Shown here: piece by piece, positions 1-13,300 of the stretch
Layout of the letters: the number at the start of each line of letters is the position of its first letter
Position numbering within the stretch: the first letter of the stretch is position 1
Virus record (IMG/VR): IMGVR_UViG_2681813205_000017
Coordinates: 1-13,300 of that record
Reading direction: 5' to 3' (one strand)
Source of the DNA: a virus
Taxonomy: Duplodnaviria > Heunggongvirae > Uroviricota > Caudoviricetes
DNA length: 13,300 bases
Notes under the pieces: generated by a model
Seen by the model: only the letters and a program-made list of their open reading frames with translations
The model's database searches: none
What the model was told of the DNA's origin: nothing
Made by a program: the position numbers and the translations under genes

Positions 1-162
1 ATTACTGCTTCAGGTTGGTGTATTGCTTGCATCTTTCCCTTTTCATTCATAAAGATAGATCAAACAACAAAACCACCACCACCCCCCTGAAAAGGCTCAT
101 AAATAGCGAAAATCCGCGAGGTCTCCGCCCCGTAACAGGTCCATATGCCGGAAAGGACCCGC

Positions 163-184
163 AAAAAAGCCGGATTTCTCCGGC
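163..184 (-). terminator. Intrinsic terminator ending the capsid operon (GCCGGA-GAAA-UCCGGC stem-loop plus U6 on the - strand)
   Basis: 6-bp GC-rich stem with a GNRA tetraloop followed by six U on the - strand RNA, 7 bp downstream of the stop of the 191..604 gene. Confidence 0.7.
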
Positions 185-190
185 CTTGTC

Positions 191-604
191 TCAGATGGTT
201 TTCAGTATGCGATCGATGTCGCCGTCATCGCCCGGGTTTCTGCCATCGTATGCCATGCCAGCTGATACGGCTTGTGGGCTGTGCATGTCCATAAAGTTTT
301 CAAAGGCTGCGGTAAGCTCTGGTGCAACCTTCGGGCGTTCCTGCTCTATGGTCATGTTCAGGATGTTTTTAGCCGTATCAACATCAATACAAGGCACGTT
401 TGCCATTGCACGTAACAGCGGCTGATAGTCGTCAGATTCATGAAGCGCCATAATCGCATCAGCGCGCGGCTTGTCCTTCTCTTCCAGGCTGTTAAGTTGA
501 TATACGGCCTCGTAGGTTGATAAACCTCTGTCAGCCATTGCCCGCGCTTCGGCTTTAAATTTACTCGCCAGCGGTAGCGTCATGATACTTTCATTCGTTG
601 CCAT
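191..604 (-). CDS. Hypothetical protein, last gene of the capsid operon (137 aa)
   Basis: ATG at 604 preceded by a GGGGG Shine-Dalgarno. Starts 13 nt after the stop of the decoration-like gene and is followed by an intrinsic terminator. The + strand ORF 15..425 overlapping it lacks such context. Confidence 0.6.
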   Translation of the reverse strand: MATNESIMTLPLASKFKAEARAMADRGLSTYEAVYQLNSLEEKDKPRADAIMALHESDDYQPLLRAMANVPCIDVDTAKNILNMTIEQERPKVAPELTAAFENFMDMHSPQAVSAGMAYDGRNPGDDGDIDRILKTI

Positions 605-616
605 CGTTCCCCCTGC

Positions 617-952
617 TTATCGCGCCAGCGGCTGAACGGATACGCCAGAACCCGCAAAGGCGGCGCATTTTTTCGCGTCGGTGTCGGCGCTCTCAGGCCA
701 GTTAACGGCGGCAATATTGAATATCCCCGTCTTGTAGCACTGTGCTGATTTCTGCGTCGACGTGTCCACGGGGTACGAGGTCAGATAAACAGCCTTGCCA
801 GATTCCTGACCATCCCACGGCTTAAACTCGCCATTTTCCGCCAGCATCAGCGGGGTAAATTCCTGAATAACGCCAGCATCAGCAGCAAAATGTACCAGCG
901 TCGTGGATACCTGCTGACTACCTGCAAATAACTCAATGTATGGAGTGTCCAT
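617..952 (-). CDS. Head decoration protein, lambda gpD-like (111 aa)
   Basis: Translation shares recalled gpD motifs (TPLML, WDG, YK-G-F, WPE, KK-AFAG-VSV) and similar length. GGGGGG Shine-Dalgarno 5 nt upstream of the ATG. Immediately downstream of the capsid gene. Confidence 0.7.
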   Translation of the reverse strand: MDTPYIELFAGSQQVSTTLVHFAADAGVIQEFTPLMLAENGEFKPWDGQESGKAVYLTSYPVDTSTQKSAQCYKTGIFNIAAVNWPESADTDAKKCAAFAGSGVSVQPLAR

Positions 953-964
953 AGAATCCCCCCG

Positions 965-2020
965 TTAACCAATTTTGACGATAACAAATTTGCGAATATC
1001 TGCCGGTACCGGCTGCGGTGCGCTGTGCGTCTGCACGTACTCAATCGCCGGATCGCCGTCCTCAATCCAGTTTTTCGGGTAAAACATGTTTTGCGTTGCG
1101 CCCGTTCTGACCGCTTCCTGATCCATAATCGCACCATAGGCCACCAGCCCTTTATTGTTGGTGTTACCCAGGACCAGCAAATCAGGCTCAAGGAAATATT
1201 TTTCGGTGCCGTCGCTGTCAGTGTATTTGCCGGAATAGACGACAAGGGCAATATCGCCCAGATAGCCTTTAAAGCTCACCACTTCACCCAGGTTTTTACA
1301 GGCCAGTTCTGCGGCGGATTCTGAACCACGGGAAAGGTCGTACAGTTCGCGGAATTTTTTAAAGCTGCGTAACGTGCGCCATACTTCAGCGCCCATAATC
1401 ATGACGTTTGCGGGGCAATTGCCCTGATCAGCATAAAGCTCGATGTCATAGATTGGATCGTGTGTTTCTTTATCCAGCTCAGACCATTTTTTACCGTCAG
1501 CCTGTTCTATGATATTGCTTTCCGGGATCTTCCAGTCGATTTCATAGCGTTCTATGCCTTCGCCCTCAATGAGGTTTTTTCCGGTCGTTACCGCATTCAC
1601 CGCCAGCCATTCCACGCGTGCCTTAATGGCGTTTATCTGGCGGCGCATGTTGCCAGTAATCAGGCGCATACGGCGATAGGTAGGATCGTTAAGCTGTGCC
1701 GGATCTTCTCCAGCCATGCGCATGATGGTTTTTGTTGGATCGATTTCGTGTTTGGGTTTCATGTAGCCTGGTTTAATCGTGCTGGTTTCGTACCCTTTAT
1801 CGCGCTGGACCTGACTACCCACCATAGGCGAACAGAACGCTGACATCGTAACCTCTTCAATGTCCAGGGTGTCCAGAATGATGTTCTGGGTGTTGAAGGT
1901 CGCCACGTTCGGGAAAAACAGCGTGGTAAACAGCGGACTGAATTTAAATTCTGCAATATCCCCGCGATTCAGGTACGCGAAAAGCTGGTTAGTGTTAAGT
2001 GCCGTTGCTTTGCCTGCCAT
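965..2020 (-). CDS. Major capsid protein, lambda gpE family (351 aa)
   Basis: Translation aligns along its length with recalled lambda gpE (FKF-PLF, PGYMKPKHE, DPTYRRMR, LRSFK, RGSES, VVYSGKY, LVLGNT, YPKNW, GDPA, SAP). GGAGGTG Shine-Dalgarno; start overlaps the upstream stop (TAATG). Confidence 0.85.
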   Translation of the reverse strand: MAGKATALNTNQLFAYLNRGDIAEFKFSPLFTTLFFPNVATFNTQNIILDTLDIEEVTMSAFCSPMVGSQVQRDKGYETSTIKPGYMKPKHEIDPTKTIMRMAGEDPAQLNDPTYRRMRLITGNMRRQINAIKARVEWLAVNAVTTGKNLIEGEGIERYEIDWKIPESNIIEQADGKKWSELDKETHDPIYDIELYADQGNCPANVMIMGAEVWRTLRSFKKFRELYDLSRGSESAAELACKNLGEVVSFKGYLGDIALVVYSGKYTDSDGTEKYFLEPDLLVLGNTNNKGLVAYGAIMDQEAVRTGATQNMFYPKNWIEDGDPAIEYVQTHSAPQPVPADIRKFVIVKIG

Positions 2021-2226
2021 TATTCACCTCCATGCGTCTGATTCATGCCCAGCGCCGCGCGTAAATAGGCGCGGACCTGCCAGCCTGTTGACGGCTCAAC
2101 CATCGCCAGCGGATCAAGTCCTGCCGCAATGCCTGCTTTTACGTTCTGCTGGTGGCGTTCCTTGAGCGCCTTCACGATGTCGGGGCTTATGTACACCGAA
2201 ACACCGCCTTTTTTCTCTTCAGCCAT
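2020..2226 (-). CDS. Hypothetical small protein, first gene of the capsid operon (68 aa)
   Basis: ATG at 2226 with a purine-rich ribosome-binding site. Stop overlaps the capsid start codon (translational coupling). Lies ~55 nt downstream of a near-consensus sigma70 promoter. Confidence 0.6.
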   Translation of the reverse strand: MAEEKKGGVSVYISPDIVKALKERHQQNVKAGIAAGLDPLAMVEPSTGWQVRAYLRAALGMNQTHGGE

Positions 2227-2282
2227 AGTAAGAAATTCCTCTTCGACTTAAAAAATCATAACTGGATGTTTATCCAGTCCTG

Positions 2283-2310
2283 ATTATAATCAGAATTGCA
2301 TTTTATGCAA
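2283..2310 (-). promoter_or_regulatory. Sigma70-type promoter of the capsid operon (-35 TTGCAT, 16-bp spacer, -10 TATAAT on the - strand)
   Basis: On the - strand, TTGCAT (complement of 2305..2310) and TATAAT (complement of 2283..2288) with a 16-bp spacer. Both hexamers sit inside perfect palindromes (TTGCATTTTATGCAA and CTGATTATAATCAG). Confidence 0.55.
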
Positions 2311-2390
2311 TGATATTGAGTTATGTTGCAAATTATGAAATGATTATCCCGATCACGAACGCCAGTGCATCCAAAAACCTCATATGCAAA

Positions 2391-2429
2391 AGCCCGATAA
2401 GAACCCTCTGACCTTATCGGGCTTTTTTT
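2391..2429 (+). terminator. Strong stem-loop with T7 tract (AGCCCGATAAG ... CTTATCGGGCT TTTTTTT); + strand intrinsic terminator geometry, possibly bidirectional
   Basis: 11-bp stem followed by seven T on the + strand. On the - strand the same hairpin is followed by UUUUG. No + strand gene upstream, so it may act mainly as a second - strand terminator or insulator. Confidence 0.5.
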
Positions 2430-2435
2430 GGGCGC

Positions 2436-2457
2436 AAAAAAGCCGGATTGCTCCGGC
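2436..2457 (-). terminator. Intrinsic terminator after the 74-aa gene (GCCGGA-GCAA-UCCGGC plus U6)
   Basis: Same module as 163..184 and 2799..2821 but with a GCAA tetraloop; lies 20 bp downstream of the stop at 2478. Confidence 0.7.
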
Positions 2458-2477
2458 TATGTGTGCTGTGTGCTGGC

Positions 2478-2702
2478 TCAGTCTCTGATCTCTTTCAGAA
2501 ATTCTATCAATGCATCTATCTGTTCAGGATTTACCGCCAGCATTTCACCGGACAGAGCACATCTCACAAAACCATGCTGATCCTTTTCAATCAGTGCGCC
2601 CGTCTCCAGGAATGCGCGGTAATCATTGATGCTCATCGTCTCCATGTTGTCAGCATGGTATTTATCACGCTGTTTTAATATCTCATCAAATTTCATCGGC
2701 AT
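2478..2702 (-). CDS. Hypothetical protein (74 aa), monocistronic moron-like cassette
   Basis: ATG at 2702 preceded by AGAGGA. The gene is bracketed by intrinsic terminators on both sides (2799..2821 upstream, 2436..2457 downstream). Confidence 0.6.
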   Translation of the reverse strand: MPMKFDEILKQRDKYHADNMETMSINDYRAFLETGALIEKDQHGFVRCALSGEMLAVNPEQIDALIEFLKEIRD

Positions 2703-2798
2703 TGTTTTTTTCCTCTGTTGTGTCTGTTTGTTTCAGATAGTAACTATGCCTGACCGTGACGAAAACCCGGTAATGCGCCATACCGTTTCAACTGGTGC

Positions 2799-2821
2799 AA
2801 AAAAAGCCGGATTTCTCCGGC
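2799..2821 (-). terminator. Intrinsic terminator after the PerC-like gene (GCCGGA-GAAA-UCCGGC plus U7)
   Basis: GNRA-tetraloop hairpin plus U-tract on the - strand, 8 bp downstream of the stop at 2829. Confidence 0.7.
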
Positions 2822-2828
2822 TGTTTGA

Positions 2829-3104
2829 TTAGCTGTCCTGGTAATTGCGCCATATTTCATCACCAGCACCATCTATACCCATTTCGGCATAAGTGCGATC
2901 GACTGCCTTTTTCAGGTCTCCGAAATTATCCGGCGGCTCCGGTGCCCTCTGTGCCTTCCTTGAACATTCCAGCCGTCGCATCGTGATGTGATGCCGTTCC
3001 TTGTCTGTCTCCACCAGCTGCATGACTTCACCCCATCGCGCCGCCGCCCTCCGGTAAAAGCCTTTCGCCTCTAGTTCCTCCGCTATGCGGTCATGTACCA
3101 TCGT
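2829..3104 (-). CDS. PerC-family transcriptional regulator (91 aa)
   Basis: N-terminal AEELEAKGFYRRAAARWGEVM matches the recalled PerC/Pch signature (LE-G-WRRAA-RW). The likely start is the ATG at 3104 (GAGGGGG Shine-Dalgarno, 8 nt after the SSB stop) rather than the ORF-track start at 3221, which would overlap ssb by 110 nt. Confidence 0.65.
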   Translation of the reverse strand, partial: TMVHDRIAEELEAKGFYRRAAARWGEVMQLVETDKERHHITMRRLECSRKAQRAPEPPDNFGDLKKAVDRTYAEMGIDGAGDEIWRNYQDS

Positions 3105-3111
3105 CACCCCC

Positions 3112-3522
3112 TCAGAACGAAATATCATCACCGTAAGGGTCATCGCCTCCCGCTGGTGGCTGATTACCCTGTGTGCCTGTGGTTTTGCGTCTGTTCCCGC
3201 CAGGACGTGCCGCACGGGCACTGATTACGCTGTCTGCAATAACCTGATACCCCTGCCGTGTTTCCCCGTTCTGTCCGGTCCACTGGCTTACCTGCATCGT
3301 GCCGGATACGCTGGCAACATCGCCTTTTTGATGTTTAGCCAGGAAATCGGCCTGTTTGCCAAATGCGATAACCGATAACCATAACGTCGCCTGTCCGTCA
3401 TGTGCCTGGCTGCATGGCAACGATACCGCCATACGCGCCAGAGTCATCGGTGTGCCCTTGCTGGTCTGTTTTACCTGCGGGTCGTCCACCAGCCGCCCGT
3501 AAGCGGCTATCTGTGCCGTCAT
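3112..3522 (-). CDS. ssb: Single-stranded DNA-binding protein (136 aa)
   Basis: OB-fold core resembles E. coli SSB (W-x-x-V-x-x-FGK ... KG ... W), followed by a Gly/Gln/Pro-rich linker and an acidic C-terminal tail DDPYGDDISF (E. coli SSB ends DDDIPF). GGAGAGGTG Shine-Dalgarno; ATGA overlap with the upstream gene. Confidence 0.85.
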   Translation of the reverse strand: MTAQIAAYGRLVDDPQVKQTSKGTPMTLARMAVSLPCSQAHDGQATLWLSVIAFGKQADFLAKHQKGDVASVSGTMQVSQWTGQNGETRQGYQVIADSVISARAARPGGNRRKTTGTQGNQPPAGGDDPYGDDISF

Positions 3523-3770
3523 AATTCCACCTCTCCGGTTTTAACGTTGATGGTTGTTACCTGTTCCGCTTCGGCAATCTCCCGTTCTGTCAGCGTGGCA
3601 AAGTTTGCCGCCGCCGTGGTCATGAATGCGCTTATCAGGTCGGGATGTTCCTTCGCGTATCCTTCCCGCGTGTGGCGGTCTATCGTTCTGATTGCCACCT
3701 TTAAGGTGTGCTCAGTCATGTCTAACGCTTTATATTTTGGCTCTGTTCTGTCTCTGCGTTTTTGGGTCAT
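3519..3770 (-). CDS. Hypothetical protein (83 aa from the ATG at 3770; alternative start at 3800 gives 93 aa)
   Basis: ORF translationally coupled to ssb (ATGA overlap). The ATG at 3770 has a GAGAGG ribosome-binding site and avoids overlap with the iterons. Confidence 0.5.
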   Translation of the reverse strand: MTQKRRDRTEPKYKALDMTEHTLKVAIRTIDRHTREGYAKEHPDLISAFMTTAAANFATLTEREIAEAEQVTTINVKTGEVEL

Positions 3771-3782
3771 TTCTCGCAACCT

Positions 3783-3973
3783 CTCACTTTTTCGCCTCAC
3801 TTTTTCAAGCGTCTCACTTCGTCGCAGCTGGGATTTTCGGTTTTTCTATGTGTGTGTTTCATAAGTATTTTTTTACCCCTCACTTTTGAGGATGTATACA
3901 GGTCGAAAAGTGAGGGAGAGCAGGCTAATTTTGGCCCTCTTTCTATCCACCTCGCTTTTGCTCCTCACTTTTA
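3783..3973. repeat. Putative replication origin: six CTCACTT(TT) iterons flanking an AT-rich stretch
   Basis: CTCACTT copies at 3783, 3796, 3813 and 3879, an inverted copy at 3906..3915 (AAAAGTGAGG) and another at 3963, plus a degenerate copy near 3950. AT-rich segment 3836..3876. Lies directly 3' of the helicase gene. Confidence 0.55.
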
Positions 3974-5371
3974 TAGCGGCGCTACATCATCCCCATCGAT
4001 ACGAATAACCCCATCTTTTTCCAGCTTGTACAGCCAGCGCCGGAAGTTTTTCATTTCATACCCCAGCTTTTTCATGTCATCACGTAACAGCGGGATCGTG
4101 CACTTGTCGCCGTTCTGTGTGCGTGAACGGATGCACCCCCATAGCGCGGTATGGTTTTCCGTCTTGTTCCCTGCCTCCTCGATGCGCTCCAGTTCAACAG
4201 GAGGGCGCGGATCATCCACCACCACCAGCGACGTGATTAATTCACCGTCAGCGTCGGTAAAAAGCTCCACCACGCGTAAGTCATATGCGGCTTCTTTGAG
4301 TTCCTCCGCGTCCTTCATTTTGGTGCATGAGATAACCAGCGCTTCGCTTCCTGCGTCCTCCCTGCGTATCCGGTATTCAGCATCCAGCGAAGCACGAAAT
4401 GCACTGGAACCGCGCGCGCCTTTCGTCTCATCCTTGCCGGAATGGTGAACCACCAGCACCGTGGCCCCTGTGCGTCGTTTCAGTTCGTCACAACCACGGA
4501 TAAACGCCCCCATATCACGGGAATCATTTTCATCATTCCCACCAAAGCAACGCGCCAGCGTATCCAGAATAATCATGCGTACAGGTTTACCCGTTTCCCG
4601 CTCCACCTGACGGGCAGCGATAACCATTTCATCAACATCAAGCGGGGCAGCCGGAAAGATGGGGCGGTTTACCAGATACAGATTTTTCACCTGCTCATCG
4701 TGCACAACCTCCCAGGCTTTTACACGACGCGGAACACCTATACCGCCTTCACCAACCACATAGAGAACCGCACCATGTGCAACCCTGCGGCCTCCCCACT
4801 GGCGACCAGTGGCAACATGGCACGCCCACGATCCGGCAAGGAATGATTTATAGGACCCGCTAGCCCCGTATATGCTGCATAGCGATACCGCCGGAATAAT
4901 CCCCTTAACCACGTAATCCAGTTGCGTGTCGTATCCGGTAGATCCAACGCTCATCGGTAGCGTGGTTTTTCGCTGGTGGTTTTTTTCTTCCGCCGGCTCT
5001 TTCCCGCGCACCCGTTCCAGGTATTCGCGCCAGTTCTCCCGCATATGGCTGTGCATCCCTTCGGGGTAATAATTCGCATCAGTTACACCCGCCGCCGCCA
5101 GCTTGTGCGCAATGGCATTAATATTTGATGGCCTGATGTGGCCTGCCTTGTACAGCCGGACACAATAGCGCCCCTCGTCGATGATTCTCAGGTCTGCCAG
5201 TTCATCCAGTTGATCATCAGCCAGCACAACGGGAGGCACATTATCGCCAGCCAGTCGCCCGTCCTGTTCCTGCCACTGTTTCGCATGTGCCCAGGCATCA
5301 CTACCCGCAAAAATAATGACTTCGGTCATCTTGTCGTAAGGCTGTTTTTTTAAGTTCGGTGCGCTTTTCAT
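3971..5371 (-). CDS. Replication initiator / replicative helicase, RecA-fold ATPase (RepA / AAA_25-like), 466 aa
   Basis: Walker A-like GASGSYKS, Walker B-like MIILDTLARCF, and VLVVHHSGKD typical of RepA/DnaB-like helicases of satellites and plasmids. ATGA overlap with the upstream gene; iterons immediately downstream. Confidence 0.75.
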   Translation of the reverse strand: MKSAPNLKKQPYDKMTEVIIFAGSDAWAHAKQWQEQDGRLAGDNVPPVVLADDQLDELADLRIIDEGRYCVRLYKAGHIRPSNINAIAHKLAAAGVTDANYYPEGMHSHMRENWREYLERVRGKEPAEEKNHQRKTTLPMSVGSTGYDTQLDYVVKGIIPAVSLCSIYGASGSYKSFLAGSWACHVATGRQWGGRRVAHGAVLYVVGEGGIGVPRRVKAWEVVHDEQVKNLYLVNRPIFPAAPLDVDEMVIAARQVERETGKPVRMIILDTLARCFGGNDENDSRDMGAFIRGCDELKRRTGATVLVVHHSGKDETKGARGSSAFRASLDAEYRIRREDAGSEALVISCTKMKDAEELKEAAYDLRVVELFTDADGELITSLVVVDDPRPPVELERIEEAGNKTENHTALWGCIRSRTQNGDKCTIPLLRDDMKKLGYEMKNFRRWLYKLEKDGVIRIDGDDVAPL

Positions 5372-5667
5372 TTCTTGCCCCTGAATCCGTTAATCATGGT
5401 TTTCAGCTTCTGGATGTTTGCCCGTGCCCTGGCGTTGCTGGTGGGCACGTTATGCGGCGCGGTCTGTACCAGAGAAAAATCACGCCGGAACTGATAAACA
5501 GGCATCACGCAATCATATTCGTAACCTTCACGGCGGTAGGTTACGCGCCGTTCTTCCACGCCCTTAATCATTACCGTGCCGCCGTACTGGTCGCGGTAAA
5601 TATCACCGCGCGTAAATTTAGGGTGAGTGTTGCCACTGGCAGTTAAGCCAGAATATTTAAGTTTCAT
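5368..5667 (-). CDS. Hypothetical protein (99 aa), translationally coupled to the helicase gene
   Basis: ATG at 5667; stop overlaps the helicase start (ATGA). Basic, Tyr/Arg-rich; no recognisable motif. Confidence 0.55.
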   Translation of the reverse strand: MKLKYSGLTASGNTHPKFTRGDIYRDQYGGTVMIKGVEERRVTYRREGYEYDCVMPVYQFRRDFSLVQTAPHNVPTSNARARANIQKLKTMINGFRGKK

Positions 5668-5672
5668 TATTT

Positions 5673-5906
5673 TTATTCTCCGGTGTGCTGTTCTTTATAT
5701 CTGTCGTGCAATAGATCTATTTCTTGCAGTTCCATTATTACAGGATCAAGAAGCGTTATTAATGCCGTGGCAATTCTTGATTTTTGTTTGTCGCGTTCAT
5801 TGTCGCCAAGTGTTTCAAGCCATATGCGCAATATTTCCAGCATGTTTTCACTGTGAGAAAGTGCAAGAAATGCGCGGTCTATTGTTTGGTGGTAAATATC
5901 ACGCAT
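5673..5906 (-). CDS. Hypothetical protein (77 aa)
   Basis: ATG at 5906 overlaps the stop of the upstream gene (ATGCGTGA). Part of the same coupled gene chain. Confidence 0.55.
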   Translation of the reverse strand: MRDIYHQTIDRAFLALSHSENMLEILRIWLETLGDNERDKQKSRIATALITLLDPVIMELQEIDLLHDRYKEQHTGE

Positions 5907-6357
5907 GGCTTACATCCTCAGGAAATTTTCTTCTATAACGCGCCTCTGCCACATATTCCGCATAATCGGCGGCGATATTCAGTACATCAAGCCCCGTTGA
6001 TTTATATTCTCTCGTGGAAAGTAAGAAAAAAGCCGCTCTAATAAGTTCTGGCATTGACGAAAGCGCATCAGCCGCATCATCAGGAACGCCGGAAAATTCC
6101 TGTTTCAGGGAATTAAAACGATCATCACGCATAACCCCCCCCCCATTTTCACAATCAGCAACAAGAATATTTTTAGCGTCATTCAGCGACCGCGTTGCGG
6201 TGTATCGGATACATTCCAGGGCGAATAGTGTGTATTCTTCCCTTTCTTCCCTTTCTTCCTTTTGTGCAAGCTCTGCTGTGCATTCAATATCAATAAGCGC
6301 GTGCATCAGCGTAGTGAGTGCGGCGGCGGCTGCGTCCGGTGTGGTTTTATTGCACAT
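5899..6357 (-). CDS. Hypothetical acidic protein (153 aa from the ATG at 6357) containing an in-frame G10 tract
   Basis: ATG at 6357 has a GGAGGGG Shine-Dalgarno 3 nt upstream. The ORF-track start at 6411 has no ribosome-binding site and would overlap the upstream gene by 65 nt. Contains an EEREEREE repeat and the Gly-Gly-Gly encoded by the C10 run at 6135..6144. Confidence 0.55.
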   Translation of the reverse strand: MCNKTTPDAAAAALTTLMHALIDIECTAELAQKEEREEREEYTLFALECIRYTATRSLNDAKNILVADCENGGGVMRDDRFNSLKQEFSGVPDDAADALSSMPELIRAAFFLLSTREYKSTGLDVLNIAADYAEYVAEARYRRKFPEDVSHA

Positions 6358-6577
6358 GTACCCCTCCGCATTTTTTTTCGTTAGAAATAAGCGTTCTTCT
6401 TTCCTGTTCATCGATCAGGAATACGCAGACCTCACCGCTAAGGCGTTTAAGTAAGCCGATGATTGCCCCTGATTCGCTGTCGGTCATCATGCCTGGGTAA
6501 TCCTCTGCCAGTGCGCAAATAACTTCGATTTGGTGGGCGCGTTCTACTGCCTGTTGTAGTGTGATTTCCTGGCTCAT
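6347..6577 (-). CDS. Hypothetical protein (76 aa)
   Basis: ATG at 6577 with a GGGGG ribosome-binding site; ATGA overlap with the candidate upstream ORF. Contains an A8 tract on the coding strand. Confidence 0.55.
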   Translation of the reverse strand: MSQEITLQQAVERAHQIEVICALAEDYPGMMTDSESGAIIGLLKRLSGEVCVFLIDEQERRTLISNEKKCGGVHVQ

Positions 6578-6774
6578 AAGCCTACCCCCTGACGAATACG
6601 GGCAGCGAATACCATCACGCAGCCAGCCGGGGATTGCAGGCGTGCTTCCTGTTCGCTGGTGGCCTCAATGGTAATCACGCGCGGTTGTGCAGTGCTCAGG
6701 GCGATAAAACGCCAAATGTATTTATTCAGGTTGTGCGAGTCCCGCCCTTGCGGGTGTGTGGTATGATTTCTCAT
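6574..6774 (-). CDS. Candidate small ORF (66 aa), putative first gene of the early operon
   Basis: Not listed separately in the ORF track; it is the C-terminal end of the spurious 381-aa ORF. ATG at 6774 with a GAGG ribosome-binding site 6 nt upstream; stop overlaps the next start (ATGA); ~100 nt downstream of the predicted - strand promoter. Confidence 0.4.
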   Translation of the reverse strand: MRNHTTHPQGRDSHNLNKYIWRFIALSTAQPRVITIEATSEQEARLQSPAGCVMVFAARIRQGVGL

Positions 6775-6872
6775 AGCTACCTCGATACTCTCGTTATCGT
6801 TGGTGGTTAGAAGCCCCGTTACTGCTCCTACAGTGCGGGGTTTCGTCGTTTCTGCACCTTGCATTAACAAGG

Positions 6873-6950
6873 TGTAAGTAACTTTATTTATAGGTGGCTT
6901 ACATGTCAATGCTTTTATGTAAGACTTTTTATGTGTATATTGTCTTACAC
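6873..6950. promoter_or_regulatory. Divergent switch region: four TGTAAG / CTTACA operator half-sites overlapping a - strand TTGACA-N17-TAAAGT promoter
   Basis: Half-sites at 6873 (TGTAAG), 6898 (CTTACA), 6919 (TGTAAG) and 6945 (CTTACA), alternating in orientation. On the - strand a perfect -35 TTGACA (complement of 6904..6909) and a -10 TAAAGT (complement of 6881..6886) with a 17-bp spacer. Confidence 0.5.
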
Positions 6951-6970
6951 TTTCATTGAGAGGATTACAG

Positions 6971-7276
6971 ATGGCTACAGGTTCAAAAAACGCAAAATCA
7001 CAATCACTGACAGCTCGGATCCCGCATGATGTTATTGAAGGCATGGAATCCGTAAAACTGGACGGTGAAAGCAACGCCGGATTCATAGTAACCGCCATGC
7101 GCGGTGAAATCGCCCGCCGCCAGGCAGAAGGAAGCGGAGAAAACCTCCTGATTTCTTCGCTCAATGCACTGGCGCAGGTGGAAAAACTCGGAATCAAAGC
7201 CGCCGAGGAGATCGGGCAGCTCGTCACTGTCGCACGTGAAGAACTCCAGCGCCGCAAGACTAAAGAACCAGAGTAA
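6971..7276 (+). CDS. Putative transcriptional regulator, candidate repressor of the early operon (101 aa)
   Basis: ATG at 6971 with a GAGAGGA Shine-Dalgarno. Divergent from the - strand operon and immediately downstream of the operator cluster. Function is inferred from position only. Confidence 0.55.
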   Translation: MATGSKNAKSQSLTARIPHDVIEGMESVKLDGESNAGFIVTAMRGEIARRQAEGSGENLLISSLNALAQVEKLGIKAAEEIGQLVTVAREELQRRKTKEPE

Positions 7277-7318
7277 TCACCATCAGCGCCGTGGTGTAAG
7301 GTATTACGGCGCATTGCT

Positions 7319-7507
7319 ATGCAGGACAACACAATGACCGATAAAGAATTGACCAAAACATTATCACCGGCACGGAAAAGACGGCGCAGAAAGATAGAGC
7401 ATGAATCAGAAAGATTCGCGCCATGTGCTTTTGCCCTTGAGCAATTCCTTAAAGAGTACAGGGAAAAGCGCTCATTGCAGGTATGGCAACGAACTGAACC
7501 AGACTGA
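7319..7507 (+). CDS. Small basic protein (62 aa; alternative start at 7334)
   Basis: ORF following the regulator on the same strand, with a Lys/Arg-rich stretch (ARKRRRRK). Followed by an intrinsic terminator at 7603..7630. Confidence 0.4.
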   Translation: MQDNTMTDKELTKTLSPARKRRRRKIEHESERFAPCAFALEQFLKEYREKRSLQVWQRTEPD

Positions 7508-7602
7508 TAGCATTGCCCACCAGCCTGATAGCGACTATCATTGCCGTTCTTATGTTTGGGATCACACACACAAACGGCGCAGCGGGTTATCTGTTCAGAA
7601 AG

Positions 7603-7630
7603 GCGGCTCCATTTCGGGGCCGCTTTTTTT
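7603..7630 (+). terminator. Intrinsic terminator for the + strand regulator genes
   Basis: GCGGCUCC ... GGGGCCGC stem (one G-U wobble) with a 5-nt loop, followed by seven T. Confidence 0.6.
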
Positions 7631-7776
7631 ATGTCTGAAAAACCCCAATTTTGTTGTTTTTCAGTTTCACCAGGGCGAACGAATCCCCGCCCACGTTCTG
7701 GCGTATATTCAATCTTCATGGTTATAGCTCTGTGTTCAGATGATTGATGTGTGGCGGCTGCGTGCCGCCAGCGTGA

Positions 7777-7965
7777 TTAATGAACTGCCTTGCAGCTATC
7801 CTTCCAGGCCAGAACCTCGGATAAAGACCAGCCAACGGAACGACCGCCAAGTTTACGACGTGATGGGAATTGTCCGGCCTTTTCCAGGCGGTAGCGACAC
7901 GTACGGCTAAGGCCGGTTAGTTTTTCGCATTCTTTTTCACGTATAAACCGATCAGTGCTTAACAC
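7777..7965 (-). CDS. alpA: AlpA-family phage regulator / excisionase-like protein (62 aa from GTG at 7965)
   Basis: CEKLTGLSRTCRYRLEKAGQFP ... GGRSVGWSLSEVLAWK matches the AlpA helix-turn-helix signature. The ORF track starts at a TTG at 8046, but a GTG at 7965 has an AGGGGGG Shine-Dalgarno and gives the typical AlpA length. Confidence 0.75.
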   Translation of the reverse strand: MLSTDRFIREKECEKLTGLSRTCRYRLEKAGQFPSRRKLGGRSVGWSLSEVLAWKDSCKAVH

Positions 7966-8238
7966 TATTGCCCCCCTTTCGTTTCTTAAAGAGTCATCAG
8001 GTGTCTTATTGTGTCGTATTGTTCCCGCTAGAGTGATGAATGGCAAATATTGAGGATGTATGATTTACAGAAAATGAAACAGTAAGAATAAAATCTTTTA
8101 AATTCATGTTAATACAAAGGCATAAAATATTGTTTCATGCCTTTTTTCTCACGCGTTAAAGCGTTATTCGCTAATGTATAAAAAAACAGTCACACAAATA
8201 AAATCAGTCACTTATAAACCTGTGTACTTTTTCGCCTC

Positions 8239-8288
8239 TTGTTCGTGGTTGTTCCACGTTGTTTCACATTGTTCGCCGTTGTATCTGT
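8239..8288. repeat. Five tandem 10-bp units each beginning TTGT (helically phased) between int and alpA
   Basis: TTGTTCGTGG TTGTTCCACG TTGTTTCACA TTGTTCGCCG TTGTATCTGT, an exact 10-bp period. Confidence 0.6.
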
Positions 8289-8330
8289 GTGCTTATCCAG
8301 TATGCGCATACTGAAAAAACACGAAAAAAA

Positions 8331-9548
8331 TTATTTTCTTCTGGCTGCTGGTAGTGCGGTTACGTTTTCATGTGTTCCCGCCAGTATCCCTAACCGCTCC
8401 ATCCACATATCCAGCGCATTGCGTTTAGCATCCAGATAACGGGAATGATTATAAACTCGCTGCATTCCTGGCATCTGGTGGCCTGTAAGCTGCTCCACGA
8501 CATGCGGATCAACGCCTAAATCGTTCAGCATGGTTGTAAAGGTGCGCCGGATGTCATGCAGTGACCAGTGAGGATGATTAAGCCTCCTGTGCGCTAATCT
8601 TCCATACTGCGATACGCTGGCCTCCTGTTTCACTTCCCCCAGCAATAAGCCCGTGTGCCTGTTCTGCTCCACCAGCTGCGTGACGAACGGCAGTATTGCT
8701 TCCGGTATGGGCCGGAATATTGCCACCTTCGTTTTGCTGTGTTCTTTCGGCACGGTCCAGAGCATTTCGGTAAAATCCCACTCGCTGATCTCCGATAACC
8801 TCAGTTCTACCGTCCGGCATCCGAACACAATCAGGAGGCGGATTAACGCGATGTAGTAGGGGGAGAATATTTTTTTGTCCAGTGCCTGCAATAATTCGCC
8901 CAGTTCTTTGGTGCTTAAGACACGCTCGCTTATATCCGGTTTTTTCCCAACGTCCGCCACACTCATATCATCAAGAACGTTGCTGATTGCATAGCGCCGC
9001 CTCCGGCAGAACTTAAGCGCCTGTTTGCACGTCTGTAGCAAGAATCCGGCAGTAACAGGCGTTCGCTTTGCCACCTGGTCAAAACAGGCCAGCCAGTGCC
9101 GTAGCTCGCATTTATCCAGCGGCATAGCACCAATGTGCTGTATTACGTGATTATTAAGTCGCCTTTTCAGGGCGATATAATCCACGCGGTTTTCCTTTAC
9201 GTAATACTCAAGCCAGTAGGTGAGCGCATCGCCAACCGTTACGGGCTTTAACGCTTCCTGTACGGTGTAATTCATCTCATGACGTGGATTTTTCCCCTCA
9301 GCCAGCCATGTGCGACACTGTGCGGCTTTTTCCCTGGCTGCTTTCAGGCTCAGATCAGGATAACTTCCCAGCTTAATGCGTTCGGGTCGTGTCTCCCTTC
9401 CCGTTCCGGCCCTGTATGTGAAATACCAGGTCAATTTCCCTGATGTTAAATATTTCACGCTCAGGTTTCCGCCATCACTATAAAACGTGTTTTTCTCCGC
9501 TGGCTTACCATGAAGTTTCCTTAGCAAGGTATCGCTCAGTTTGTTCAT
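8331..9548 (-). CDS. int: Tyrosine integrase, P4-like family
   Basis: N-terminal arm-binding-type motif (KPAEKNTFYSDGGNLSVKYL), C-terminal catalytic region with HDIRRT and VYNHSRY (R, H-x-x-R, Y). Start is probably the ATG at 9548 (MNKLSD...); the ORF track uses a GTG at 9560. It is the outermost island gene next to the junction. Confidence 0.85.
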   Translation of the reverse strand: MNKLSDTLLRKLHGKPAEKNTFYSDGGNLSVKYLTSGKLTWYFTYRAGTGRETRPERIKLGSYPDLSLKAAREKAAQCRTWLAEGKNPRHEMNYTVQEALKPVTVGDALTYWLEYYVKENRVDYIALKRRLNNHVIQHIGAMPLDKCELRHWLACFDQVAKRTPVTAGFLLQTCKQALKFCRRRRYAISNVLDDMSVADVGKKPDISERVLSTKELGELLQALDKKIFSPYYIALIRLLIVFGCRTVELRLSEISEWDFTEMLWTVPKEHSKTKVAIFRPIPEAILPFVTQLVEQNRHTGLLLGEVKQEASVSQYGRLAHRRLNHPHWSLHDIRRTFTTMLNDLGVDPHVVEQLTGHQMPGMQRVYNHSRYLDAKRNALDMWMERLGILAGTHENVTALPAARRK

Positions 9549-9584
9549 TGCTCTGCTCACGTTTTACCCCCTCTTTACGAAAAA

Positions 9585-9650
9585 GTGACTACACCAGTGA
9601 CTACACCGATCGTTGCACAAAGGGCTACAACGTGAAACAAGCTGGAACAA
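9585..9650. promoter_or_regulatory. int upstream region with a 12-bp tandem repeat (GTGACTACACC x2) and four 10-bp phased units ending ACAA; candidate arm-type or regulator binding sites
   Basis: GTGACTACACCA GTGACTACACCG at 9585..9608. CGTTGCACAA AGGGCTACAA CGTGAAACAA GCTGGAACAA at 9611..9650, which is the reverse complement motif of the array at 8239..8288. Confidence 0.45.
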
Positions 9651-9757
9651 GGAAAATCACAAATCTGTTGATAATCAAAAACATAATGCACAGCCTGAAA
9701 CATTATGAAACAGCAAAAAACACTAAATGATAAAATGCTGTTATTCTTAACCCGCTG

Positions 9758-10642
9758 GTGCAACACATGGTCCGCTGGCGAGTGCCGCGTGTACTGGCGG
9801 TGTCGATTTTGATGACCATCATCGTGATGGCGATGGTGTTGCTATTAGCTTATCTGGGTTCCGCGCTCAACGAGTTGACGCGGACGTTACCGCAATATCG
9901 CAACTCTATTATGACGCCGCTGCAAGCTCTTGAGCCGTTGTTGCAACGCGTAGGGATTGACGTCTCAGTTGACCAGCTGGCGCATTACATTGATCCGAAC
10001 GCGGCGATGACGTTGCTCACCAACTTATTGACGCAGTTATCTAATGCCATGTCATCAATATTTTTATTGCTGCTGACGGTGCTGTTTATGCTGCTCGAAG
10101 TGCCACAATTGCCCGGAAAATTTCAGCAAATGATGGCGCGTCCGGTTGAAGGGATGGCGGCGATTCAACGTGCAATTGACAGTGTTTCTCATTATCTGGT
10201 GCTGAAAACAGCCATCAGCATCATCACCGGCCTGGTCGCCTGGGCGATGCTCGCCGCACTCGATGTTCGCTTCGCTTTTGTCTGGGGATTGCTGGCCTTT
10301 GCGCTTAATTACATCCCTAATATTGGTTCAGTTCTCGCGGCAATCCCCCCTATCGCTCAGGTACTGGTGTTTAATGGCTTCTACGAAGCGTTGCTGGTGC
10401 TGGCGGGATATCTGCTGATTAATCTGGTCTTCGGCAATATTCTGGAGCCGCGCATCATGGGACGTGGGCTGGGGCTTTCCACATTGGTGGTATTTTTGTC
10501 GTTGATTTTTTGGGGATGGTTGTTAGGACCGGTGGGTATGCTGCTTTCCGTGCCGTTAACAATTATTGTCAAAATTGCGCTTGAACAAACAGCGGGAGGT
10601 CAAAGCATCGCCGTTCTGTTAAGCGATCTCAATAAAGAGTGA
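9758..10642 (+). CDS. tqsA: AI-2 exporter TqsA (YdgG), 5'-truncated by the island insertion (294 codons retained)
   Basis: Translation matches recalled E. coli TqsA from its internal [15 protein letters not shown] segment to the C-terminal SDLNKE. An in-frame TAA at 9731..9733 lies directly upstream and there is no native N-terminus or ribosome-binding site. The ORF-track start is an internal GTG. Confidence 0.8.
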
Positions 10643-10662
10643 CGGCCTCCGCAGAGGCCGTC
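10641..10662. terminator. Shared stem-loop between convergent tqsA and pntB (GACGGCCTC-cgca-GAGGCCGTC)
   Basis: 9-bp perfect GC-rich inverted repeat lying exactly between the two stop codons. Confidence 0.55.
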
Positions 10663-10666
10663 AGGG

Positions 10667-12058
<1,392 letters not shown>

Positions 12059-12065
12059 TTACCCC

Positions 12066-13300
<1,235 letters not shown>

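Follow-up and report, generated by a model that had tools for sequence, protein, structure and literature searches.

The window, a stretch of 13,300 nucleotides that makes up the whole of the draft contig JXWM01000029.1, carries an island joined at its right end to an interrupted tqsA gene. Gene content was checked with Pfam, PHROGs and NCBIfam, and by these searches the genes listed in the original prediction (int, alpA, a helicase with iterons, ssb, capsid and decoration genes) are real. Read leftward from the host junction, the insertion site, integrase, regulators and small genes are the following.

9745-10642, plus strand: 3' remnant of tqsA, codons ~46-344 (K-12 alignment; a pseudogene in relatives according to RefSeq)
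9736-9744: attR core TGCTGTTAT (reverse complement ATAACAGCA), where the island ends on the right; the 9-mer also occurs at attB of K-12 and at either end of EcCI042
8331-9560, minus strand: tyrosine integrase with P4-type arm-binding and catalytic domains (Pfam Arm-DNA-bind_3, Phage_integrase), a hybrid of two parental alleles
7777-8046, minus strand: AlpA regulator, annotated in a 62-aa form at 7777-7965 (Pfam Phage_AlpA, 1.5e-16; 93.5% identical to EcCICFT073 AlpA)
6971-7276, plus strand: YlcI/YnfO-family protein (NCBIfam YlcI_YnfO_N, 5.5e-20; PHROG 6522)
6574-6774, minus strand: Icd-like cell-division-inhibitor homologue, 66 aa (NCBIfam phage_ICD_like, 4.9e-19; 97% identical to the CFT073 homologue)
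6347-6577, minus strand: conserved small ORF, 76 aa
5899-6357, minus strand: conserved small ORF, 152 aa
5673-5906, minus strand: conserved small ORF, 77 aa (PHROGs 2196, 2512 and 1478 for the three small ORFs of 5673-6577; gene calls in L018)
5368-5667, minus strand: RgdR (DUF4222), 99 aa (Pfam DUF4222, 1.6e-24; RGD motif R20-G21-D22; 93.9% identical to CFT073 C1493)
2829-3101, minus strand: PerC-family transcriptional activator, an accessory virulence regulator (Pfam PerC, 1.2e-42)
2478-2702, minus strand: conserved ORF, 74 aa (PHROG 1957)

The YlcI/YnfO gene, the 'divergent' partner, is the sole clear plus-strand gene of the island. The 381-aa reading frame 6574-7719, within which the Icd-like gene lies, is spurious; PHROG 6196 matches its residues 292-379 alone. 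Control of motility and of the LEE pathogenicity island has been described for RgdR (PMC3378721), and perC belongs to the gene list of EcCI042 (PMC6092414, Table S1).

Within this array, between rgdR and perC, lies the replication module.

3971-5371, minus strand: replication initiator and helicase of the RepA/AAA_25 type (Pfam AAA_25, 2.4e-43; PHROG 2850 and primase/helicase families)
3782-3972: predicted replication origin with six iterons CCTCACTTTT, one of them inverted, directly 3' of the helicase gene
3519-3770, minus strand: conserved ORF, 83 aa (PHROG 1231; annotation of relatives)
3112-3522, minus strand: SSB, single-stranded-DNA-binding protein (Pfam SSB, 9e-17), a hybrid of two parental alleles

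The RepA/AAA_25 helicase is one of the published allelic variants of Pri-Rep. Over the whole window the iteron CCTCACTTTT is present in 8 copies where 0.93 would be expected, a count reached by none of 200 shuffles. [quoted passage not shown]

The left end of the window holds a capsid module and a cos site.

2437: module-swap point; the backbone to its right is common to tqsA-site elements with an HK97-type head module of capsid-forming PICIs (cf-PICIs), and the lambda-type module lies to its left
2020-2226, minus strand: 68-aa ORF, first gene of the capsid module (PHROG 3255; 97% identical to the EcCICFT073 homologue)
965-2020, minus strand: major capsid protein, lambda gpE homologue, equivalent to c1499 (Pfam Phage_cap_E, 9e-50; 95.7% identical to EcCICFT073 c1499)
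617-952, minus strand: head decoration protein, lambda gpD homologue, equivalent to c1500 (Pfam HDPD, 1e-17; 95.5% identical to EcCICFT073 c1500)
191-604, minus strand: morphogenesis-module protein, 137 aa (PHROG 1999, 4e-63; 94% identical to the EcCICFT073 homologue)
86-165, minus strand: lambda-type cos site, cosQ and cosN followed by ~45 nt (80-nt local alignment to the lambda right-end/left-end junction)

The capsid protein is 43.6% identical to lambda E and matches PDB 3BQW (E 2.6e-231), and no phage record exceeds 47% identity to it. Over 76 aa, the decoration protein and lambda D are 38% identical. The 137-aa protein matches PHROG 53, a family of head-maturation proteases, weakly and at the family's C-terminal end (6.7e-9), and has no match in Pfam, NCBIfam, PDB or phage tblastn; its homologues occur in E. 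coli only, some under the NCBI name 'head-tail connector', and AlphaFold2 models it, unreliably (pLDDT 45), with helices throughout. The dN/dS ratio is 0.11 for the capsid gene and, against EcCI042, 0.08 for the decoration gene. Together the gpE-like, gpD-like and 137-aa genes form a conserved module that is specific to satellites and under purifying selection.

At the cos site, positions 119-130 hold GGGCGGAGACCT, the counterpart of the 12-nt cohesive end, which differs by one mismatch from lambda GGGCGGCGACCT, a likeness that by itself is at chance level, and it is the 80-nt alignment that constitutes the real evidence. Similarity to lambda ends where cosB would start. The cos1/cos2 sites of EcCICFT073 have the same architecture (PMC6739421). 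In L010, a PICI that is 100% identical to window 1-2436, cos lies upstream of a Nu1-like terS (PF07471); the terS or rpp gene of the island itself would lie just beyond position 1.

The island sits in tqsA. In the K-12 alignment, the locus is interrupted and is colinear with the window only from 9736 on, which corresponds to nt 129 of the 1035-nt tqsA gene; the K-12 attB occupies nt 129-137 and has the same 9-mer core. An insertion in tqsA with no tRNA involved had been predicted, and this part stands (no tRNA was found in the window); the end of the element had been put at 9770, and the core at 9736-9744 moves it ~26-34 nt to the left. Integration splits tqsA after about codon 45, so that its promoter and first ~45 codons are cut off with no replacement 5' end. 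The site had been considered unusual, and this view does not hold: EcCI042 (11 kb) and EcCIK1516 are catalogued in tqsA with the core ATAACAGCA (PMC6092414, Table S1), the core flanks the 042 island as a direct repeat, and the integrase-tqsA junction is present in 247 of 5,426 complete E. coli genomes. All tqsA occupants examined are PICIs or cf-PICIs.

On comparison with characterized satellites, the island is most probably (about 85%) a Gram-negative PICI of the EcCICFT073/EcCI042 family at the family's catalogued tqsA site, with the integrase-proximal ~9.7 kb of ~11 kb shown. Its integrase is at one end and adjoins a dedicated att site with short direct repeats that is unused by prophages. 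The alpA gene is downstream of int, and the order is unidirectional, with all clear genes but one on the minus strand. The island has its own replication initiator followed directly by an iteron origin, and it is small, complete relatives measuring 11.0-11.4 kb. The window, being a whole draft contig, ends inside the island and so lacks its left ~1.5 kb, with attL, terS or rpp, and a 93-aa ORF. Since the same core and the same tqsA site were reported for EcCI042 and EcCIK1516 by Fillol-Salom et al. 2018, this type of island is not new and is already published for E. coli. PADLOC gave no match to a defence system and Rfam gave no match to its families.

The likeness to known members of the family is extensive. 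EcCI042 shares the tqsA site, the 9-bp core, the 11-kb size class and the gene order, with 96-98% nucleotide identity over ~92% of the window; it also has the lambda-type capsid/decoration/137-aa module, a RepA-type helicase, rgdR and perC. EcCICFT073, the prototype Gram-negative PICI, shares a lambda-like cosQ/cosN with divergent cosB and an iteron origin after the replication gene. Eight of its proteins (Int, AlpA, Icd-like, RgdR, SSB, c1499, c1500 and the 137-aa ORF) are 92.6-97.8% identical to those of the window, with Int at the lower end (92.6%) and SSB at the upper (97.8%). It differs in its att site, which is at ycfD(roxA)-phoQ with the core GGACATATTT, in its primase-type Pri-Rep where the window has the RepA-helicase allele, and in its use of RppA. 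P4 also has a P4-type integrase, an AlpA/Vis-like regulator, an Icd-like gene, its own replication protein and a helper cos site. A P4-like satellite was nevertheless rejected: Pfam and PHROG searches found no Sid or Psu, no delta or epsilon and no alpha primase-helicase in the island, and only homologues of the integrase, AlpA and Icd-like genes are shared. In further contrast to P4, the helpers of the island would be lambdoid rather than P2-like, and no plasmid state is described for it.

On indirect evidence, the contig itself is probably a chimeric assembly of two PICIs, which the original prediction could not have recognised. Over window 1-9736, each base equals that of L010 or L008, two PICIs co-resident in genome UGAL01000001.1, with ~17 parental switches and 0 private differences at 345 informative sites, and the flank at 9737-13300 is identical to UGAL01000001.1 but for 1 nt. 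The exact hybrid integrase and the exact hybrid SSB each occur in 1 contig, JXWM01000029.1 itself, against at least 1000 and at least 999 contigs, respectively, for each parental allele. No complete E. coli genome among the 5,426 has the arrangement of the window. One parent would be an EcCICFT073-type island at phoQ-roxA, the owner of the lambda-type capsid module, and the other a capsid-forming PICI at tqsA. Given an exact mosaic of two PICIs, the capsid module (1-2436) may have been joined to the tqsA junction of this contig only by the assembly. Lambda-capsid PICIs are genuinely found in tqsA in complete genomes such as that of 042.

Alternatively, the contig may be correct and represent a recent recombinant tqsA PICI, formed by repeated gene conversion between two PICIs of an O26-like lineage and thereby endowed with the EcCICFT073-type lambda capsid module. 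Natural mosaicism is common among such islands, the 042 island itself being a different mosaic, and two islands replicating in one induced cell have ample chance to recombine. One parental switch falls between informative sites 22 nt apart, and only 2 nt separate the isolated site 6589 from one that matches the other parent; such switches are impossible for a large-k de Bruijn assembler and call for either real recombination or an assembler of the small k-mer or consensus type. A true recombinant is nonetheless unlikely, given some 17 alternating blocks without a private substitution, hybrid genes confined to a single public contig, a contig that stops inside the island and an arrangement missing from complete genomes.

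Although the life cycle of the window copy can only be proposed by analogy, experiments on EcCICFT073, which is 92-98% identical (PMC6092414; PMC6739421), suggest the following steps. A lambdoid helper phage would switch on alpA; AlpA would then activate the island, and excision by Int would follow at the 9-bp core. From the iteron origin the island would be replicated by its RepA-type helicase together with its own SSB. The helper terminase would cut and package the concatemers at the lambda-like cos, redirected by a small-terminase-like protein encoded outside the window (Nu1-type in L010, Rpp in 042 and CFT073), and the helper would build the capsids and tails for packaging. RgdR and PerC may act as accessory regulators of the LEE virulence locus. 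Helper induction, excision, replication, high-frequency transfer and interference are demonstrated for EcCICFT073 only (PMC6092414); with EcCI042, no transfer out of the native strain was obtained ('O42 1749::cat <1'; PMC6092414, Table 1).

The original prediction took the capsid genes as a likeness to capsid-forming satellites. This is not borne out: the island has only homologues of capsid and decoration genes plus the 137-aa ORF. Nor are capsid genes in such islands a new observation, since one has been reported in 21 of 29 reference Gram-negative PICIs (PMC10111431). A satellite that forms its own (small) capsids from the E- and D-type proteins and takes the remaining parts from the helper would fit with a capsid protein that has full length and the HK97 fold and resembles that of no sequenced phage, with a decoration protein, and with a 137-aa helical protein weakly similar to the scaffold-bearing end of a protease, all three encoded by genes under purifying selection. 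The same backbone also bears a true cf-PICI head module elsewhere: EcCIEDL933 and the tqsA-site element of O26:H11 11368 share with the window the integrase, the tqsA junction, and the regulatory and replication backbone, and the tqsA-site cf-PICIs are ~98% identical to window 2437-13300, with the head module at the same position. These cf-PICIs, however, carry an HK97-type capsid protein, protease, portal, head closure protein, connector, HNH nuclease and both terminase subunits. The window is limited to the three lambda-type genes, and portal, protease, large terminase, HNH nuclease and head-tail connector are lacking in its complete relatives as well, which add only rpp or Nu1 and the 93-aa ORF. 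On this ground membership of the cf-PICI class is rejected. In EcCICFT073, deletion of c1499 or c1500 leaves transfer and interference unchanged (PMC6092414), and all packaged DNA is in phage-sized capsids (PMC6092414; PMC6893505), so that a capsid-forming satellite is very improbable.

It is also improbable that the gpE-like, gpD-like and 137-aa proteins are no relic but build heads, or co-assemble into them, with the portal, protease and terminase of particular lambdoid helpers. If they do, such islands would be a functional intermediate between classical PICIs and cf-PICIs, with head modules swapped at 2437. A parallel exists in SaPIbov5, whose Ccm is likewise a satellite-borne homologue of the helper major capsid protein. 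Ccm makes small capsids and mediates capsid size redirection and interference, whereas the EcCICFT073 homologue did neither in published tests.

The reading of the window as one arm of a lambdoid prophage, full-size or decayed, has next to no probability and is already refuted by the complete 042, CFT073 and O26 loci. Homologues from the lambda family do occur (capsid, decoration, cos and, in relatives, Nu1), but in complete relatives the bounding 9-bp direct repeats stand 11 kb apart and host genes lie beyond each of them, the order is int-alpA-rep-ori, and no cI/cro/N/Q, large terminase, portal, tail or lysis gene was found in the window (Pfam and PHROG searches) or in complete relatives.

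The predicted satellite of PICI layout is thus upheld against a lambdoid prophage, and neither of the two outcomes that the original prediction named as refuting it, a full-size prophage arm and a locus colinear with reference genomes, was obtained. In relatives complete at tqsA, as in E. coli 042, the sequence leftward of the capsid genes holds just a small rpp or Nu1-type gene and the 93-aa ORF, and these relatives stop 1.5 kb left of the window's left end. Here EcCI042 has a 144-aa Rpp-like gene, whereas the window would presumably have the Nu1-type terS, by its identity to L010. The two elements also differ in a ~0.9-kb variable stretch (about 6350-7245), and their capsid modules are just 82-96% identical per 250-nt bin.

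As seen from the ORF list and the composition profile, the island part of the window is a minus-strand gene block of about 9.7 kb; after it come tqsA, pntB, and pntA. The island is an ordinary representative of a satellite family already in the literature, the phage-inducible chromosomal islands (PICIs), at a site that is also published. Its gene content is listed below, together with the identity of seven of its proteins to those of EcCICFT073, the experimentally studied PICI of E. coli CFT073.

Genes of the island, from the tqsA side leftward. PS, identity of the gene from a profile search; percentages, protein identity between the window and CFT073.
8331–9560, minus: P4-type tyrosine integrase (Int), PS; 92.6%
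7777–8046, minus: AlpA, PS; 93.5%
6971–7276, plus: YlcI/YnfO gene, PS
6574–6774, minus: Icd-like gene, PS
between the Icd-like gene and the DUF4222 gene, minus: three small conserved ORFs
5368–5667, minus: DUF4222 protein, 99 aa, PS; 93.9% (RgdR)
3971–5371, minus: AAA_25/RepA helicase, PS
between the helicase and SSB, minus: 83-aa ORF
3112–3522, minus: SSB, PS; 97.8%
2829–3101, minus: PerC, PS
between PerC and the capsid gene, minus: 74-aa ORF and 68-aa ORF
965–2020, minus: Phage_cap_E major capsid protein, PS; 95.7% (c1499)
617–952, minus: lambda-D-type decoration protein, PS; 95.5% (c1500)
191–604, minus: 137-aa ORF; 94.2%

Gram-negative PICIs were defined by Fillol-Salom et al. 2018 (PMC6092414). 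In Table S1 of that paper, tqsA is the site of both EcCI042 (FN554766.1 1832521–1843554, 11 kb) and EcCIK1516, the att core is ATAACAGCA, and the accessory genes are given as rgdR and perC (PMC6092414). In EcCICFT073, c1499 is a putative capsid protein and c1500 a head decoration protein, and AlpA is an activator induced by the helper (PMC6092414). The element type, the capsid and decoration genes, the regulators, and the tqsA site were all published in 2018–2019, and experimental work on close homologues exists; the value of the island as a discovery is low. The main texts of the literature were not found to name tqsA together with PICIs; the site is given in the supplementary table.

RgdR is defined by an RGD motif (PMC3378721) and was first described from O-island 51. 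The motif is present at residues 20–22 of the 99-aa DUF4222 protein of the window, which, judged by its sequence, is RgdR, a regulator of LEE and of motility. A 381-aa ORF (6574–7719, minus) was rejected as a gene: its homology is limited to the last 66 codons, which are the Icd-like gene. This spurious ORF overlaps the YlcI/YnfO gene on the opposite strand. A 170-aa ORF reading gave no match on look-up; the true start is internal, and the 152-aa form was matched. The PerC ORF is readable as 130 aa from an upstream GTG (2829–3221, minus), overlapping the 3' end of ssb, and the 90-aa form (2829–3101) is the one used by the Pfam match and the RefSeq calls. A 42-aa ORF (2744–2872), annotated in relatives, overlaps the 3' end of PerC. 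Two segments of the regulatory region, 6189–6583 and 6876–7236, are variable: the island between roxA and phoQ lacks them, and the 042 island differs in both. Most of the YlcI/YnfO gene (6971–7276) falls within them, and 6189–6583 contains most of a 76-aa ORF (6347–6577). There was no PADLOC match to a defence system among 19 proteins, no RNA family at Rfam gathering thresholds, and no tRNA in a scan of the window, and a promoter and terminator scan of 6400–9800 stayed at chance level.

The original prediction called the element a satellite, and complete relatives uphold this. That it is the arm of a full-size prophage is ruled out by the complete loci in 042, CFT073, and O26 strains, where the same island is bounded by host genes on its far side. 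The 042 island is 11 kb long; beyond its 137-aa ORF on the left, one 144-aa gene and one 93-aa ORF are all that come before the tqsA 5' fragment and mdtJ. In O26 strain 97-3250 and CFT073, an equivalent island of the same content lies between roxA and phoQ. Large terminase, portal, tail, and lysis genes are absent from the islands of 042, 97-3250, and CFT073.

K-12 MG1655 does not run through the locus without an insertion; it is colinear with the window solely from 9736 on, corresponding to nt 129 of tqsA (1035 nt). The 9-mer TGCTGTTAT, of which the published att core is the reverse complement, occurs at 9736–9744 of the window, once at the K-12 target, and at either end of the 042 island as a direct repeat. 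The island end is therefore at 9736–9744, and not at 9770 as first proposed. Insertion within tqsA, also predicted, stands, since K-12 colinearity breaks inside the gene. The description of the site as unusual does not, as this is a published PICI site and the integrase-tqsA junction is found in 247 of 5,426 complete E. coli genomes.

Six copies of CCTCACTTTT lie inside 190 nt directly 3' of the helicase gene. The motif has 8 matches window-wide against 0.93 expected, and none of 200 shuffles reached 8. The origin of EcCICFT073 is 3' of its replication gene (PMC6092414). At 86–165 (minus), an 80-nt stretch can be aligned to the lambda cosQ-cosN junction, the likeness ending where cosB would start; GGGCGGAGACCT within this alignment is one base off the 12-nt lambda cohesive end. 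A 2019 follow-up described two cos sites whose cosQ and cosN resemble those of lambda and whose cosB differs, and showed that Rpp redirects the helper small terminase to the island cos site (PMC6739421). Beyond the terS/rpp gene, relatives have an inverted, diverged cos copy (82% over 76 nt; 14221–14296 in one locus, L001, and 5259–5323 in another, L003). The cosQ-cosN of the window and the inverted copy in relatives match the published cos1/cos2 pair.

Identity to the lambda counterparts is 43.6% for the capsid protein (gpE) and 38% for the decoration protein (gpD). The capsid protein of EcCICFT073, a distinct island, is 95.7% identical to that of the window, whereas no relative above 47% identity was found in 50,697 phage records. 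The structure of a near-identical capsid protein has been solved by crystallography (PDB 3BQW). Comparison with the EcCI042 copies gives dN/dS values of 0.11 (capsid gene), 0.08 (decoration gene), and 0.30 (137-aa gene). Low dN/dS together with phage-unlike sequences indicates that the module is an old, satellite-specific lineage under selection. A capsid and decoration pair of this kind, under selection and unlike phage sequences, is kept by most Gram-negative PICIs; in the one system tested it is dispensable.

The 137-aa protein gave no match by BLASTP to lambda Nu3, C, W, FI, or FII, by tblastn to the 50,697 phage records, or in PDB, NCBIfam, or Pfam. A homologue search returned close E. 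coli copies only, in E. coli islands, some of which NCBI calls 'head-tail connector'. There is a weak match to PHROG 53, at the C-terminal (scaffold-bearing) end of the head-maturation protease family. The AlphaFold2 model predicts an all-helical protein; it is unreliable (pLDDT 45, pTM 0.21) and too poor for a fold search.

The island is not a capsid-forming PICI (cf-PICI). Such cf-PICIs are found at tqsA in O26:H11 11368 and many other strains, and carry an HK97-type capsid protein, protease, portal, head closure protein, connector, HNH nuclease, TerS, and TerL. They share the window backbone 2437–9736 at about 98% identity, whereas the module of the window lacks every cf-PICI-specific component. 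Since the backbone is common to both, position 2437 is where a full head module and a small lambda-type one are swapped. The boundary is sharp: the int-to-74-aa backbone at tqsA is joined either to the lambda-type capsid, decoration, and 137-aa module or to a complete HK97-type cf-PICI head module. A new capsid-forming satellite with a lambda-type capsid, as originally suggested, is not supported; besides the missing components, deletion of c1499 or c1500 in EcCICFT073 left lambda interference and transfer unchanged, and its packaged DNA was all phage-sized (PMC6092414).

The exact arrangement in the window calls for caution. By exact-protein look-up, the window is the entire contig JXWM01000029.1 (13,300 nt) of draft assembly GCA_000932215.1, and it ends inside the island. 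A related genome, UGAL01000001.1, holds two PICIs, an EcCICFT073-type island at roxA-phoQ (L010) and a cf-PICI at tqsA (L008), and its host flank is identical to that of the window apart from 1 nt. In 250-nt bins, the window switches between 100% identity to L010 and 100% identity to L008. The two islands differ at 345 sites; the window agrees with L010 at 196, with L008 at 149, and with neither at 0, with about 17 switches. Of the two islands, only L010 has 1–2436, and only L008 has 6189–6583 and 6876–7236. The most economical reading, to which we give a probability of about 70%, is that two paralogous islands were collapsed in assembly, with the path or consensus switching between them. A real, unique recombinant island is unlikely. 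Two features speak for it, a parental switch confined to 22 nt and a lone site lying 2 nt away from one of the other parent, as they need either real recombination or an assembler that uses a small k-mer or a consensus. Against it are the lack of private sites despite some 17 switches, and the hybrid integrase (8331–9548, 405-aa call) and hybrid SSB (3112–3522), each of which occurs in one public contig, the window's own, whereas the parental alleles of each occur in at least 999 contigs. Moreover, the arrangement of the window is in none of the 5,426 complete E. coli genomes.

Should the contig be chimeric, a cf-PICI probably occupies the tqsA site of the strain, and the lambda-type capsid genes come from the roxA-phoQ island. 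That lambda-capsid PICIs insert in tqsA still holds, because 042 and other complete genomes have them. When a strain carries several related satellites, its draft contigs can blend them at the level of single bases, yielding hybrid proteins and nonexistent combinations of genes and sites. Satellite catalogues built from draft assemblies may include such chimeras, and the hybrid proteins may contaminate protein databases.

On the host side, tqsA, the gene of an AI-2 exporter, is interrupted after about codon 45. Its left fragment reaches a stop after three foreign codons, the first start codon of the right fragment is GTG 9758, and both pieces are pseudogenes per RefSeq. The remnant at 9745–10642 (plus) has lost the promoter and the first 45 or so codons, and its reading frame stays open for 294 codons from GTG 9758 (or from ATG 9767).

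Follow-up and report, generated by a model that had tools for sequence, protein, structure and literature searches.

The window, by which we mean the whole stretch of 13,300 nucleotides that was analysed, is an EcCICFT073-like Gram-negative PICI, a phage satellite of Escherichia coli inserted in tqsA. It has the features by which such islands are recognized, namely, int, an alpA-type regulator, unidirectional genes, an att site of its own, a size of about 10-15 kb, a replication gene followed by an iteron-type ori, and phage-related packaging genes or cos. The right end of the island, with a TerS-like gene and a 93-aa gene, lies beyond the window and is present in a 99.5% identical island (L001). 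The features that concern us are as follows.

85..167, minus strand: lambda-like cos segment
130-119, minus strand: cosN-like GGGCGGAGACCT
160-154, minus strand: cosQ-like GGGTCCT, 2 nt past copy 1
161..184, minus strand: putative terminator copy 1, at the close of the capsid operon and 2 nt upstream of cosQ; stem GCCGGA 184-179 / UCCGGC 174-169, loop GAAA 178-175, U6 168-163, GC 162-161
191..2226, minus strand: capsid operon, ending at copy 1
191-604, minus strand: Nu3/scaffold-like 137-aa ORF (g137), from PHROG matches and annotation
617-952, minus strand: gpD-like decoration protein, from Pfam HDPD, PHROG matches and annotation
965-2020, minus strand: lambda-E-like major capsid protein, from Pfam Phage_cap_E, PHROG matches and annotation
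2020-2226, minus strand: 68-aa ORF of the capsid operon
2388..2424: second terminator-like hairpin, unrelated to the module, with a 10-bp stem, A7 on one side and U4 on the other
2434..2458, minus strand: putative terminator copy 2, at the close of the 74-aa gene unit; 7-bp stem AGCCGGA/UCCGGCU 2458-2441, loop GCAA 2451-2448, U-run to 2436, then GC
2478-2702, minus strand: 74-aa gene (g74), PHROG 1957, bracketed by copies 2 and 3
2797..2822, minus strand: putative terminator copy 3, at the close of the replication/early operon, after perC; 7-bp stem 2822-2805, loop GAAA 2815-2812, U7 2805-2799, then GC
2829-3101, minus strand: perC, from Pfam PerC and the RefSeq annotation of a 99.5% identical island
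3112-3522, minus strand: ssb, from Pfam SSB and the same annotation

Three short modules thus punctuate a leftward series of genes. The replication operon (…repA-ssb-perC), whose last genes are ssb and perC, runs into copy 3; the 74-aa gene follows, with 364 nt from copy to copy across it, and the capsid operon comes last. A pattern search of the whole window with the motif (A/U)GCCGGA-GNAA-UCCGGC-U6-7-GC gave exactly three matches, all on the minus strand, against 0.00 expected by chance in 200 dinucleotide-preserving shuffles, which bears out the claim of a preliminary description that three near-identical modules are present. In plus-strand coordinates the matches span 161-184, 2434-2457, and 2798-2821. 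The limits it gave for them (163-184, 2436-2457, and 2799-2821) are the correct limits of A-run plus hairpin. The 24-nt string it quoted fits copies 1 and 2, where it starts 2 nt earlier with the GC at 161 and 2434, but it fits copy 3, which has A7 rather than A6, only through a 1-nt indel. Likeness among the three copies is limited to about 24-26 nt and their flanks do not align, save for a few bases in common, ACA or AUA before the stem and GC after the U-run. Within the window each loop reads G-N-R-A over a Watson-Crick closing pair, as had been proposed (GAAA, GCAA, and GAAA on the minus strand), and relatives vary freely only at the loop N, which may be A, C, U, or G (GUAA and GGAA besides GAAA and GCAA), above an invariant stem. 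The GNRA designation fails, however, for copies that directly follow ssb in several islands, where the loop is a GAAAA pentaloop.

Rho-independent terminators consist of a G+C-rich stem of about 5-14 bp, a loop of 3-8 nt, and a U run directly 3′ of the stem. The three copies have stems of 6-7 bp with 5 G-C pairs, 4-nt loops, hairpin free energies of -10.4 to -12.0 kcal/mol, and runs of U6, U6, and U7 in copies 1, 2, and 3, respectively. All are co-oriented on the minus strand and lie 6-20 nt past the stop codons of g137 (6 nt), g74 (20 nt), and perC (7 nt), in agreement with the earlier placement of each copy downstream of a minus-strand gene. Folding of the three minus-strand RNAs, a check that the same description had proposed, gave minimum free energies of -15.9 to -18.9 kcal/mol, well below those of shuffled sequences (z-scores of -2.5 to -4.5). 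The only positive terminator d-scores of the window belong to the three copies, with the proviso that the formula (d'Aubenton Carafa 1990) was applied with modern energy parameters, and that absolute values are rough. Copy 1 was missed by a rule-based terminator scan, in which its stem can be extended into the U-run (AAGG…CUUU) and too few U's are left; this is an artefact of the rule and marks no difference in kind. At the level of sequence, then, the stem, tetraloop, and U6-7 tail right after co-oriented stop codons back the reading of all three copies as ordinary Rho-independent terminators, at which leftward transcripts would be predicted to end.

An Rfam scan of the whole window returned no family. 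A search for promoter-like sites came up empty both in the interval from copy 3 to the 74-aa gene and on the minus strand adjoining copies 1 or 3. The unrelated hairpin at 2388..2424 forms the upstream edge of the capsid module, homology to which stops at 2428, and together with copy 2 it may make a tandem stop that insulates the capsid operon.

Sets of relatives, gathered by protein homology and not through the module itself, show how faithfully the hairpin is kept. It is intact in 120/120 relatives after g137 and in 53/54 after g74, and after perC there are 86 intact hairpins, 8 single-mutation variants, and 2 absences among 96 relatives. Diversity in the stem is about 0, compared with 0.25-0.5 in the flanks, only the loop N being variable; this estimate is partly circular, as hairpins were located with at most one mismatch, and the counts of intact copies are the unbiased measure. 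The U-run ranges from 4 to 9 in length. Stem covariation was not found among the relatives, whose stems are invariant and whose few variants are single uncompensated changes. The preliminary description named absence of the module from related elements as grounds for refutation, and that is clearly not the case. In complete E. coli genomes the hairpin occurs in 1,222 of 5,426, at 2,841 places, with a median of 2 and a maximum of 10 per genome, which makes it accessory and places it outside the E. coli core genome; all contexts inspected in this species are PICI-type islands. The exact module was not found in isolated coliphages in a collection of 50,697 records, where only looser look-alike hairpins occur. 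At least 120 unrelated bacterial taxa have single copies of an identical hairpin with an A5 run, and the identical hairpin is also found in AT-rich gut phage contigs. It also arises independently in unrelated bacteria, and sequence identity alone is therefore no proof of common descent.

Among related islands the module stands beside different cargo, as a search suggested in the preliminary description has now established. The hairpin follows at least five different genes, among perC, ssb, g83, g74, g137, and the primase region, and precedes at least seven blocks, including g74, the capsid-E leader, the HK97 cf-PICI leader, cos1 variants, cos2, protease-capsid fusion modules, and another E-like capsid. 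It is a conserved end-piece at which the interchangeable blocks of this satellite family abut. Sixty records were sampled evenly from the 1,036 E. coli records with homology to the island; of the 33 partial matches in a single piece among them, 27 stop at 162, 2428, 2437, or 2800/2801, that is, for the inner breakpoints, at copy 2 (2428/2437) and at copy 3 (2800/2801). Many other mosaic joints of the island, at 3772, 5006, 6188, 6286, 6584, 6875, 7237, and 7637, have no such hairpin.

A pattern that suggests exchange by means of the repeats themselves is seen for one gene. The 74-aa gene always sits between two copies (all 38 loci read perC-[T]-g74-[T], and none of the 38 has it in another context), and it is the only small cassette so bracketed; although a wider repertoire was sought between copies, only three kinds of inter-copy segment were found. 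Alleles that lack g74 retain one copy, which matches copy 2 in the length of its U-run and in its downstream flank, and the flanks of these alleles agree to 98-100% with those of relatives that bear g74. Identity is 100% upstream and 98% downstream in one such pair (L233 and L227), and 98.8% upstream and 96.8% downstream in another (L272 and L220). Such precise absence with one copy left is the signature expected of repeat-mediated deletion or insertion, and recombination between the copies is its likely mechanism. The proposal that the repeats act as recombination points for cassette exchange thus stands for g74, but not as a general hot spot, considering the few kinds of inter-copy segment and the arm swaps, which cross over in the flanking gene.

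Packaging-arm type, lambda-capsid/cos or HK97 capsid-forming, is polyphyletic on near-identical left blocks (e.g., L399 and L422, 99.4%), and left arms of such identity joined to either type indicate that the two PICI classes have swapped packaging arms recently. Where near-identical left blocks carry different arms, the blocks differ from one another only within the last 33 nt before copy 2. The spacer (19 vs 10 nt) and U-run (6 vs 5) go with the downstream arm without exception in 8 + 12 distinct haplotypes, and one recombinant, L431, maps between -33 and -26. These findings place the crossovers in g74 and the left arm, before the hairpin is reached. The hairpin is accordingly rejected as the crossover site of arm swaps for the E/HK97 pairs sampled, as hairpin, spacer, and U-run are all linked to the arm.

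In our judgment the three modules are probably a single family-specific intrinsic terminator that ends three consecutive units, its copies related by descent and the g74 unit explained by recombination between copies. The copies would stop leftward transcription at the ends of the replication operon (copy 3), the g74 unit (copy 2), and the capsid operon (copy 1). They would descend from one sequence, carried along or duplicated as units were joined, rather than having evolved separately. Recombination between its two bracketing copies would have gained or lost the g74 unit, and the larger arm exchanges would be ordinary homologous recombination in shared genes upstream of the hairpin. A different emphasis would make the hairpin a preferred PeSL-like recombination linker, with most module exchange, arm swaps included, crossing over inside its 24-26 bp. 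The hairpin is indeed the only sequence common to many alternative junctions, breakpoints cluster at its copies, the g74 indel leaves the expected pattern of two copies against one, and arm types are scattered over near-identical left blocks; yet the position of the arm-swap differences, the complete linkage of spacer and U-run to the arm, the mere three kinds of inter-copy segment, and the many joints that lack a hairpin make such a role unlikely. A palindromic direct repeat that brackets a small gene and leaves one copy behind also resembles the excision of a cassette by a site-specific or hairpin-dependent system, whether attC-like, REP/RAYT-like, or IS200/IS605-like, but this idea is scarcely tenable, being largely refuted by anatomy. 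Integron attC sites are imperfect palindromes of 57-141 bp with R''/L''/L'/R' boxes and extrahelical bases, beside an intI/attI platform. Here, the module spans only about 24 nt, and its 16-nt stem-loop is a perfect palindrome of 6-7 bp with neither extrahelical bases nor R/L boxes. The sole recombinase is a 409-aa tyrosine integrase that belongs to the island itself and lies about 5.5 kb away, at the opposite end beside the att repeats, and the cassette repertoire is a single gene. REP/BIME elements occur in many copies across the core chromosome of a species, unlike a hairpin that is found in islands, at a median of two places, in under a quarter of the E. coli genomes searched.

The independent occurrences in unrelated taxa and in unrelated AT-rich phages, single copies with the exact hairpin and an A5/U5 run, are an argument that the three copies might be convergent terminators, drawn separately from the small sequence space of G+C stems with GNRA loops. 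Such an origin was already disfavoured and is most improbable for this island, given that no matches are expected in the window by chance, that E. coli lacks the hairpin in its core genome and has it in several copies only in these islands, that the copies have flanking bases in common, and that variants at orthologous junctions are single mutations of one sequence. Very little likelihood attaches, either, to the notion that copy 1, and the hairpin-plus-cos units of relatives, form a functional part of the cos packaging signal instead of or besides a terminator. The spacing of 2 nt between hairpin and cosQ recurs in every relative, no matter which gene lies upstream (g137, ssb, perC, or g83), each cos site is preceded by a hairpin in islands that have two, and the U-run and GC of copy 1 overlap the lambda-like cos flank TTTTTGCGGGTCC. 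Against this, copies 2 and 3 adjoin no cos, HK97-type cf-PICIs also carry the hairpin, and lambdoid phages have no G+C hairpin at the cos position. Similarity to lambdoid phages over the cos flank begins inside the U-run of copy 1. An origin of the hairpin in a helper phage is likewise unsupported, as lambdoid homology stops in the U-run and the coliphages of the collection searched lack the exact hairpin.

As a signal the module is routine, and its chief use is in the annotation of transcription units in EcCICFT073-like PICIs. The early operon would end after perC, and the capsid operon, insulated by tandem stops, would end just before cos. One hairpin marks the border of the conserved replication arm, beyond which any of at least seven different blocks may follow, and one small gene, g74, provides a clean case of repeat-bounded gain or loss. 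Where PICIs are to be engineered as delivery vehicles, the sites beside the hairpin are natural places for insertion that the islands apparently tolerate. A more speculative suggestion, possible though doubtful, is that the hairpin is a minimal, terminator-only counterpart of PeSL, a portable landing pad of 24-26 bp for genes, cos sites, and arms. Small genes, second cos sites, and packaging arms would then have been inserted, lost, or first joined at the hairpin, and helper-phage recombinases that act on short homology might catalyse the joining during co-induction. If true, it would explain how one replication arm is common to PICIs with lambda-type capsid and cos and to capsid-forming PICIs, and how two-cos PICIs came to have a hairpin before each cos.

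Known systems put these observations in proportion. Canonical intrinsic terminators of E. coli and its phages have the same short G+C stem, stable tetraloop, immediate U-run, and post-stop position, and no structural difference from them is apparent in the predicted fold; what is unusual is that one sequence occurs three times in 2.7 kb and throughout a family. Lambdoid morons and module boundaries were reportedly treated by Juhala et al. and by Hendrix et al., both in 2000, and the modular theory of Susskind and Botstein is said to feature conserved linkers. Morons normally come with a promoter, and the terminators on their two sides are not copies of one another. The g74 unit resembles a moron in being a small extra gene with a terminator placed between two units, with joints at the ends of transcription units, and it differs in that its flanking terminators are copies of each other.

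The island is of the same kind as the Gram-negative PICIs EcCICFT073 and EcCIEDL933 (PMC6092414; PMC6739421; bioRxiv 10.1101/2022.09.08.507074). Its genes, transcribed in one direction, comprise int, an alpA-like HTH gene, icd-like and DUF4222 genes, a replication gene with an ori-like repeat array after it, ssb, perC, homologues of capsid E and D, and a TerS-like gene, and it has a lambda-like cos. The passages of these papers that were examined make no mention of a common junction sequence; the word "terminator" has zero matches in PMC6739421 and in the cf-PICI preprint (bioRxiv 10.1101/2022.09.08.507074), and the passages of PMC6092414 that were examined contain none on terminators. What that preprint describes as ancient is solely the initial capture of the packaging module from phages.

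A close parallel is PeSL (promoter-early stem-loop) of T4-like phages, described in the relevant passages as a composite of about 100 bp with a strong sigma-70 promoter and a stem-loop, present about 50 times per genome (PMC2839356; PMC4122927). According to the same passages of PMC2839356, those elements, too, are repeated intergenic stem-loop terminators that flank small genes of unknown function, with two copies around a gene where a relative has a single copy, and they lie at the boundaries of indels and replacements. Recombination between copies, seen as mini-circles, belongs to the definition of those cassettes. The g74 unit shares the variable ORF flanked by copies and reduced to a single copy in relatives. 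By contrast, the PICI module conserves only about 24-26 nt with no promoter detected, occurs in 1-3 copies per island with one known cassette, and sees its large exchanges cross over elsewhere. Overall, these are probably ordinary terminators reused as a family end-piece, and a modest PeSL-like footnote to the evolution of these satellites.

The three minus-strand hairpins of this Escherichia coli phage-satellite island (PICI) are probably descent-related copies of one family-specific intrinsic terminator that close three units, serve as an end-piece at block joints and account, through inter-copy recombination, for the presence or absence of a 74-aa gene (g74). The island spans window bases 1 to ~9740 and is inserted in tqsA, beside pntAB, so that tqsA (9758-10642) lacks its 5' end; in strain E686 (L004) the tqsA site holds a capsid-forming PICI (cf-PICI), and both tqsA fragments are annotated. 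The minus strand carries every island gene listed here.

8331-9560, minus strand, tyrosine integrase
Minus strand, alpA-type HTH gene
Minus strand, icd-like gene and DUF4222 gene
3971-5371, minus strand, RepA/AAA_25 helicase, with three spaced 17-nt repeats after it
Minus strand, g83 (an 83-aa gene), ssb, perC and g74 (2478-2702)
Minus strand, capsid operon: 68-aa ORF, lambda-E-type major capsid protein, gpD-type decoration protein and a 137-aa ORF (g137)

The last gene of the capsid operon, g137 (191-604, minus strand), shows similarity (E = 6.7e-9) to the C-terminal portion of PHROG 53, 'head maturation protease', and is therefore taken as Nu3/scaffold-like; thus capsid, decoration and scaffold-like proteins are all island-encoded, in an order different from that of lambda. 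A 99.5% identical island of strain E2865 extends further, to a TerS-like gene and then one of 93 aa. The 17-nt repeats (TTTTnCnCCTCACTTTT, n = 3, 83-85 nt apart, 3788-3972) adjoin the repA-type gene and are probably iterons of the island replication origin. Repeats of TTGTTnnnnG with 10-bp periodicity, six against 0.41 expected, lie between the integrase and alpA-like genes (four, 8239-8283, plus strand) and at the att end (two, 9626-9650, minus strand), recur in the HK97 packaging operon leader of cf-PICIs (L003, 8950-8985), and are candidate integrase-arm or AlpA binding sites.

A search for GCAAAAAAGCCGGATTNCTCCGGC with up to three mismatches returns three matches in the window, at 161-184, 2434-2457 and 2798-2821 (copies 1, 2 and 3), and zero in dinucleotide-preserving shuffles of it. 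On the minus strand each copy reads (A/G)GCCGGA-GNAA-UCCGGC(U), then a U-run (U6, U6 and U7 in copies 1, 2 and 3) and GC; copy 3 has one A/U more than the others, which is why the string in the preliminary description fits it only through a 1-nt indel. When 110 nt surrounding each copy are aligned, the likeness is confined to ~24-26 nt between unrelated flanks. The A-run and hairpin had been delimited correctly, and so had their placement downstream of minus-strand genes, with 6, 20 and 7 nt separating stop codon from hairpin in copies 1, 2 and 3.

The copies display all sequence hallmarks of an intrinsic terminator. They fold as predicted, with minimum free energies of -15.9 to -18.9 kcal/mol in 46-51-nt contexts (z-scores of -2.5 to -4.5 against shuffles) and of -10.4 to -12.0 kcal/mol as bare hairpins. 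With their U-runs, they alone in the window score positively on a classical terminator discriminant, whose values are rough. A generic scan places copies 2 and 3 among the top minus-strand matches and misses copy 1 only because its stem can extend into the U-run; Rfam yields no match to the window. From this complete canonical feature set we infer that the copies terminate transcription, and as a signal the hairpin is ordinary. A second, unrelated terminator-like hairpin (2388-2424; a 10-bp stem and a 9-nt loop, flanked by A7 at one end and U4 at the opposite end) stands 10 nt past copy 2. It belongs to the capsid-E module, always travels with it and forms its upstream edge; it could be active in both directions. 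Copy 2 and this hairpin would thus insulate the capsid operon as two tandem stops. In the operon leader (minus strand), a TATAAT box at about 2296-2291 within the palindrome CTGATTATAATCAG is followed by the hairpin ACUGGAU-aaac-AUCCAGU and UAUGAUUUUUU (2279-2246), ahead of the start codon at 2226, with a further palindrome, TTGCATTTTATGCAA, upstream; the stretch 2246-2296 may act as attenuator or operator.

The preliminary description had allowed that the module might be missing from related elements. Among loci retrieved through proteins, with the module playing no part in retrieval, the hairpin is instead intact after g137 in 120/120 and after g74 in 53/54; the 96 perC cases comprise 86 with an intact hairpin, 8 with a single mutation in it and 2 lacking it. 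Every variant departs by one uncompensated change: GCCGGAGAAAUACGGC, …CCGGA, GCCUGAG…, an insertion of 1 nt, a U-run cut to 2 and a GAAAA pentaloop after ssb. Diversity among distinct haplotypes is ~0 in the stem, a partly circular value, unlike the intact, mutated and absent counts, and 0.25-0.5 in the flanks; only the loop N varies freely (0.59 for the copies at perC). This pattern fits a GNRA hairpin under constraint, as originally proposed, although the pentaloop departs from it and the lack of compensatory changes leaves no independent structural proof.

The module also follows different genes in related islands, as the preliminary description had suggested checking. Across 160 copies (from the window, 120 loci of an IMG/VR pattern scan and four of E. 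coli), the upstream gene is perC in 31, g137 in 29, ssb in 20, g74 in 10 and g83 in 7, with others besides. Downstream stand the g74 unit, the capsid-E leader, cos1, cos2, protease-capsid fusion modules, another E-type capsid, or the HK97 capsid/portal/terminase operon leader of cf-PICIs (EcCIEDL933 type). Clustering of 250-nt flanks is reticulate: the perC flank pairs with five downstream flanks, g74 with two and g137 with three cos variants, while one cos-type downstream flank pairs with five upstream flanks. Where two copies are alike on one side, 10-20 nt from the module suffice on the other for identity to sink to the background level. Of the 1,036 E. coli records with homology to window 1-3300, an evenly spread 60 were sampled; among their 33 partial matches in a single piece, 27 stop at 162, 2428, 2437 or 2800/2801, ends that represent a few event classes rather than 27 independent events.

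All 38 protein-retrieved loci with g74 read perC-hairpin-g74-hairpin, followed by a capsid-E or HK97 operon; relatives without it read perC-one hairpin-next block, with a junction clean to the nucleotide. The closest pairs differing in g74 have nearly identical flanks: upstream (400 nt) and downstream identities are 100% and 98% for L233 vs L227, 98.5% and 98.0% for L231 vs L240, and 98.8% and 96.8% for L272 vs L220. The single copy left shares its U-run length with copy 2. Packaging-arm type is polyphyletic on the ~1.06-kb aligned block from ssb to copy 2, which is 99.4% identical between L399 (capsid-E) and L422 (HK97), 99.2% between L408 and L427, and 98.6% between L431 and L430. Near-identical replication-arm blocks thus carry either a lambda-capsid/cos or an HK97 arm, so that arms have been swapped recently and repeatedly between the classical PICIs and the cf-PICIs of E. 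coli. Differences within these pairs cluster in the 33 nt that immediately precede copy 2, spacer (19 vs 10 nt) and U-run length (6 vs 5) are perfectly tied to the downstream arm (8 + 12 distinct haplotypes), and one recombinant is placed between -33 and -26; crossovers accordingly fall in homologous upstream genes. Judged from these alignments, the hairpin is the last shared sequence piece in arm swaps, not a hot spot.

These observations bear on the proposal that the modules act as recombination points. Under the terminator reading, g74 would be gained or lost through recombination between its two bracketing copies, and to that extent the proposal is supported. As a general recombination linker, its strong form, it draws on the same two-copies-versus-one pattern but is unlikely, given the upstream arm-swap crossovers, the many mosaic joints lacking a hairpin (3772, 5006, 6188, 6286, 6584, 6875, 7237, 7637), and only three kinds of segment between successive copies (~354-364 nt with g74, ~1.9-2.3 kb with the capsid operon, ~2.44 kb with the cos2 block and capsid operon), hence a very small cassette repertoire. 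A site-specific cassette system is barely credible, the hairpin qualifying as neither attC nor REP.

Independent convergence of the three copies merits consideration because the hairpin sequence can arise independently: with an A5/U5 run it occurs exactly, as single copies, in at least 120 unrelated taxa of several phyla, and also in AT-rich gut phage contigs. Those IMG/VR contigs (L010, L015, L019, L024, L029, L041, L055, L064, L094 and others; non-PICI, 34-42% G+C), many from one gut metagenome, likewise join varying flank combinations at it. In E. coli, however, the module occupies 2,841 places in 1,222/5,426 complete genomes (median 2, maximum 10 per genome), and is therefore accessory and part of no core-gene terminator; every context opened, including two weak single-copy matches chosen as a test, is a PICI-type island, and isolated coliphages contain no exact hairpin. 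The special feature is this multi-copy, family-restricted use, which, with the absence of shuffle matches, makes convergence highly improbable. Equally improbable is a cos-accessory role for copy 1, even though cosQ-cosN follows the hairpin after g137 in 120/120 and both cos units of two-cos islands are preceded by it. Directly after copy 1 (minus strand) stands a lambda-like cos, with cosQ-like GGGTCCT (160-154) and cosN-like GGGCGGAGACCT (130-119), one mismatch from the lambda GGGCGGCGACCT found exactly in most relatives; lambdoid-phage similarity (85-167) begins within the U-run. Some islands (L002, 8380-8625; L246, L257, L274) hold two units, ssb-hairpin-cos2 and capsid operon-hairpin-cos1. 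The preferred account is thus one intrinsic terminator whose copies would share descent, each closing one unit, and would be reused where blocks join.

The present island shares the architecture that PMC6092414 and PMC6739421 give for EcCICFT073 and other Gram-negative PICIs, which are transcribed in one direction and have cos sites, perC alleles, a capsid gene (c1499) and a decoration gene (c1500); the two-unit islands agree with the report of two cos sites in EcCICFT073, with the same terminator before each. Family-wide joint reuse, a repeat-bounded g74 cassette and recent classical/cf-PICI arm swapping do not appear in the PICI-paper passages searched; together they add one more example to a phenomenon already known. 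In T4-like phages (PMC2839356, PMC4122927), two copies versus one served as an argument for recombination between promoter-early stem-loop (PeSL) cassettes; the hairpin is no PeSL, no promoter-like site having been detected beside copies 1 or 3, but the g74 pattern is the same.

Follow-up and report, generated by a model that had tools for sequence, protein, structure and literature searches.

The staphylococcal satellites SaPI1 and SaPIbov5 both encode proteins that act on the assembly of the helper head, a short scaffold mimic (CpmB) in the former and a homologue of the capsid protein (Ccm) in the latter, and Dearborn et al. in 2017 reportedly described CpmB as a short alternative scaffold that carries the capsid-binding end of the helper scaffold. 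The satellite P4 brings its own head decoration protein (Psu), and for the capsid protein it uses that of the helper only.

Among the Gram-negative phage-inducible chromosomal islands (PICIs), 21 of the 29 reference elements carry a capsid gene (PMC10111431). In EcCICFT073, the model element of this group, for which the gene names c1499, c1500 and c1501 are in use, capsid and decoration genes were reported in 2018 (Fillol-Salom et al., PMC6092414). Deletion of c1499 or c1500 left both transfer by the resident helper and interference with lambda unaltered, an island with cat in place of c1499 transferred well with lambda and phi80, and the EcCICFT073 DNA packaged with lambda was phage-sized (PMC6092414). 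In the capsid-forming PICIs (cf-PICIs; EcCIEDL933 type) the genes for head and packaging make up a complete HK97-type set (capsid, protease, portal, connectors, HNH, TerS and TerL), and these elements have been demonstrated to build their own small capsids (10.1101/2022.09.08.507074).

We analysed a 13,300-nt stretch of viral DNA (hereafter the window), in which four minus-strand genes were called as open-reading frames between positions 191 and 2226. Read in the direction of transcription these encode a 68-aa protein (2020-2226), a 351-aa major capsid protein of the gpE type (965-2020), a 111-aa decoration protein of the gpD type (617-952) and a 137-aa scaffold-like protein (191-604), and they are closed by an intrinsic terminator on the same strand at 163-185 (GGCCGGAGAAATCCGGCT plus a T-run, a U-run in the RNA; -17.5 kcal/mol, z -3.0). 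The stop codon of the 68-aa gene overlaps the start of the capsid gene, and 12 nt separate the genes at each of the two remaining junctions, which makes a single operon plausible, and the overlap makes translational coupling of the 68-aa and capsid genes probable. An earlier note on this DNA had described a four-gene operon with homologues of lambda gpE and gpD in reversed order and a terminator behind them; the open-reading frames, Pfam profiles, BLASTP and the hairpin at 163-185 all bear this out. E precedes D here and in relatives from Salmonella and Pluralibacter, whereas D precedes E in lambda and Gifsy-1. Neither the open-reading frame list nor the Pfam profiles turned up a portal, protease or large terminase anywhere in the 13,300-nt window. 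All four genes are under purifying selection, with dN/dS values, computed over dozens of alleles, of 0.13 (capsid), 0.095 (decoration), 0.25 (68 aa) and 0.27 (137 aa). Reading frames are intact at 83 of 83 loci for the decoration gene, 84 of 85 for the 68-aa gene, 74 of 81 for the 137-aa gene and 85 of 85 for the capsid gene, this last count being biased as the loci were gathered by matching the capsid gene itself. In ~9% of the sampled islands the 137-aa gene has been lost and its capsid and decoration neighbours kept.

Both the capsid and the decoration protein are homologous to their lambda counterparts along the full length. The 351-aa protein matched Pfam Phage_cap_E at E 8.8e-50 (170 bits, curated gathering cut-off 22.9) across profile positions 14-328 of 329, and the 111-aa protein matched HDPD, the lambda gpD family, at E 1e-17 (64.8 bits, gathering cut-off 29.1), both above the curated cut-offs and both in line with the families first proposed for them. 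By BLASTP, the capsid protein shares 44% identity with lambda gpE over 328 residues (E 1e-92) and the decoration protein 38% with lambda gpD (E 2e-14). The closest phage capsid protein among 50,697 phage records, from the Gifsy-1/phage 21 group, is 46-47% identical, whereas the capsid proteins of the Salmonella and Pluralibacter satellites share 67-68% identity with the 351-aa protein, which argues for an old satellite lineage and against recent capture. In the Pluralibacter element the capsid gene is frameshifted, and two scans of species-representative genomes for the capsid gene came up empty.

At the level of sequence, the 137-aa protein is a homologue of the scaffold region at the C-terminus of lambdoid protease/scaffold proteins (Nu3/gp6 type). 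It exhibits two copies of a helical repeat followed by a C-terminal tail, F-x-x-F-M-x-x-H-S-P, and the same repeat and tail end the protease-scaffold proteins of the Gifsy-1/phage 21 type (the Nu3/gp6 equivalent). The match was recovered against phrog_53 (positions 494-567 of 583, E 6.7e-9), Gifsy-1 gpC (residues 411-480 of 498, E 8e-8) and P0072 (E 2.7e-6, 1.8 billion proteins searched), and hhalign against the lambdoid scaffold gave a probability of 96.1% (E 3.3e-9, 72 columns); of the two unknown proteins that the earlier note had put forward as scaffold candidates, the suggestion is thus supported for this one. The homology spans only about the last third of the phage scaffold and is visible to profile and HMM methods only: the match to lambda Nu3 alone is weak (E 0.026), and tblastn against phage genomes returned nothing at E ≤0.01. 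As for the capsid protein, the nearest phage relatives are in the Gifsy-1/phage 21 group. The structure model is all-helical and of low confidence (pLDDT 64), and a fold search with it gave no match.

Other names for the 137-aa protein fared less well. Similarity to lambda FI, the gene after E in lambda, is absent, and the NCBI family name "phage head-tail connector protein" is backed by no profile; the name probably comes from an older phage 21 label, "head-tail preconnector gp5 [contains scaffold gp6]", which also appears in the Gifsy-1 annotation. The fourth gene encodes 68 aa in the Salmonella element and 77 aa in that of Pluralibacter; the two products resemble one another (E 2e-6), and neither is significantly similar to the 137-aa protein or Nu3. 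The CFT073 orthologue, c1501, also encodes 137 aa. We considered whether the published lack of a knock-out phenotype was an artefact of c1501::tetA disrupting the scaffold gene, and rejected this from the primer sequences, which put the tetA marker exactly between the c1501 stop codon and the terminator.

The 68-aa protein is the orthologue of the product of the CFT073 gene immediately upstream of c1499. Its relatives were detectable only within these islands, and the trio of 68-aa, capsid and decoration genes is also found in the Salmonella and Pluralibacter satellites.

The four genes are the late (packaging-zone) operon of a classical Gram-negative PICI of the EcCICFT073 family. All four proteins are 94-97% identical to those of the matching EcCICFT073 genes, with 95.7% for the capsid (c1499) and 95.5% for the decoration protein (c1500). 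The remaining backbone lies entirely on the minus strand from int to a 74-aa gene (2478-9560), Pfam placing int (Arm-DNA-bind_3 and Phage_integrase domains) at 8331-9560, AlpA (Phage_AlpA, E 1.5e-16) at 7777-8046, a DUF4222 gene at 5368-5667, a RepA-like helicase (AAA_25) at 3971-5371, SSB at 3112-3522 and PerC within 2829-3221, with the 74-aa gene at 2478-2702. Beyond int, on the plus strand, the 3' part of tqsA lies at 9758-10642 (Pfam AI-2E_transport from profile position 40 onward) and is followed by pntB and pntA. The island insertion has therefore split tqsA, and the same junction occurs in 042, JNEC-KY179 and RM8426; in relatives, tqsA is annotated as N-terminally truncated, and its 5' fragment sits where the island ends on the other side. 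The island is ~11-12 kb in size; the window holds 9.6 kb of it, the left end lying outside, and same-site relatives measure 11-12.3 kb from att to att. The backbone layout is common to CFT073, 042, O26 and JNEC-KY179. The best whole-window match among the complete E. coli genomes searched is E. coli 042 (97.4%); the 042 island at tqsA failed to transfer out of the strain that naturally carries it (PMC6092414). By sequence the element has an integrase and site-specific insertion, AlpA, a replication module with co-directional genes, small size, and cos with a predicted TerS gene. Neither the window nor its full-length relatives have the portal, protease, connectors and TerL of a capsid-forming PICI, and neither the window nor same-site relatives contain tail or lysis genes. 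This agrees with the proposal of a satellite-type dependence on helper head machinery, the element being an EcCICFT073-family PICI that lacks all of these genes. The arrangement is a described and common feature of EcCICFT073-type PICIs, and is not the unusual one it had been taken for: the genes were reported in 2018, and of 5426 complete E. coli genomes 598 (~1 in 9) have the module.

A lambda-like cos, comprising equivalents of the cosQ region and cosN, abuts the operon terminator at 86-165 on the minus strand (aligned to lambda cos -35 to +45). Its cosN-like 12-mer, GGGCGGAGACCT at 119-130, is one base off that of lambda, the similarity to lambda ends short of the cosB R sites, and the site agrees with the description of the EcCICFT073 cos (PMC6739421). 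Related islands keep this cos, with a TerS or Rpp gene next to it. In islands identical at the left flank of the window, a full-length Nu1-like small terminase (TerS) gene (180 aa, 36% identical to Nu1 over its full length) starts 16 nt outside position 1, and since these flanks are identical up to window position 1 we infer the same TerS gene beside the cos of the window. The earlier statement that there is no terminase is consequently right for the operon but does not extend to the island as a whole, in which cos is directly followed by a gene for a Nu1-like TerS or an Rpp.

Each of the described systems exhibits a different relationship to this island. EcCICFT073 has four orthologues of equal length (68, 351, 111 and 137 aa) in the same order, with the same terminator, cos and backbone. 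However, it is inserted at the phoQ/roxA site rather than in tqsA, it has a primase where the window island has the RepA-type helicase, and after cos it has the 144-aa RppA where the window island, judged from the identical flanks, would have the 180-aa Nu1-like TerS. The heads of lambda and Gifsy-1/phage 21 share with the island a homologous capsid protein (44%), decoration protein (38%) and scaffold C-terminus, and a lambda-like cos, yet their order is scaffold-D-E with the scaffold inside the protease gene, whereas the island has E-D-scaffold with a free-standing 137-aa scaffold, lacks portal, protease, TerL, W, FI and FII, and has an extra 68-aa gene, probably coupled to the capsid gene. 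The cf-PICIs share the int/AlpA/replication backbone, the tqsA attB and the placement of head genes in the slot after PerC; RM8426, for example, has the same attB and backbone with a complete capsid-forming head module in the position of the operon. In contrast to these, the window island has only gpE-type shell parts. SaPI1 CpmB and SaPIbov5 Ccm are unrelated in sequence to the island proteins and redirect capsid size, which is unseen for EcCICFT073 with lambda. P4 Psu is, like the island protein, a decoration protein owned by the satellite, yet it is unrelated to gpD.

The satellite is packaged in helper heads, yet it keeps these genes under purifying selection in ~11% of E. coli genomes. 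The reading that we prefer, as tentative rather than probable, takes the four genes as a "shell kit" that belongs to the satellite and works together with three helper components, namely portal, protease and large terminase; with c1501 recognised as scaffold-derived, the gene set looks like a coherent kit for building a shell. A lambdoid helper would induce the island, and the satellite capsid protein would assemble on the helper portal, aided by the mini-scaffold and possibly by the 68-aa partner. The helper protease would then clear the scaffold, the helper large terminase, steered to the island cos by the island TerS or Rpp, would fill the head, the shell, once expanded, would be stabilised by the satellite decoration protein, and the particle would be finished with connectors and tails from the helper. 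Such a kit would matter with a helper whose capsid protein is in short supply, defective or interrupted (e.g. by helper-embedded PICIs inside gene E). With a fully competent helper it would be redundant, which would account for the published lack of a knock-out phenotype. Several points speak for the shell-kit reading: the full-length capsid and decoration homologues, the scaffold end kept in the 137-aa protein, the Gifsy-1/phage 21 affinity common to that protein and the capsid protein, the distance of the capsid protein from all phage counterparts, the purifying selection and intact frames, the position of the module beside cos and the TerS or Rpp gene, and the complete head module that other strains have in the same slot. 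The null phenotypes of c1499 and c1500, the good transfer of the island with cat in place of c1499, the phage-sized DNA, the loss of the 137-aa gene in some islands and the Pluralibacter capsid frameshift speak against it, and it needs a 44%-identical shell to accept the helper portal and protease. That classical E. coli PICIs assemble a head shell of their own on a portal taken from the helper, with a minimal kit of three or four parts (capsid, cement, a mini-scaffold derived from the end of a phage protease/scaffold gene, and the coupled 68-aa partner), is a further step that we regard as possible and on the doubtful side. If true, these islands would be a functional link between satellites that take over entire helper heads and capsid-forming PICIs, which take the tails alone, and PICIs could exploit helpers with a defective, limiting or interrupted capsid gene.

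By analogy with CpmB and Ccm, the divergent capsid protein and short scaffold might instead compete in, poison or resize the heads of particular phages. The 137-aa protein comprises only the last repeats and tail of a phage scaffold, which is the CpmB logic, the lambda genome is about four times as large as that of the island, and small heads are known from PmCI172, a Gram-negative PICI that likewise has a capsid homologue (PMC6092414). However, the DNA packaged with lambda was phage-sized, and interference stayed in place without c1499 or c1500 (PMC6092414), results on 94-97% identical orthologues that also give no support to the capsid remodelling proposed in the earlier note. When genes were expressed one at a time, lambda and phi80 were blocked by c1503 (RppA) alone (Fillol-Salom 2019, PMC6739421), and a poisoning role for a decoration protein is not obvious; we therefore consider interference or size redirection unlikely.

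A rather improbable alternative is that the genes are captured helper late genes without a present function, a leftover or "backup copy" from helper-embedded ancestors integrated in gene E. Late-gene capture by PICIs has been proposed and the capsid gene called dispensable (PMC10111431), c1499 and c1500 gave no phenotype, the 137-aa gene is absent from ~9% of islands, and the Pluralibacter capsid gene is frameshifted. Against this, dN/dS is 0.1-0.27 and frames are intact almost everywhere, the trio, its promoter and its leader are common to three genera, no phage source exceeds 47% identity, and the module is carried by hundreds of E. coli genomes.

It is very unlikely that the proteins act outside particle building, as phage-defence decoys or triggers, as a regulator in the case of the 68-aa protein, or through a reused capsid fold. 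PICIs frequently bring defence and accessory functions, relatives of the 68-aa protein were detectable in the islands only and the regulatory region is unusually conserved, but the sequences look like ordinary shell, cement and scaffold proteins throughout, the adjoining cos and TerS/Rpp gene point to packaging, and the idea that the 68-aa protein is a ribbon-helix-helix regulator was unsupported when examined. An ordinary degraded lambdoid prophage, which the lambdoid capsid, decoration, Nu1-like and cos parts might suggest, is effectively refuted by the comparisons, as size, order and content are those of a PICI (int, AlpA, primase or helicase and PerC, with tail and lysis genes absent), the same compact element occupies several att sites in hundreds of genomes, and induction, packaging and transfer of the 95%-identical EcCICFT073 by a helper phage have been shown experimentally (PMC6092414).

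Upstream of the operon, a promoter-like element can be read from the sequence at 2283-2310 (minus strand), with TTGCAT at 2310-2305, a 16-nt spacer and a perfect TATAAT at 2288-2283, the -35 region overlapping an inverted repeat, ATTGCAT-AAA-ATGCAAT. The pattern TTGC...TGCAAT...TTATAATCA is invariant in the E. coli, Salmonella and Pluralibacter elements and in 87 loci. The idea that the promoter region was copied from a phage late promoter was rejected, as a distant blastn against the 50,697 phage records returned no match, and a CTG-N8-CAG palindrome resembling a LexA box is wrongly spaced and not kept in Salmonella. Between the promoter-like element and the first gene, ~25 nt before the start codon, lies a leader hairpin with a T-run (2250-2278, minus strand; ACTGGATAAACATCCAGT; -13.8 kcal/mol, z -4.2), which may act as a terminator or attenuator. 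Hairpin and T-run are found in all three genera, and part of the changes in the outer stem are compensatory, in an inconsistent pattern. Two tandem terminator hairpins separate the operon from the upstream 74-aa gene (2388-2458, minus strand; -34.3 kcal/mol, z -4.4), and the hairpin sequence of the operon terminator at 163-185 is repeated at 2441-2458 and 2805-2822.

The four minus-strand genes of the operon (68-aa protein, 2020-2226; 351-aa protein, 965-2020; 111-aa protein, 617-952; 137-aa protein, 191-604) are tightly packed, the 68-aa stop codon overlapping the 351-aa start codon and the other two intergenic gaps being 12 nt each. A hairpin with a U-run (163-185, minus strand, -17.5 kcal/mol) closes the operon, confirming the terminator that had been placed after the 137-aa gene. 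The 351-aa protein matched Pfam Phage_cap_E across the whole profile (E 8.8e-50) and shares 44% identity with lambda gpE over 328 residues, whilst the 111-aa protein matched the gpD family (E 1e-17) and shares 38% identity with gpD. In lambda and Gifsy-1 the protease/scaffold gene is followed by D and then by E; here D comes after E, and no portal, protease or large terminase was found across the window; the earlier observation of gpE and gpD homologues in reversed order is therefore correct.

The operon is not an oddity but a common feature, published years ago. The four-gene block was present in 598 of 5426 complete E. coli genomes (592 at >=80% coverage) with up to five copies per genome, and in the annotated neighbourhoods of strains 97-3250, 042, JNEC-KY179 and CFT073 the same element of 11-12 kb occupies either tqsA or the phoQ/roxA interval on the chromosome. 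In CFT073 this element is EcCICFT073, the model phage-inducible chromosomal island (PICI) of Gram-negative bacteria, whose 68-aa, capsid, decoration and 137-aa proteins are equal in length to those of the window and 97.1, 95.7, 95.5 and 94.2% identical. Judged by orthology, the operon belongs with the EcCICFT073 late operon; the genes described in the earlier note are real, and the kind of element that it guessed is right. In Fillol-Salom et al. 2018 (PMC6092414) c1499 appears as a putative capsid protein, c1500 as a head decoration protein and, in the supplementary table, c1501 as a product of 137 aa. A later survey (PMC10111431) states that 21 of the 29 reference Gram-negative PICIs have a capsid gene and that helper-assisted transfer does not require it.

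All genes of interest in the window lie on the minus strand. Read along it, pntA and pntB come first, followed by plus-strand tqsA without its first ~50 codons and then the island, a compact block that opens with the genes for a tyrosine integrase (8331-9560) and the AlpA regulator (7777-8046). Several small genes, DUF4222, a helicase of RepA type (3971-5371), SSB, a PerC-family gene and the 74-aa gene lead on to the operon. The interval that separates the tqsA junction from the integrase start holds a direct repeat in two tandem copies (GTGACTACACC, 9585-9612), a possible arm-type site for integrase binding. A 381-aa open-reading frame (6574-7719, minus) occupies a zone where related islands carry Icd-like, YlcI/YnfO and truncated hypothetical genes, and where the window is ~340 nt longer than the O26 island, a relative sharing its left flank; this frame may be a fusion or an ORF-calling artefact.

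Directly after the operon terminator, window 86-165 aligns to lambda cos from 35 nt before to 45 nt after the nick region. The cosN-like 12-mer (119-130) reads GGGCGGAGACCT in the window and the O26 island and, with a one-base difference, GGGCGGCGACCT in CFT073, 042 and JNEC-KY179, the same as lambda. The 190 nt up to window position 1 are identical in the O26 island and nearly identical in JNEC-KY179, and in both a 180-aa gene begins 16 nt past that end. Its product matched Pfam Phage_Nu1 (E 7.9e-23) and shares 36% identity with lambda Nu1 from end to end, the part that in lambda binds the large terminase included. CFT073 and 042 have the 144-aa RppA in this slot after cos; across 87 loci (the Salmonella and Pluralibacter elements and 85 islands from E. 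coli/IMG-VR) it holds a Nu1-like gene in ~43 and RppA in ~20. Next come a 93-aa gene and the other half of tqsA. The claim of no portal, protease or terminase thus holds for the operon, but as regards terminase it fails for the island, since this island type carries a Nu1-like small terminase (TerS) gene after cos. A complete head module to the left, which the earlier note had considered, was not found in this island type, judged from relatives with matching flank.

A useful output of this analysis is a scaffold assignment for c1501. The 137-aa protein matched no Pfam or NCBIfam family, but it aligned with the final 75 positions of the PHROG profile 'head maturation protease' (E 6.7e-9), with residues 411-480 of the 498-aa Gifsy-1 gpC homologue (E 8e-8) and, among 1.8 billion representative proteins searched, with a 195-aa protein of three scaffold-repeat copies (E 2.7e-6). 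A profile-profile comparison of residues 45-119 against the scaffold ends of Gifsy-1 gpC, the 195-aa repeat protein and lambda Nu3 reached a probability of 96.1% (E 3.3e-9); lambda Nu3 by itself showed only weak similarity. The alignment suggests two helical-repeat copies followed by a conserved tail, F-x-x-F-M-x-x-H-S-P. We therefore read c1501 as a putative free-standing mini-scaffold that derives from the C-terminal part of a protease-scaffold gene of phage 21/Gifsy type, and the same phage group has the closest capsid-protein relatives. The structure model was all-helical with low confidence, and a fold search with it added nothing. Of the two products put forward earlier as scaffold candidates, the 137-aa protein is supported by this homology, whilst no such match was obtained for the 68-aa protein. 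The latter is confined to these islands, where its gene always immediately precedes that of the capsid protein and its stop codon overlaps the capsid start, and was modelled as two helices; the idea of a ribbon-helix-helix protein found no support.

Upstream of the 68-aa gene, the non-coding stretch 2250-2345 (minus) is strikingly conserved in satellites from E. coli, Salmonella and Pluralibacter, the proteins of which share only 60-68% identity, and had no match in the phage genomes searched. Within it, a spacer of 16 nt separates TTGCAT from a perfect TATAAT, and an inverted repeat overlaps the -35 region. A leader hairpin, followed by a T-run, lies ~25 nt ahead of the start codon; its outer stem shows compensatory changes in a few variants but not in most. 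Between the operon and the upstream 74-aa gene stand two terminators in tandem. A near-identical hairpin, GCCGGAG-AAT-CCGGC plus T-run, occurs three times on the minus strand (163-185, 2441-2458, 2805-2822), and the three similar terminators stand after the 137-aa, 74-aa and PerC genes. This repetition suggests that the late zone may be expressed under antitermination or read-through control.

Among 85 loci (80 further IMG/VR islands collected by capsid-protein match, four annotated islands and the window), reading frames were intact for the capsid in 85/85, a figure biased by that selection, for decoration in 83/83, for the 68-aa gene in 84/85 and for the 137-aa gene in 74/81. The seven losses of the 137-aa gene (~9% of sampled E. 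coli islands) comprise internal deletions leaving the last 18-27 codons (L040, L046, L047, L057, L088) and a frameshift or stop (L037, L053); capsid and decoration genes there are intact. Mean pairwise dN/dS among distinct alleles was 0.13 for capsid, 0.095 for decoration, 0.25 for the 68-aa gene and 0.27 for the 137-aa gene. The 68-aa/capsid/decoration trio also recurs in the same order in PICI-like elements of Salmonella and Pluralibacter with different integrases and primases. Satellite capsid proteins across these genera share 67-68% identity, and none of the phage proteins in 50,697 phage records exceeded 47% identity to the window capsid. The operon genes are maintained and satellite-specific, not recent debris. 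The Salmonella element (L010, contig SRR12826347_214, 157-2541) directly follows a 375-aa fragment in which the GpA_ATPase domain of large terminases is present, and probably represents a helper-embedded PICI within a prophage terminase gene. In Pluralibacter gergoviae the capsid gene is frameshift-split in two independent assemblies (L008, 9207-10270; L009, 7785-8838), with 68-aa and decoration genes intact.

The purpose of conserved satellite capsid genes is a question already recognised in the field. Deletion of c1499 or c1500 in EcCICFT073 left both resident-helper transfer and lambda interference unchanged, a marker in place of c1499 allowed good transfer by lambda and phi80, and DNA packaged with lambda was phage-sized (PMC6092414). 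Disruption of c1501 by the tetA marker is ruled out, because tetA was inserted just after its stop codon. With the options so limited, our best reading, held tentatively, is that the operon is a conditionally useful shell kit. The helper portal would serve as the base for assembly of the satellite capsid, cement and mini-scaffold, the helper protease would process the shell, and the island TerS or Rpp would direct the helper large terminase to the island cos to fill it, steps modelled on known lambda head assembly. Such a kit would be redundant with a healthy helper and useful if helper capsid protein were missing or limiting; helper-embedded PICIs interrupting gene E are on record (PMC10111431) and would be one such case. 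Interference or size redirection against phages outside those assayed so far is a less likely purpose; when genes were expressed singly, only c1503 (RppA) blocked lambda (PMC6739421). That the genes were captured and have no function is improbable and is weakened by the selection data (dN/dS), a role outside the particle is more doubtful still, and a plain prophage remnant is scarcely credible.

Relative to lambda Nu3-D-E, the operon has homologous parts, but in rearranged order and with the scaffold apart from any protease. The staphylococcal CpmB and Ccm and P4 Psu are similar in logic, although we know of no sequence relationship between them and the operon proteins. Capsid-forming PICIs such as that of E. 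coli O26 RM8426 share the backbone and even attB with the window island, but are defined by portal, protease, connectors and large terminase, and the window island, having none of these four, is not one of them. In RM8426, at a tqsA junction identical to window 9300-10100, a complete HK97-type head module replaces the gpE/gpD operon; head modules are therefore swapped on a common int/AlpA/replication backbone.

Follow-up and report, generated by a model that had tools for sequence, protein, structure and literature searches.

The window (the whole stretch of 13,300 nucleotides that was analysed) is a phage-inducible chromosomal island (PICI) of the EcCICFT073 type, a satellite of E. coli phages. 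The island adjoins pntAB and tqsA, and every gene of it is located on the minus strand, including those of the integrase (8331–9560), AlpA (7777–8046), a RepA-like helicase (3971–5371), SSB and PerC (2829–3221), with a 74-aa open reading frame lying between PerC and two terminators. The alpA frame encodes at most 89 aa, and its similarity to known proteins is limited to the 50-residue Phage_AlpA domain. Downstream of the promoter considered here lie four genes: that of a 68-aa protein (2020..2226; phrog_3255, no assigned function), which is the counterpart of the first gene of CFT073 c1498–c1501; that of a major capsid protein of the lambda gpE family (965..2020; Phage_cap_E, Pfam PF03864, E = 9e-50; phrog_29); that of a head decoration protein of the lambda gpD family (617..952; Pfam PF02924; phrog_49); and that of a 137-aa protein (191..604; phrog_1999), annotated as a head-tail connector in a related record. 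The proposal of an earlier note on this DNA that the promoter heads the capsid operon was thereby borne out. In relatives the operon extends past the end of the window to a TerS/Rpp-like gene at the end of the island, so that the set of genes expected from a PICI with a capsid/packaging operon is present (int, AlpA, helicase, capsid E and gpD here, the TerS-like gene downstream in relatives). Of 5426 complete E. coli genomes, 768 have the region according to BLAST, the CFT073 lineage included, that is approximately one out of seven, among them O157:H7, O26, CFT073 and Nissle 1917.

The unit of PerC and the 74-aa frame ends with an intrinsic terminator, AGCCGGA-GCAA-TCCGGCT followed by T5 (2441..2458, minus strand), which was registered by both a terminator scan and RNA folding. 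RNA folding also revealed a second terminator hairpin, GCCCGATAAG...CTTATCGGGC (2392..2422), bidirectional in appearance, with A7 and T4 at its flanks. Folded together, the two hairpins gave −34.2 kcal/mol (z = −4.7). Across relatives the stem of the second one is invariant and its loop is variable. Many BLAST matches break at approximately position 2428 of the window and the late module therefore begins there, the second terminator being the upstream boundary of this mobile “late module”. From the terminator to about −70 relatives carry unrelated alleles, and from −70 to the start codon the sequence is conserved (36 distinct haplotypes). The other end of the promoter segment is marked by the capsid-forming PICI (cf-PICI) L003, which has an entirely different capsid module of the HK97 type. 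Its homology runs from the terminator to ...TATAATCCTGACTGG and gives way to a cf-PICI leader; this switch to a different 5′ UTR coincides with the predicted transcription start, and the promoter therefore appears as a swappable cassette ending at that point. A blastn search of phage records gave no match to the promoter, which therefore was not copied from a sequenced helper phage. A scan of genome contigs with the conserved block TCATTTCATAATNTGCAACA returned only chance matches in unrelated taxa and none in Enterobacteria. In CFT073 the genes c1498–c1501 are reported to rise jointly upon a shift from 23 to 37 °C and are the sole island genes named in the passage concerned (PMC12890032). Two strong upstream terminators, the co-regulation of c1498–c1501 and the cassette boundary in L003 all support the late operon as an independent transcription unit.

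Read along the minus strand, the segment has the order ...TCATTTCATAATTTGCAACATAACTCAATATCA TTGCAT AAAATGCAATTCTGAT TATAAT CAG GACTGGATAAACATCCAGTT ATGATTTTTTAAGTCGAAGAGGAATTTCTTACT ATG. The −35 hexamer TTGCAT occupies 2310..2305 and the −10 hexamer TATAAT occupies 2288..2283, leaving a spacer of 16 bp. TTGC is invariant across all relatives, and TATAAT is retained in Salmonella, Pluralibacter and cf-PICI L003. Hexamers, a spacer within the range of 16–18 bp and conservation in relatives are thus what is found in a sigma-70 promoter. The earlier note had called it near-consensus, which is right for the −10 element (6/6) but not for the −35 element, where only TTG of TTGACA is matched (3/6). 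A consensus scan with a threshold of at least 4/6 matches per hexamer left this promoter unlisted because of this 3/6 match. From the promoter geometry (5–8 nt past the −10 element) and the homology breakpoint we infer that transcription starts at about 2275–2278. Between this zone and gene 1 lie a U-rich tract (T6, 2256..2251) and the Shine-Dalgarno sequence AAGAGGAA (2243..2236), together spanning 2236..2256 on the minus strand. An alternative promoter, TTCATA-18-TATCAT (2339–2310), was rejected, its −10 hexamer being unconserved (TATCAT, CATCAT, TTTTAT or TATTAT). Assignment of the upstream block to an UP element, a Fur box or an IHF site was likewise abandoned upon inspection, which revealed mismatches to the consensus and bases that differ among alleles.

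Three palindromes had been described around this promoter. Direct reading of the sequence reproduced CTGATTATAATCAG around the −10 element at 2280..2293 and the inverted repeat CTGGAT-GTTT-ATCCAG at 2262..2277 exactly as claimed. The −35 palindrome TTGCATTTTATGCAA also exists, but it is placed at 2296..2310 rather than at 2297..2311, a slip of 1 bp. To estimate how unusual this arrangement is, inverted repeats (arms ≥ 6 bp, loops ≤ 4 bp) were counted in dinucleotide shuffles. The window has 21 centres of such repeats against a shuffle mean of 15.2, and three centres within 50 bp appeared in 12 of 300 shuffles of the whole window (4%) and in 12 of 5000 when only the AT-rich stretch around the promoter was shuffled (0.24%). 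By count alone the cluster is unusual, not overwhelming; stronger evidence comes from the matches of each repeat and from the pattern of its conservation. The promoter shares no 10-mer with the rest of the island except a LexA-like half-site at 8292.

As to the palindrome at the −10 element, TGATTATAATCA is constant in Pluralibacter and the majority of E. coli copies, and the outer pair occurs in all four combinations (C..G, A..G, A..T, C..T). Salmonella (GGTTTATAATCA) and L003 (TAGTTATAATCC) have lost the left arm but still have TATAAT. Because the palindrome degrades in Salmonella and in the cf-PICI with persistence of TATAAT, it is probably incidental, a by-product of TATAAT and its flanking bases, and its former interpretation as an operator is not sustained.

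The start-proximal repeat has quite different properties. On the minus strand it has CTG at 2277–2275 and CAG at 2264–2262, separated by 10 bp, which is the geometry of the 16-bp core of a LexA (SOS) box, and the predicted 20-bp site GACTGGATAAACATCCAGTT occupies 2260..2279. The box begins 3 bp past TATAAT and covers the predicted start, its core (2277..2262) lying at about −1 to +15. The arms CTGGAT and ATCCAG are identical to those of the E. coli ruvA box CGCTGGATATCTATCCAGCA, and the cho box likewise has CTGGAT (Table 4 of PMC3009722). To express this similarity quantitatively, a heterology index (HI) matrix was built from the 18 boxes of the same table. The site has an HI of 6.26, close to those of ruvA (6.54) and uvrB (6.62) and lower than that of dinG (9.29), and falls inside the range of the 18 reference boxes (0.27–9.29, or 0.6–12.8 in the leave-one-out mode). 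It is the top-scoring LexA-like site in the 13.3-kb window, and its HI was reached neither when the window was dinucleotide-shuffled 300 times nor in 3000 shuffles of the intergenic region. Positions 4 and 13 of the core are G and C (CTGG...CCAG) instead of the commoner CTGT...ACAG, and the affinity for LexA would therefore probably be moderate, as for ruvA.

A box with an HI of 5.2–9.2 is present at the same offset in all 62 capsid-E-type copies from E. coli found in 642 kb of related loci. Most of these copies are closely related, so that conservation within E. coli weighs little alone. The loop (A/G, AA to TT) and the flanks vary and the arms are constant apart from one locus, L043, where ATCCAG is changed to ATACAG. 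The same CTG-N10-CAG geometry was found in Salmonella (GACTGGATAAATATCCAGAT, HI 8.3, with a changed centre) and in Pluralibacter (AACTGGATGTTTGTCCAGTT, HI 7.6, which an insertion has shifted downstream by 12 bp). The box is absent from the L093/L100 lineage, which has the same operon and retains the U-rich tract and the Shine-Dalgarno sequence, and from the cf-PICIs L003 and L092; LexA control would thus be lineage-specific and inessential to the module. Based on these data, the start-proximal repeat reads as a LexA/SOS box, more likely bound by the host repressor than by one of the island regulators to which it had been ascribed. In the literature searched there was no report of a mapped start or SOS expression of this operon or of LexA binding to it; for c1498/c1499 the sole match was the induction by the shift from 23 to 37 °C (PMC12890032). 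Expression of alpA is SOS-independent (PMC6092414), and the master switch of the island is accordingly not LexA.

Any palindrome may also fold at the RNA level, and the start-proximal repeat might act as RNA, i.e. as a 5′ stem-loop stabilising the mRNA, or as a weak leader terminator or attenuator that needs an antiterminator. The segment 2279–2260 was indeed listed by the terminator scan, and transcription from position 2279 would produce a leader with an 8-bp hairpin (−11.8 kcal/mol, z = −2). In Pluralibacter the hairpin is directly followed by U6, as in terminators, and the A-to-G change in it keeps a U-G pair. However, the likelier start at 2275/2276 leaves a stem of only 4–5 bp, and such a leader folds no better than its shuffles (z = 0.0). 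In the window the U6 tract begins 4–5 nt past the stem, which has only three G-C pairs, so that the hairpin falls short of a terminator and comes closer to it only in Pluralibacter. The substitution in L043 is instructive in this respect: it breaks the palindrome and any RNA stem, yet betters the match to LexA (HI 5.49). The U-run is retained in L093/L100, where there is no hairpin, and folding into a hairpin leaves unexplained both the CTG-N10-CAG geometry and the identity of the arms with those of ruvA. A function at the RNA level is therefore judged unlikely.

Returning to the promoter and its putative operators, the palindrome at the −35 element turned out to be one half of a two-dyad system, its partner at 2340–2326 having been missed in the earlier note. 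The two are designated O1 (TTGCATAAAATGCAA, 2296..2310, minus strand, approximately −34 to −20), which extends over the −35 hexamer into the upstream half of the spacer, and O2 (TTTCATAATTTGCAA, 2326..2340, minus strand, approximately −64 to −50), which forms the core of the most conserved, near-invariant block of the intergenic region. O2 was found by a search for TTGCA-N5-TGCAA and is identical to O1 in 12 of 15 positions. The 15-bp consensus of the dyads is TTKCR-N5-TGMAA, and the apparent decay of TGCAA to TGAAA in some copies corresponds to the alternative half-site that this consensus allows. From start to start the dyads are spaced by exactly 30 bp in every lineage examined, namely in several E. 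coli alleles, Salmonella (TTTCATATTATGAAA / TTGCGATAAGTGCAA), Pluralibacter (TTTCATTAAATGCAA / TTGCATTAAATGCAA), L093/L100 and cf-PICI L003, and the DNA flanking them consists of unrelated, unconserved alleles. Variable positions are distributed unevenly, 3 of 20 in the arms versus 9 of 10 in the centres (Fisher p = 1.3e-4). Contacts of RNA polymerase could account for the left arm of O1, which is the −35 hexamer itself, but not for its right arm or for the two arms of O2. The window has seven exact matches to the consensus, counting strands, where 0.24 are expected. One of them, O3 (TTGCACCAGTTGAAA, 2786..2800, minus strand), is situated upstream of the 74-aa frame, where it directly follows the PerC terminator, and is met again in 20 related loci.

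When viral contigs were scanned for the two-dyad pattern, at least 120 loci were listed, and 165 loci were classified afterwards. The first gene is of the VYISP type, i.e. of the 68-aa family represented in the window, in 68 of them. In another 21, from other PICI-like families, T(T/C)ATAAT comes directly after the pair and a different small gene (M..VKPVLL.., 54–63 aa) comes next; one example of this type has PerC on one side and a morphogenesis/TerS-like module on the other. Coding repeats and chance matches are among the other 76. Since the same O2–O1 pair with its −10 element is met in several PICI families with different late modules, it has the appearance of an element that controls PICI late operons in general. 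One may go further and suppose that an O2-N15-O1 pair with a terminator directly before it and a −10 element and a small first gene (55–68 aa) behind it is a “late-operon switch” that many enterobacterial PICIs share and that is as yet undescribed, read by a dedicated regulator, and that its combination with a LexA operator in islands of the EcCICFT073 type would let the capsid genes fire only on SOS plus a second signal. This extension is tentative, and we consider it somewhat more likely to fail than to hold. The reader may be the product of the small first gene, which would then be an autorepressor, or else some other conserved island protein or a host factor.

Taken together, the features of the segment suggest, and we regard this as fairly probable, that positions 2227–2440 of the minus strand serve the capsid/packaging (“late”) operon as a sigma-70 promoter region of its own, equipped with a LexA operator and controlled through the dyads. 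The two terminators would insulate the promoter from upstream transcription, and RNA polymerase would use TTGCAT-16 bp-TATAAT, starting at about 2275–2278. In an undamaged cell a LexA dimer bound over approximately −3 to +17 should block initiation or promoter escape, and upon SOS induction RecA-stimulated self-cleavage of LexA should free the promoter. The SOS signal is also the inducer of lambdoid helper prophages, so that capsid-related proteins of the satellite would be made in step with the helper; in other words, one and the same signal probably turns on the capsid genes and awakens the helper prophages. A second control layer is likely, in which O2 (centre at about −57) and O1 (centre at about −27, over the −35 element), 30 bp apart, are most plausibly bound by a regulator in dimeric or tetrameric form, and its occupation of O1 would lead to repression by competition with region 4 of sigma. 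The earlier note had assumed that the promoter is occluded by operators of dimeric regulators and that late (capsid) expression is gated. The first assumption survives in part, since at least one and probably two of the palindromes are operator-like and placed so as to block RNA polymerase, but the three are not equivalent. The second is most probably correct as to the gating itself, which the sequence would assign to host LexA at the start and a dyad-binding factor at −27/−57 rather than to three equivalent operators.

The original form of that proposal, with three separate operators for dimeric regulators of the island (AlpA, a PerC-like protein and the product of the open reading frame 6971–7276) that occlude the promoter until the helper acts, is in our opinion quite improbable. 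The three inverted repeats are real and clustered more than in most shuffles, O1 and the LexA box are placed to block RNA polymerase, and AlpA is a known activator of PICI genes (PMC6092414). Against it, the third repeat fits the host LexA consensus far beyond chance and the −10 palindrome is unconserved as a palindrome. PerC is not required in cis: L001, L002, L093, L094 and L102 have the same promoter and no PerC annotated in the stretches read. For AlpA, TTGTTC units with 10-bp phasing at 8239–8284, which are absent from the capsid promoter, look like better candidates for AlpA/Xis-type sites; such repeats also precede the weak capsid promoter of the EDL933-type cf-PICI (L092). The dyad as a site of alpA autoregulation was rejected, because near alpA the window has only a copy with one mismatch (8065–8079) and no exact copy recurs there in 630 kb of related loci. 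The balance of evidence, as far as it can be drawn from sequence comparison, favours host LexA and a second, dyad-binding factor over PerC; AlpA may yet take part.

As for this second factor, the small first-gene product was considered as a ribbon-helix-helix repressor. Both families of small proteins (the 68-aa one and M..VKPVLL..) have a strand-helix-helix-like pattern, which is not significant, and the AF2 model of the 68-aa protein (pLDDT 73) has two helices after an extended N-terminus. A Foldseek search with it gave no match at E < 1, and no profile of Pfam or PDB was matched. Aligned by hhalign with the small proteins that other dyad-bearing PICI families encode, it gave a collinear match short of significance (P = 0.03). 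Structure prediction, fold search and profiles thus give this assignment no support, and the protein is retained as a candidate only; that two different small proteins share one DNA motif argues against the first-gene products as the ligand. CytR was considered as well, as its operators consist of TGCAA/TTGCA pentamers with the octamer GTTGCATT (PMC3454398) and resemble the dyads in their TTGCA/TGCAA half-sites and in TTGCAA within O2. Here, however, the half-sites are everted (TTGCA-N5-TGCAA), while the published CytR arrangement is TGCAA-N2-3-TTGCA (PMC3454398), and no CRP-like site (TGTGA-N6-TCACA) was seen by eye near the promoter. With the required flanking CRP sites missing and the orientation of half-sites wrong, CytR was dismissed as the ligand of O1/O2 and the likeness taken as resemblance only.

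It might also be supposed that the promoter is constitutive, lies in AT-rich DNA and has acquired all three palindromes by chance or as mutational by-products. In part this is reasonable, as TTATAA within T+TATAAT is automatically palindromic and three repeats fall within 50 bp in 4% of whole-window shuffles; moreover, the operon of CFT073 is detectably expressed without deliberate induction (PMC12890032). Yet no shuffle out of 300 (window) or 3000 (intergenic region) produced a LexA box as good, chance hardly accounts for the contrast in conservation between arms and centres of O1/O2 (p = 1.3e-4), and the box and the dyads, unlike the −10 palindrome, persist across genera amid changed surroundings, which makes a constitutive promoter very improbable. 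Least credible of all is antitermination of the Q-like or Pseudomonas AlpA-like type, with a factor that binds between the −35 and −10 elements, loads onto paused RNA polymerase and reads through the leader hairpin and terminators: although the binding element of P. aeruginosa AlpA at −25 to −20, between −35 and −10 (PMC9371919), corresponds to the place of the right arm of O1 in the spacer, and a hairpin with a U-run follows the start, the Pseudomonas protein has DNA-contacting residues up to H142, a 21Q-like fold and the non-palindromic site GGGACG (PMC9371919), against an island frame of at most 89 aa with the Phage_AlpA domain only, the first transcribed bases offer no good −10-like pause element (GATAAA/GATGAA without the final T), the leader hairpin is a poor terminator, and a site of this type was rejected.

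Close parallels to the promoter are to be found among E. coli LexA promoters and staphylococcal satellites. With ruvAB and cho the promoter shares the 16-bp CTG-N10-CAG core with an AT-rich centre, an HI in the verified range and the position of the box over the start region, here a predicted one, of a sigma-70 promoter. In contrast to them, the predicted box belongs to a mobile satellite, would control virion-related rather than repair genes and is accompanied by two extra operator-like dyads. Operon I of the SaPIs, the packaging/capsid-morphogenesis operon of these islands in Staphylococcus aureus, is reported to be under LexA control (Ubeda et al. 2007, as cited in PMC6092414 and PMC6739421). 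In both cases a late/packaging operon of a satellite has its own promoter and a host LexA site, which is a predicted one here, and in both the master switch is SOS-independent (Stl in SaPIs, AlpA here). The sequences are unrelated, however, with a Gram-positive LexA motif in SaPIs versus a gammaproteobacterial one here, and the genes are different, those of the window encoding lambda E/D-like capsid and decoration proteins. The resemblance to operon I would thus be convergent. LexA control of a satellite packaging operon is known for SaPIs, and the additional element here is the unexplained pair of operators; for Gram-negative PICIs no report of a LexA-controlled packaging operon was found in the searchable literature.

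Published work on PICIs describes AlpA as a helper-induced activator and Rpp as a packaging redirector (PMC6092414 among the sources), and no description of the capsid promoter was found in the PICI literature searched. For Gram-negative islands it explains their induction by way of AlpA, not the switching-on of the capsid/packaging/interference module. If the LexA operator is true, these islands would sense SOS directly for their late genes, as staphylococcal SaPIs do, which implies convergence, and SOS-inducing antibiotics are predicted to raise the expression of satellite capsid and phage-interference genes even in cells without a helper. The two-dyad element, in its turn, offers a concrete handle for finding a second regulator common to several PICI families. 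The same architecture is present in the lineage of the prototype Gram-negative PICI, EcCICFT073 (Fillol-Salom et al. 2018, 2019), where TTGCAC-16-TATAAT is combined with AGCTGGATGAACATCCAGTT, O1 and O2. The two islands are alike in their late module (the equivalents of c1498–c1501) and gene organisation, but that of the window differs in its replication/accessory part (RepA-like helicase, PerC and the 74-aa frame) and is integrated elsewhere, by pntAB/tqsA.

The control region of the late operon acts like a cassette exchanged by recombination, with joints at about positions 2428 and 2276 of the window. Many E. coli matches found by BLAST end at the terminator, that is, at about 2428, and the only part that one capsid-forming PICI (cf-PICI), L003, has in common with the window is the segment from terminator to start (5843–6160 of that locus). 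It follows that these two points are the sites at which replication modules, and likewise capsid modules, of different kinds are joined.

The 15-bp dyad (TTKCR-N5-TGMAA), present as a pair at the capsid promoter, was registered at other places as well. A third exact copy of the consensus, TTGCACCAGTTGAAA, occupies positions 2786–2800 on the minus strand, between the PerC terminator, which it follows directly, and a 74-aa ORF that lies some 85 bp downstream, and it was found in 20 related loci. Another copy, TTTCATTTTCTGTAA (8065–8079), deviates from the consensus by one mismatch and coincides with the position where transcription from a candidate alpA promoter, TTAACA-16-TATTCT (8112–8085), is predicted to start. 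In another PICI-like family, represented by viral contigs L103, L110–L112, L150, L168, L186 and L190, the same two dyads abut TTATAAT and are followed by conserved CTGTATAAATATCAGG and then by a small gene, MSKQSVKPVLLS…. The left half of CTGTATAAATATCAGG is that of a perfect LexA box, but its spacing is CTG-N9-CAG, and this element may or may not be a degenerate form of an SOS box.

Scanning of the window with the heterology index (HI) matrix revealed two more LexA-like sites in the intergenic region between int and alpA. One of them, TACTGGATAAGCACACAGAT (8283–8302), has an HI of 9.65 and keeps CTG-N10-CAG intact, and the other, TAATGTATAAAAAAACAGTC (8172–8191; HI 6.68), carries ATG instead of CTG on one side. 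Other PICIs have LexA-like sites 5.2–8.2 kb upstream of the capsid promoter, canonical versions among them, such as AACTGTACAAAAAACCAGTA of related locus L076 (HI 4.68); we presume that their position is equivalent to that of the int–alpA sites in the window. According to published work, alpA expression is SOS-independent (PMC6092414).

The same intergenic region contains four to five TTGTTC units with 10-bp phasing (8239–8284), and the window as a whole has 10 loose matches to this motif versus 1.7 expected. These units are candidate sites of AlpA/Xis type. Three such units also precede the weak promoter of the capsid gene (TTTACC-16-TATTCT) in the EDL933-type cf-PICI L092 (approximately 3800–3850), which suggests that the capsid operon is driven in a different way in cf-PICIs than in the island studied here. 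In a published transcriptome, all four CFT073 genes c1498–c1501, which are the equivalent of window positions 2226–191, were notably increased after a shift from 23 to 37 °C (PMC12890032), and this rise hints that the AT-rich capsid promoter is under temperature or H-NS-type control on top of the other proposed controls.

A tqsA-like ORF for an AI-2E transporter (9758–10642), separated from the end of the integrase by 200 bp, starts with GTG, and it matches the Pfam profile only from position 40. A search of the window for a tRNA gene found none; the attachment site of the island may be located at or within the 5′ end of this tqsA-like gene. The PerC ORF, as called mechanically (2829–3221, 130 aa), overlaps the SSB ORF (3112–3522) by 110 bp, and its match to Pfam PerC begins only at residue 41; the true start of PerC is probably near 3101.

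Follow-up and report, generated by a model that had tools for sequence, protein, structure and literature searches.

A small gene at a fixed junction between the replication and capsid genes of phage-inducible chromosomal islands: a candidate accessory factor

Introduction

What is a single gene for a 74-residue protein, framed on both sides by intrinsic terminators, doing between the replication and capsid modules of a phage satellite? Small genes of the intensively studied Gram-negative phage-inducible chromosomal islands (PICIs) and capsid-forming PICIs (cf-PICIs) mostly have no assigned role, and a sequence-only reading of this locus had proposed a terminator-insulated, moron-like cassette that was acquired independently as an accessory gene. 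Morons were reportedly defined by Juhala, Hendrix and colleagues for HK97/HK022; bor and lom of phage lambda are examples.

The 13,300 nt analyzed here (termed the window) represent a PICI of the EcCICFT073 type, located at the roxA/phoQ site of E. coli. It carries genes for an integrase, AlpA (PF05930), RgdR/DUF4222, a replicase (RepA helicase), a single-strand DNA-binding protein (SSB), a lambda gpE-like capsid protein and a gpD-like decoration protein, all of them co-directional, and the same site and island type have been described (PMC6092414, PMC3378721). The gene of interest, its leader and its two flanking terminators all lie on the minus strand; the features are:

163..185, minus strand: third copy of the terminator hairpin, 3' of the last gene of the capsid set (137 aa, 191-604)
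2227..2387, minus strand: leader of the capsid operon with a promoter candidate (TTGCAT 2310..2305, 16-nt spacer, TATAAT 2288..2283)
2388..2426, both strands: back-up hairpin, 14-bp stem and a T-run on either strand
2436..2458, minus strand: predicted intrinsic terminator of the 74-aa gene, downstream repeat copy (stem 2458..2441, U5 2440..2436)
2478..2702, minus strand: the 74-aa gene (ATG start; 8.6 kDa acidic protein, pI 4.8; PHROG 1957)
2703..2797, minus strand: leader of the 74-aa gene, 95 nt, with a weak promoter candidate and a ribosome-binding site
2798..2822, minus strand: predicted intrinsic terminator of perC, upstream repeat copy (stem 2822..2805, U7 2804..2798)
2829..3101, minus strand: perC-family gene (PchE-like, 90 aa), true start at M41 of a 130-aa open reading frame

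Results

The 74-aa open reading frame is a real gene, because its product matches PHROG 1957 (E = 2.3e-42, 144 bits; residues 1-74 on profile positions 1-74 of 82), has homologs at about 40% identity (range 33-47%), is encoded by alleles with a pN/pS of ~0.18 and is annotated in RefSeq (WP_001132079.1). A GAGGA ribosome-binding site (2715..2711) is located 8 nt ahead of the ATG. The gene has a GC content of 43% (0.431) and a GC3 of 48%, compared with 50-57% and 54-61%, respectively, for nine other island genes. Acidity is a feature of the entire family (pI 4.6-5.9), in which a cluster of polar residues (D41, H43, E60, Q61 and D63) is conserved. The annotation of PHROG 1957, although matched over the full length of the protein, gives no function. 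In line with the initial impression of a product devoid of recognizable motifs, there was no usable match among PDB sequences, Pfam, NCBIfam or PADLOC; the Pfam scan took in all 27 family members, and none of the PADLOC defence-protein models matched at E <= 0.01. The remote homology search and structure prediction that the sequence-only reading had recommended were rewarding to the extent that they yielded PHROG 1957 and a confident model of the fold, but this fold had no relative in the structure libraries searched.

Two apparent relationships were discarded: DUF7189 reached E = 0.0098, which falls short of the curated cut-off, with no match for the other family members, and a 1,383-aa repeat protein (P0019) that surfaced as a homolog in the representative search was judged to be an artefact of its repeats. 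The protein does not appear to belong to the winged-helix/HTH class, as it has no recognizable DNA-binding fold and its family is acidic. In a profile search, the DNA-recognition domain of N.BspD6I came up weakly (E = 2e-4; i-E of the best stretch, 0.12) and hints at a possible wing-like element, which counts against the protein-binding role considered below.

The claim that intrinsic terminators bracket the gene stood up well. Both consist of a stem followed by a U-tract, with fold energies of -13.2 kcal/mol (z = -3.4) for the upstream and -15.9 kcal/mol (z = -4.8) for the downstream copy relative to shuffled sequences. The upstream terminator belongs to perC, not to the cassette; its stem (7 bp, five of them G-C, capped by a tetraloop) begins 6 nt past the perC stop (2829). 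The downstream terminator sits 19 nt past the stop of the 74-aa gene. The placement between replication and capsid modules was also correct, except that the immediate upstream neighbor is perC rather than a replication gene, with the SSB gene following further upstream (for background on perC/PchE, see PMC3378721 and PMC1890555). At its downstream end, the gene has a predicted terminator of its own; the one at its upstream end is that of perC, and the promoter candidate in the leader is weak. The two terminators constitute a 28-nt direct repeat (89% identical, 364 nt apart), and the window has three copies of the terminator 21-mer (<=3 mismatches), the third at 165-185, against 0.00 expected; terminator-like sites in the window total 26 versus 14.5 +/- 3.4 in shuffles. 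The same hairpin is found 3' of SSB in E. coli Nissle (strain EcN_Sk) and 3' of perC in NR329. Since it ends the capsid operon, SSB and perC alike, the bracket around the 74-aa gene mirrors an island-wide punctuation. The back-up hairpin at 2388-2426, which had escaped the sequence-only reading, is kept in islands that lack the gene.

As to expression, a consensus promoter scan of the 95-nt leader gave no convincing sigma-70 promoter. The weak candidate (-35 TTTTCG 2765..2760, 17-nt spacer, -10 TACTAT 2742..2737) agrees with the consensus at 7 of 12 positions and is retained in three allelic variants. An RNA element in this leader was not evident, its fold being unremarkable (z = -1.9), and Rfam, searched with the entire window, returned nothing at E <= 1. 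The promoter candidate of the capsid leader is embedded in palindromes, and this leader sequence is common to islands without the 74-aa gene. The 74-aa gene may be transcribed independently of its neighbors.

The closest relative with protein data is EDL933_1785 of CP-933C (OI-51, Sp7; now the cf-PICI EcCIEDL933), whose product is 96-99% identical and whose locus has the same arrangement of perC, terminator, gene and terminator; unlike the window island, EcCIEDL933 is capsid-forming, and it combines an HK97-type packaging module with a DUF927 primase. We infer that Sakai ECs1589 is the counterpart of the 74-aa gene, because ECs1588 is pchE and ECs1590 the major head protein. According to the entries covered of a proteomic study, mass spectrometry picked up EDL933_1785 both in cell extract and in supernatant when bacteria grew exponentially in DMEM without an added inducer; its level was 5.35-fold higher in a strain with a window-type island, in which the PchE-like protein was raised as well (PMC5120812). 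That this entry represents the 74-aa gene is supported by its gi number directly after that of the prophage SSB and by its mass of 9 kDa; in addition, the 406-nt upstream region is 95% identical between the compared strains. Capsid proteins were not detected among the supplement entries covered, which is weak evidence, and spontaneously induced cells may have been present in these cultures (PMC5120812). Detection of the protein without inducer fits an own promoter and leakage through the perC terminator alike.

The 74-aa gene is optional in E. coli islands. A unit of 364 bp, comprising leader, gene and one terminator, is exactly absent from NR329, CFT073 and the cf-PICI of Ecol_316, with the junction at the single remaining terminator; in all three, perC plus one terminator abut the capsid leader. 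Clean junctions of the unit at the terminator were seen in two genetic backgrounds. Among 5,426 complete E. coli genomes, the unit is present in 541, the lambda gpE-type capsid leader in 598 and the two side by side in 360, while the cf-PICI capsid leader was found in 361; the gene is missing from ~40% of gpE-type islands and apparently from about half of the cf-PICIs. EcCICFT073, which is without the gene, still completes the whole satellite cycle, from induction and replication to packaging and high-frequency transfer (PMC6092414), showing dispensability only for the gpE-capsid island type. Where present in E. coli, the gene was in all cases seen directly 3' of perC. It is common to two island types together with the SSB-perC block (window 2437-3772 versus L002, 94% identical), one and the same allele occurs with two different replicases and two different capsid modules, and the recombination breakpoint relative to the O157:H7 island lies at ~2250, outside the cassette. 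The absence alleles fit insertion or deletion between the terminator repeats equally well.

Beyond E. coli, homologs occupy a slot of constant order, namely replication gene, homolog, variable spacer and capsid gene. None of the 40 distant IMG/VR loci deviated from this order, and 12 of the 14 loci on one-genome-per-species contigs, which range from Shigella to Proteus, conformed to it. It was likewise seen in Klebsiella, Ewingella and others. In the 40 IMG/VR loci, the homolog mostly starts 227-556 nt downstream of the replication-gene match, and an HK97-type capsid gene follows 232-2,237 nt beyond it. Occupancy of the slot is independent of the replicase (RepA helicase, D5-type primase or DUF927 primase) and of the capsid module, and a terminator is found directly 3' of about half of the homologs. 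No PerC-like open reading frame was found upstream of the distant homologs, which directly follow the replication gene. Contigs with a family member are mostly 7-18 kb in size, and a tblastn search against 50,697 phage records gave no match; the family is essentially restricted to satellite-sized elements. Synteny across genera would equally suit a life-cycle role in cf-PICIs.

The comparison of related islands that the sequence-only reading had called for therefore came out two-sided: the unit is missing from NR329, CFT073 and Ecol_316, but the slot is conserved across genera. Conservation of the position in all related elements, which this reading had named as evidence against itself, is largely what we found, and yet some islands lack the gene. 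An independent acquisition, as it had proposed, is hardly supported, at least as a recent event, in view of homologs at the same junction in 40/40 IMG/VR and 12/14 genome loci.

Discussion

The explanation that we favor, and to which we would give an even chance, is that the 74-aa gene is an accessory PICI gene in a fixed slot, with a product that probably binds a phage or host protein. The protein would be present when no inducer is added, as its 96%-identical EDL933 copy is, with transcription arising from the weak leader promoter or from leakage past the short terminator of perC. Two successive hairpins would then stop this transcription, and the capsid operon would therefore keep its own operator-like promoter. 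The protein itself probably binds another protein rather than DNA; the likeliest target would belong either to the host or to a phage, incoming or helper, with a role in interference, defence or host modulation. This protein-binding step is our best guess from the acidity and size of the protein, its want of a DNA-binding fold, its position and the analogy to interference genes of SaPIs and PICIs. Gain and loss of the unit may proceed via recombination at the repeated terminator.

Three known systems are instructive for comparison. With phage morons the gene shares that it is a single small gene between genes adjacent in relatives, that it has its own predicted factor-independent terminator and an atypical base composition, that its EDL933 copy was detected as protein in cultures without inducer, where spontaneously induced cells may have been present, and that it is dispensable for the cycle of its element, as EcCICFT073 indicates. 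It differs in having no clear promoter of its own, in an upstream terminator that is the neighbor's and in residing on a satellite instead of a phage. The label moron-like is thus apt insofar as the gene is optional, GC-atypical, equipped with its own terminator and, for the EDL933 copy, detected as protein without added inducer, but not in its implication of a recent or sporadic acquisition: the family is found in the same slot across many genera, so the gene has long been resident there and did not arrive sporadically. Fillol-Salom et al. (2022) are said to have described a variable PICI region before the packaging operon that was expected to carry immune systems. The same expectation has been expressed for cf-PICIs and PICIs by He et al. 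(10.1101/2025.02.11.637232). The 74-aa gene lies at the same place of the island, and the stretch directly 3' of its homologs varies from 0.2 to 2.2 kb, but it is a conserved flank and not variable cargo, and has no PADLOC match. The spacers of other loci held the candidate defence pair PDC-M32 (PADLOC) in Kosakonia and an insertion sequence (IS) in another case. Its slot, which lies past the replication gene and origin region (in E. coli, past the SSB and perC genes) and ahead of the variable spacer, is fixed across Enterobacterales; the gene therefore borders a known cargo hotspot as its conserved upstream flank and is not a one-off insertion. A convergent 170-aa gene is present in the spacer of 10 of the 40 IMG/VR and 4 of the 14 genome loci and absent from the window; a two-gene module with this partner was dismissed on these counts.

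The SaPI proteins Ppi and PtiA/PtiM are small satellite proteins that bind helper-phage proteins. Rpp of EcCICFT073 is another such protein (PMC6092414). Like these, the 74-aa protein is small, satellite-specific and without phage homologs, and its gene is on the same strand between replication and packaging genes; unlike these, it resembles no solved structure in either sequence or fold and is detectable in cultures without inducer.

Several other explanations have to be weighed. A moron in the classic sense, that is, a recently and independently acquired unit that brought its own promoter and terminator to a site between perC and the capsid operon, would account for the separation of genes that are adjacent in relatives, for the gene's own terminator, for its GC content of 43% versus 50-57% in the rest of the island and for the protein in cultures without inducer. 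We nevertheless consider this rather improbable, as homologs of 33-47% identity are found at the same junction in the 40/40 and 12/14 loci of other genera, the E. coli gene travels with the SSB-perC block of two island types, the breakpoint relative to the O157:H7 island is near 2250 and not at the cassette, the promoter candidate is weak, and the absence alleles can be explained by deletion between the terminator repeats as well. The invariant position from a replication gene with origin gap to a capsid gene, whatever the replicase or capsid module, and the terminator directly after about half of the homologs, as for the last gene of a unit, could instead point to a life-cycle component, either an early-unit protein that controls replication (as Cnr does in P4) or one that activates or assists the capsid/packaging operon. 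The chance of this is likewise slim, given that EcCICFT073 was induced, replicated, packaged and transferred at high frequency without the gene (PMC6092414), that ~40% of the gpE-type E. coli islands and apparently half of the cf-PICIs are devoid of it, that the family combines acidity with the lack of a DNA-binding fold, and that the same allele serves with two replicases and two capsid modules. The genes whose loss blocked EcCIEDL933 transfer came from the packaging module, and the 74-aa gene lay outside the set studied. Mutation of the hypothetical gene 1792 lowered EcCIEDL933 transfer, but the gi/locus numbering identifies 1785 as the 74-aa gene and 1792 as the open reading frame between HNH and terS, and the 1792 mutant is therefore uninformative on the 74-aa gene.

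In E. coli, the gene was always seen next after perC, and the partially covered proteomic entries list the PchE-like protein and EDL933_1785 as higher in the same strain; both would be in line with a host-directed pair in which the 74-aa protein is a partner or modulator (e.g., an anti-activator) of the PerC-family regulator. We regard this as very unlikely, because homologs in other genera follow the replication gene with no PerC-like open reading frame, and CFT073, NR329 and Ecol_316 have perC without the 74-aa gene. Finally, the hairpins may matter only in the quiescent state if the induced polymerase reads from alpA through perC and the 74-aa gene into the capsid operon by antitermination. 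Gram-negative PICIs are transcribed in one direction in dependence on the activator AlpA (PMC6092414), a Pseudomonas aeruginosa protein named AlpA is a processive antiterminator (PMC7969949), and three copies of one hairpin interrupt a co-directional gene array. On the other hand, no sequence resemblance could be detected between the island AlpA and the P. aeruginosa AlpA chains of the PDB, the sole match of the island protein being another "AlpA family phage regulatory protein", and the capsid leader has a good -10 element of its own; antitermination is therefore retained only as a low-probability rival.

A bolder version of the accessory-gene explanation, which we think unlikely but worth keeping in mind, is that the 74-aa protein founds a new fold family, whose members would be satellite factors made constitutively and conserved at the head of the PICI/cf-PICI defence and cargo hotspot throughout Enterobacterales. 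Under such a scenario, the protein would act on a phage or host protein; it might sense or block incoming phages, or might hold the Gram-negative island, which has no repressor, in quiescence up to the arrival of a helper, and D41, H43, E60, Q61 and D63 would form the active surface. The family deserves attention in that it keeps one junction from Shigella to Proteus, borders the region of defence cargo and has a confidently predicted fold without a relative in the libraries searched; moreover, the protein is detectable without added inducer in enterohaemorrhagic E. coli, at a strain-dependent level and alongside a PerC-like regulator. A natural experiment is provided by EcCICFT073, which is without the gene, and by EcCIEDL933 and the window-type island, which have it. 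Should the gene turn out to be dispensable without measurable effect, this would be an ordinary result.

A minor point concerns the hairpin sequence itself. In viral contigs, the terminator 21-mer follows perC in 39 cases, SSB in 27, the 74-aa gene in 14 and other open reading frames in 27, and it is also present in an unrelated contig for which the phage collection offers a single match, a Bacteroides phage. With the 21-mer 3' of so many kinds of genes and in an unrelated contig, we abandoned the idea that the terminator is a dedicated recombination linker; its occurrence in the contig matching the Bacteroides phage means, therefore, that the identity between terminator copies is possibly in part convergent.

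A terminator-bounded gene in an EcCICFT073-type island

E. coli chromosomes match the window at 99.5-99.8% identity (e.g., strain E2865), with roxA (ycfD) on one side of the insertion region and phoQ on the other. The layout is that of the classical Gram-negative phage-inducible chromosomal island (PICI) EcCICFT073, whose capsid and decoration genes are c1499 and c1500 (PMC6092414), and the site is identical. In EDL933 and Sakai this site is occupied by OI-51/CP-933C/Sp7, by its present name the capsid-forming PICI (cf-PICI) EcCIEDL933. The DUF4222 protein is a homolog of RgdR (ECs1581/c1493), which islands of this family encode and which has been published as regulating motility and type III secretion (PMC3378721). 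Island genes occupy the minus strand throughout.

Island genes and hairpins, in the direction of transcription
8331-9560, minus: integrase
7777-8046, minus: AlpA (PF05930)
5368-5667, minus: DUF4222 protein, 99 aa, RGD at residues 20-22
3971-5371, minus: RepA-type helicase
3112-3522, minus: single-strand DNA-binding protein (SSB)
2829-3101, minus: PerC-family gene (perC)
2822..2798, minus: upstream terminator, AGCCGGAGAAATCCGGCU then U7, beginning 6 nt past the perC stop
2478-2702, minus: 74-aa gene
2458..2436, minus: downstream terminator, AGCCGGAGCAAUCCGGCU then U5
2388-2426: perfect 14-bp-stem hairpin with T runs on both strands, between cassette and capsid leader
listed between the 74-aa gene and the major capsid gene, minus: 68-aa gene
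965-2020, minus: lambda gpE-like major capsid gene
listed after the major capsid gene, minus: gpD-like decoration gene
last, after the decoration gene, minus: 137-aa gene
163-185, minus: third terminator copy (one mismatch; match at 165-185), downstream of the 137-aa gene, where the capsid gene set ends

The sequence-only reading, whose coordinates ran from terminator to terminator, had described an insulated cassette. Its flanking intrinsic terminators are borne out by predicted hairpins on both sides (z = -3.4 upstream and -4.8 downstream against shuffled sequence); the upstream hairpin belongs to perC itself, and the cassette looks bracketed because the same hairpin punctuates the whole island. 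The two terminators form a 28-nt direct repeat at a spacing of 364 nt, and by chance no match such as the third copy would be expected; one hairpin sequence is the island's general punctuation. The hairpin at 2388-2426 is also kept in islands without the cassette, and no plus-strand gene converges on it. The exact 21-nt terminator sequence also occurs at 5391-5411 of a 41-kb viral contig (L049) that matches nothing in the phage collection but a Bacteroides phage, so that this simple hairpin seems to be convergent in unrelated elements.

Conservation and occurrence in E. coli

A GAGGA site lies 8 nt upstream of the ATG, and the protein matches PHROG 1957 at full length (E = 2e-42). An exhaustive HMMER search returned some 17 representative relatives, 66-106 aa long and 30-42% identical, a profile search placed relatives in Klebsiella, Citrobacter, Ewingella and Arsenophonus, and family alignments conserve Y28, D41, H43, A56, E60, Q61, D63, L65 and L69. 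Among E. coli alleles pN/pS is ~0.18, and hundreds of genomes annotate the gene as hypothetical. The 74-aa gene is real and conserved, is subject to purifying selection, and is optional.

A count over 5,426 complete E. coli genomes found the unit, leader plus gene, in 541, the gpE-type capsid leader in 598, both adjacent in 360, and the cf-PICI capsid leader in 361. About 180 genomes therefore carry the unit in another context, which in the examples examined is a cf-PICI. The window and the island of O157:H7 strain PV15-279 show the order perC, terminator, gene, terminator, capsid leader; in NR329 and CFT073 a single terminator separates perC from the capsid leader; in E. coli Nissle (EcN_Sk), which lacks perC, SSB is followed by that terminator and then, after ~170 nt, by the capsid leader. 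Among cf-PICIs the unit is present in O157 and RM9245 and absent in Ecol_316. The presence/absence junction is the terminator in every aligned case, and the unit is a clean 364-bp insertion/deletion with a direct repeat on its flanks: it could equally well have been lost by recombination between the repeats or gained as a gene that brought its own terminator. The unit moves with the SSB-perC block, which is 94% identical across two island types differing in replication and packaging modules; older microarray data concur, in that their lineage-specific Sp7 genes do not include ECs1586-1589.

A fixed slot beside a cargo hotspot

In Klebsiella, the homolog follows an AAA_25 helicase or DUF927 primase and precedes a protease-capsid fusion gene or HK97-type capsid module, an arrangement repeated in Ewingella with two convergent genes in between. 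With one genome sampled per species (Shigella, Phytobacter, Pectobacterium, Kluyvera, Kosakonia, Enterobacter, Serratia, Leclercia, Proteus), 12 of 14 loci place the homolog after the replication gene and before an HK97-type capsid gene, and each of the 40 viral-collection loci whose homologs are 39-47% identical shows this order too. At most of these 40, 227-556 nt separate the replication-gene match from the homolog start, the gap after the replication gene being where the origin has been placed (PMC6092414); the capsid gene lies 232-2,237 nt beyond the homolog. Exceptions are a ~16-kb Arsenophonus element with the homolog after terL and a metagenomic element with the homolog beside an integrase and a rolling-circle Rep protein.

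Cargo occurs in the spacer between homolog and capsid gene (for instance at 6373-7861 in contig L027, 6279-7310 in L227 and 7294-7806 in L006). It comprises, in Kosakonia, the pair PDC-M32A/B, a PADLOC defence candidate, a DDE_3 insertion-sequence transposase in one IMG/VR contig, further ORFs without assignment, and, in 10 of the 40 loci, a convergent 170-aa gene of unassigned family that recurs in Klebsiella, Ewingella, Kluyvera, Enterobacter and Proteus. This cargo agrees with He et al., who described a variable region ahead of the cf-PICI packaging operon, with immune systems expected there. Given the fixed slot and the cargo-bearing spacer, the 74-aa family forms a conserved border on the upstream side of a cargo hotspot, which is empty in the window. 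A terminator follows directly 3' in about half of the homologs, while an upstream one is confined to the E. coli/Shigella arrangement because perC precedes the gene there.

Expression

In the leader the promoter candidate is only a weak one, TTTTCG and TACTAT at a 17-nt spacing, with its end 34 nt 5' of the ATG; three variants keep it. The capsid-operon candidate at 2272-2310 (minus strand; TTGCAT, 16-nt spacer, perfect -10 TATAAT) sits in the overlapping palindromes CTGATTATAATCAG and TTGCATAAAATGCAA, which look like putative operator sites for some regulator.

A published TMT proteomics study of exponential-phase O157:H7 in inducer-free DMEM (PMC5120812) lists "hypothetical protein EDL933_1785, 9 kDa, OI-51/CP-933C", detected in cell extract and supernatant alike. 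We map this entry to a copy of the 74-aa gene by gi order, upstream-region identity and mass. Its gi 667691364 comes right after gi 667691363 (prophage SSB) in a record that leaves pchE unannotated; the upstream region given in the study (406 nt, 95% identical between the compared strains) agrees with our SSB-to-gene interval alignment (387 identities, 20 mismatches, 2 gaps); and the calculated mass is 8.6 kDa. Rafaela II carries the window-type unit at 99.7% identity. Among the supplement entries listed, only SSB and EDL933_1785 have gi numbers in the island range, which is weak evidence. The literature shows the protein of the near-identical copy to be present without added inducer. The "hypothetical gene 1792", mutation of which lowered EcCIEDL933 transfer, is a different gene by gi/locus numbering, namely the ORF between HNH and terS.

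Possible function

The AlphaFold model is confident (pLDDT 90.4, 27 homologs), with short helices at 5-14, 17-22 and 25-33, short strands at 38-40, 46-48 and 54-56, and a long C-terminal helix at 59-73. The earlier statement that the product has no recognisable motif agrees with the homology and structure searches, which gave nothing convincing in PDB or BFVD: Foldseek found no structural relative there at E <= 0.001, and a PDB sequence profile search gave a single weak match, the nicking endonuclease N.BspD6I over residues 82-121 (E = 2e-4), which we take as no more than a lead. The family is acidic without exception (pI 4.6-5.9, net charge -2 to -10), a property that speaks for binding to protein rather than to DNA. 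No homolog occurs in 50,697 phage records, and contigs with the gene are mostly 7-18 kb, i.e., of satellite size.

The gene is bounded by strong terminator-like hairpins, and its family's slot beside the cargo hotspot is fixed. We consider the chances about even that the product is an accessory protein-binding factor of the quiescent island. Transcription might start at the gene's own weak promoter or leak past perC's short terminator, the two downstream hairpins would bar it from the capsid operon, and the protein may act by binding a phage or host protein. Independent acquisition, as first proposed, is favored by the unit's absence from some E. coli islands and by a GC content of 43% versus 50-57% in nine other island genes, but is hard to reconcile with the same slot in distant satellites, and a recent moron is therefore unlikely. 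Equally doubtful is a life-cycle regulator, which might be imagined between replication and capsid genes; EcCICFT073 undergoes full induction, replication and transfer (PMC6092414) without the gene, which is therefore dispensable for the cycle of this island type. A partnership with PerC would suit the gene's place directly after perC in E. coli; homologs elsewhere directly follow replication genes, and we rate this least probable of all. Weighed separately, read-through of the terminators upon induction seems improbable, somewhat more so than a recent moron. Accessory or moron-like genes at a variable junction of a satellite are a known type of feature; new are the synteny shared across the family, the occurrence of the terminator-bounded insertion/deletion in two backgrounds of island, the confidently predicted fold without structural relative in the libraries searched, and the tie to an existing proteomic detection.

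Further observations on the island

The 130-aa mechanical ORF at 2829-3221 (minus strand) uses an upstream GTG start and overlaps the SSB gene, whereas the PerC domain and RefSeq annotation start at M41 (3101), so that the product is PchE-like and 90 aa long. A 42-aa RefSeq ORF (WP_001301569.1; 2744-2872, minus strand) covers the perC end, terminator and leader, matches no family, is elsewhere a frameshifted "trigger factor" pseudogene, and is probably an annotation artefact. Downstream of alpA, 6188-7237 is unalignable with the closest relatives; with a 381-aa ORF (6574-7719, minus strand) lacking a family match and a 106-aa plus-strand ORF opposite, it is the counterpart of the variable region after alpA mentioned by He et al. 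Relative to the PV15-279 island there is a sharp mosaic breakpoint at ~2250: window positions 2251-6150 are mostly 99-100% identical (95-96% at 3151-3450) and the capsid module to the left only 82-98%, and the capsid operon has been swapped as a block, from its first gene on.

Follow-up and report, generated by a model that had tools for sequence, protein, structure and literature searches.

The gene at positions 2829–3101 on the minus strand of the window, i.e., the 13,300 nt stretch of phage-type DNA that was analysed, is by its sequence an allele of EHEC pchE, the perC homologue of group 3. It closes an ssb operon in a phage satellite of the PICI type. Its product is quite probably an accessory, host-directed regulator that alters silencing and is not an activator of LEE1 or ler. 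The presence of a pchE-type PerC regulator on a satellite is already known; the gene is found in RefSeq and has been named and experimentally studied in O157. The present analysis demonstrates the gene, its family, orthology, operon layout, terminator and cassette. The features of the region are as follows.

2436..2458, minus strand: terminator T2, hairpin at 2458..2441 with the stem of T1, AGCCGGAGCAATCCGGCT followed by TTTTT; it ends the shared cassette.
2437..3772, minus strand: shared cassette ECs1586-ssb-pchE-T1-ECs1589-T2, about 1.33 kb (blastn and alignment).
2478..2702, minus strand: ECs1589-like gene, 74 aa, downstream of T1; phrog_1957, E=2e-42; 98.6% identical to ECs_1589.
2798..2822, minus strand: intrinsic terminator T1, 7-bp stem with 5 GC pairs, 4-nt loop and 7 T (terminator scan).
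2829..3101, minus strand: pchE-type PerC-family gene, 273 nt, 90 aa plus stop (Pfam, identity, dN/dS).
3102..3111, minus strand: ssb-to-pchE spacer, 10 nt, holding the Shine-Dalgarno-like GGGGGTGA (read from the sequence).
3112..3522, minus strand: ssb, 136 aa; Pfam SSB, E=9e-17, and TIGR00621; 97.8% identical to Sakai ECs_1587.
3519..3770, minus strand: ECs1586-like first gene of the operon, 83 aa; phrog_1231, E=5e-53; 90.4% identical to ECs_1586.
3783..3970, minus strand, directly upstream of the operon: cluster of six AAGTGAG iterons, five copies of which are on the minus strand.

The minus-strand reading frame is present in the window and its product starts MVHDRIAEELEAKGFYRRAAARWGEVM, as read from the window sequence. 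The start codon is the ATG at 3101–3099, which gives a coding sequence equal in length to that in RefSeq. The original prediction had placed the gene at 2829–3104; the 3' end is correct, but the 5' end is 3 nt too long. The ssb stop codon, TGA, is at 3114–3112, and the 10 nt between it and the pchE ATG are kept in Sakai Sp7 except for one base, as determined by alignment. Comparison with two natural alleles gives dN/dS values of 0.23–0.27 for pchE, and the same type of comparison gives 0.04 for the adjacent ssb, with small counts in both cases; pchE thus appears to be under purifying yet looser constraint. This indicates that the pchE frame is a functional coding sequence under purifying selection. 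A chance reading frame is ruled out by the Pfam score, the conserved family residues and the dN/dS values.

Annotation around the 3' end of pchE is uneven. RefSeq relatives carry a 42-aa "hypothetical protein" that corresponds to window positions 2744–2872 (minus strand), overlaps the 3' end of pchE and crosses the terminator; this call is probably spurious. Some database entries named PchE (P0035) are frameshift fusions into the frame of 2744–2872. At the other end of the operon, a GTG start that would give a 93-aa product for the ECs1586-like gene was rejected; it is not conserved, and similarity to Sakai begins exactly at the ATG at 3770.

The assignment to the PerC family, made initially from a motif, is borne out by a profile search. 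The protein matches Pfam PerC (PF06069) over profile positions 1–89 of 90, i.e., at full length, with E=4e-43 and 146 bits (gathering cut-off 22.6 bits). All 12 invariant or near-invariant residues defined on an alignment of 54–57 diverse family members are present (D4, A7, L10, E11, G14, R17, R18, A19, R22, W23, C46 and G75). The best PHROG is phrog_994, annotated as of unknown function, and the N-terminal half of the protein matches several PHROGs named "transcriptional activator". Three long repetitive proteins among the representative matches (P0072, P0097 and P0131) represent low-complexity or repeat matches and are not relatives. A search of phage records yielded 7 weak matches for the pchE subgroup, which is thus rare in sequenced phages proper.

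The protein is 100% identical to WP_000233304.1, a "PerC family transcriptional regulator" of the O26 strain E2865, and 90% identical (81/90 residues) to PchE ECs_1588 of O157:H7 Sakai. The neighbouring genes are 90–99% identical to those of Sakai and their order is unchanged; a database match titled "transcriptional regulator PchE" agrees with this identity. Other family members are more distant: EPEC PerC (pMAR2) is 41.6% identical, a PchABC-like representative about 44% and EcCIMP1_025 46.7%. EPEC PerC (pMAR2/pEAF) and EHEC PchA/B/C, which form group 1, share with the window protein the Pfam family, the size and the N-terminal LExxGxYRRAAxRW motif, but at about 42–44% identity. The group 1 genes are located on a virulence plasmid (the perABC operon) or in lambdoid prophages and de-silence LEE1, whereas group 3 reportedly does not. 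EcCIMP1_025 is, like the window protein, PICI-borne with a PF06069-type annotation, but its gene is at the far end of PICI EcCIMP1 and not beside ssb.

The ECs1586-like gene and ssb overlap by 4 nt and ssb is 10 nt from pchE, a layout typical of a single transcript. The predicted co-transcription of pchE with ssb agrees with this arrangement and with RACE on the O157 orthologue. Co-transcription and regulon effects are known from the literature on that 90% identical orthologue: in O157 a polycistronic ECs1586-ECs1587-pchE RNA was found by RNA-seq and 5' RACE, and the pchE mRNA starts 10 nt upstream of ECs1586 and 675–700 nt upstream of pchE (Andreozzi and Uhlich 2020). In the window, 679 nt separate the pchE ATG from the position 10 nt before the ECs1586-like ATG, which reproduces the O157 geometry. 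Alignment shows that the Sakai sequence around the mapped O157 start and promoter is not conserved in the window, and a scan of the minus strand at 3771–3970, upstream of the operon, passed no sigma-70-like promoter. The O157 start is at a position equivalent to the iteron cluster, yet in unrelated sequence.

A terminator of its own was also predicted for pchE, and a strong intrinsic one is found. The T1 hairpin, AGCCGGAGAAATCCGGCT at 2822..2805, is followed by TTTTTTT and starts 6 nt past the pchE stop codon; T1 is identical in Sakai Sp7 by alignment. A third hairpin, seen by eye at about 2423–2388, consists of GCCCGATAAG...CTTATCGGGC with an 11-nt loop and is followed by TTTT. T1, T2 and this third hairpin are three consecutive terminators between the replication/pchE operon and the capsid operon.

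Similarity between the window and Sakai Sp7 extends from the ECs1586 ATG (3770) to just past T2 (about 2437), and the flanks are unrelated. Over that span alone, blastn identity is 94.2% to Sakai Sp7 and 93.3% to an O26 island at the tqsA site. Sakai "prophage Sp7" is located between roxA and phoQ and consists of integrase, primase, ECs1586, ssb, pchE, ECs1589 and an HK97-type head and packaging module; it is a capsid-forming PICI of the EcCIEDL933 type described by Alqurainy et al. PchE in Sp7 has the same length, neighbours (ECs1586, ssb, ECs1589), ribosome-binding spacer and terminator as in the window, but there are nine substitutions, and the promoter/ori region and capsid module are unrelated. 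Upstream of the cassette Sp7 has a primase and AACCCGCA-type repeats where the window has a RepA/AAA_25 helicase and AAGTGAG iterons, and downstream the HK97-type head module of Sp7 stands against lambda gpE/gpD-type head genes. By this comparison the ECs1586-ssb-pchE-ECs1589 block is a cassette common to satellites with different replication and capsid modules.

The same picture is seen in a set of 80 IMG/VR loci with pchE-type genes (74–100% identical). Both replication types and both capsid types occur there, in all four combinations. ssb ends no more than 60 nt upstream of pchE on the same strand in 64 of the 76 loci with enough upstream sequence, and 74 of the 80 have a capsid gene of lambda E/D or HK97 type within 6 kb. 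Of 5426 complete E. coli genomes, 1438 hold some part of window positions 2400–3600 and 536 have 80% or more of this span. A 100% identical gene that seemed plasmid-borne was discounted, the record (CP061267.1) being a mislabelled chromosome fragment. It is 171 kb long, was deposited as plasmid pSTEC1024_3, and has roxA, pepT, phoPQ, mnmA and the satellite (locus L019).

Beyond E. coli, 12/12 loci from other Enterobacterales have the perC homologue (44–61% identical) directly behind the satellite primase and on its strand, with ssb between in 6; the genome scan used a closer-relative alignment (A4) and its search patterns were biased towards the pchE subfamily. The loci are from E. albertii, E. 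ruysiae, Atlantibacter, Enterobacter, Shimwellia, Chimaeribacter, Pantoea, Erwinia and Lonsdalea. This conserved primase-(ssb)-perC order is a modest new point. None of these 12 distant loci has a terminator 3' of perC, so a terminator of its own is a trait of the E. coli cassette and not of the family. The Pantoea septica homologue (L018:6001–6114) is shortened to 37 aa by a premature stop and is probably a pseudogene.

The element is a PICI-type phage satellite, as had been proposed for the surroundings of pchE. It has an integrase (of the tyrosine type in Gram-negative PICIs), AlpA, an AAA_25/RepA helicase and iterons, as found in Gram-negative PICIs. Such PICIs measure about 10–15 kb and are devoid of tail and lysis genes; the full-length relatives of the element measure about 10.5 kb, and their annotation lists neither kind of gene. 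The motif AAGTGAG has 6 matches in the window, all within 3783–3970, where 1.0 is expected by chance, and none of 200 shuffles reaches 6. The iterons sit between the stop codon of the RepA-type helicase and the start of the ECs1586-like gene, and the cluster probably represents the satellite ori.

The complete set of a capsid-forming PICI comprises a major capsid protein, prohead protease, portal, head-tail connectors, HNH, terS and terL. The window, which is cut at its left end, holds head genes for a gpE-like capsid protein and a gpD-like decoration protein and falls short of this set as it is known from EcCIEDL933. The head gene region is at 191–2226 in the window, L001:7507–10827 and L019:10413–13731. 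As head and packaging genes, the two full islands, L001 (99.5% identical) and L019, have only the lambda gpE-like and gpD-like genes, a 137-aa connector-like gene and terS. Annotation and tblastn found no portal, protease or terL in these full islands, and the element is thus not a complete capsid-forming PICI. By its gene content, the island type encodes its own capsid shell proteins without being one.

The leader of the capsid operon (minus strand, 2227–2440) has TTGCAT, a 16-nt spacer and a perfect TATAAT. This is followed at once by a hairpin, GACTGGATAAACATCCAGTT, with a T-run (2279–2260), immediately ahead of the operon's first gene. The capsid gene of Sakai Sp7 is likewise preceded directly by a hairpin and T8, in a sequence that is unrelated. 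The arrangement resembles lambdoid pR'-tR' control by Q antitermination, with Q possibly supplied by a helper phage.

The window is of mosaic make-up. Up to about position 9200 it matches an O26 island at the roxA/phoQ site at 99–100%; from 9201 to 13300 its identity to the tqsA-site junction of O26 RM10386 is 100%, and the changeover falls inside int (int 8331–9560; region 8400–9760). Over window positions 1–6188, identity is 99.5% to the satellite that carries WP_000233304.1 in O26:H11 and other STEC, but that satellite sits between roxA and phoQ, whereas the window copy is joined to the tqsA junction. RM10386 has two satellites in opposite orientation about 630 kb apart, and recombination between them, a chromosomal inversion, would yield the window arrangement. 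The gene tqsA (AI-2 transporter; 9758–10642) has lost its 5' end to the insertion of the island. It is a RefSeq pseudogene in strains with the identical junction; this junction occurs in 247 complete genomes of E. coli. Variation within the island is greatest at 6189–7200. A 381-aa minus-strand frame at 6574–7719 is a run-on, where relatives annotate an Icd-like gene at the 3' end and a pseudogene fragment; a gene of the YlcI/YnfO family (6956–7276) is on the plus strand opposite it.

The original prediction suggested that the gene could rewire host expression, and published over-expression data on the 90% identical PchE, with csgD and curli reduced and flhDC and fliC increased, are in keeping with this. 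In O157, pchE, termed there a group 3 perC homologue, repressed csgD more than 7-fold when expressed from a plasmid and reduced curli, biofilm and HEp-2 adhesion independently of ler, and its deletion raised curli slightly (Andreozzi et al. 2018). Over-expression also induced motility along with flhDC and fliC, repressed stpA, lpfA1 and eae, and raised ler roughly 2-fold or a little more in strain PA20 (Andreozzi and Uhlich 2020). pchE expression is steady without induction and falls 6–7-fold on SOS induction (Andreozzi et al. 2018). PerC-family regulators are common in Gram-negative PICIs (Pick et al. 2025), and allelic PerC variants on E. coli PICIs have been mentioned (Fillol-Salom et al. 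2018).

The mechanism that we infer draws on related proteins. LEE1 activation by group 1 Pch depends entirely on silencing by H-NS/StpA/Hha, and Pch lowers H-NS occupancy both in vivo and in a reconstituted system, with no Pch-H-NS co-precipitation seen. ANR proteins (Aar and relatives) are anti-activators that bind AraC-type regulators and H-NS directly. Window residues of about 7–52, the N-terminal three-helix region, align to positions 9–54 of the ANR model (NF033650; 54 positions, curated cut-off 32 bits), but ANR proteins are roughly 55–70 aa and are without the C-terminal half of PerC, whereas the window protein has 90 aa. Over these residues, matches to the NCBIfam ANR model that stay below the cut-off are seen in 40 of the 54 PerC-family members (best E=3e-7). 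The window protein itself, at 20.4 bits and E=3e-4, falls outside ANR membership. The N-terminal 50 residues of PerC thus look ANR-like at the level of remote homology only, which is a modest new point.

No solved PerC-family structure turned up when the PDB was searched by sequence profile; the only matches, to ribosomal protein uS3, are chance (E about 0.4 or higher). An AlphaFold model (54 sequences, mean pLDDT 85) has four helices, at residues 5–13, 16–29, 33–50 and 60–74. The predicted fold, also a modest new point, is a TPR/MIT-like helical bundle and not a classic DNA-binding fold. In P0102 and phrog_1324 a PerC-like segment follows a longer N-terminal region, which in P0102 looks by eye like a putative winged-helix DNA-binding domain. 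This would fit the PerC motif as an effector and not as the module that reads DNA. Based on group 1 Pch, ANR, the fold and these longer proteins, PchE most likely remodels nucleoid-protein or regulator complexes.

The allele encodes an all-helical PerC-family regulator of 90 aa at the end of an operon of three genes (ECs1586-like, ssb, pchE), which is placed after a replication module and ori and closed by its own terminator. PchE is most likely an accessory regulator directed at the host. Judged by its homologues, group 1 Pch and the ANR family, it probably alters nucleoprotein silencing of the H-NS/StpA/Hha type, or binds other regulators, and would not be a classic sequence-specific activator. 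The expected outcome is a shift of the host surface, with curli and adhesins reduced and flagella increased, and PchE would not activate LEE1 or ler.

A different reading, which we regard as unlikely and which includes the idea in the original prediction of a late activator of the island itself, is that PchE regulates the satellite life cycle, as a late activator or anti-silencer of capsid and packaging genes or as a modulator of the helper phage, with host effects secondary. The position of perC after the satellite primase in all 12 distant loci (with ssb between in 6) favours such a role. Several of the genera concerned (Pantoea, Erwinia, Lonsdalea) are not known to carry LEE, which points the same way. 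So do the capsid gene within 6 kb in 74 of the 80 IMG/VR loci, the late-regulator-like position of pchE as the last gene before the terminators that insulate the capsid operon, and the presence in that operon of its own TATAAT promoter followed by a hairpin. However, inheritance of a single backbone may be all that lies behind the gene order, and the search patterns were biased towards close relatives. One cassette of 90–100% identity precedes two unrelated capsid leaders, and distant PerC-bearing PICIs have neither capsid genes nor a terminator after perC. The fall of pchE expression on SOS induction in O157, with steady expression when uninduced, is the opposite of what a late activator would lead one to expect and argues mildly against it, although this is tempered by the finding that no resident O157 prophage induces the EcCIEDL933-type island (Alqurainy et al.). 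The demonstrated master switch is AlpA (Alqurainy et al.).

It is considerably less probable that PchE is an anti-activator of the ANR type, mainly a repressor, which inactivates an AraC/XylS-family regulator or H-NS by protein contact. The sub-threshold matches to ANR_neg_reg over residues 7–52 are consistent, the predicted fold resembles protein-interaction modules, and the reported effects of PchE are mostly repressive. In addition, the PICI-borne PerC-like protein EcCIMP1_025 (46.7% identical) represses LEE1-lux in C. rodentium, for which ANR-like action was proposed (Pick et al. 2025). Against this, the window protein scores 20.4 bits where the ANR cut-off is 32, and PerC has an extra conserved C-terminal half, including G75, absent from the 54-position model. 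PchE also activates flagellar genes, and control of csgD or flhDC has no known AraC-type partner. Activation of LEE, in the manner of EPEC PerC and PchABC, is extremely improbable for PchE. It was the example given in the original prediction, by way of ler, and it belongs to group 1. The Pfam family is shared with EPEC PerC, and ler rose a little more than 2-fold on over-expression in PA20; identities to group 1 are no higher than about 44%, and eae is repressed by pchE over-expression. Moreover, pchD and pchE have little effect on LEE (Andreozzi et al. 2018; Pick et al. 2025), and the PerC-like proteins of EcCIEDL933 and EcCICFT073 had no effect on LEE1-lacZ according to a passage in Pick et al. 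(2025) that cites Porter 2005. What remains as the preferred reading is the accessory, host-directed regulator.

A broader and rather improbable idea is that PerC-family genes are an ancestral, near-core part of the replication operon of Enterobacterales PICIs, in the order primase/helicase, optional ssb and perC. The protein would consist of an ANR-like three-helix domain for protein interaction with a C-terminal extension; it would have been selected for satellite or helper biology, and the virulence effects that gave the family its name would be secondary. If this is true, its function may be, e.g., to counter the silencing of late satellite genes or to interfere with a regulator of the helper or host. 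pchE has repeatedly been noted as common cargo of Gram-negative PICIs and the discovery value of the present case is small. It provides a corrective point, in that the pchE subgroup should not be presumed to activate LEE. The ssb-pchE cassette is in circulation on mosaic satellites that occur in a large proportion of E. coli genomes, among them STEC O26, O103 and O157, and satellite transfer could thus bring a regulator of curli, adhesion and motility from one strain to another.

Follow-up and report, generated by a model that had tools for sequence, protein, structure and literature searches.

[quoted passage not shown] Our reading, to which we give a probability of roughly 0.72, is that this is an accessory SSB belonging to the replication module of a PICI of the EcCICFT073 type located in tqsA, and that it carries a host-type tail in which a Ser at the penultimate position is most likely a weakening change. 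This Ser replaces the Pro found in most of the family. The replacement is the ssb-113 substitution, which is conditional-lethal in the host and is here a stable natural allele of a satellite SSB; the original prediction had overlooked this.

Fold and family of the island SSB

The gene is an open reading frame running from ATG to TGA. An SSB had been predicted at these coordinates with no strand given, and it is confirmed on the minus strand. The translation ends in ...GGDDPYGDDISF and the C-terminal stretch of the 136-residue product is ...NQPPAGGDDPYGDDISF, which bears out the ending DDPYGDDISF that had been read from it. The protein consists of an OB fold (residues 1–102), a basic Gly/Pro/Gln linker (residues 103–126) and a tip (residues 127–136, DDPYGDDISF), the last two codons of which, TCG TTC (3115–3120, minus strand), encode Ser135 and Phe136.

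The protein belongs to the bacterial SSB family (PF00436/TIGR00621). The Pfam SSB model (PF00436) matches residues 5–99 with an E value of 9.3e-17 and 61.4 bits (cut-off 26), TIGR00621 (ssb) gives 55.9 bits (cut-off 53.95), and the match to PHROG 44, single-strand DNA binding protein, has an E value of 2.9e-38. A sequence search against solved structures finds 26 SSB chains. Alignment with the host protein, which the original prediction had proposed, gives 26% identity over the E. coli SSB OB fold (E = 4e-10). Host residues W54, F60 and W88 align with W48, F54 and W81 of the island SSB, and host W40 with Cys37, so that the equivalent of W40 is not conserved. W48 and F54 hardly vary across the subfamily alignment. 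Among 64 relatives F136 is invariant and D132 nearly invariant.

An AlphaFold2 model of the monomer, calculated with the 64-sequence alignment as input, has a mean pLDDT of 87.6 and values above 90 over residues 1–100. Strands are formed by residues 3–11, 16–19, 25–36, 44–54, 69–82 and 88–100, and a helix by residues 55–62. Residues 1–102 are ordered as a β-barrel with a single α-helix between strands 3 and 4, the arrangement of an OB fold, and the tail (residues 103–136) has no secondary structure and a pLDDT of 59–67. All 50 Foldseek PDB hits among the matches listed are bacterial SSBs. The SSB-like OB fold and linker that had been described from the sequence are thus upheld, the linker being short.

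The island SSB shares with E. coli SSB and SSB-113 the OB fold, a disordered linker, an acidic tip with the I-x-F ending and an aromatic residue at position −6. It is shorter, at 136 residues against 178. The linker of about 24 residues is basic (RRK), whereas that of the host protein has about 55 residues and is rich in Gly, Gln and Pro, and host Asp172 is replaced by Gly.

DNA homologous to the island ssb is found in 1783 of 5426 complete E. coli genomes, and dN/dS between ssb alleles is 0.04–0.20; together these mark it as a real gene rather than a chance frame. Purifying selection acts on it. Two plus-strand ORFs (3085–3378 and 3400–3864) were judged to be chance frames, as they run antisense to conserved, annotated minus-strand genes. 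Many E. coli genomes have this SSB family in two to six copies; records of O157:H7 strains, for example, show one to three places each.

No protein in 50,697 phage records is more than 34% identical to the island SSB, and a recent capture from a coliphage was rejected on this ground. From the sequences sampled the lineage appears to be restricted to PICI and cfPICI satellites. The SSBs of cfPICIs (EcCIEDL933 type) are of the same family, with 82–90% identity, and there too the SSB–PerC pair lies downstream of the replicase. The cfPICIs differ in that all sampled copies of the SSB end in DDIPF, and in that the genes that follow are an HK97-type capsid, a protease and a portal, not those of the lambda E/D type.

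The island and its replication operon

The window corresponds to contig JXWM01000029.1 in the E. coli draft assembly GCA_000932215.1. The island genes are all on the minus strand, in the transcription order integrase, AlpA, small ORFs, a DUF4222 protein, RepA/AAA_25 helicase, 83-residue ORF, ssb, PerC, capsid and decoration. The tyrosine integrase gene (8331–9560, minus strand) adjoins a 3′ fragment of tqsA (9758–10642), with pntB and pntA beyond it. Strain 042 of E. coli has the same island, about 11 kb long, with a tqsA fragment on either side. The interrupted gene, tqsA, is an AI-2 transporter gene; a short 5′ fragment of it is seen at 7341–7484 of L001 (the loci compared are numbered with the prefix L). 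Closely related islands in CFT073 and O157 are found at another site, between roxA and phoQ.

The next gene encodes an AlpA-family regulator (7777–8046, minus strand; PF05930, E = 1.5e-16), a hallmark of Gram-negative PICIs. The stretch from alpA to the early genes is spanned by a minus-strand ORF of 381 residues (6574–7719), rich in Ser, Cys and Arg. The corresponding part of strain 042 is annotated with a pseudogene fragment and, on the opposite strand, a small YlcI/YnfO-family gene (6956–7276 of the window, plus strand); the 381-residue ORF is probably spurious.

The layout of int, alpA, replicase, SSB, PerC and the E/D capsid genes matches the annotated islands of 042, O157 and CFT073, an equivalent island being present in O157:H7. 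Both gene order and sequence match the CFT073 island between roxA and phoQ, which we take to be the model PICI EcCICFT073 from its location, gene content and published map. The window thus holds an integrase, AlpA, a helicase with a candidate origin and a capsid module, all on one strand and within a split target gene, and its island is an EcCICFT073-type Gram-negative PICI inserted in tqsA, islands of this type being about 10–15 kb long. The two islands share the operon order of replicase, small ORF, SSB and PerC, followed by a lambda-E-like capsid and a D-like decoration gene. They differ in the SSB ending (DDISF in the window, DDIPF in EcCICFT073), in the replicase (RepA/AAA_25 helicase in the window, D5_N/DUF5906 primase in EcCICFT073) and in the attachment site. 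The dependence of EcCICFT073 on a helper phage for induction, replication and packaging is known from literature cited in PMC10111431.

The replication operon of the window is laid out as iteron cluster, 83-residue ORF, SSB, PerC and terminator. Upstream of it is the gene for a RepA-family (AAA_25) replicative helicase of 466 residues (3971–5371, minus strand; PF13481, E = 2.4e-43; PHROG 2850), labelled 'helicase RepA family protein' in RefSeq. The heptamer AAGTGAG occurs six times in the 13.3-kb window, five times on the minus strand and once on the plus, and every copy falls in the intergenic region of about 200 bp between the helicase gene and the 83-residue ORF (3783–3970, minus strand). 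This count compares with 1.0 expected, and none of 200 shuffles reaches 6. These iterons, a candidate PICI origin, are probably the replication origin of the island. The assignment is backed by a survey of PICIs in which "Primase, SSB and DUF5906" genes fall in the replication category and colocalise with mapped ori sequences (PMC10111431).

The 83-residue ORF (3519–3770, minus strand) matches PHROG 1231 and has no Pfam match. Its TGA stop overlaps the ATG of ssb as ATGA, which is consistent with translational coupling of the two. A small ORF of 83–85 residues overlaps the ssb start by 4 bases in both PICIs and cfPICIs (L004, L013 and L014–L020), and in the cfPICIs L005–L012 a further ORF of 101 residues lies between the small ORF and ssb. 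The product of the 83-residue ORF could be a partner of the SSB.

The gene for a PerC-family regulator (2829–3101, minus strand; PF06069, E = 1.2e-42) begins 10 bases past the ssb stop, and is read here as 90 residues in keeping with the RefSeq annotation and the L004 gene call. A terminator-like hairpin followed by a T-run (2805–2822, minus strand) comes directly after it, and probably ends the transcription unit of the 83-residue ORF, ssb and PerC, and perhaps also of the helicase. A near-identical hairpin is found at 2441–2458 (minus strand), after a 74-residue ORF (2478–2702); both read AGCCGGAG[A/C]AATCCGGCT and then a T-run. The pair looks like a repeated terminator cassette that divides the replication operon from the capsid module.

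The capsid module contains a lambda-E-type major capsid gene (965–2020, minus strand) and a lambda-D-type decoration gene (617–952, minus strand). The region 191–2020 (minus strand) also encodes a 137-residue protein (PHROG 1999) that is weakly similar to the C-terminal part of a head maturation protease (PHROG 53, positions 494–567 of 583). The equivalent island of strain 042, which is complete, shows no portal or protease gene. The O157 and L013 versions of the island carry an additional Nu1-type small terminase gene. No Rfam family reaches the gathering score within the window.

In the literature searched there is no experiment on any PICI SSB, only its classification as a replication gene, and we therefore infer the part of the SSB in island replication from its position and family. 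On induction by a helper phage the island would excise, and its replicase, here the RepA-like helicase, would open the adjacent iteron-bearing origin. The co-transcribed SSB would then use its OB fold to cover the single strands so exposed.

The C-terminal tip and the ssb-113 substitution

The tip of host SSB is DDDIPF (PMC3159472). In the protein search the endings of 120 cluster representatives include DDPYGDDIPF (64), DDPYGDNIPF (23) and the window ending DDPYGDDISF (5). Taken from these endings, the family tail is DDPYGD[D/N]IPF, which corresponds to a host-type SSB-Ct of aromatic-x-D-D-I-P-F with a terminal Phe carboxylate. Comparing Y-G-D-D-I-P-F of the family with F-D-D-D-I-P-F of the host, the aromatic residue is kept at position −6. 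Over the last six positions the family consensus agrees with the host tip at five and the window tail at four (D, D, I and F).

The SSB of EcCICFT073 (WP_000126698.1; CFT073, between roxA and phoQ) likewise has 136 residues. It ends in DDIPF, and the copies in 042 and O157 end in DDISF, as in the window. The window and CFT073 genes have 20 synonymous and 3 non-synonymous differences (3 of 136 residues; dN/dS 0.04). Within the tail their DNA differs solely by a C-to-T transition that turns CCG (Pro) into TCG (Ser), CCG being the codon of EcCICFT073 and of most family members. The IPF consensus and the near-identical EcCICFT073 SSB with its DDIPF ending indicate that the family keeps a host-type tip in which one residue is unusual in the window; on these comparisons the altered tip is not a family trait. 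The earlier description of the tail as unlike the host DDDIPF is therefore correct in that the two are not identical, but it does not extend to the family.

The wider family was sampled by an exhaustive profile-free search that returned 6435 relatives at E values up to 0.001. Among the matches listed are 60 full-length divergent relatives with a recognisable tip; their penultimate residue is Pro in 36 and otherwise Gly (8), Ala (4), Asn (3), Ser (2) or a further residue (7). By this count the penultimate position is far less constrained in short SSBs than the host literature suggests. Given such variability the Ser allele is unremarkable in a short SSB.

In the host, ssb-113 is the substitution P176S and is temperature-sensitive lethal (PMC3045619, PMC3159472). 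The SSB-113 protein binds ssDNA as before, and the change lowers its binding to χ, ExoI, RecQ, PriA, Topo III, RecG and Pol V (PMC3159472, PMC3045619). The window tip is of the ssb-113 type, having the same Pro-to-Ser change at the penultimate position with D-D-I-x-F otherwise intact. The tail of the family would be expected to bind the partners that host SSB binds, Pol III χ and PriA among them. By analogy with SSB-113 the Pro135-to-Ser change is predicted to give weaker docking of these usual partners and not new binding, and most likely the Ser tip either attenuates host-partner contacts or is neutral. Even the Pro allele may bind host partners with a different affinity, owing to the Gly in place of Asp172 and the short basic linker. 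Since the island SSB is an accessory, island-encoded protein, the Ser allele does not kill the cell; Ser135 would be tolerated given that the cell still has host SSB and that the position varies naturally in the short SSBs of the subfamily.

The lethality of the equivalent host mutation at high temperature (PMC3045619, PMC3159472) could also be taken to mean that Ser135 is a loss-of-function lesion, carried by a gene or island that has fallen out of use. We consider this highly improbable. The ORF is full length in all Ser-allele loci compared (the window, L001, L002 and L013), and in the genome rows listed the matching stretches carry SSB gene annotations. The low dN/dS against CFT073 likewise argues against decay, and the integrase, AlpA, helicase, PerC and capsid ORFs of the window are all open and have strong family matches.

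A different proposal, made in the original prediction, was that the variant tip redirects binding to the island's own helicase or primase in place of host partners. Phage SSBs such as T7 gp2.5 bind their own replication proteins through the acidic tail, in this case the T7 polymerase and helicase (stated in PMC13402713), and ssb lies about 450 bases downstream of the helicase gene, past the iterons and the 83-residue ORF. However, all four combinations of tip and replicase are found. The ISF ending occurs with the RepA/AAA_25 helicase in the window, strain 042 and O157 and with the D5_N/DUF5906 primase in L013; the IPF ending occurs with the AAA_25 helicase in L014 and with the D5_N/DUF5906 primase in CFT073 and 14 other loci (L005–L012 and L015–L020). 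Co-variation of the tip allele with the replicase type was rejected on this basis, and with Ser and Pro each present beside both replicase types nothing indicates co-adaptation of the tip to the island helicase. Apart from this one residue, the Ser and Pro alleles have the same tail. Moreover, the Pro-to-Ser change is known to reduce binding, with no gain of binding reported (PMC3045619, PMC3159472). A redirected tip is thus very unlikely, and attenuated or neutral host-partner contact is the reading we prefer.

Spread of the Ser allele and its possible effects

The two alleles were counted with 35-mers centred on the codon, searched by megablast against the 5426 complete E. coli genomes. A central mismatch blocks the megablast seed, and each 35-mer therefore finds its own allele only. 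The TCG (Ser) 35-mer is found in at least 362 of the 5426 genomes, a number inflated by clonal sampling of O157:H7, O26 and O145, and the CCG (Pro) 35-mer in the same sequence context is found in 229. Most carriers of the Ser allele are STEC (O157:H7, O26 and O145); others are EAEC 042, a fish isolate and some strains of clinical origin. An allele present in so many complete genomes is not a rare error of sequencing or assembly.

The locus L013 (2973–3383) shows how the allele is carried. The 5′ OB-fold part of its ssb is 92–100% identical to the cfPICI allele of L005 (alignment columns 420–720), and its tail, PerC and the DNA beyond are 100% identical to the block of O157 and the window. A recombination breakpoint is therefore placed inside ssb, near the junction of the OB fold and the linker. 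From this pattern the Ser codon belongs to one haplotype that is linked to the downstream PerC block and is moved by recombination, and ssb lies on a boundary between modules at which parts are exchanged between PICIs and cfPICIs. There is no sign of a repeated origin of the Ser allele among the loci compared; recurrent independent origin, which would have been a sign of selection, was rejected, since L013 fits recombination of a single haplotype.

The Ser tip might have been selected, which we regard as unlikely. On this idea an SSB that binds ssDNA and recruits the host partners ExoI, RecQ, PriA and χ poorly would shield satellite ssDNA from host nucleases, or would slow helper or host replication to the benefit of the satellite through a dominant SSB-113-like effect. 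PICIs are known to interfere with their helper phages. The allele is intact in its many carriers across O157:H7, O26, O145, EAEC 042 and others, and the penultimate Pro is absent from 40% of the divergent relatives. The analogy with SSB-113, which keeps wild-type ssDNA binding and loses partner binding (PMC3159472), also speaks for it. The persistence of Ser may reflect positive selection rather than tolerance, two causes that a count inflated by clones does not separate. Against selection, the Ser allele is a single haplotype in tight linkage with a downstream block of 100% identity, which hitch-hiking explains equally well. The very similar EcCICFT073 island and the cfPICIs retain Pro, and there is neither recurrent origin nor co-variation with any island module tested. 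The full claim, that the Ser tip is a selected SSB-113-like allele with which the satellite SSB coats ssDNA but does not recruit ExoI, RecQ, PriA or Pol III χ, is slightly more doubtful again.

It had also been suggested that the variant tip acts on defence systems that sense SSBs, letting the island protein evade, block or trigger them. Such systems exist, namely Retron-Eco8, DARNA, Hna and AbpAB (DARNA: bioRxiv 10.64898/2026.02.22.705581), and the OB fold of the island SSB, being only 26% identical to that of the host, could in principle be read as foreign. Like the island SSB, T7 gp2.5 is a non-host SSB of a mobile element with an acidic C-terminal tail ending in Phe. Its sensing requires the OB fold and the ability to bind ssDNA rather than the tail: for Retron-Eco8, deletion of the C-tail of T7 SSB has no effect on activation and deletion of the OB fold abolishes it (PMC13402713), and for DARNA the terminal Phe is dispensable and an ssDNA-binding mutant loses activation (bioRxiv 10.64898/2026.02.22.705581). 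The tail is thus dispensable in both systems where it was tested, although these results count only indirectly against an effect of the island tip, as the T7 gp2.5-type SSB is unrelated to the island SSB. PADLOC models match none of ten island proteins, the SSB included. We regard an action of the tip on SSB-sensing defences as very unlikely.

The attenuated or neutral tip of an ordinary PICI gene remains the preferred reading. The gene is already annotated in RefSeq, and PICI surveys list SSB as a replication gene. The gain is one of correct classification: the protein is the usual SSB of a phage satellite that is common in E. coli and no re-engineered hub protein. If the Ser allele were after all selected, it would shield satellite intermediates or competitively poison helper or host replication during induction, and would represent a new kind of satellite–helper interference, common in Shiga-toxin-producing E. 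coli. The contrast between the Ser and Pro alleles bears on how far a satellite SSB depends on the partners of host SSB, and the point of interest is that a famed conditional-lethal change of the host protein is carried by a satellite SSB in O157:H7, O26 and O145.

Follow-up and report, generated by a model that had tools for sequence, protein, structure and literature searches.

The closest described relatives of the locus analysed here are the replication origins of the Gram-negative PICIs. [quoted passage not shown] 2018, ISME J; PMC6092414). In the SaPI paradigm six to twelve iterons are placed directly downstream of rep with a central AT-rich region, and the iterons are read by a C-terminal winged helix of the SaPI Rep (PMC9371898). 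An analogy with P4 is drawn in the PICI study (PMC6092414). A preliminary description of the present locus had proposed an iteron-type origin immediately 3' of a helicase gene, an interpretation that, in the light of the PICI and SaPI descriptions, matches a described class. The alpha protein of P4 combines a primase with an SF3 helicase. Its C-terminal winged-helix domain reads short repeated sites, and a second iteron cluster at a distance (crr) is also required. RepA of RSF1010 is not known to have an origin-binding domain and depends on RepC, a separate iteron-binding initiator.

The locus lies in a window of 13,300 nucleotides, by which we mean the whole stretch of DNA that was analysed, and the gap at positions 3771–3970 of this window is very probably the Rep-bound vegetative replication origin of the satellite carried there. 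The iteron-origin interpretation is supported by its position, layout and genomic context, which match the published Gram-negative PICI origin (PMC6092414).

Identity and gene order of the satellite

Sequence comparison identifies the window as an integrated E. coli PICI-type phage satellite of the EcCI042 type. The window is 97% identical to EcCI042, the named PICI of E. coli 042, which sits in tqsA, the insertion site of the window element as well; the origin is identical at 197/200 positions (98.5%) and the helicase at 465/466. It is also 99.5% identical to the O103:H2 PICI in the table of PMC6092414, and the O103:H2 12009 copy falls in an interval given as a PICI in that paper (Fillol-Salom et al. 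2018). By the features used to recognise PICI host elements (an integrase, AlpA, a unidirectional operon, a length of ~11 kb and a specific att site) the element is classed as a PICI.

Domain and family matches place on the minus strand a tyrosine integrase (8331–9560), AlpA (7777–8046), DUF4222 (5368–5667), rep (3971–5371), which encodes a 466-aa AAA_25 ATPase (Pfam E 2.4e-43), an SSB (3112–3522), PerC (2829–3221), a gpE-like capsid protein (965–2020) and a gpD-like decoration protein (617–952). The int, alpA, rep, ssb, perC and capsid genes thus all share one strand, and their int-alpA-...-rep-ori-ssb-perC-capsid/decoration order is that of Gram-negative PICIs and of EcCI042. Between rep and ssb, also on the minus strand, is an 83-aa ORF (orf83, 3519–3770), a match to PHROG 1231 of function not known, with its start placed as in the RefSeq annotation of the 99.8%-identical O103:H2 locus. 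It forms the boundary of the origin, and the array does not require it.

The integrase end of the satellite adjoins a 5'-truncated tqsA (AI-2 exporter, 9758–10642, plus strand), beyond which lie pntB (10667–12055, minus strand) and pntA (12066–13295, minus strand), the latter running past the window edge. Between the Icd-like and YlcI-like genes, positions 6192–7246 are absent from EcCI042 and only partly common with the O103:H2 element, and are for that reason regarded as a mosaic accessory region. A 381-aa ORF at 6574–7719 (minus strand) looks spurious.

Many STEC chromosomes carry loci with 99.8% identity to the rep-ori region, and 1,644 of 5,426 complete E. coli genomes, many STEC included, match this region at some level. 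A phage genome collection gave no nucleotide match to rep-ori, and the six E. coli records matched in a plasmid collection were for the most part very large or resembled chromosomes, with no bona fide small plasmid carrying this rep-ori among them. The record NZ_CP148328.1, a 10,790-bp circular "plasmid", has a primase-type rep allele together with the common N-terminal domain and DUF4222, and may be an excised PICI that was assembled as a plasmid.

Organization of the iteron array

The preliminary description counted six copies of CTCACTT, five direct and one inverted, and an exact search of the 13.3-kb window returns this count, with plus-strand copies at 3783, 3796, 3813, 3879 and 3964 and a minus-strand copy at 3908–3914. 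All six are confined to 188 bp (3783–3970), with zero elsewhere in the window; the number expected in the whole window is 0.91, and the maximum in 200 dinucleotide-preserving shuffles was 4. It is extremely unlikely that this clustering is chance or low-complexity sequence, an explanation favoured by nothing except the T-richness of the strand, since none of the 200 shuffles reached six copies in the whole window and the same slots are filled in ~80 independent loci. A repeat finder extends the unit to C-CTCACTT-TT, about 10 nt long (9–10 bp), which on the gene strand reads AAAAGTGAGG.

The gap between rep and the next gene measures 200 bp (3771–3970), and the array begins on the rep stop codon and fills the gap. 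The last copy, said earlier to abut the helicase stop, indeed touches it: the core spans 3964–3970 and the extended unit (CTCACTTTT, 3964–3972) overlaps the TAA (complement of 3971–3973). This copy is one of a rep-proximal pair (3951–3972), the other being a seventh, degenerate copy, CTCGCTT at 3951–3957 (extended unit CTCGCTTTT, 3951–3959), which lies 13 bp ahead of it; in the sister alleles L004, L006 and L008 neither copy of the pair has a mismatch. The inverted iteron pair occupies 3877–3916 and has 11-nt arms (CCCTCACTTTT at 3877–3887 and AAAAGTGAGGG at 3906–3916) that are 18 nt apart and 100% complementary, with TGTATACA at their centre (3893–3900). The rep-distal block (3783–3819) consists of three direct iterons at 3783–3791, 3796–3804 and 3813–3819, the first of which overlaps the Shine-Dalgarno sequence of the next gene. 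This block has the same position in all alleles, and its core changes together with the other copies. A 22-nt two-unit repeat is found at each end of the array (3783–3804 and 3951–3972), the latter holding the CTCGCTT copy.

The earlier statement that the copies flank an AT-rich segment is correct in that iterons are present on both sides of it, three at 3783–3819 and four (one degenerate) at 3879–3972, the whole being located directly 3' of the replication initiator gene as in PICI origins. The flank is not a symmetric one, because two of the copies (3879 and 3908) make up a perfect inverted pair, and the order is therefore three direct copies, the AT-rich tract, the inverted pair and two direct copies. 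The proposed likeness to both satellite and plasmid origins holds for the satellite origins (PICI/SaPI) and fails for the classical plasmid iteron origins. The latter have phased iterons of 17–22 bp and a Rep_3 initiator, whereas the window units are of 9–10 bp with direct-repeat spacings of 13 and 17 bp and no helical phasing; the array is unlike the classical type in its unit length, in the lack of ~22-bp phasing and in the lack of a Rep_3-type initiator, no Rep_3 domain being found in the 19 window ORFs scanned against Pfam (rep and its neighbours included).

The sole DnaA-box-like string of the array region, CTATCCACC at ~3943–3951, resembles the DnaA box TTATNCACA at 7/9 positions. It reads CTATCCCCC in the O103:H2 locus (L001) and in EcCI042, and is probably fortuitous, as the other aligned alleles do not keep it; among the aligned alleles there is no conserved DnaA box beside the iterons.

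The AT-rich tract and the dyad centre

The AT-rich segment was described correctly: the 40 nt at 3833–3872 have a GC content of 0.25, compared with 0.50 for the whole window, and rank in the lowest 1.2% of all window 40-mers by GC. The full tract, proposed as the DNA-unwinding element, extends over 3833–3876 (GC 0.25–0.33). In the origins mapped from Xenorhabdus and of the E. coli type, the lowest-GC 40-mer (GC 0.175–0.25) begins 97–99 nt past the rep stop.

Of 86 unique related origins, 78 have an inverted iteron pair with TATA at its centre by a relaxed test that accepts any TATA, and just 37 have a strict GTATAY centre. At the dyad centre itself (window 3893–3900, with equivalents in L002–L089) a YRTATATAY string is conserved irrespective of iteron class (78 of the 86). 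Melting might begin at the dyad centre, or a conserved part of Rep might make contact there.

A hairpin could also arise from the 11-nt inverted pair, whose arms would still pair after the T-to-C and A-to-G changes seen in them, so the inverted pair and the repeats might be read as a structured RNA (a terminator, a stabiliser or a small RNA) within the rep-ssb transcript. This explanation is very improbable. The gap folds no more stably than shuffles (RNA z = -0.79, DNA z = -0.49), it has no Rfam match (a scan of 3400–4300 gave one sub-threshold chance match, outside the gap), and a terminator scan found no gene-strand terminator and one weak, non-conserved hairpin on the plus strand. Moreover, the five direct copies change together as well, which a hairpin does not explain.

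Conservation of the probable origin across loci

Nine E. coli loci (L001–L009) were compared with the window, eight of them diverged alleles with 63–95% protein identity. The gap after rep is 200–202 bp in 8/9 of these loci. The exception is L006 (E. coli ETEC1738; L006:1049–1526), where a 478-bp gap holds a tandem duplication of the origin, giving two complete modules that both have the full set of inverted iteron pair, AT tract and direct copies. All aligned alleles share one plan on the gene strand: the stop TAA is fused to AAAAGTGNG, with a second copy 13 bp on and sometimes a third, followed by a variable ~30-bp spacer, the inverted pair around CTGTATAYA, the A-rich tract, and three or four direct copies, the last of which lies over the ribosome-binding site of the next gene. 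In the pairs L004/L005 and L006/L003 the gaps differ at ~30% of positions while the iteron slots are kept, and the last 240 nt of rep differ by 5–8%, so that the repeats stand out as constrained sites within a spacer that evolves rapidly.

When one genome per species was scanned, 80 further loci with homologous helicases were obtained, from Citrobacter, Xenorhabdus, Kosakonia, Kluyvera, Pantoea, Serratia, Pectobacterium, Morganella, Erwinia, Dickeya and an Oceanospirillaceae MAG. Of 87 loci, 80 have at least four copies of a short non-AT motif in the 263 bp that follow rep on its 3' side, and the motif density is 25.4 per kb in this 263-bp stretch compared with 0.49 per kb elsewhere in the loci. 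In the 80 other-genus loci, which like all comparison loci were chosen by Rep homology, the array is accompanied by the ATPase in 80/80 and by the winged helix in 78/80; orf83, SSB and PerC were found in none of these loci, DUF4222 was found in 2 and the Rep N-terminal domain in 1. The products of orf83, ssb and perC and the DUF4222 protein were considered as readers of the repeats and rejected, being missing from nearly all other-genus array loci; orf83 is also missing from L006 and L008, which keep the array.

The repeats might instead be an array of transcriptional operators, bound by Rep or another regulator for control of ssb-perC-capsid or for autoregulation, with replication starting elsewhere. 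Iteron-binding plasmid initiators often autoregulate, and here iterons lie over the Shine-Dalgarno sequence of the following gene (the first distal copy) and over the rep stop (the last copy), so that a bound protein would sit on the path of the transcript. We nevertheless consider the operator explanation improbable. A promoter scan found no sigma-70-like promoter in the gap, the array is kept where the downstream genes differ entirely, the window has no second iteron cluster that could act as the true origin, and in EcCICFT073 and SaPIs experiments have shown that an AT tract flanked by iterons and located directly 3' of rep is the origin. A regulatory side effect is compatible with origin function.

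Rep and its co-variation with the iterons

The 466-aa Rep has an N-terminal, portable domain (residues ~1–125), a RecA-fold AAA_25/RepA-like ATPase (~135–395) with the Walker A motif GASGSYKS at residues 169–176, and a C-terminal winged helix (~400–466). In Pfam it matches AAA_25 alone, with no D5/Pox_D5, Zn-ribbon, Toprim or other primase domain, and a sequence search of the PDB gave RSF1010 RepA as the single match, a weak one. The AF2 model of Rep is poor overall (mean pLDDT 65, pTM 0.43) and is confident in the C- and N-terminal domains only. The winged helix is encoded at 3974–4174 on the minus strand (residues 400–466), directly before the array, and its predicted recognition helix, H3, comprises residues 443–452. 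Asn-442, the proposed specificity residue (AAC codon, 4046–4048), caps helix 3 in the model.

The core of the iteron is uniform within one origin and differs between loci, where it reads CTCAC, CCCAC, CCCCCAC or GCCGCAC; that all copies of an origin change together requires a common reader. The variable base of the iteron co-varies with the residue at X of a C-terminal Rep motif, K-X-F-x-R-W. Where X is Asn the gene-strand iteron is AAGTG-A-GG and where X is His it is AAGTG-G-GG, while Lys-Lys is found with GTG-G-GGGAA and Arg-Lys-Ser, which has a one-residue insertion, with AAGTG-C-GGCA. The set was enlarged by 80 IMG/VR loci, giving 64 unique E. coli-type combinations of winged helix and origin with 26 distinct winged-helix sequences. 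Among these 64 combinations His occurs with a G-type origin in 34/34 cases and Asn with an A-type origin in 30/30, with zero exceptions. The alleles L004 and L005, whose iteron classes differ, differ at 2/71 winged-helix residues, the switch being a single AAC/CAC change, and the sole difference between L163 and L125 from residue 410 on is at the equivalent of residue 442. The pairings agree with the usual preferences in direct readout, of Asn for adenine and of His or Lys for guanine.

Part of this co-variation could be co-inheritance, because the coding region of the winged helix adjoins the origin, and nominal or exact-test P values would overstate the evidence, because the sequences are phylogenetically related. 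The argument is carried by the recurrence of the switch on different backgrounds and by the concerted change at six to eleven sites per origin. Two hybrid origins (L004:1741–1941 and L008:1417–1617) accompany a Rep with Asn-442 and have mostly AAGTGAG iterons, with 2/7 copies, both rep-distal, of the His type (AGTGGGG). These copies of the other class weigh against the proposal that Rep reads the iterons of its origin, and they suggest recombination breakpoints inside the origin.

The co-variation also bears on the possibility that the repeats are a packaging site (pac or cosB-like), to which a small terminase or a redirecting protein would bind. Such a site would fit with the known binding of small terminase subunits to short repeats and with the TerS encoded by related PICIs, but the repeat core co-varies with the winged helix of Rep, and the array always adjoins rep, even where the 2.5-kb flanks hold no homologue of the neighbours in the window. 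In EcCICFT073 the cos sites are reported as distinct from ori and were tested independently of it (PMC6092414). A packaging site is accordingly a very unlikely explanation of the array.

Three in silico observations support the predicted binding of the 466-aa protein to the repeats: the confidently modelled winged helix, the co-variation of the N-cap residue, and the constant presence of the ATPase and winged helix alongside the array. Under the proposed N-cap code A would be specified by Asn, G by His or Lys, and C by Ser (in the form with the one-residue insertion). We lean towards, by a modest margin over the contrary, a RecA-fold (SF4) helicase that reads its own origin through a C-terminal winged helix and a near one-residue/one-base N-cap code. 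A biochemical characterisation of a RecA-fold helicase with its own origin-reading winged helix was not found in the literature and the PDB as searched.

Proposed mechanism of initiation

For an origin of this kind we infer binding, melting, self-loading, helicase polarity and host-factor roles as follows. The 466-aa protein would be origin-recognition protein and replicative helicase in one. After induction its winged-helix domains would read the 9–10-bp iterons, with Asn-442 at the start of the recognition helix specifying the A in GTG-A-G, and Rep molecules would accumulate at the inverted pair with its TATA-containing centre as well as at both blocks of direct repeats. The inverted pair, placed beside the AT tract, may be the site at which two Rep assemblies meet facing each other. 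The AT-rich tract, and possibly the TATA centre too, would then melt, and the RecA-fold ring, of the RSF1010 RepA or DnaB-like kind, would load itself on the single strand; for an SF4-like core of this fold the predicted polarity is 5'-3'. The excised circle would be copied by host primase and polymerase, aided by the element's own SSB.

Comparison with known initiators and origins

The iteron array would work like the Gram-negative PICI origin class, of which it is a member by position, layout and host element, and it is essentially the EcCI042 origin. The supplements of PMC6092414 contain no CTCACTT or AAGTGAG string. The Pri-Rep of EcCICFT073 is of the D5_N/DUF5906/Pox_D5 (SF3-type) kind and has only its first 125 residues in common with the window helicase (62% identity), and the EcCICFT073 iterons, TGTCTACC/GGTAGA, are unrelated to those of the window. 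With both motor and iterons unrelated, the experimental proof concerns a different allele.

SaPI origins resemble the window array in having short iterons downstream of rep, an AT-rich region, and, as is proposed for the window Rep, a helicase that is its own initiator. The SaPI Reps, however, are AAA+ (pre-sensor II insert/MCM-like) 3'-5' helicases, whereas the core of the window Rep is a RecA-fold AAA_25 domain, and the SaPI iterons are penta- or hexanucleotides, compared with the 9–10-bp unit of the window. In SaPIs two opposed sets of iterons lie on the two sides, whereas in the window one of seven copies is inverted (3908–3914), the copies beyond the AT tract point the same way as those near rep, and the dyad lies beside the AT tract rather than across it.

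The alpha protein of P4, itself from an enterobacterial phage satellite, has helicase and origin binding in one polypeptide, as is proposed for the window Rep, but the window helicase is of the AAA_25 type with no detectable primase domain, and no second CTCACTT cluster is found in the window. Compared with RepA of RSF1010 (IncQ; PDB ID 1G8Y), the window Rep has a winged helix of its own and an extra N-terminal domain. In Xenorhabdus and Serratia the relatives are ~680-aa fusions of Zn-ribbon primase, Toprim, AAA_25 and winged helix (L011:1544–3586 and L052:1508–3544) with the same iteron layout 3' of the gene, and the Pectobacterium and Morganella relatives, judged by their similar length, are probably primase fusions of the same kind. 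The Zn-ribbon primase, Toprim and AAA_25 domains of the Xenorhabdus and Serratia proteins follow the same order as in T7 gp4, from which these relatives differ in the extra C-terminal winged helix and the adjacent iteron origin, and the window Rep differs from the T7 gp4 type in that the Zn-ribbon and Toprim Pfam domains are both missing.

Significance

The feature is already known, in that the origin class and a near-identical element were published in 2018, and for this reason the finding adds little by itself. The pattern of residues and bases and the three-block layout with a conserved dyad centre were not found in the literature searched, and would be refinements of the known origin class. 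As annotation, the analysis fixes the probable origin and initiator for a satellite family that matches ~1,600 of 5,426 complete E. coli genomes. What it usefully adds is a prediction, namely that Asn-442 appears to set the specificity for the iterons in a helicase-initiator with a motor unlike that of EcCICFT073 and that of the SaPIs, to neither of which it is related. If this is true, single point mutations would create orthogonal classes of Rep and origin, a cell could harbour several related satellites with no cross-talk between them, and the L004/L008 hybrid origins and the duplicated origins of L006 would be intermediates of specificity switches. It would also provide a handle for designing orthogonal satellite replicons and for predicting the incompatibility of co-resident PICIs.

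Follow-up and report, generated by a model that had tools for sequence, protein, structure and literature searches.

A RepA-type helicase of a phage-inducible chromosomal island carries a portable N-terminal domain that stands in the primase position and probably does not make primers

Gram-negative phage-inducible chromosomal islands (PICIs) are widespread, and their replication gene is routinely named 'pri', 'pri-rep' or 'DNA primase'. The prototype is EcCICFT073, whose 584-aa Pri-Rep (WP_000761835.1) has been genetically tested: a requirement for island replication was shown for this allele, and a plasmid with rep and ori of the island is maintained in DH5alpha without helper phage (PMC6092414). 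The SaPI Reps (Rep1 and PriRep5) combine initiator and helicase, load themselves and have a winged helix at the C-terminus, the iterons lying downstream of the gene; their motors belong to the AAA+ SF3 and MCM groups (PMC9371898). In P4 alpha, primase and helicase are fused, as the initial annotation had stated, with Zn_Ribbon_Prim and Toprim_3 located ahead of the helicase. Here the primase is a real one, bearing EGYATA and DRD motifs, and the motor is of the SF3 type (D5_N, DUF5906 and Pox_D5). The RSF1010 RepA helicase (1g8y), by comparison, is a stand-alone motor of 279 aa. In IncQ plasmids, separate proteins see to the recognition of the origin (RepC) and to priming (RepB').

The locus described here was found in a virus record, IMGVR_UViG_2681813205_000017, of which positions 1 to 13,300 (the whole stretch analysed, hereafter the window) carry the features listed in Table 1. 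It is a PICI of the EcCICFT073/EcCI042 type. Decoration genes are also present, the genes after integrase and AlpA run in one direction, and the order int-alpA-...-DUF4222-rep-ori-SSB-PerC-capsid matches that of EcCICFT073. The DUF4222 protein is 94% and the SSB 98% identical to the EcCICFT073 copies, while the rep-ori cassette between these flanking genes (94-98% identical) is swapped. As a result of comparing the two replication proteins, island type, gene order and N-terminal domain (N-domain) were found to be shared, and the EcCICFT073 origin likewise lies directly downstream of the gene, with two iteron sets. However, the EcCICFT073 motor is of the SF3 D5_N/DUF5906/Pox_D5 type instead of AAA_25, the C-termini are not homologous, and the iterons are CTGTCTACC in EcCICFT073 and AAAGTGAGR here.

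Table 1. Features of the rep locus and its surroundings, in window coordinates.
Feature	Position	Strand	Basis or remark
rep, 466-aa predicted initiator-helicase	3971..5371	minus	ATG-to-stop ORF and translation
N-domain, residues 1-125, beta-alpha-beta-alpha-beta-alpha-beta-alpha module	4997..5371	minus	without Pfam family; weakly Toprim-like fold
Linker, residues 126-147 (PAEEKNHQRKTTLPMSVGSTGY)	4931..4996	minus	pLDDT 47-57; translation
RepA/AAA_25 RecA-fold helicase motor, residues 148 to ~395	4187..4930	minus	Pfam AAA_25 and RepA alignment
Deviant Walker A GASGSYKS, residues 169-176	4844..4867	minus	translation
Walker B MIILD, residues 266-270 (D270)	4562..4576	minus	translation; aligned to RepA D140
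C-terminal winged-helix-like domain, residues 401-466	3974..4171	minus	AF2 and covariation; probable iteron reader
Probable origin	3782..3970	.	six AAGTGAGR iterons flanking AT-rich stretch
AAGTGAGR iterons, rep sense	3782-3789, 3795-3802, 3812-3819, 3878-3885, 3963-3970	minus	
AAGTGAGR iteron, inverted relative to rep	3908-3915		
Degenerate AAAGCGAGG iteron copy	~3950-3958		
AT-rich stretch of origin	~3840-3899		GC 0.30-0.33 (GC profile)
Upstream DUF4222 gene	5368..5667	minus	Pfam DUF4222, E = 1.6e-24
Island SSB, acidic C-terminal tip DDPYGDDISF	3112..3522	minus	Pfam SSB, E = 9.3e-17
Integrase	8331-9560		same direction as other island genes
AlpA	7777-8046		same direction as other island genes

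The gene rep is real and common. The 466-aa ORF reported earlier at this position is present, and the strand, which had been left unstated, is minus; the stop codon of the DUF4222 gene overlaps its start (ATGA). The product is identical to RefSeq WP_000833618.1, "helicase RepA family protein", a name that the identical sequence bears in many complete E. coli genomes. At least 80% of rep is present in 558 of the 5426 complete E. coli genomes, and DNA resembling the gene, in full or in part, is found in 1396. The phrog_2850 match extends over the full length of Rep (E = 5.7e-267), and Pfam yields a single match on the whole protein, AAA_25 (PF13481), with no other family. Rep consists of three modules, namely the N-domain, the motor and the C-terminal domain (residue limits in Table 1).

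The small proteins encoded nearby (74-170 aa) belong to no Pfam family, or only to DUF4222, SSB or PerC. A neighbouring small protein as primase or as fixed partner of Rep was rejected, because no primase family is present among the neighbours and DUF4222 is not universal, so that the earlier suggestion of priming by an adjacent small protein finds no support. Among the loci examined, DUF4222 lies upstream of the N-domain gene in those of Escherichia, Salmonella and Enterobacter only and does not do so in Klebsiella-type and Mannheimia-like loci, and no neighbour gene was universally conserved.

A programmed frameshift or natural split of rep was also considered at an A7 run (A_AAA_AAC) in the linker, where the +1 frame ends at a TGA overlapping the ATG of Met140; separate 139-aa and 327-aa ORFs occur in draft assemblies. 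It was rejected because the A6 version occurs in none of the complete genomes at >=99% identity, against 359 with A7, and the 327-aa example is located at a contig end.

The motor of Rep gives a strong match to AAA_25 over residues 148-315 (E = 2.4e-43; score 148.5 bits, cutoff 27). Among solved structures, the sequence search turned up a single relative, the RSF1010 RepA helicase, to which the similarity is weak (E = 0.005), and K175, E208, D270 and H310 of Rep align to its K43, E77, D140 and H179, that is, to the Walker A Lys, a catalytic-type Glu, the Walker B Asp and the sensor His. Judged by these alignments, Rep is a member of the RepA/AAA_25 family of RecA-fold hexameric helicases (RSF1010 RepA type), which agrees with the RecA-fold helicase core with Walker A and B motifs noticed in the initial annotation, and its motor is predicted to have ATPase and helicase activity. 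Compared with RSF1010 RepA, Rep has two additional parts, the N-domain and the winged-helix-like domain at the C-terminus. AF2 modelled the motor poorly at residues 148-172 and 312-401, owing to the shallow alignment, and the C-terminal limit of the motor (~395) is an approximate one that falls in the latter region. The SaPI Rep motors are not RecA-fold (PMC9371898); SaPIs are Gram-positive elements, and their Reps have no sequence similarity to Rep. T7 gp4 and human Twinkle likewise show no detectable sequence similarity to Rep, and their helicases belong to the DnaB branch instead of the RepA/AAA_25 branch.

The Walker A motif of Rep departs from GK[ST], as well as from RSF1010 RepA, by a Tyr in place of the Gly before Lys, and the form G[AP]SGSYKS is kept in 120 of 120 homologues. 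Active NTPases rarely have such a Tyr in their P-loop.

Rep could also be thought of as a RecA/KaiC-like ATPase with a role in regulation, interference or defence rather than as a replicative helicase, since its Walker A is deviant, NCBIfam yields only weak RadA-type matches, all on the core, and one homologue bears the older source name 'regulatory prophage protein'. This is exceedingly improbable, because Rep fills the rep slot of a near-identical EcCICFT073-type island, is directly followed by a textbook iteron origin, has the N-domain in common with the genetically proven EcCICFT073 Pri-Rep, and combines a strong AAA_25/RepA match with retention of the aligned catalytic-type residues.

According to the initial annotation, the N-terminal ~140 residues could not be assigned. 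This region is indeed without known family, but it consists of a domain of ~125 residues and a 22-residue linker, the latter being variable and predicted with low confidence. It had been overlooked that the region is a defined, portable domain, which also occurs in proteins bearing the annotation 'DNA primase'. The N-domain is 62% identical to that of EcCICFT073 Pri-Rep over residues 1-122 (E = 1e-47), while no similarity between the two proteins was found past residue ~125. It stands N-terminal to three helicase types, AAA_25, DUF927 and D5-type, and is portable between these three unrelated motors, which thus share a small satellite-specific N-terminal domain that has so far been uncharacterised. 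Its distribution is narrow, since 1.84 billion proteins yielded only 138 cluster representatives, and the named sources are all Enterobacterales or Pasteurellaceae, except for one tiny Xanthomonas-labelled contig, which is probably contamination. A genome search with a closer N-domain alignment found three loci only. The domain is specific to the Rep proteins of Gram-negative PICI-type satellites and defines a domain family not yet in Pfam; a literature search on PICIs and DnaG, or for descriptions of the N-domain, found nothing. Apparent fusions of the N-domain to SSB (P0014, P0015 and P0078) were rejected as a fourth architecture and read as rare deletion derivatives.

Rep resembles P4 alpha in that one polypeptide serves satellite replication at a short-repeat origin, and in the order of modules, with a primase position, a helicase and a C-terminal origin-binding domain; the N-domain of Rep-type proteins occupies the position of the zinc ribbon and Toprim of P4 alpha. 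Unlike P4 alpha, which has a genuine primase and an SF3 motor, Rep contains no recognisable primase domain, as had been noted before, and only AAA_25. The domain search proposed for residues 1 to 150 scored neither a known primase nor an origin-binding domain: Pfam, with all Toprim, Prim-Pol and PriCT models taken in, gave no family on this part of Rep even at E <= 10, nor on nine members of the N-domain family at the same threshold. Searches of PDB sequences with the N-domain, by single sequence and by profile, recovered no known domain, the profile search giving chance matches only. No profile similarity was found between the P4 alpha primase region and the N-domain; with hhalign, the probabilities against P4 alpha, T7 gp4 and a P4 Toprim alignment were all below 1% (0.3% for the last, of 16 sequences).

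Structure prediction, also proposed for this region, returned a confident fold (pLDDT 92), which in the model is weakly like Toprim. Foldseek found no significant structural match in the PDB, and in BFVD one 112-aa uncharacterised phage protein (E = 3.7e-4), with Toprim matches weak only. At the Toprim Glu position after strand 1, which is approximate because the register of the alignment to Toprim is not fixed, the family has Ala, Val or Ile, followed by G23. Only E17 and E112 are acidic in at least 75% of the N-domain sequences, neither being at a Toprim position; D104 is present in 20 of 32 sequences, and N/D113 is a further conserved polar or acidic position. The family alignment contains no conserved DxD, Cys or His, and no zinc-binding domain precedes the N-domain, which begins at residue 1.

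Rep also matches phrog_864 'DNA primase' (E = 1.6e-13), the family of EcCICFT073 Pri-Rep. This match was rejected as evidence for a primase, because P4 alpha covers only the helicase half of the profile (206-625) and not the N-domain columns (84-196), the label being one by association. These comparisons indicate that the word 'primase' came to these proteins through the helicase module of the P4 family and that a catalytic primase domain is missing, by which a recurrent annotation is corrected.

The N-domain could nevertheless have primase activity and represent a new, minimal kind of primase, which would make Rep a true primase-helicase and suit the common 'DNA primase / Pri-Rep' label. It fills the slot that the primase has in P4 alpha, T7 gp4 and further MGE helicases, some acidic or polar positions (E17, D104, E112 and N/D113) are conserved, and 'DEAGQ' follows strand 4 in some Pasteurellaceae members, which resembles the Toprim DxDxAG motif. 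We consider this quite improbable, because the domain has no zinc-binding motif or conserved Cys/His, no Glu at the Toprim position, no conserved DxD and no Pfam primase model at E <= 10. Its folded part, moreover, comprises only ~110 residues, whereas known primases require a scaffold for binding template and NTPs that is no less than double that size. T7 gp4 combines a zinc-binding domain with a full RNA-polymerase domain, and no more than a ~110-residue core of the latter could correspond to the N-domain. That the N-domain is a Toprim-derived minimal primase working with other residues, e.g., E17, D104, E112 and N/D113, appears highly improbable. With zinc ribbon, Toprim Glu and DxD motif all missing, the N-domain is very unlikely to make primers. 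If it did, satellites of Enterobacterales and Pasteurellaceae would self-prime with the smallest known primase, attachable to any motor.

With regard to the source of primers, complete 16-kb capsid-forming PICIs with the N-domain have no other primase candidate, and the sister allele of EcCICFT073 replicates a plasmid in E. coli from rep and ori alone, with no helper phage (PMC6092414). Both observations speak for priming by the host but would suit a minimal primase too, and the plasmid result is compatible with priming by the N-domain because the tested Rep bears the same domain; against this, host DnaG is available and sufficient for the plasmid data. Priming by the host, one of the options in the initial annotation, is therefore favoured, and the host probably supplies the primers, since the N-domain is devoid of primase catalytic residues. 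In SaPIs, unlike here, a primase is encoded upstream or fused.

The explanation that we prefer, with a probability of about two in three, is that Rep is an initiator and helicase in one that loads itself, has no primase activity and relies on host DnaG for primers, with the N-domain as a non-catalytic accessory module. A single Rep polypeptide would both recognise and unwind the island origin: residues 401-466 would bind the iterons flanking the AT-rich stretch, and the RepA/AAA_25 motor would assemble as a ring, self-load at the melted origin and unwind with ATP. The N-domain, as a separate, flexibly linked alpha/beta module, would handle ssDNA or dock a conserved host replication partner, while host DnaG would make the primers and the island SSB may assist.

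In one specific version of this accessory role, the N-domain would be an adaptor that docks onto a conserved protein of the host replisome (the C-terminal domain of DnaG, SSB or a subunit of the Pol III holoenzyme, for example) and so lets any motor use host priming and elongation. As the same domain is borne by three structurally unrelated motors, its partner is probably outside the motor; no universally conserved neighbour gene offers an island-encoded one, and the limit to Enterobacterales and Pasteurellaceae would fit co-adaptation to a host protein. A conserved N-terminal peptide, xKxAPNhKxQ, is a further point in favour, as is the N-domain pI of the present allele (6.2), which argues against a mainly DNA-binding role. 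However, the pI ranges from 4.8 to 9.1 across family members, and none of the known motifs for binding the clamp or the SSB tip was recognised in the N-domain, so that the adaptor is put forward tentatively, as rather unlikely in this specific form. If correct, the N-domain would be a portable module capturing host DnaG or another replisome subunit. In the light of the inherited 'primase' label and the shared N-domain, the priming of these satellites and their coupling to the host replisome become a concrete question, addressable by mutation.

Within the preferred explanation, the odds are about even that the N-domain represents a Toprim relic that has degenerated, much like the primase-like N-terminus of human Twinkle. 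In Twinkle, this part has a share in both ssDNA binding and helicase activity (PMC2241861), which offers an analogy.

The C-terminal winged-helix-like domain and the downstream iteron origin had both escaped the initial annotation. AF2 predicts three helices and a two-strand wing for residues 401-466 (pLDDT 82-90), and the domain is basic (pI 9.07); the winged-helix call is based on predicted secondary structure and on covariation in four or five alleles only, and the single PDB sequence match, a wHTH regulator, is non-significant (E = 1.4). Directly 3' of the rep stop codon lies the probable origin, with all iterons within 190 nt. AAGTGAGR occurs six times against 0.56 matches expected in the whole window, and 0 of 200 shuffles reached six. 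The layout is like that of published origins of PICIs (PMC6092414) and SaPIs (PMC9371898); in the latter, 6-12 iterons surround an AT-rich centre immediately behind rep and are read by the winged helix (PMC9371898). The iteron word differs by allele (AAAGTGAGR, AAAGTGGG, AAATGCGC-type and CTGTCTACC), and the recognition-helix region of the C-terminal domain varies together with it, while the N-domains of these alleles keep 56-62% identity. From this layout and covariation, we infer that residues 401-466 bind the AAAGTGAGR iterons.

An origin-binding or DNA-melting determinant in the N-domain was also weighed, since initiators often have N-terminal DNA-binding domains and the N-domain has two conserved arginines, R120 and R122, at its end. 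It is hardly probable, however, because N-domains that are 56-62% identical are paired with wholly different iterons (AAAGTGAGR, CTGTCTACC and AAATGCGC-type), the N-domain of the present allele is acidic to neutral, and it is the basic C-terminal domain that co-varies with the iterons. The swap of the rep-ori cassette with matched iteron and winged-helix specificity suggests how satellites could avoid replicon cross-talk.

The rep gene was recovered by ORF calling and translation as an intact ORF, from ATG to stop, among island genes that share a single direction. Its DNA is 100% identical to the gene of WP_000833618.1, a "helicase RepA family protein" carried by many complete E. coli chromosomes; rep is at least 80% present in 558 of 5426 genomes, and some part of it in 1396. 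The island has the gene order of Gram-negative phage-inducible chromosomal islands (PICIs), and the closest relative of the whole window is the E. coli 042 island adjoining pntAB (97.4% identity over 92%). The prototype EcCICFT073 shows the same gene order and also carries a lambda-E-like major capsid protein and a decoration protein. Its DUF4222 gene shares 94% and its SSB gene 98% identity with the window copies, but its replication gene differs, and most of the intervening rep-ori cassette has no homology. The cassette has therefore been exchanged, a clean modular replacement. A PICI Rep of this kind is a known system, being among the "allelic variants" noted in 2018 (PMC6092414). Among the other genes of the island, the PerC-family regulator has relatives that regulate the virulence genes of pathogenic E. 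coli. A 381-aa ORF listed at 6574-7719 (minus strand) is probably mechanical; RefSeq has only an Icd-like gene of ~68 aa, at the 3' end of this ORF, in the identical E. coli island, and a real-looking gene lies on the opposite strand (6956-7276, plus, phrog_6522).

Features of the island, in listed gene order, and iterons of the compared alleles with the corresponding recognition-helix regions
Feature	Positions	Strand	Remark
Tyrosine integrase	8331-9560
AlpA	7777-8046
Several small genes
DUF4222 gene	5368-5667	minus
rep	3971-5371	minus	466 aa
A7 run in linker	~4950-4985	minus	within rep
Walker A	4844-4867	minus	GASGSYKS, within rep
Iterons, window allele	3782-3970		AAAGTGAGR; EMKNFRRWLYK
83-93 aa protein			between rep and SSB
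SSB	3112-3522	minus
PerC-family regulator	2829-3221	minus
Lambda-E-like major capsid protein	965-2020	minus
Decoration protein	617-952	minus
Iterons, 62%-identical allele	L015 2602-2815		AAAGTGGG; DTKHLKRWLAK
Iterons, Enterobacter allele	L014 2614-3075		AAATGCGC-type; GRKGFTRWLEK
Iterons, EcCICFT073 (SF3 type)	L009 9990-10290		CTGTCTACC; region not homologous

The only Pfam domain in Rep is AAA_25 (residues 148-315, E = 2.4e-43), and the RSF1010 RepA helicase was the only solved relative detected by sequence, with K175, E208, D270 and H310 of Rep aligning with RepA K43, E77, D140 and H179. The RecA-fold helicase core with Walker A and B motifs, as proposed in the initial annotation, is therefore confirmed. 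Walker B reads MIILD, and Walker A is deviant, having Tyr in place of the near-universal Gly that precedes the P-loop Lys. Since the variant G[AP]SGSYKS occurs in 120 of the 120 listed homologues, it is typical of the family rather than a lesion.

Upstream of the motor, no Pfam family was found in residues 1-150 even at E ≤ 10, nor in any of eight divergent relatives at the same threshold. The N-terminal stretch of about 140 residues thus stays unassigned to a family, as first described, and its limits are now redrawn: residues 1-125 (the N-domain), modelled alone from a 42-sequence alignment, form a folded domain (mean pLDDT 92.4, pTM 0.85), followed by a 22-residue low-confidence linker. The predicted fold alternates strands (18-22, 48-50, 70-75 and 98-102) with helices (26-40, 52-56, 81-93 and 115-124), the second helix being short. 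Among structural matches, the one that reaches significance is A0A6J5LID1 in BFVD (Foldseek E = 3.7e-4, probability 1.0, TM 0.55-0.64). This uncharacterised 112-aa protein comes from an uncultured caudovirus, and in it the domain may stand alone.

The N-domain is always located at the extreme N-terminus, where it precedes one of three unrelated helicase modules, namely AAA_25, DUF927 or D5_N + DUF5906 + Pox_D5. Pri-Rep, the genetically tested replication protein of EcCICFT073, belongs to the third kind, with an N-domain 62% identical to that of Rep. A profile search of 1.84 billion proteins returned only 138 cluster representatives. Those with a named source come from Escherichia, Shigella, Salmonella, Enterobacter, Klebsiella, Serratia, Arsenophonus and Tenebrionibacter, and from Mannheimia, Avibacterium, Aggregatibacter, Haemophilus, Glaesserella and Spirabiliibacterium of the Pasteurellaceae. 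The sole exception among the named sources is a 364-nt contig that bears a Xanthomonas citri label and encodes a partial protein, probably a case of contamination. Likewise, a 270-aa "Puccinia striiformis" protein clusters at 90% identity with DUF927 Rep proteins of Serratia and almost certainly reflects bacterial contamination of a fungal assembly. Phage records contained the N-domain three times in 50,697, once in a 16.5-kb capsid-forming PICI-like element, and a 16-kb Klebsiella element of the same type was present in the plasmid collection.

P4 alpha has the same helicase half as EcCICFT073 Pri-Rep, preceded by Zn_Ribbon_Prim and Toprim_3, so the PICI N-domain sits in place of the P4 primase. 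In phrog_864, Pri-Rep covers columns 84-627 and P4 alpha only 206-625; in phrog_1139, the P4 primase part occupies columns 28-311 and the EcCICFT073 N-domain columns 169-311. The N-domain profile showed no similarity to P4 alpha, T7 gp4 or the P4 Toprim alignment, nor to any PDB sequence. Its conserved positions are A4, P5, E17, G23, A26, W27, W33, P47, L55, G77, A92, E112, R120 and R122, with no conserved Cys/His and no DxD, and the Glu after strand 1 is replaced by Ala, Val or Ile, whereas P4 alpha has clear EGYATA and DRD motifs. Judged by sequence, the N-domain is not a primase, and the earlier statement that no primase domain is recognisable held in all of these comparisons as well as in the Pfam search. 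On the structural side, Foldseek against PDB gave nothing significant (best E = 0.13), weak Toprim matches followed the phage protein in BFVD, and unrelated alpha/beta folds (PTS IIA, HGPRT, SAVED) scored 5.5-5.8 in fold comparison. The fold evidence for a primase is suggestive but weak: the odds that the N-domain is a degenerate Toprim relic are close to level, and the chance that it is catalytically active was put at about 5%.

Primers are more plausibly supplied by host DnaG. The initial annotation had considered the host, a helper phage or adjacent small proteins; the host is favoured because the small neighbours (74-170 aa) have no Pfam match beyond DUF4222, SSB or PerC, the N-domain does not always have DUF4222 beside it, complete 16-kb capsid-forming PICIs with the N-domain encode no other primase candidate, and EcCICFT073 rep plus ori is enough for plasmid maintenance in DH5alpha without a helper phage (PMC6092414). 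Taken by itself, the plasmid result would also fit a shared N-domain that does the priming. The island SSB retains an acidic C-terminal tip (DDISF, versus DDIPF in CFT073). In E. coli SSB, an acidic tip of this kind could recruit host factors, and by analogy the island SSB could do so as well.

In the full-length AlphaFold model, which is of middling quality as a whole (mean pLDDT 65.7), residues 401-466 are confident (82-90). This basic region (pI 9.07) is modelled as three helices and a two-stranded wing, a winged-helix-like arrangement. Directly past the rep stop codon lie six AAGTGAGR copies, compared with 0.56 expected in the whole window and reached in 0 of 200 shuffles, plus one degenerate copy; they form two groups flanking an AT-rich stretch (GC 0.30-0.33). 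The same layout was published for E. coli PICIs (PMC6092414) and for SaPIs, in which the iterons are read by the C-terminal winged helix of Rep (PMC9371898). Across the small sample of alleles, the iteron word varies jointly with the C-terminal region while the N-domain stays similar, from which we infer that residues 401-466 are the putative origin reader. The N-domain was ruled out for this role, as N-domains 56-62% identical accompany unrelated iterons. Such covariation suggests matched rep-ori cassettes, which could avoid cross-talk between co-resident islands.

The proposed mechanism casts Rep as a self-loading initiator-helicase, in which the winged-helix-like domain would bind the iterons, the AT-rich core would melt, the RepA-type ring would load and unwind, and host DnaG and Pol III would carry out synthesis. 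The N-domain would be a flexibly tethered, non-catalytic accessory module. It is common to three unrelated motors and limited to two related host orders, which makes contact with the motor less likely than an external conserved partner or generic handling of ssDNA. The motor family is already known, and it has been pointed out in general terms that "primase C-term" helicases get wrongly annotated as primases (PMC10061031). Three points are not described in the literature searched: that the "primase" label of these PICI Rep proteins lacks a catalytic basis, that a discrete satellite-specific N-domain is common to three motor classes, and that the window allele uses, for its proposed initiator-helicase, a RepA motor of the RecA fold whose P-loop is deviant, instead of an SF3 motor.

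The A7 run in the linker contains an in-frame, slippery-looking A_AAA_AAC heptamer, the +1 frame after it stops at a TGA overlapping the Met140 ATG (ATGA), and draft assemblies hold separate 139-aa and 327-aa ORFs. This was rejected as a real feature and is probably an assembly or sequencing artefact, because the A7 form occurs in 359 complete genomes and the A6 form in none, and the 327-aa ORF example lies at a contig end. In a few E. coli proteins (P0014, P0015, P0078 and P0081), the N-domain runs straight into the C-terminal half of the SSB of the island; these look like products of rare deletions in which helicase, origin and ssb start were lost, leaving a dead replicon. Finally, very many database entries of the rep family are "partial" fragments ending inside or just past the N-domain. 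The one examined lies at a contig end, and rep-similar DNA occurs at up to six places per genome, which would fit N-domain DNA acting as a repeat among several islands per genome and breaking short-read assemblies.

Follow-up and report, generated by a model that had tools for sequence, protein, structure and literature searches.

Coupled small genes and an RgdR homologue in the probable early operon of an EcCICFT073-type PICI

Organization of the gene chain

The stretch of DNA analysed here, referred to as the window, spans 13,300 nucleotides (positions 1 to 13,300 of the IMG/VR virus record IMGVR_UViG_2681813205_000017, Caudoviricetes). Five co-directional open reading frames, orfA to orfE, occupy positions 5368–6774 of the minus strand, upstream of a helicase gene at 3971–5371 (Table 1). 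A preliminary description of the sequence had placed five frames at exactly these positions, with sizes of 66, 76, 153, 77 and 99 amino acids; all are reproduced here, except that orfC encodes 152 rather than 153 residues. The number five is accurate for the window, but orfC consists of two fused modules, Cn and Cc, which in relatives are mostly two genes. A Shine–Dalgarno-like purine run lies 5–10 nt upstream of every chain start, in agreement with the earlier proposal that each gene has its own ribosome-binding site.

Table 1. Positions of the chain genes and surrounding features in the window
Feature	Position	Strand	Remarks
RepA-family helicase (AAA_25), island replicase	3971..5371	-	Coupled to orfE; Pfam, PHROG
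orfE, RgdR homologue	5368..5667	-	99 aa; DUF4222; basic, pI 10.2; stop overlaps helicase start (ATGA)
orfD	5673..5906	-	77 aa; acidic, pI 5.1; helical; phrog_2196, 3.5e-42
orfC	5899-6357	-	152 aa; 170-aa reading from ATG at 6411 also open
Cc, C-terminal orfC module	5899..6132	-	77 aa from own ATG in ATGCGTGAT; pI 4.8; phrog_24341, 1.4e-40
Cn, N-terminal orfC module	6133..6357	-	~75 aa; pI 4.5; phrog_5146
G10 homopolymer (C10 on + strand)	6135..6144	-	Joins Cn and Cc in frame
orfB	6347..6577	-	76 aa; acidic, pI 4.8; phrog_1478, 1.2e-27; 97% identical to EcCICFT073
A8 run (T8 on + strand)	6371..6378	-	3' end of orfB
orfA, first chain gene	6574..6774	-	66 aa; basic, pI 10.7; NF033153; phrog_6196, 2e-44
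Candidate operator repeats TGTAAG/CTTACA	6869..6953		Half-sites ~6873, 6898, 6918, 6944
Promoter-like site TTGACA-17-TAAAGT	6881..6909	-	Sigma-70-like, 10/12 matches; consensus match only
YlcI/YnfO-family gene, divergent	6956..7276	+	106 aa; NCBIfam NF041551, 6.5e-20; phrog_6522
alpA (Phage_AlpA helix-turn-helix)	7777..7965	-	Pfam PF05930, 1.5e-16; 94% identical to EcCICFT073 AlpA
int	8331-9560		Phage_integrase + Arm-DNA-bind_3

The junctions A/B and E/helicase both consist of ATGA, and C/D reads ATGCGTGA. The overlapping stop and start codons proposed for the whole chain are thus present at these three places; at B/C the frames share an 11-nt overlap (ATGTGCAATAA), and orfD and orfE are separated by a 5-nt spacer (TAA-AAATA-ATG). 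Both the ATGA between orfE and the replicase gene and the D/E spacer are kept in 76 of 78 related loci; the Cc/D junction is ATGCGTGA in 52 of 77 and TAATATG in another 23. In agreement with the earlier view, the frames form a single, tightly coupled unit that precedes the replicase gene. Eighty-three related loci have a common architecture: orfA, optionally orfB, Cn and Cc (fused or separate), orfD and orfE, followed by a helicase or a primase gene.

The frames are not chance occurrences, given that all five match PHROG families (E = 1e-27 to 8e-68), that substitutions are concentrated at third codon positions and that dN/dS against other alleles is low (orfA 0.17, Cc 0.32, orfD 0.34, orfE 0.28; helicase 0.09). 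The substitution pattern indicates that the chain genes are under purifying selection.

The promoter-like site precedes the start codon of orfA by ∼107 nt; taken as a whole, this region is not richer in such sites than shuffled sequence. Around it, the TGTAAG/CTTACA repeats, which include TGTAAGAC-N16-GTCTTACA, flank and abut the −35 hexamer and may constitute an operator. No terminator-like site was found on the minus strand inside the chain; a single mRNA, extending from orfA through the helicase gene, would be read by coupled re-initiation. The divergent YlcI/YnfO-family gene, arranged in the same manner in EcCICFT073 and Sp7, likely encodes a ribbon-helix-helix regulator of the intergenic promoters. 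A minus-strand frame of 381 aa (6574–7719) that ends in orfA was taken to be the antisense shadow of this gene because third positions coincide, the segment 7508–7719 lacks codon-position bias and the frame is broken in Sp7. The published AlpA-dependent reporter is a fusion to an ‘ORF3’, which may belong to the chain.

Products of the chain genes

None of the five products had been recognized in the preliminary description. Profile searches, which it had recommended, matched the orfA and orfE products to families, whereas neither Pfam, NCBIfam, PADLOC and PDB nor the papers searched assign a function to orfB, orfC or orfD. PDB sequence searches with all five proteins returned nothing significant. 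Paralogy among A, B, Cn, Cc, D and E was rejected, as profile–profile probabilities in hhalign, with family profiles made from the related loci, did not exceed 1.2%.

The orfA product scores 69.1 bits against the Icd-like model NF033153 of NCBIfam, whose cut-off is 25, and is 97% identical to its EcCICFT073 homologue. P1 Icd, the founding member of this family, blocks cell division. Its gene belongs to the immI operon, c4-icd-ant, and is coupled in translation to the next gene. Like orfA, it is a coupled gene, first in its operon, for a small protein passing the Icd-like model; unlike orfA, it has the C4 antisense RNA upstream and an antirepressor gene downstream. No C4-like RNA precedes orfA, and the gene that follows is orfB, not an antirepressor. 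An Rfam scan of the window yielded no family at threshold and nothing C4- or IsrK-like even at E values up to 5. BLAST-level similarity to deposited P1-type phages is also absent: a tblastn search of deposited phages with orfA retrieved one satellite-sized record only and no P1-type phage, and the kinship with P1 Icd is visible to the profile model only. By this kinship, the basic orfA product would probably delay host cell division; the literature search turned up no experiment with an Icd homologue of a PICI.

The orfB gene is an optional module, present in approximately a quarter of related loci. Its 3' A-run has eight residues in 20 loci and seven in one, the shorter form producing an in-frame fusion of orfB with orfC. 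Fusion proteins of the B~Cn~Cc type, 217–221 aa in length, are on record (P0243, P0260) and are a new point of this analysis, as is the two-module fusion of orfC through the G10 run. These natural fusions lend some support to the earlier suggestion that the coupled products act as a complex. As the query of an exhaustive HMMER search, the B~Cn~Cc fusion matched 66 clusters only, all of small stand-alone modules; longer matches (P0370, P0387, P0411) were discarded as read-through or repeat artefacts.

Cn is predicted to fold into a long hairpin of helices whose centre is hypervariable. AlphaFold2 places its helices at residues 7–36 and 40–70 with low confidence, in an orfC model whose mean pLDDT is 58 and falls below 50 in the linker. 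Cc is a gene of its own in most relatives, such as the separate 73-aa gene of EcCICFT073. orfD lies beside the RgdR gene in nearly all related loci and is represented by 519 database clusters, all without a name; deposited phages gave no match. The modules B, Cn, Cc and D, all four acidic and helical, would probably act jointly as small binding proteins. In the papers searched we found no experimental work that addresses A, B, Cn, Cc or D, nothing on the functions of the early ORFs of EcCICFT073 and no life-cycle study of the six small modules that head the replication operon.

The orfE product contains the DUF4222 core (PF13973, 1.6e-24) and aligns with ECs1581 over 99 of 99 residues at 81% identity and 86% positives, above the full-length similarity of more than 77% to ECs1581 that delimits the RgdR family. 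ECs1581 is the RgdR of CP-933C (O-island 51, Sp7, EcCIEDL933; Flockhart et al. 2012, PMC3378721); like orfE, it has 99 aa and DUF4222, and its gene overlaps the start of the replicase gene. Common to both are the RGD motif at residues 20–22 (...KFTRGDIY... in orfE) and K35, which have been tied to RgdR activity (PMC3378721). The two proteins differ by 19 substitutions, most of which fall within the first 19 residues or the C-terminal helix, and single residue changes alter RgdR activity (PMC3378721). Identity to C1493 reaches 94%. Both ECs1581 and C1493 activate LEE1 and type III secretion and repress motility (PMC3378721), and RgdR has been reported to bind DNA without sequence specificity. 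By homology, orfE may be a regulator of LEE1 and motility. A scan for RgdR with one genome per species matched Shigella flexneri and Escherichia albertii only, so that no wider context was gained.

Identity of the element

One island end carries a tyrosine integrase gene followed by alpA, the arrangement that marks Gram-negative PICIs, in which AlpA is a helper-induced activator of the island cycle (PMC6092414). The element also has a replication module of its own, comprising the RepA/AAA_25 helicase and an SSB. Tail and lysis genes are absent, as read from the related complete island of strain 97-3250, since the far end of the island is cut off in the window; that island measures ∼10.7 kb and encodes capsid E/D homologues and a small terminase. 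The attachment site is tqsA (ydgG), which the island interrupts, with partial tqsA fragments at both ends in L001; the ED1a island has been placed between ydgD and ydgG (PMC3378721). Related DNA, either the island or parts of it, occurs in about one-third of complete E. coli genomes.

Integrase and alpA, replicase, tqsA site and kinship with EcCICFT073 together bear out the earlier assignment of the element to the satellites. The chain probably represents that half of an early (replication) operon which lies nearer to the promoter, in a PICI of the EcCICFT073 type inserted in tqsA. It had been put forward as the best candidate in the window for an undescribed system, a proposal that gives way here: the chain is 87–97% identical to that of EcCICFT073 and shares its order with EcCIEDL933/Sp7, and is therefore a conserved part of already described elements rather than a system specific to the window. 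The five products are nevertheless not all well-characterized housekeeping proteins. Helper-phage-dependent induction, replication and transfer have been published for both EcCICFT073 and EcCIEDL933. Islands of the EcCICFT073 type are highly mobile and, via RgdR and PerC, affect the expression of virulence genes; the frequency of their mobilization is high.

The G run of orfC

The homopolymer that joins Cn and Cc sits at the position expected for the Shine–Dalgarno site of the Cc ATG. Its length ranges from G6 to G11 across related loci, and in ∼650 complete genomes G7 was counted 256 times, G8 155, G9 146 and G10 21, the gene being consequently either fused or split. Of the 12 flank haplotypes that have several members, with identical 300-nt flanks, 8 carry more than one run length; O111 strains with equal match identity over a 1.5-kb block differ by G9 versus G10, and interrupted G runs that fix a split frame exist among the loci. 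A G run in a coding frame that varies in length among near-identical sequences is the pattern of slipped-strand contingency loci, and these observations would fit a phase-variation switch between a fused Cn~Cc and two separate proteins, the two states acting differently on helper or host. In contrast with such loci, however, changes of the orfC run only fuse or separate the two modules and would leave expression on: Cc retains its own ATG in every frame and could be produced at every run length. Given the position of the run, the G-rich stretch may be kept as the Shine–Dalgarno site of Cc, with slippage as a by-product, and some length differences may be homopolymer sequencing errors. A contingency switch is on these grounds unlikely. 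The fused/split polymorphism is relevant to annotation, as pipelines label one common state of orfC ‘frameshifted’.

Role of the chain

Interference with the helper phage, or host takeover, had been suggested as the business of genes in this position. That the chain, or its B–C–D part, forms an undescribed interference or anti-phage defence system is compatible with several features of these genes: the products of orfB, orfC and orfD have no known family, are restricted to satellites and are absent from deposited phages; the B/Cn region is a mosaic of optional and hypervariable modules reminiscent of conflict genes; and dN/dS in the chain exceeds the helicase value. Yet PADLOC-DB, searched with the five proteins and their neighbours at E up to 0.1, returned no match, and the chain proteins lack enzymatic, nucleotide-binding or membrane domains, offering only acidic helical modules of 75 aa. 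Moreover, the position of the chain is constant among islands that differ in packaging module and replicase, and the interference function of EcCICFT073 has been attributed to Rpp, whose gene we take to lie outside the early chain described here. Nothing thus points to a defence system, and this reading is very unlikely. Still further down the scale stands the toxin–antitoxin-like pair that the coupling had brought to mind. A basic protein (pI 10.7) followed across an ATGA overlap by an acidic one (pI 4.8) would suit a division inhibitor and its neutralizing partner, and P1 Icd is such an inhibitor. The proposal is unsupported because most related loci with orfA lack orfB and because no chain protein matches a toxin or antitoxin family in Pfam, NCBIfam or PADLOC; the two genes also lie within a long operon and not in an autoregulated two-gene unit. 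Such a pair is extremely improbable.

A more serious contender is the published view of RgdR as an accessory virulence regulator rather than a life-cycle gene (PMC6092414), according to which RgdR and its neighbours would be cargo that tunes virulence and motility of the host without a role in the island life cycle. The effects of RgdR and C1493 on type III secretion and motility and the lowered colonisation of sheep upon deletion of OI-51 (PMC3378721) speak for it, as does the placement of RgdR among the accessory genes by Fillol-Salom et al. (PMC6092414). Against it, RgdR is found in all E. coli PICIs analysed (PMC6092414) and in strains without LEE (PMC3378721). ATGA coupling between its gene and that of the replicase is seen in 76 of 78 loci, and DUF4222 genes hold the same position in lambdoid phages of Klebsiella and E. 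coli. Accessory genes are mostly located at island ends and not within the replication operon, where RgdR resides. Cargo is, on balance, somewhat unlikely.

The overlap of DUF4222 genes with initiator genes is another new point of this analysis. DUF4222 genes overlap or abut the starts of five different initiator types: the AAA_25 helicase in the window, DUF927 in Sp7, a D5_N/Pox_D5 primase in CFT073, an O-like HTH_36/DnaD_N protein in phage vB_EcoS-733R5 and 80 related prophage loci, and HTH_36 with Phg_2220_C in Klebsiella phage KpnBHU6. This association suggests that the role of DUF4222 is tied to replication, although the five contexts come from few lineages only and the linkage may reflect co-inheritance rather than function. 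RgdR, predicted to be a small Tudor/SH3-like barrel carrying a basic helix at its C-terminus, would be produced at a constant ratio to the replicase and would most likely serve island replication or early transcription. What it does to LEE and flagella would in that case be a side effect of a protein that binds DNA non-specifically or binds polymerase.

A broader proposal is speculative and rather unlikely as a whole: DUF4222/RgdR would be a core accessory factor of the replication modules of phages and satellites, not virulence cargo, and the G run between Cn and Cc would, by slippage, switch a small protein complex from a fused to a split form and back. The barrel and its basic helix may be supplied at constant stoichiometry with the initiator encoded next, of whatever type, and may tether either the origin or the replicase, be it to DNA or to RNA polymerase, the LEE and flagella phenotypes being spill-over. 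If RgdR mainly serves replication or early transcription, its effect on EHEC type III secretion would become a by-product of satellite biology, and the link between island and virulence would have to be read differently.

Comparison with known islands

In satellite P4, the left (early) operon has epsilon and orf151 among the small genes upstream of the alpha primase-helicase. The chain resembles it by position only, with small genes preceding a satellite replicase on one transcript, and no sequence relationship with the P4 early genes was detected. Fillol-Salom et al. describe distant homology between PICIs and P4 only for AlpA, Pri-Rep and Int (PMC6092414). The capsid-forming cf-PICI EcCIEDL933/Sp7 is closer: its gene order is the same, although the proteins have diverged, with identities of 53% for the Icd-like protein, 28% for orfD and 81% for RgdR.

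The nearest relative is EcCICFT073, the prototype E. coli PICI, whose early chain lies at 1380852–1382244 of NC_004431 (C_RS30125 to C_RS06980, including C1493). The order Icd-like, B, Cn, Cc, D, RgdR, replicase and the strand relative to int and alpA are as in the window, and protein identities are 97% for A, 97% for B, 88% for Cn, 90% for Cc, 87% for D and 94% for E. The likeness continues downstream, where SSB (98%), a lambda-E-like capsid protein (96%), PerC and decoration genes are also common to the two islands. They differ in the replicase, which is of the D5 primase type in EcCICFT073 and a RepA/AAA_25 helicase in the window, with only the N-terminal ∼120 aa in common (62% identity over the first 122 aa of the helicase). 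Cn and Cc are fused in the window (G10) and split in CFT073 (G8), and EcCICFT073 is located between roxA and phoQ, whereas the island of the window resides in tqsA.

Organization of the gene chain

The five small genes preceding the helicase form a coupled unit in a satellite, as the preliminary description had proposed; that observation holds once one length and two junctions are corrected, and its interpretation proves partly right. OrfC encodes 152 residues, the earlier figure of 153 having included the stop codon, and the other four lengths stand. A purine-rich Shine–Dalgarno-like site precedes every start, in keeping with the claim that each gene has its own ribosome-binding site. Overlapping stop and start codons, on the other hand, do not link all five: ATGA joins orfA to orfB and ATGCGTGA joins orfC to orfD, but orfB and orfC share a different, 11-nt overlap, ATGTGCAATAA, and a 5-nt spacer without overlap separates orfD from orfE. 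A further ATGA connects orfE to the helicase gene.

These ORFs are real genes under purifying selection, with a constraint looser than that on the replicase. All five match PHROG families (E = 1e-27 to 8e-68), and the chain differs most from other alleles at third codon positions. The dN/dS values against those alleles are 0.17 for orfA, 0.32 for Cc (the C-terminal module of orfC, the N-terminal one being Cn), 0.34 for orfD and 0.28 for orfE, the corresponding values for the helicase and SSB being 0.09 and 0.15. A promoter-like site, TTGACA-17-TAAAGT, is flanked by TGTAAG/CTTACA repeats, and no terminator-like sites were found within the chain on its own strand.

Features of the window and of compared loci
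Feature	Position	Strand	Remarks
orfA	6574-6774	-	66 aa
orfB	6347-6577	-	76 aa
orfC	5899-6357	-	152 aa
orfD	5673-5906	-	77 aa
orfE	5368-5667	-	99 aa
helicase	3971-5371	-	466 aa; chain runs into its gene
shared replicase N-terminus	window: first ~370 nt of the 3971-5371 gene, near 5000-5371; L167: 5242-5620; L002: 4601-4960
G10 run	6135-6144	-	C10 on + strand
A8 run	6371-6378	-	T8 on + strand
Cn tandem repeat	6230-6260
promoter-like site	6909-6881	-
YlcI/YnfO-family gene	6956-7276	+	divergent
62-aa ORF	7319-7507
hairpin and T run	7599-7634	+
381-codon open frame	6574-7719	-
alpA	7777-7965
int	8331-9560
PerC-family regulator	2829-3221
capsid E/decoration D homologues	617-2020
tqsA insertion	window: 9758-10642; L001: 349-492 / 15446-16351
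59-aa DUF4222 ORF	L083: 3980-4159	+	Escherichia phage vB_EcoS-733R5
59-aa DUF4222 ORF	L168: 295-474	+	Klebsiella phage KpnBHU6

The island and its surroundings

The window is a stretch of E. coli chromosome with pntA, pntB and a 5'-truncated tqsA at its right, and about 1,900 of the 5,426 complete E. coli genomes carry related DNA. The island interrupts tqsA, an AI-2 exporter gene, cutting off a short 5' fragment from the remainder, so that carriers at this site may be without functional TqsA. Following the chain are a RepA/AAA_25 helicase, a 93-aa ORF, SSB, a PerC homologue, and capsid and decoration proteins of the lambda E and D types. EcCICFT073, the prototype phage-inducible chromosomal island (PICI) of Gram-negative bacteria, likewise encodes both head proteins, and yet its packaging is reported to take place in capsids of phage size. 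The PerC-family regulator, downstream of SSB, matches PF06069 at 1.2e-42; activation of LEE has been reported for some PICI PerC homologues, and the island thus has two potential virulence regulators.

On the opposite strand, a G+C-rich hairpin with a T run follows the YlcI/YnfO gene and a 62-aa ORF, and would terminate this divergent unit just short of the head-on alpA. A 381-codon frame enters orfA after running antisense through the YlcI/YnfO gene and the promoter region; its equivalent in one relative is labelled by PGAP as an 'icd-like protein, incomplete' pseudogene. It was set aside as an apparent antisense shadow ORF, since in third codon positions it is in register with the plus-strand gene and its upstream 210 nt are devoid of coding bias.

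OrfA and the uncharacterised modules

The preliminary description recognised none of the products. Searches for each protein leave most of them uncharacterised, and place two in known families, one of which has been studied experimentally: orfA is Icd-like and orfE is a DUF4222 protein, homologous to RgdR. OrfA, a basic protein (pI 10.7), scores 69 bits with the NCBIfam Icd-like model, whose cut-off is 25, and this profile homology makes it a predicted division inhibitor; PHROGs label its family 'transcriptional repressor'. BLAST-level similarity to P1 or other deposited phages was absent, except for one 16.5-kb satellite-sized record, and a C4-like RNA was sought upstream of orfA and not found.

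OrfB, orfC and orfD are acidic (pI 4.5–5.1) and have no match in Pfam, NCBIfam, PADLOC or the PDB; tblastn with orfC and orfD against 50,697 deposited phage records was equally negative. No relatedness is detectable among the module families of the chain. In the 83 related loci the genes are arranged as orfA, an optional orfB (present in about a quarter), Cn and Cc either fused or split, orfD, orfE and then a helicase or primase; orfD, orfE and the replicase nearly always co-occur. The centre of Cn is hypervariable, and Cc can have other N-terminal partners, as in the database protein P0373. Cn also contains a short in-frame tandem repeat, KEEREEREEY here and KEEREEY in several alleles, the 9-nt unit differing in copy number. 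For orfC, AlphaFold2 gives a weak model (pLDDT 58), which suggests that Cn is a long helical hairpin connected by a disordered stretch to Cc, also helical.

Fused and split states of orfC

In the window a run of ten G residues joins Cn in frame to Cc. Among 80 IMG/VR loci and one RefSeq genome (L001), lengths range from G6 to G11: G7 occurs in 22, G8 in 22, G9 in 13, G10 in four (the window included) and G11 in one, and interrupted runs are also found. G7 and G10 yield the fused protein; with G8 or G11 Cn stops at a TGA that overlaps the start codon of Cc in ATGCGTGA, a motif also present at the orfC/orfD junction, and with G9 or G12 Cn extends 12 codons into Cc. Exact matches in the approximately 650 complete RefSeq genomes with the site number 256 for G7, 155 for G8, 146 for G9 and 21 for G10, roughly half fused (G7/G10) and half split (G8/G9). 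PGAP annotates one gene for G7 and G10, two for G8 and at least one G9 copy as 'frameshifted', and PHROGs holds separate families for each half and for the fusion.

These differences may in part be homopolymer sequencing errors. Eight of the 12 flank haplotypes with more than one member combine identical 300-nt flanks with differing run lengths, and O111 strains with equal match identity across a 1.5-kb block differ as G9 versus G10. Our reading is that the run is a slippage-prone tract, located where the Cc ribosome-binding site would be, and that both states are tolerated.

A second homopolymer, an A8 tract in the last part of orfB, separates it from orfC; where the tract is A7, the two are fused in frame. 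The resulting B~Cn~Cc proteins of 217–221 aa are recorded in public data, one of them (P0243) on 52 contigs, and these natural fusions hint that B, Cn and Cc might act together. When the fusion protein was run in an exhaustive HMMER search against 1.8 billion cluster representatives, only 66 clusters were retrieved, all of them small stand-alone modules save for a few somewhat longer proteins, P0373 among them; long matches to this query were discarded as artefacts.

OrfE and the replication module

OrfE is basic (pI 10.2) and carries a DUF4222 domain (1.6e-24). Its homologues, ECs1581 and the CFT073 protein C1493, act positively on the LEE1 promoter and type III secretion and negatively on motility (Flockhart et al., PMC3378721). 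DNA binding by RgdR is non-specific, and activity depends on residue 20 of the RGD motif and on K35 (PMC3378721); R20-G21-D22 and K35 are all kept here. The AlphaFold2 model has a confident core (pLDDT ~90 for residues 20–70), folded as a small five-stranded barrel, with a long basic helix after it.

The role of RgdR is better indicated by gene context than by this model. A DUF4222 gene overlaps or abuts the initiator start in five settings with different initiator architectures: an AAA_25 helicase in this window, a DUF927 protein in Sp7 (EcCIEDL933), a D5_N/Pox_D5 primase in CFT073, an HTH_36/DnaD_N O-like protein in phage vB_EcoS-733R5 and 80 related prophage loci, and an HTH_36 plus Phg_2220_C protein in Klebsiella phage KpnBHU6. 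In the two phages the DUF4222 ORFs, 59 aa long and unannotated, overlap the beginning of the O-like replication gene, and in the deposited vB_EcoS-733R5 record an antisense ORF takes their place in the annotation. The five settings, together with an ATGA overlap between orfE and the replicase kept in 76 of 78 island loci, raise the tentative and, with few lineages represented, rather doubtful possibility that RgdR serves primarily in connection with the replication module and influences LEE1 and flagella only secondarily. Such a role would be at odds with its listing among accessory genes in the literature.

Relationship to described islands

The proposal of an undescribed system fails, as the chain is a conserved early operon of described PICIs, in which helper-phage-induced AlpA activates island genes (Fillol-Salom et al., PMC6092414); neither a toxin–antitoxin pair nor a defence system finds support. 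The modest novelties are that orfC occurs in fused and split forms, that B~Cn~Cc fusions exist and that DUF4222 genes are consistently coupled to replication initiators.

The decisive comparison for naming the element is that with EcCICFT073, which shares the order int, alpA, divergent YlcI/YnfO, Icd-like, B, Cn, Cc, D, DUF4222, replicase, SSB, PerC, capsid and decoration. The window's proteins are identical to their EcCICFT073 counterparts at 97% (Icd-like), 97% (B), 88% (Cn), 90% (Cc), 87% (D), 94% (DUF4222), 98% (SSB) and 96% (capsid) of positions. The integration sites differ, the window's being tqsA, where an island of ED1a has also been reported (PMC3378721). The replicase differs too, a primase in EcCICFT073 and a helicase here, with 62% identity over the first ~120 residues. 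This N-terminus is common to the helicase and the EcCICFT073 and Sp7 primases, and the remainders belong to different families: the replicases resemble products of domain swapping behind a shared N-terminal module always placed after rgdR. The capsid-forming island EcCIEDL933 (Sakai Sp7, CP-933C, O-island 51) carries a diverged form of the chain, with 53% identity for the Icd-like protein, 28% for the orfD-like ECs1580 and 81% for RgdR; it has a B-like gene, ECs1579, and one additional small gene, but lacks orfC.

Follow-up and report, generated by a model that had tools for sequence, protein, structure and literature searches.

A poly-G tract in a PICI-like Escherichia coli phage satellite is probably a hypermutable junction that fuses or separates two small genes

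The stretch of DNA analysed here (the window; 13,300 nucleotides) carries on its minus strand a run of ten G residues (G10). This run is probably a hypermutable poly-G at the junction of two small, translationally coupled genes, where different run lengths fuse or separate the genes in a process of near-neutral drift. The poly-G would have two roles, encoding the Gly-rich C-terminus of the upstream product (the N-half) and serving as a Shine-Dalgarno-like element for the downstream gene (the C-half). Replication slippage would alter the length of the run and shift the frame of the N-half relative to that of the C-half. Runs of eight or eleven residues (G8 or G11) would give two genes joined by a ATGCGTGA overlap, the modal and probably ancestral state; G6, G9 or G12 would give two genes, the N-half acquiring a short out-of-frame tail; and G7 or G10, the latter being the state of the window, would give an in-frame fusion via a Gly linker. 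Whatever the state, the C-half would start translation independently and its stop codon would stay overlapped with the start of the next gene, so that all three states would be tolerated and the length could drift almost neutrally.

The tract occupies exactly 6135..6144 (C10 on the plus strand). Across it the minus strand reads GAA AAT GGG GGG GGG GTT ATG CGT GAT GAT, or ...CENGGGVMRDD...; in the fused ORF the run supplies the three Gly codons plus the first base of the Val codon, and the ATG of the C-half lies 2 nt downstream. An earlier sequence-only reading had given the same positions and the same translation. The gene in which it placed the tract exists, with a different length: 153 residues were proposed, whereas the RefSeq gene has 152 (ATG at 6357, stop at 5899..5901; WP_044373044.1, strain JB2) and the mechanical ORF, from an ATG at 6411, has 170. 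G10 is the longest homopolymer in the window and its only C/G run of at least 7. The second longest, T8 at 6371..6378, corresponds to the A8 that had been reported on the coding strand of the neighbouring gene. A C10/G10 run arose in 5 of 200 dinucleotide-preserving shuffles (mean 0.04 per shuffle), and a chance origin of the run is moderately unlikely.

The window is E. coli DNA, and the element in it is probably a capsid-forming PICI-like (cf-PICI) phage satellite, with its genes laid out as in capsid-forming PICIs; the assignment is made from the genes in the window, the left end of the island (portal, terminase) lying beyond it. On the minus strand the order is an integrase (8331..9560), an AlpA-like excisionase/regulator (7777..8046), an Icd-like gene, a 76-aa gene, the 152-aa gene, a 77-aa gene, a DUF4222 gene, a RepA/AAA_25 helicase-primase (3971..5371), an SSB, a PerC-like activator and then the capsid genes, which in the window comprise an HK97-type major head protein, a head decoration protein and a protease-related protein. 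The tract thus sits in the early operon, downstream of the AlpA-like gene and on the same strand. None of the small genes that separate the Icd-like gene from repA matches a Pfam family, and the PHROGs families to which they belong carry no assigned function. Overexpression of alpA promotes reproduction of the island EcCIEDL933 (10.1101/2025.02.11.637232).

The island adjoins tqsA, pntB and pntA in the window. In the closest relative, RefSeq marks the tqsA beside the island (~9560..10650 in the window; 9957..11051 in L001) as missing its N-terminus, which suggests that the 5' end of tqsA, next to pntB/pntA, was the insertion site of the satellite or was displaced by it. Between roxA and phoQ, an O157:H7 island of the same layout, ~10.5 kb long, encodes a small terminase subunit and carries a G7 fused allele. 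Upstream of the tract, a 381-aa mechanical ORF (6574..7719, minus strand) is probably not a single gene; near-identical RefSeq islands have in its place a 66-aa Icd-like gene (~6574..6774), an Icd-like/ash-like pseudogene fragment and, on the other strand, a member of the YlcI/YnfO family.

The 152-aa ORF (5899..6357, minus strand) is the in-frame fusion of the two halves that arises with G7 or G10. It aligns over its whole length with phrog_2512 (154 aa) and has no Pfam match. Its N-half module (codons 1-71; 6145..6357, minus strand) matches phrog_5146 (74 aa) and is a stand-alone gene of ~72-80 aa in relatives with G8 or G9 and in distant relatives. Its C-half module (77 aa, MRDDRFNS...; 5899..6132, minus strand) has an ATG of its own at 6132..6130 and matches phrog_24341 (77 aa) from residue 1. 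PHROGs has the fusion and each of the halves as three separate families.

Run length sets how the two modules are read. With G8 or G11 the N-terminal ORF ends ...ENGGGYA*, its TGA (6127..6125) overlapping the next ATG within the motif ATGCGTGA (6125..6132, minus strand). With G6, G9 or G12 it continues to ...GGGLCVMIVLIP*, a short out-of-frame tail (LCVMIVLIP*). With G7 or G10 it reads through in frame as ...ENGG(G)VMRDD.... The stop/start overlap of a coupled gene pair is accordingly absent from the window, in which the TGA at 6127..6125 is out of frame with G10, and present in the G8/G11 relatives. A second ATGCGTGA overlap (5899..5906, minus strand) joins the C-half to the next gene (77 aa, 5673..5906); the octamer and its following bases (ATGCGTGAT, encoding MRD...) occur at both of these successive operon junctions. 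RefSeq annotation follows the frames: G7 and G10 alleles are called as one gene, the G9 allele of strains 6883 and H19 as a 'frameshifted' pseudogene, and the G8 allele of Nissle 1917 as two 73-aa genes with an 8-nt overlap. Variants reading ENGGGM in frame had the look of compensatory deletions, but a G7 allele carrying a T-to-G substitution, GGGGGGGG-T-ATG, explains them more simply.

It had been expected from the sequence that slippage by one base would truncate this protein and probably uncouple translation of the downstream genes. The frames point elsewhere: the tract is the boundary of two separable genes, and both half-ORFs are intact in every frame. Shortening the window's run by two residues yields G8, the commonest state, and restores a ATGCGTGA overlap like that at 5899..5906; shortening it by one yields two genes, the first with a short tail, and neither the downstream half nor the coupling to the next gene is evidently lost. 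Nor is the possible slipped-strand switch of the sequence-only reading evident as an ON/OFF switch, since no frame state removes either half-ORF. Because G8 is the commonest length, both halves are intact and the C-half has its own ATG, the G10 of the window is a rare fused allele and not the intact wild type.

The proposal that the tract is prone to slippage is well supported by its variation, and the comparison among related islands that was suggested with it gives lengths from 6 to 12, which differ even between otherwise identical flanks. Four related RefSeq islands have G10 (JB2), G9 (6883 and H19) and G8 (Nissle 1917). We assembled 96 copies of the junction (the window, these four loci, and 90 IMG/VR loci and one Shigella locus found by a flank-anchored pattern search), a sample biased towards conserved junctions because retrieval required exact flanks. 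Lengths range from G6 to G12 with a mode at G8: one copy has G6, 23 have G7, 36 have G8 (a further five are interrupted 8-mers), 20 have G9, five have G10, two have G11 (a further one is interrupted) and three are interrupted 12-mers. An uninterrupted G run is kept in ~90% of the copies.

Counting each flank haplotype once per length, and interrupted tracts by their total length, gives a spectrum from G6 to G12 of 1/16/35/16/4/3/2. This spectrum is unimodal and symmetric around 8, with G7 (fused) as common as G9 (third frame), and shows no 3-nt periodicity in tract length. By frame class it comprises 20 fused, 38 overlapping and 19 third-frame alleles; the G8/G11 frame is enriched (p = 0.012, by a statistic that ignores phylogeny). 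A requirement for the fused protein would produce peaks at 7 and 10, and a requirement for the exact overlap would make G7 and G9 rare. Neither pattern is seen, and only the modal G8 appears to be preferred.

Complete genomes show the same breadth. The junction is present in 732 of 5426 complete E. coli genomes (872 places). At least one perfect copy with G7 is found in 383 genomes, many of them O157:H7; with G8 in 208; with G9 in 188, including the reference genomes of strains 11368 and 11128; with G10 in 28, including E. coli 042 (NC_017626.1); and with G11 in at least three. A single Shigella copy was found in the genome-contig scan, and at the stringency used the junction appears to be confined to E. 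coli/Shigella.

Repeat length differs between close relatives, as it does at contingency loci. Tract length is polymorphic in 8 of 13 groups that share identical 386-bp gene flanks, and 9 of 22 gap-free pairs with at most two SNPs per 900 bp differ in it. The window and the corresponding locus of strain 6883 (L001) are identical over 900 bp but for the tract (G10 vs G9). Five islands, at least four of them at the tqsA/pntB site, are at least 99.2% identical over 1.3 kb around the tract; among them JB2 and CD45 have G10, 6883 and H19 have G9, and B1_2, which is not in the G10 list, is 1 nt shorter. Tract length changes fast relative to point substitution.

The separability of the halves extends to distant homologues. 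An exhaustive HMMER search of 1.84 billion cluster representatives returned only 41 related clusters, of which the most distant are all stand-alone halves. Five C-halves (P0132, P0140, P0149, P0159 and P0161) start at query residue M76 or within one residue of it, and three N-halves (P0142, P0146 and P0158) end at about residue 73, P0146 and P0158 having no Gly run. The sole contig with P0146 (L101) has the N-half gene followed directly by a homologue of the window's 77-aa gene (E = 1e-8); the C-half is absent from it, the gene after the N-half showing no C-half similarity. Its junction, CAGGAGGTGGGGCATGCATAA, comprises a canonical Shine-Dalgarno sequence and a G-run, then an 8-nt overlap. A protein search with P0146 returned P0146 alone; in scans of viral contigs P0146 gave one weak match (L100) and P0159 no relative. 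The N-half and C-half are two separable genes and the 152-aa ORF is a fusion allele; the two-gene arrangement with the 8-nt overlap is probably ancestral.

Among the E. coli copies the allele types of the two halves assort independently (alignment A2). In the same alignment (window 5899..6357), N-half alleles of the EEREEY and ISVIADRAHKH... types are variously paired with C-half alleles of the types ...RYRRKFPEDVSHA, ...ILRKTTDGD and others. Given this mixing, recombination between modules may have its boundary at the highly conserved junction ILIADCENGG-VMRDDRFNSLKQEF.

Both halves behave as coding sequence. Of the 96 copies, 85 have an intact C-half ORF (73 or 77 codons), across all tract frames. 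Upstream, the N-half frame runs open for 69 codons or more irrespective of tract frame, in all copies but one, which is cut at a contig end. Pairwise dN/dS values of 0.43 (N-half) and 0.38 (C-half), at pS 0.33-0.37, point to coding sequence under moderate purifying selection in both halves and not to decaying pseudogenes. A low-confidence AlphaFold2 model of the protein (30 homologues; mean pLDDT 55, pTM 0.43) has a helical-hairpin (two-helix) N-half, a disordered segment over the Gly run and a helical C-half. The model would be compatible with a tolerated linker fusion and is too poor for the fusion to be called harmless.

The position of the tract and its predicted pairing suggest a role in initiation. 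Its duplex with the 16S anti-Shine-Dalgarno sequence is calculated at -11.1 kcal/mol for G8 to G12 and -11.3 kcal/mol for G7, the strongest of the operon; the other junctions range from -5.7 to -10.7 kcal/mol. G-runs also stand at other junctions: the 76-aa gene is preceded by GGGGG, the N-half by GGAGGGG and repA by GGGG. We infer that the G run is the ribosome-binding site of the C-half, embedded in the Gly-rich tail of the N-half, and that the C-half initiates independently at its internal ATG. A long run offers many acceptable registers, so that a change in length would not disable such a ribosome-binding site.

Two further repeats flank or lie within the N-half gene. The A8 tract (6371..6378, minus strand) precedes the N-half ATG by 14 nt and falls in the 3'-terminal part of the 76-aa gene upstream (6347..6577). 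Where this tract is present it is A8 in 21 copies and A7 in one, and the A7 allele fuses the 76-aa gene in frame with the next gene. Four clusters of 217-221 aa (P0003, P0005, P0007 and P0020) read ...SNEKNAEGYMCNK..., which corresponds to the A7 fusion of the 76-aa gene with the N-half and the C-half; P0003 occurs on 52 contigs. Inside the N-half, a 9-nt tandem repeat of 3.2 copies (6235..6263, minus strand; TTCTTCCCT on the plus strand) encodes EER repeats. Its copy number is polymorphic in frame: among relatives with the same allele, four have two full units and four have one (EEREEREEY vs EEREEY). With it, this small gene has a second repeat prone to slippage.

Three other accounts of the tract were weighed against near-neutral drift at a gene junction. 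The one that fares best is that of a true contingency (phase-variable) locus, in which switching between split and fused forms of two early proteins alters the behaviour of the satellite (induction, helper specificity or interference) and so provides bet-hedging at the population level. A simple-sequence repeat inside an annotated ORF is indeed what the window contains. Lengths vary to an extreme degree and change quickly compared with flanking SNPs, the run is uninterrupted in ~90% of copies despite an allele pS of ~0.35, all three frame states are common, and two assemblies of strain 97-3250 differ at the tract alone. Against this, neither ORF is abolished in any state, and ON/OFF switching of a product by length was not found, as judged from sequence alone. 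The smooth distribution of lengths around 8 gives no sign of frame selection. Conservation at the two four-fold sites of the run does not stand out, 26% of the four-fold sites in these genes being as conserved. More than ten Nissle 1917 assemblies with matches of equal length (1287 bp; the one read has G8) also suggest stability at laboratory scale. We consider a contingency locus unlikely. On the preferred account of near-neutral drift, the fused form could still be a functional, selected state in some lineages, given the many fused alleles (383 genomes with G7, many of them O157:H7).

A second account holds that the G10 of the window is a sequencing or assembly error, the true state being G9 or G8 and the 152-aa ORF an artefact of one or two miscalled bases. 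The sequence-only reading had also flagged the site as error-prone, and rightly: two complete assemblies of strain 97-3250 are identical over 4.1 kb except at the tract, where CP027599.1 has G9 and two ORFs and CP074773.1 has G10 and one 145-aa ORF, which makes the tract a credible position for sequencing or assembly errors. Part of the G9/G10 differences may be sequencing errors. The best flank match to the window (L001, strain 6883), with identical flanks, has G9, G10 is rare (28 of the 732 genomes), and the assembly from which the window derives lies outside the complete-genome set. G10 nevertheless occurs in 28 independent complete genomes, E. coli 042 (NC_017626.1) included, and in IMG/VR contigs, and it yields a clean in-frame ORF. 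The polymorphism between lineages is independent of cases of the 97-3250 type and stands apart from the call made in the window: the more than ten assemblies labelled as, or derived from, Nissle 1917 have matches of identical length (1287 bp), with G8 in the one read, and 11368 and 11128 have G9. An error in the window is accordingly improbable.

One apparent same-strain pair was discarded. Two records labelled E. coli 042, NC_017626.1 (L096; G10) and NZ_CP042934.2 (L097; CP042934.2, G9), are not the same strain, their island proteins differing and their genomes measuring 5.24 and 4.69 Mb; one label is probably wrong. Apparent same-strain differences at the tract consequently call for a check of the labels.

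The third account, that RNA polymerase or the ribosome slips at a programmed site, much as at the dnaX and IS-transposase frameshift sites or in the phage tail-chaperone G/GT pair, so that each genotype makes separate and fused products and the DNA length is nearly irrelevant, is very improbable: the run of GGG codons would permit perfect tRNA re-pairing after a shift and every DNA frame is tolerated, but such sites hold a fixed frame relation and a conserved slippery motif, whereas here three frame relations are common and vary freely, the run is missing in distant relatives, and a 121-nt fold around the tract gave no RNA structure beyond shuffles (z = -0.18) that might act as a stimulatory element, the run itself being Shine-Dalgarno-like. 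In the G8 state the Shine-Dalgarno-like G run followed by UAU-GCG-UGA bears a loose resemblance to the prfB +1 site, a point in favour of programmed slippage. In E. coli, most documented cases of efficient transcriptional slippage involve A/T runs, a point against it.

We hold as no better than a long shot the broader proposal that the tract is a selected satellite contingency switch among separate, tailed and fused forms, or a site at which polymerase or ribosome slippage gives several isoforms per genotype. If true, such a switch would diversify, from cell to cell, the response of the cf-PICI to helper phages or its interference with them, and either version would be a bet-hedging device based on a simple-sequence repeat (SSR) in E. 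coli mobile elements, where such devices are considered rare.

On the preferred account of near-neutral drift at a two-gene junction, the main consequence is for annotation. The call hinges on one to three bases and affects hundreds of E. coli genomes, O157:H7, O26, O111 and Nissle 1917 among them; calling the locus a pair of genes linked through an unstable Shine-Dalgarno-like sequence would remove the inconsistency. The site is also useful for checking homopolymer errors in assemblies, and its split and fused alleles form a natural series for probing two uncharacterised cf-PICI early proteins. It is a clear case of long G-run instability in E. coli, tolerated across a phage-satellite family. 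A G-run so unstable and so widespread is, to our knowledge, unusual in E. coli. Absent a phenotype, the tract is a mutational hot spot of the ordinary kind.

Hypermutable homopolymers and fusion/fission polymorphisms are already well known, and the tract can be set beside several such systems. Homopolymer tracts are known in Bordetella pertussis (PMC1891110) and Neisseria (PMC5084427). Like the poly-G/poly-C SSR contingency loci of Neisseria, Haemophilus and Campylobacter, this tract is a G/C run of at least 7 in coding sequence that shifts the frame and varies among very close strains. Unlike them, it lies at a gene junction, its downstream cistron has its own start, and no state removes a product. 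The host also differs, E. coli being mismatch-repair proficient and generally poor in long SSRs.

The element itself resembles cf-PICIs such as EcCIEDL933 (10.1101/2025.02.11.637232) in its integrase, AlpA-like protein, RepA-type helicase/primase, SSB, PerC-like protein, HK97-type head, decoration protein and protease-related protein. The cf-PICI literature searched makes no mention of the two small genes or of the tract, and the words 'frameshift' and 'homopolymer' are absent from 10.1101/2025.02.11.637232. The variable calls at the locus, as one gene, two genes or a pseudogene, are like the fusion/fission and 'frameshifted' calls made at other homopolymers; unlike decaying pseudogenes, the split halves are under purifying selection and distant relatives are natively split. 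Finally, the junction is like the coupled overlapping pairs (ATGnnTGA or ATGA) of phage and satellite operons, in that G8 alleles carry exactly ATGCGTGA and the next junction has the identical octamer. It is unlike the usual coupled pairs in that its Shine-Dalgarno-like sequence is a long, unstable homopolymer and its overlap has repeatedly been converted to a fusion or to a longer overlap.
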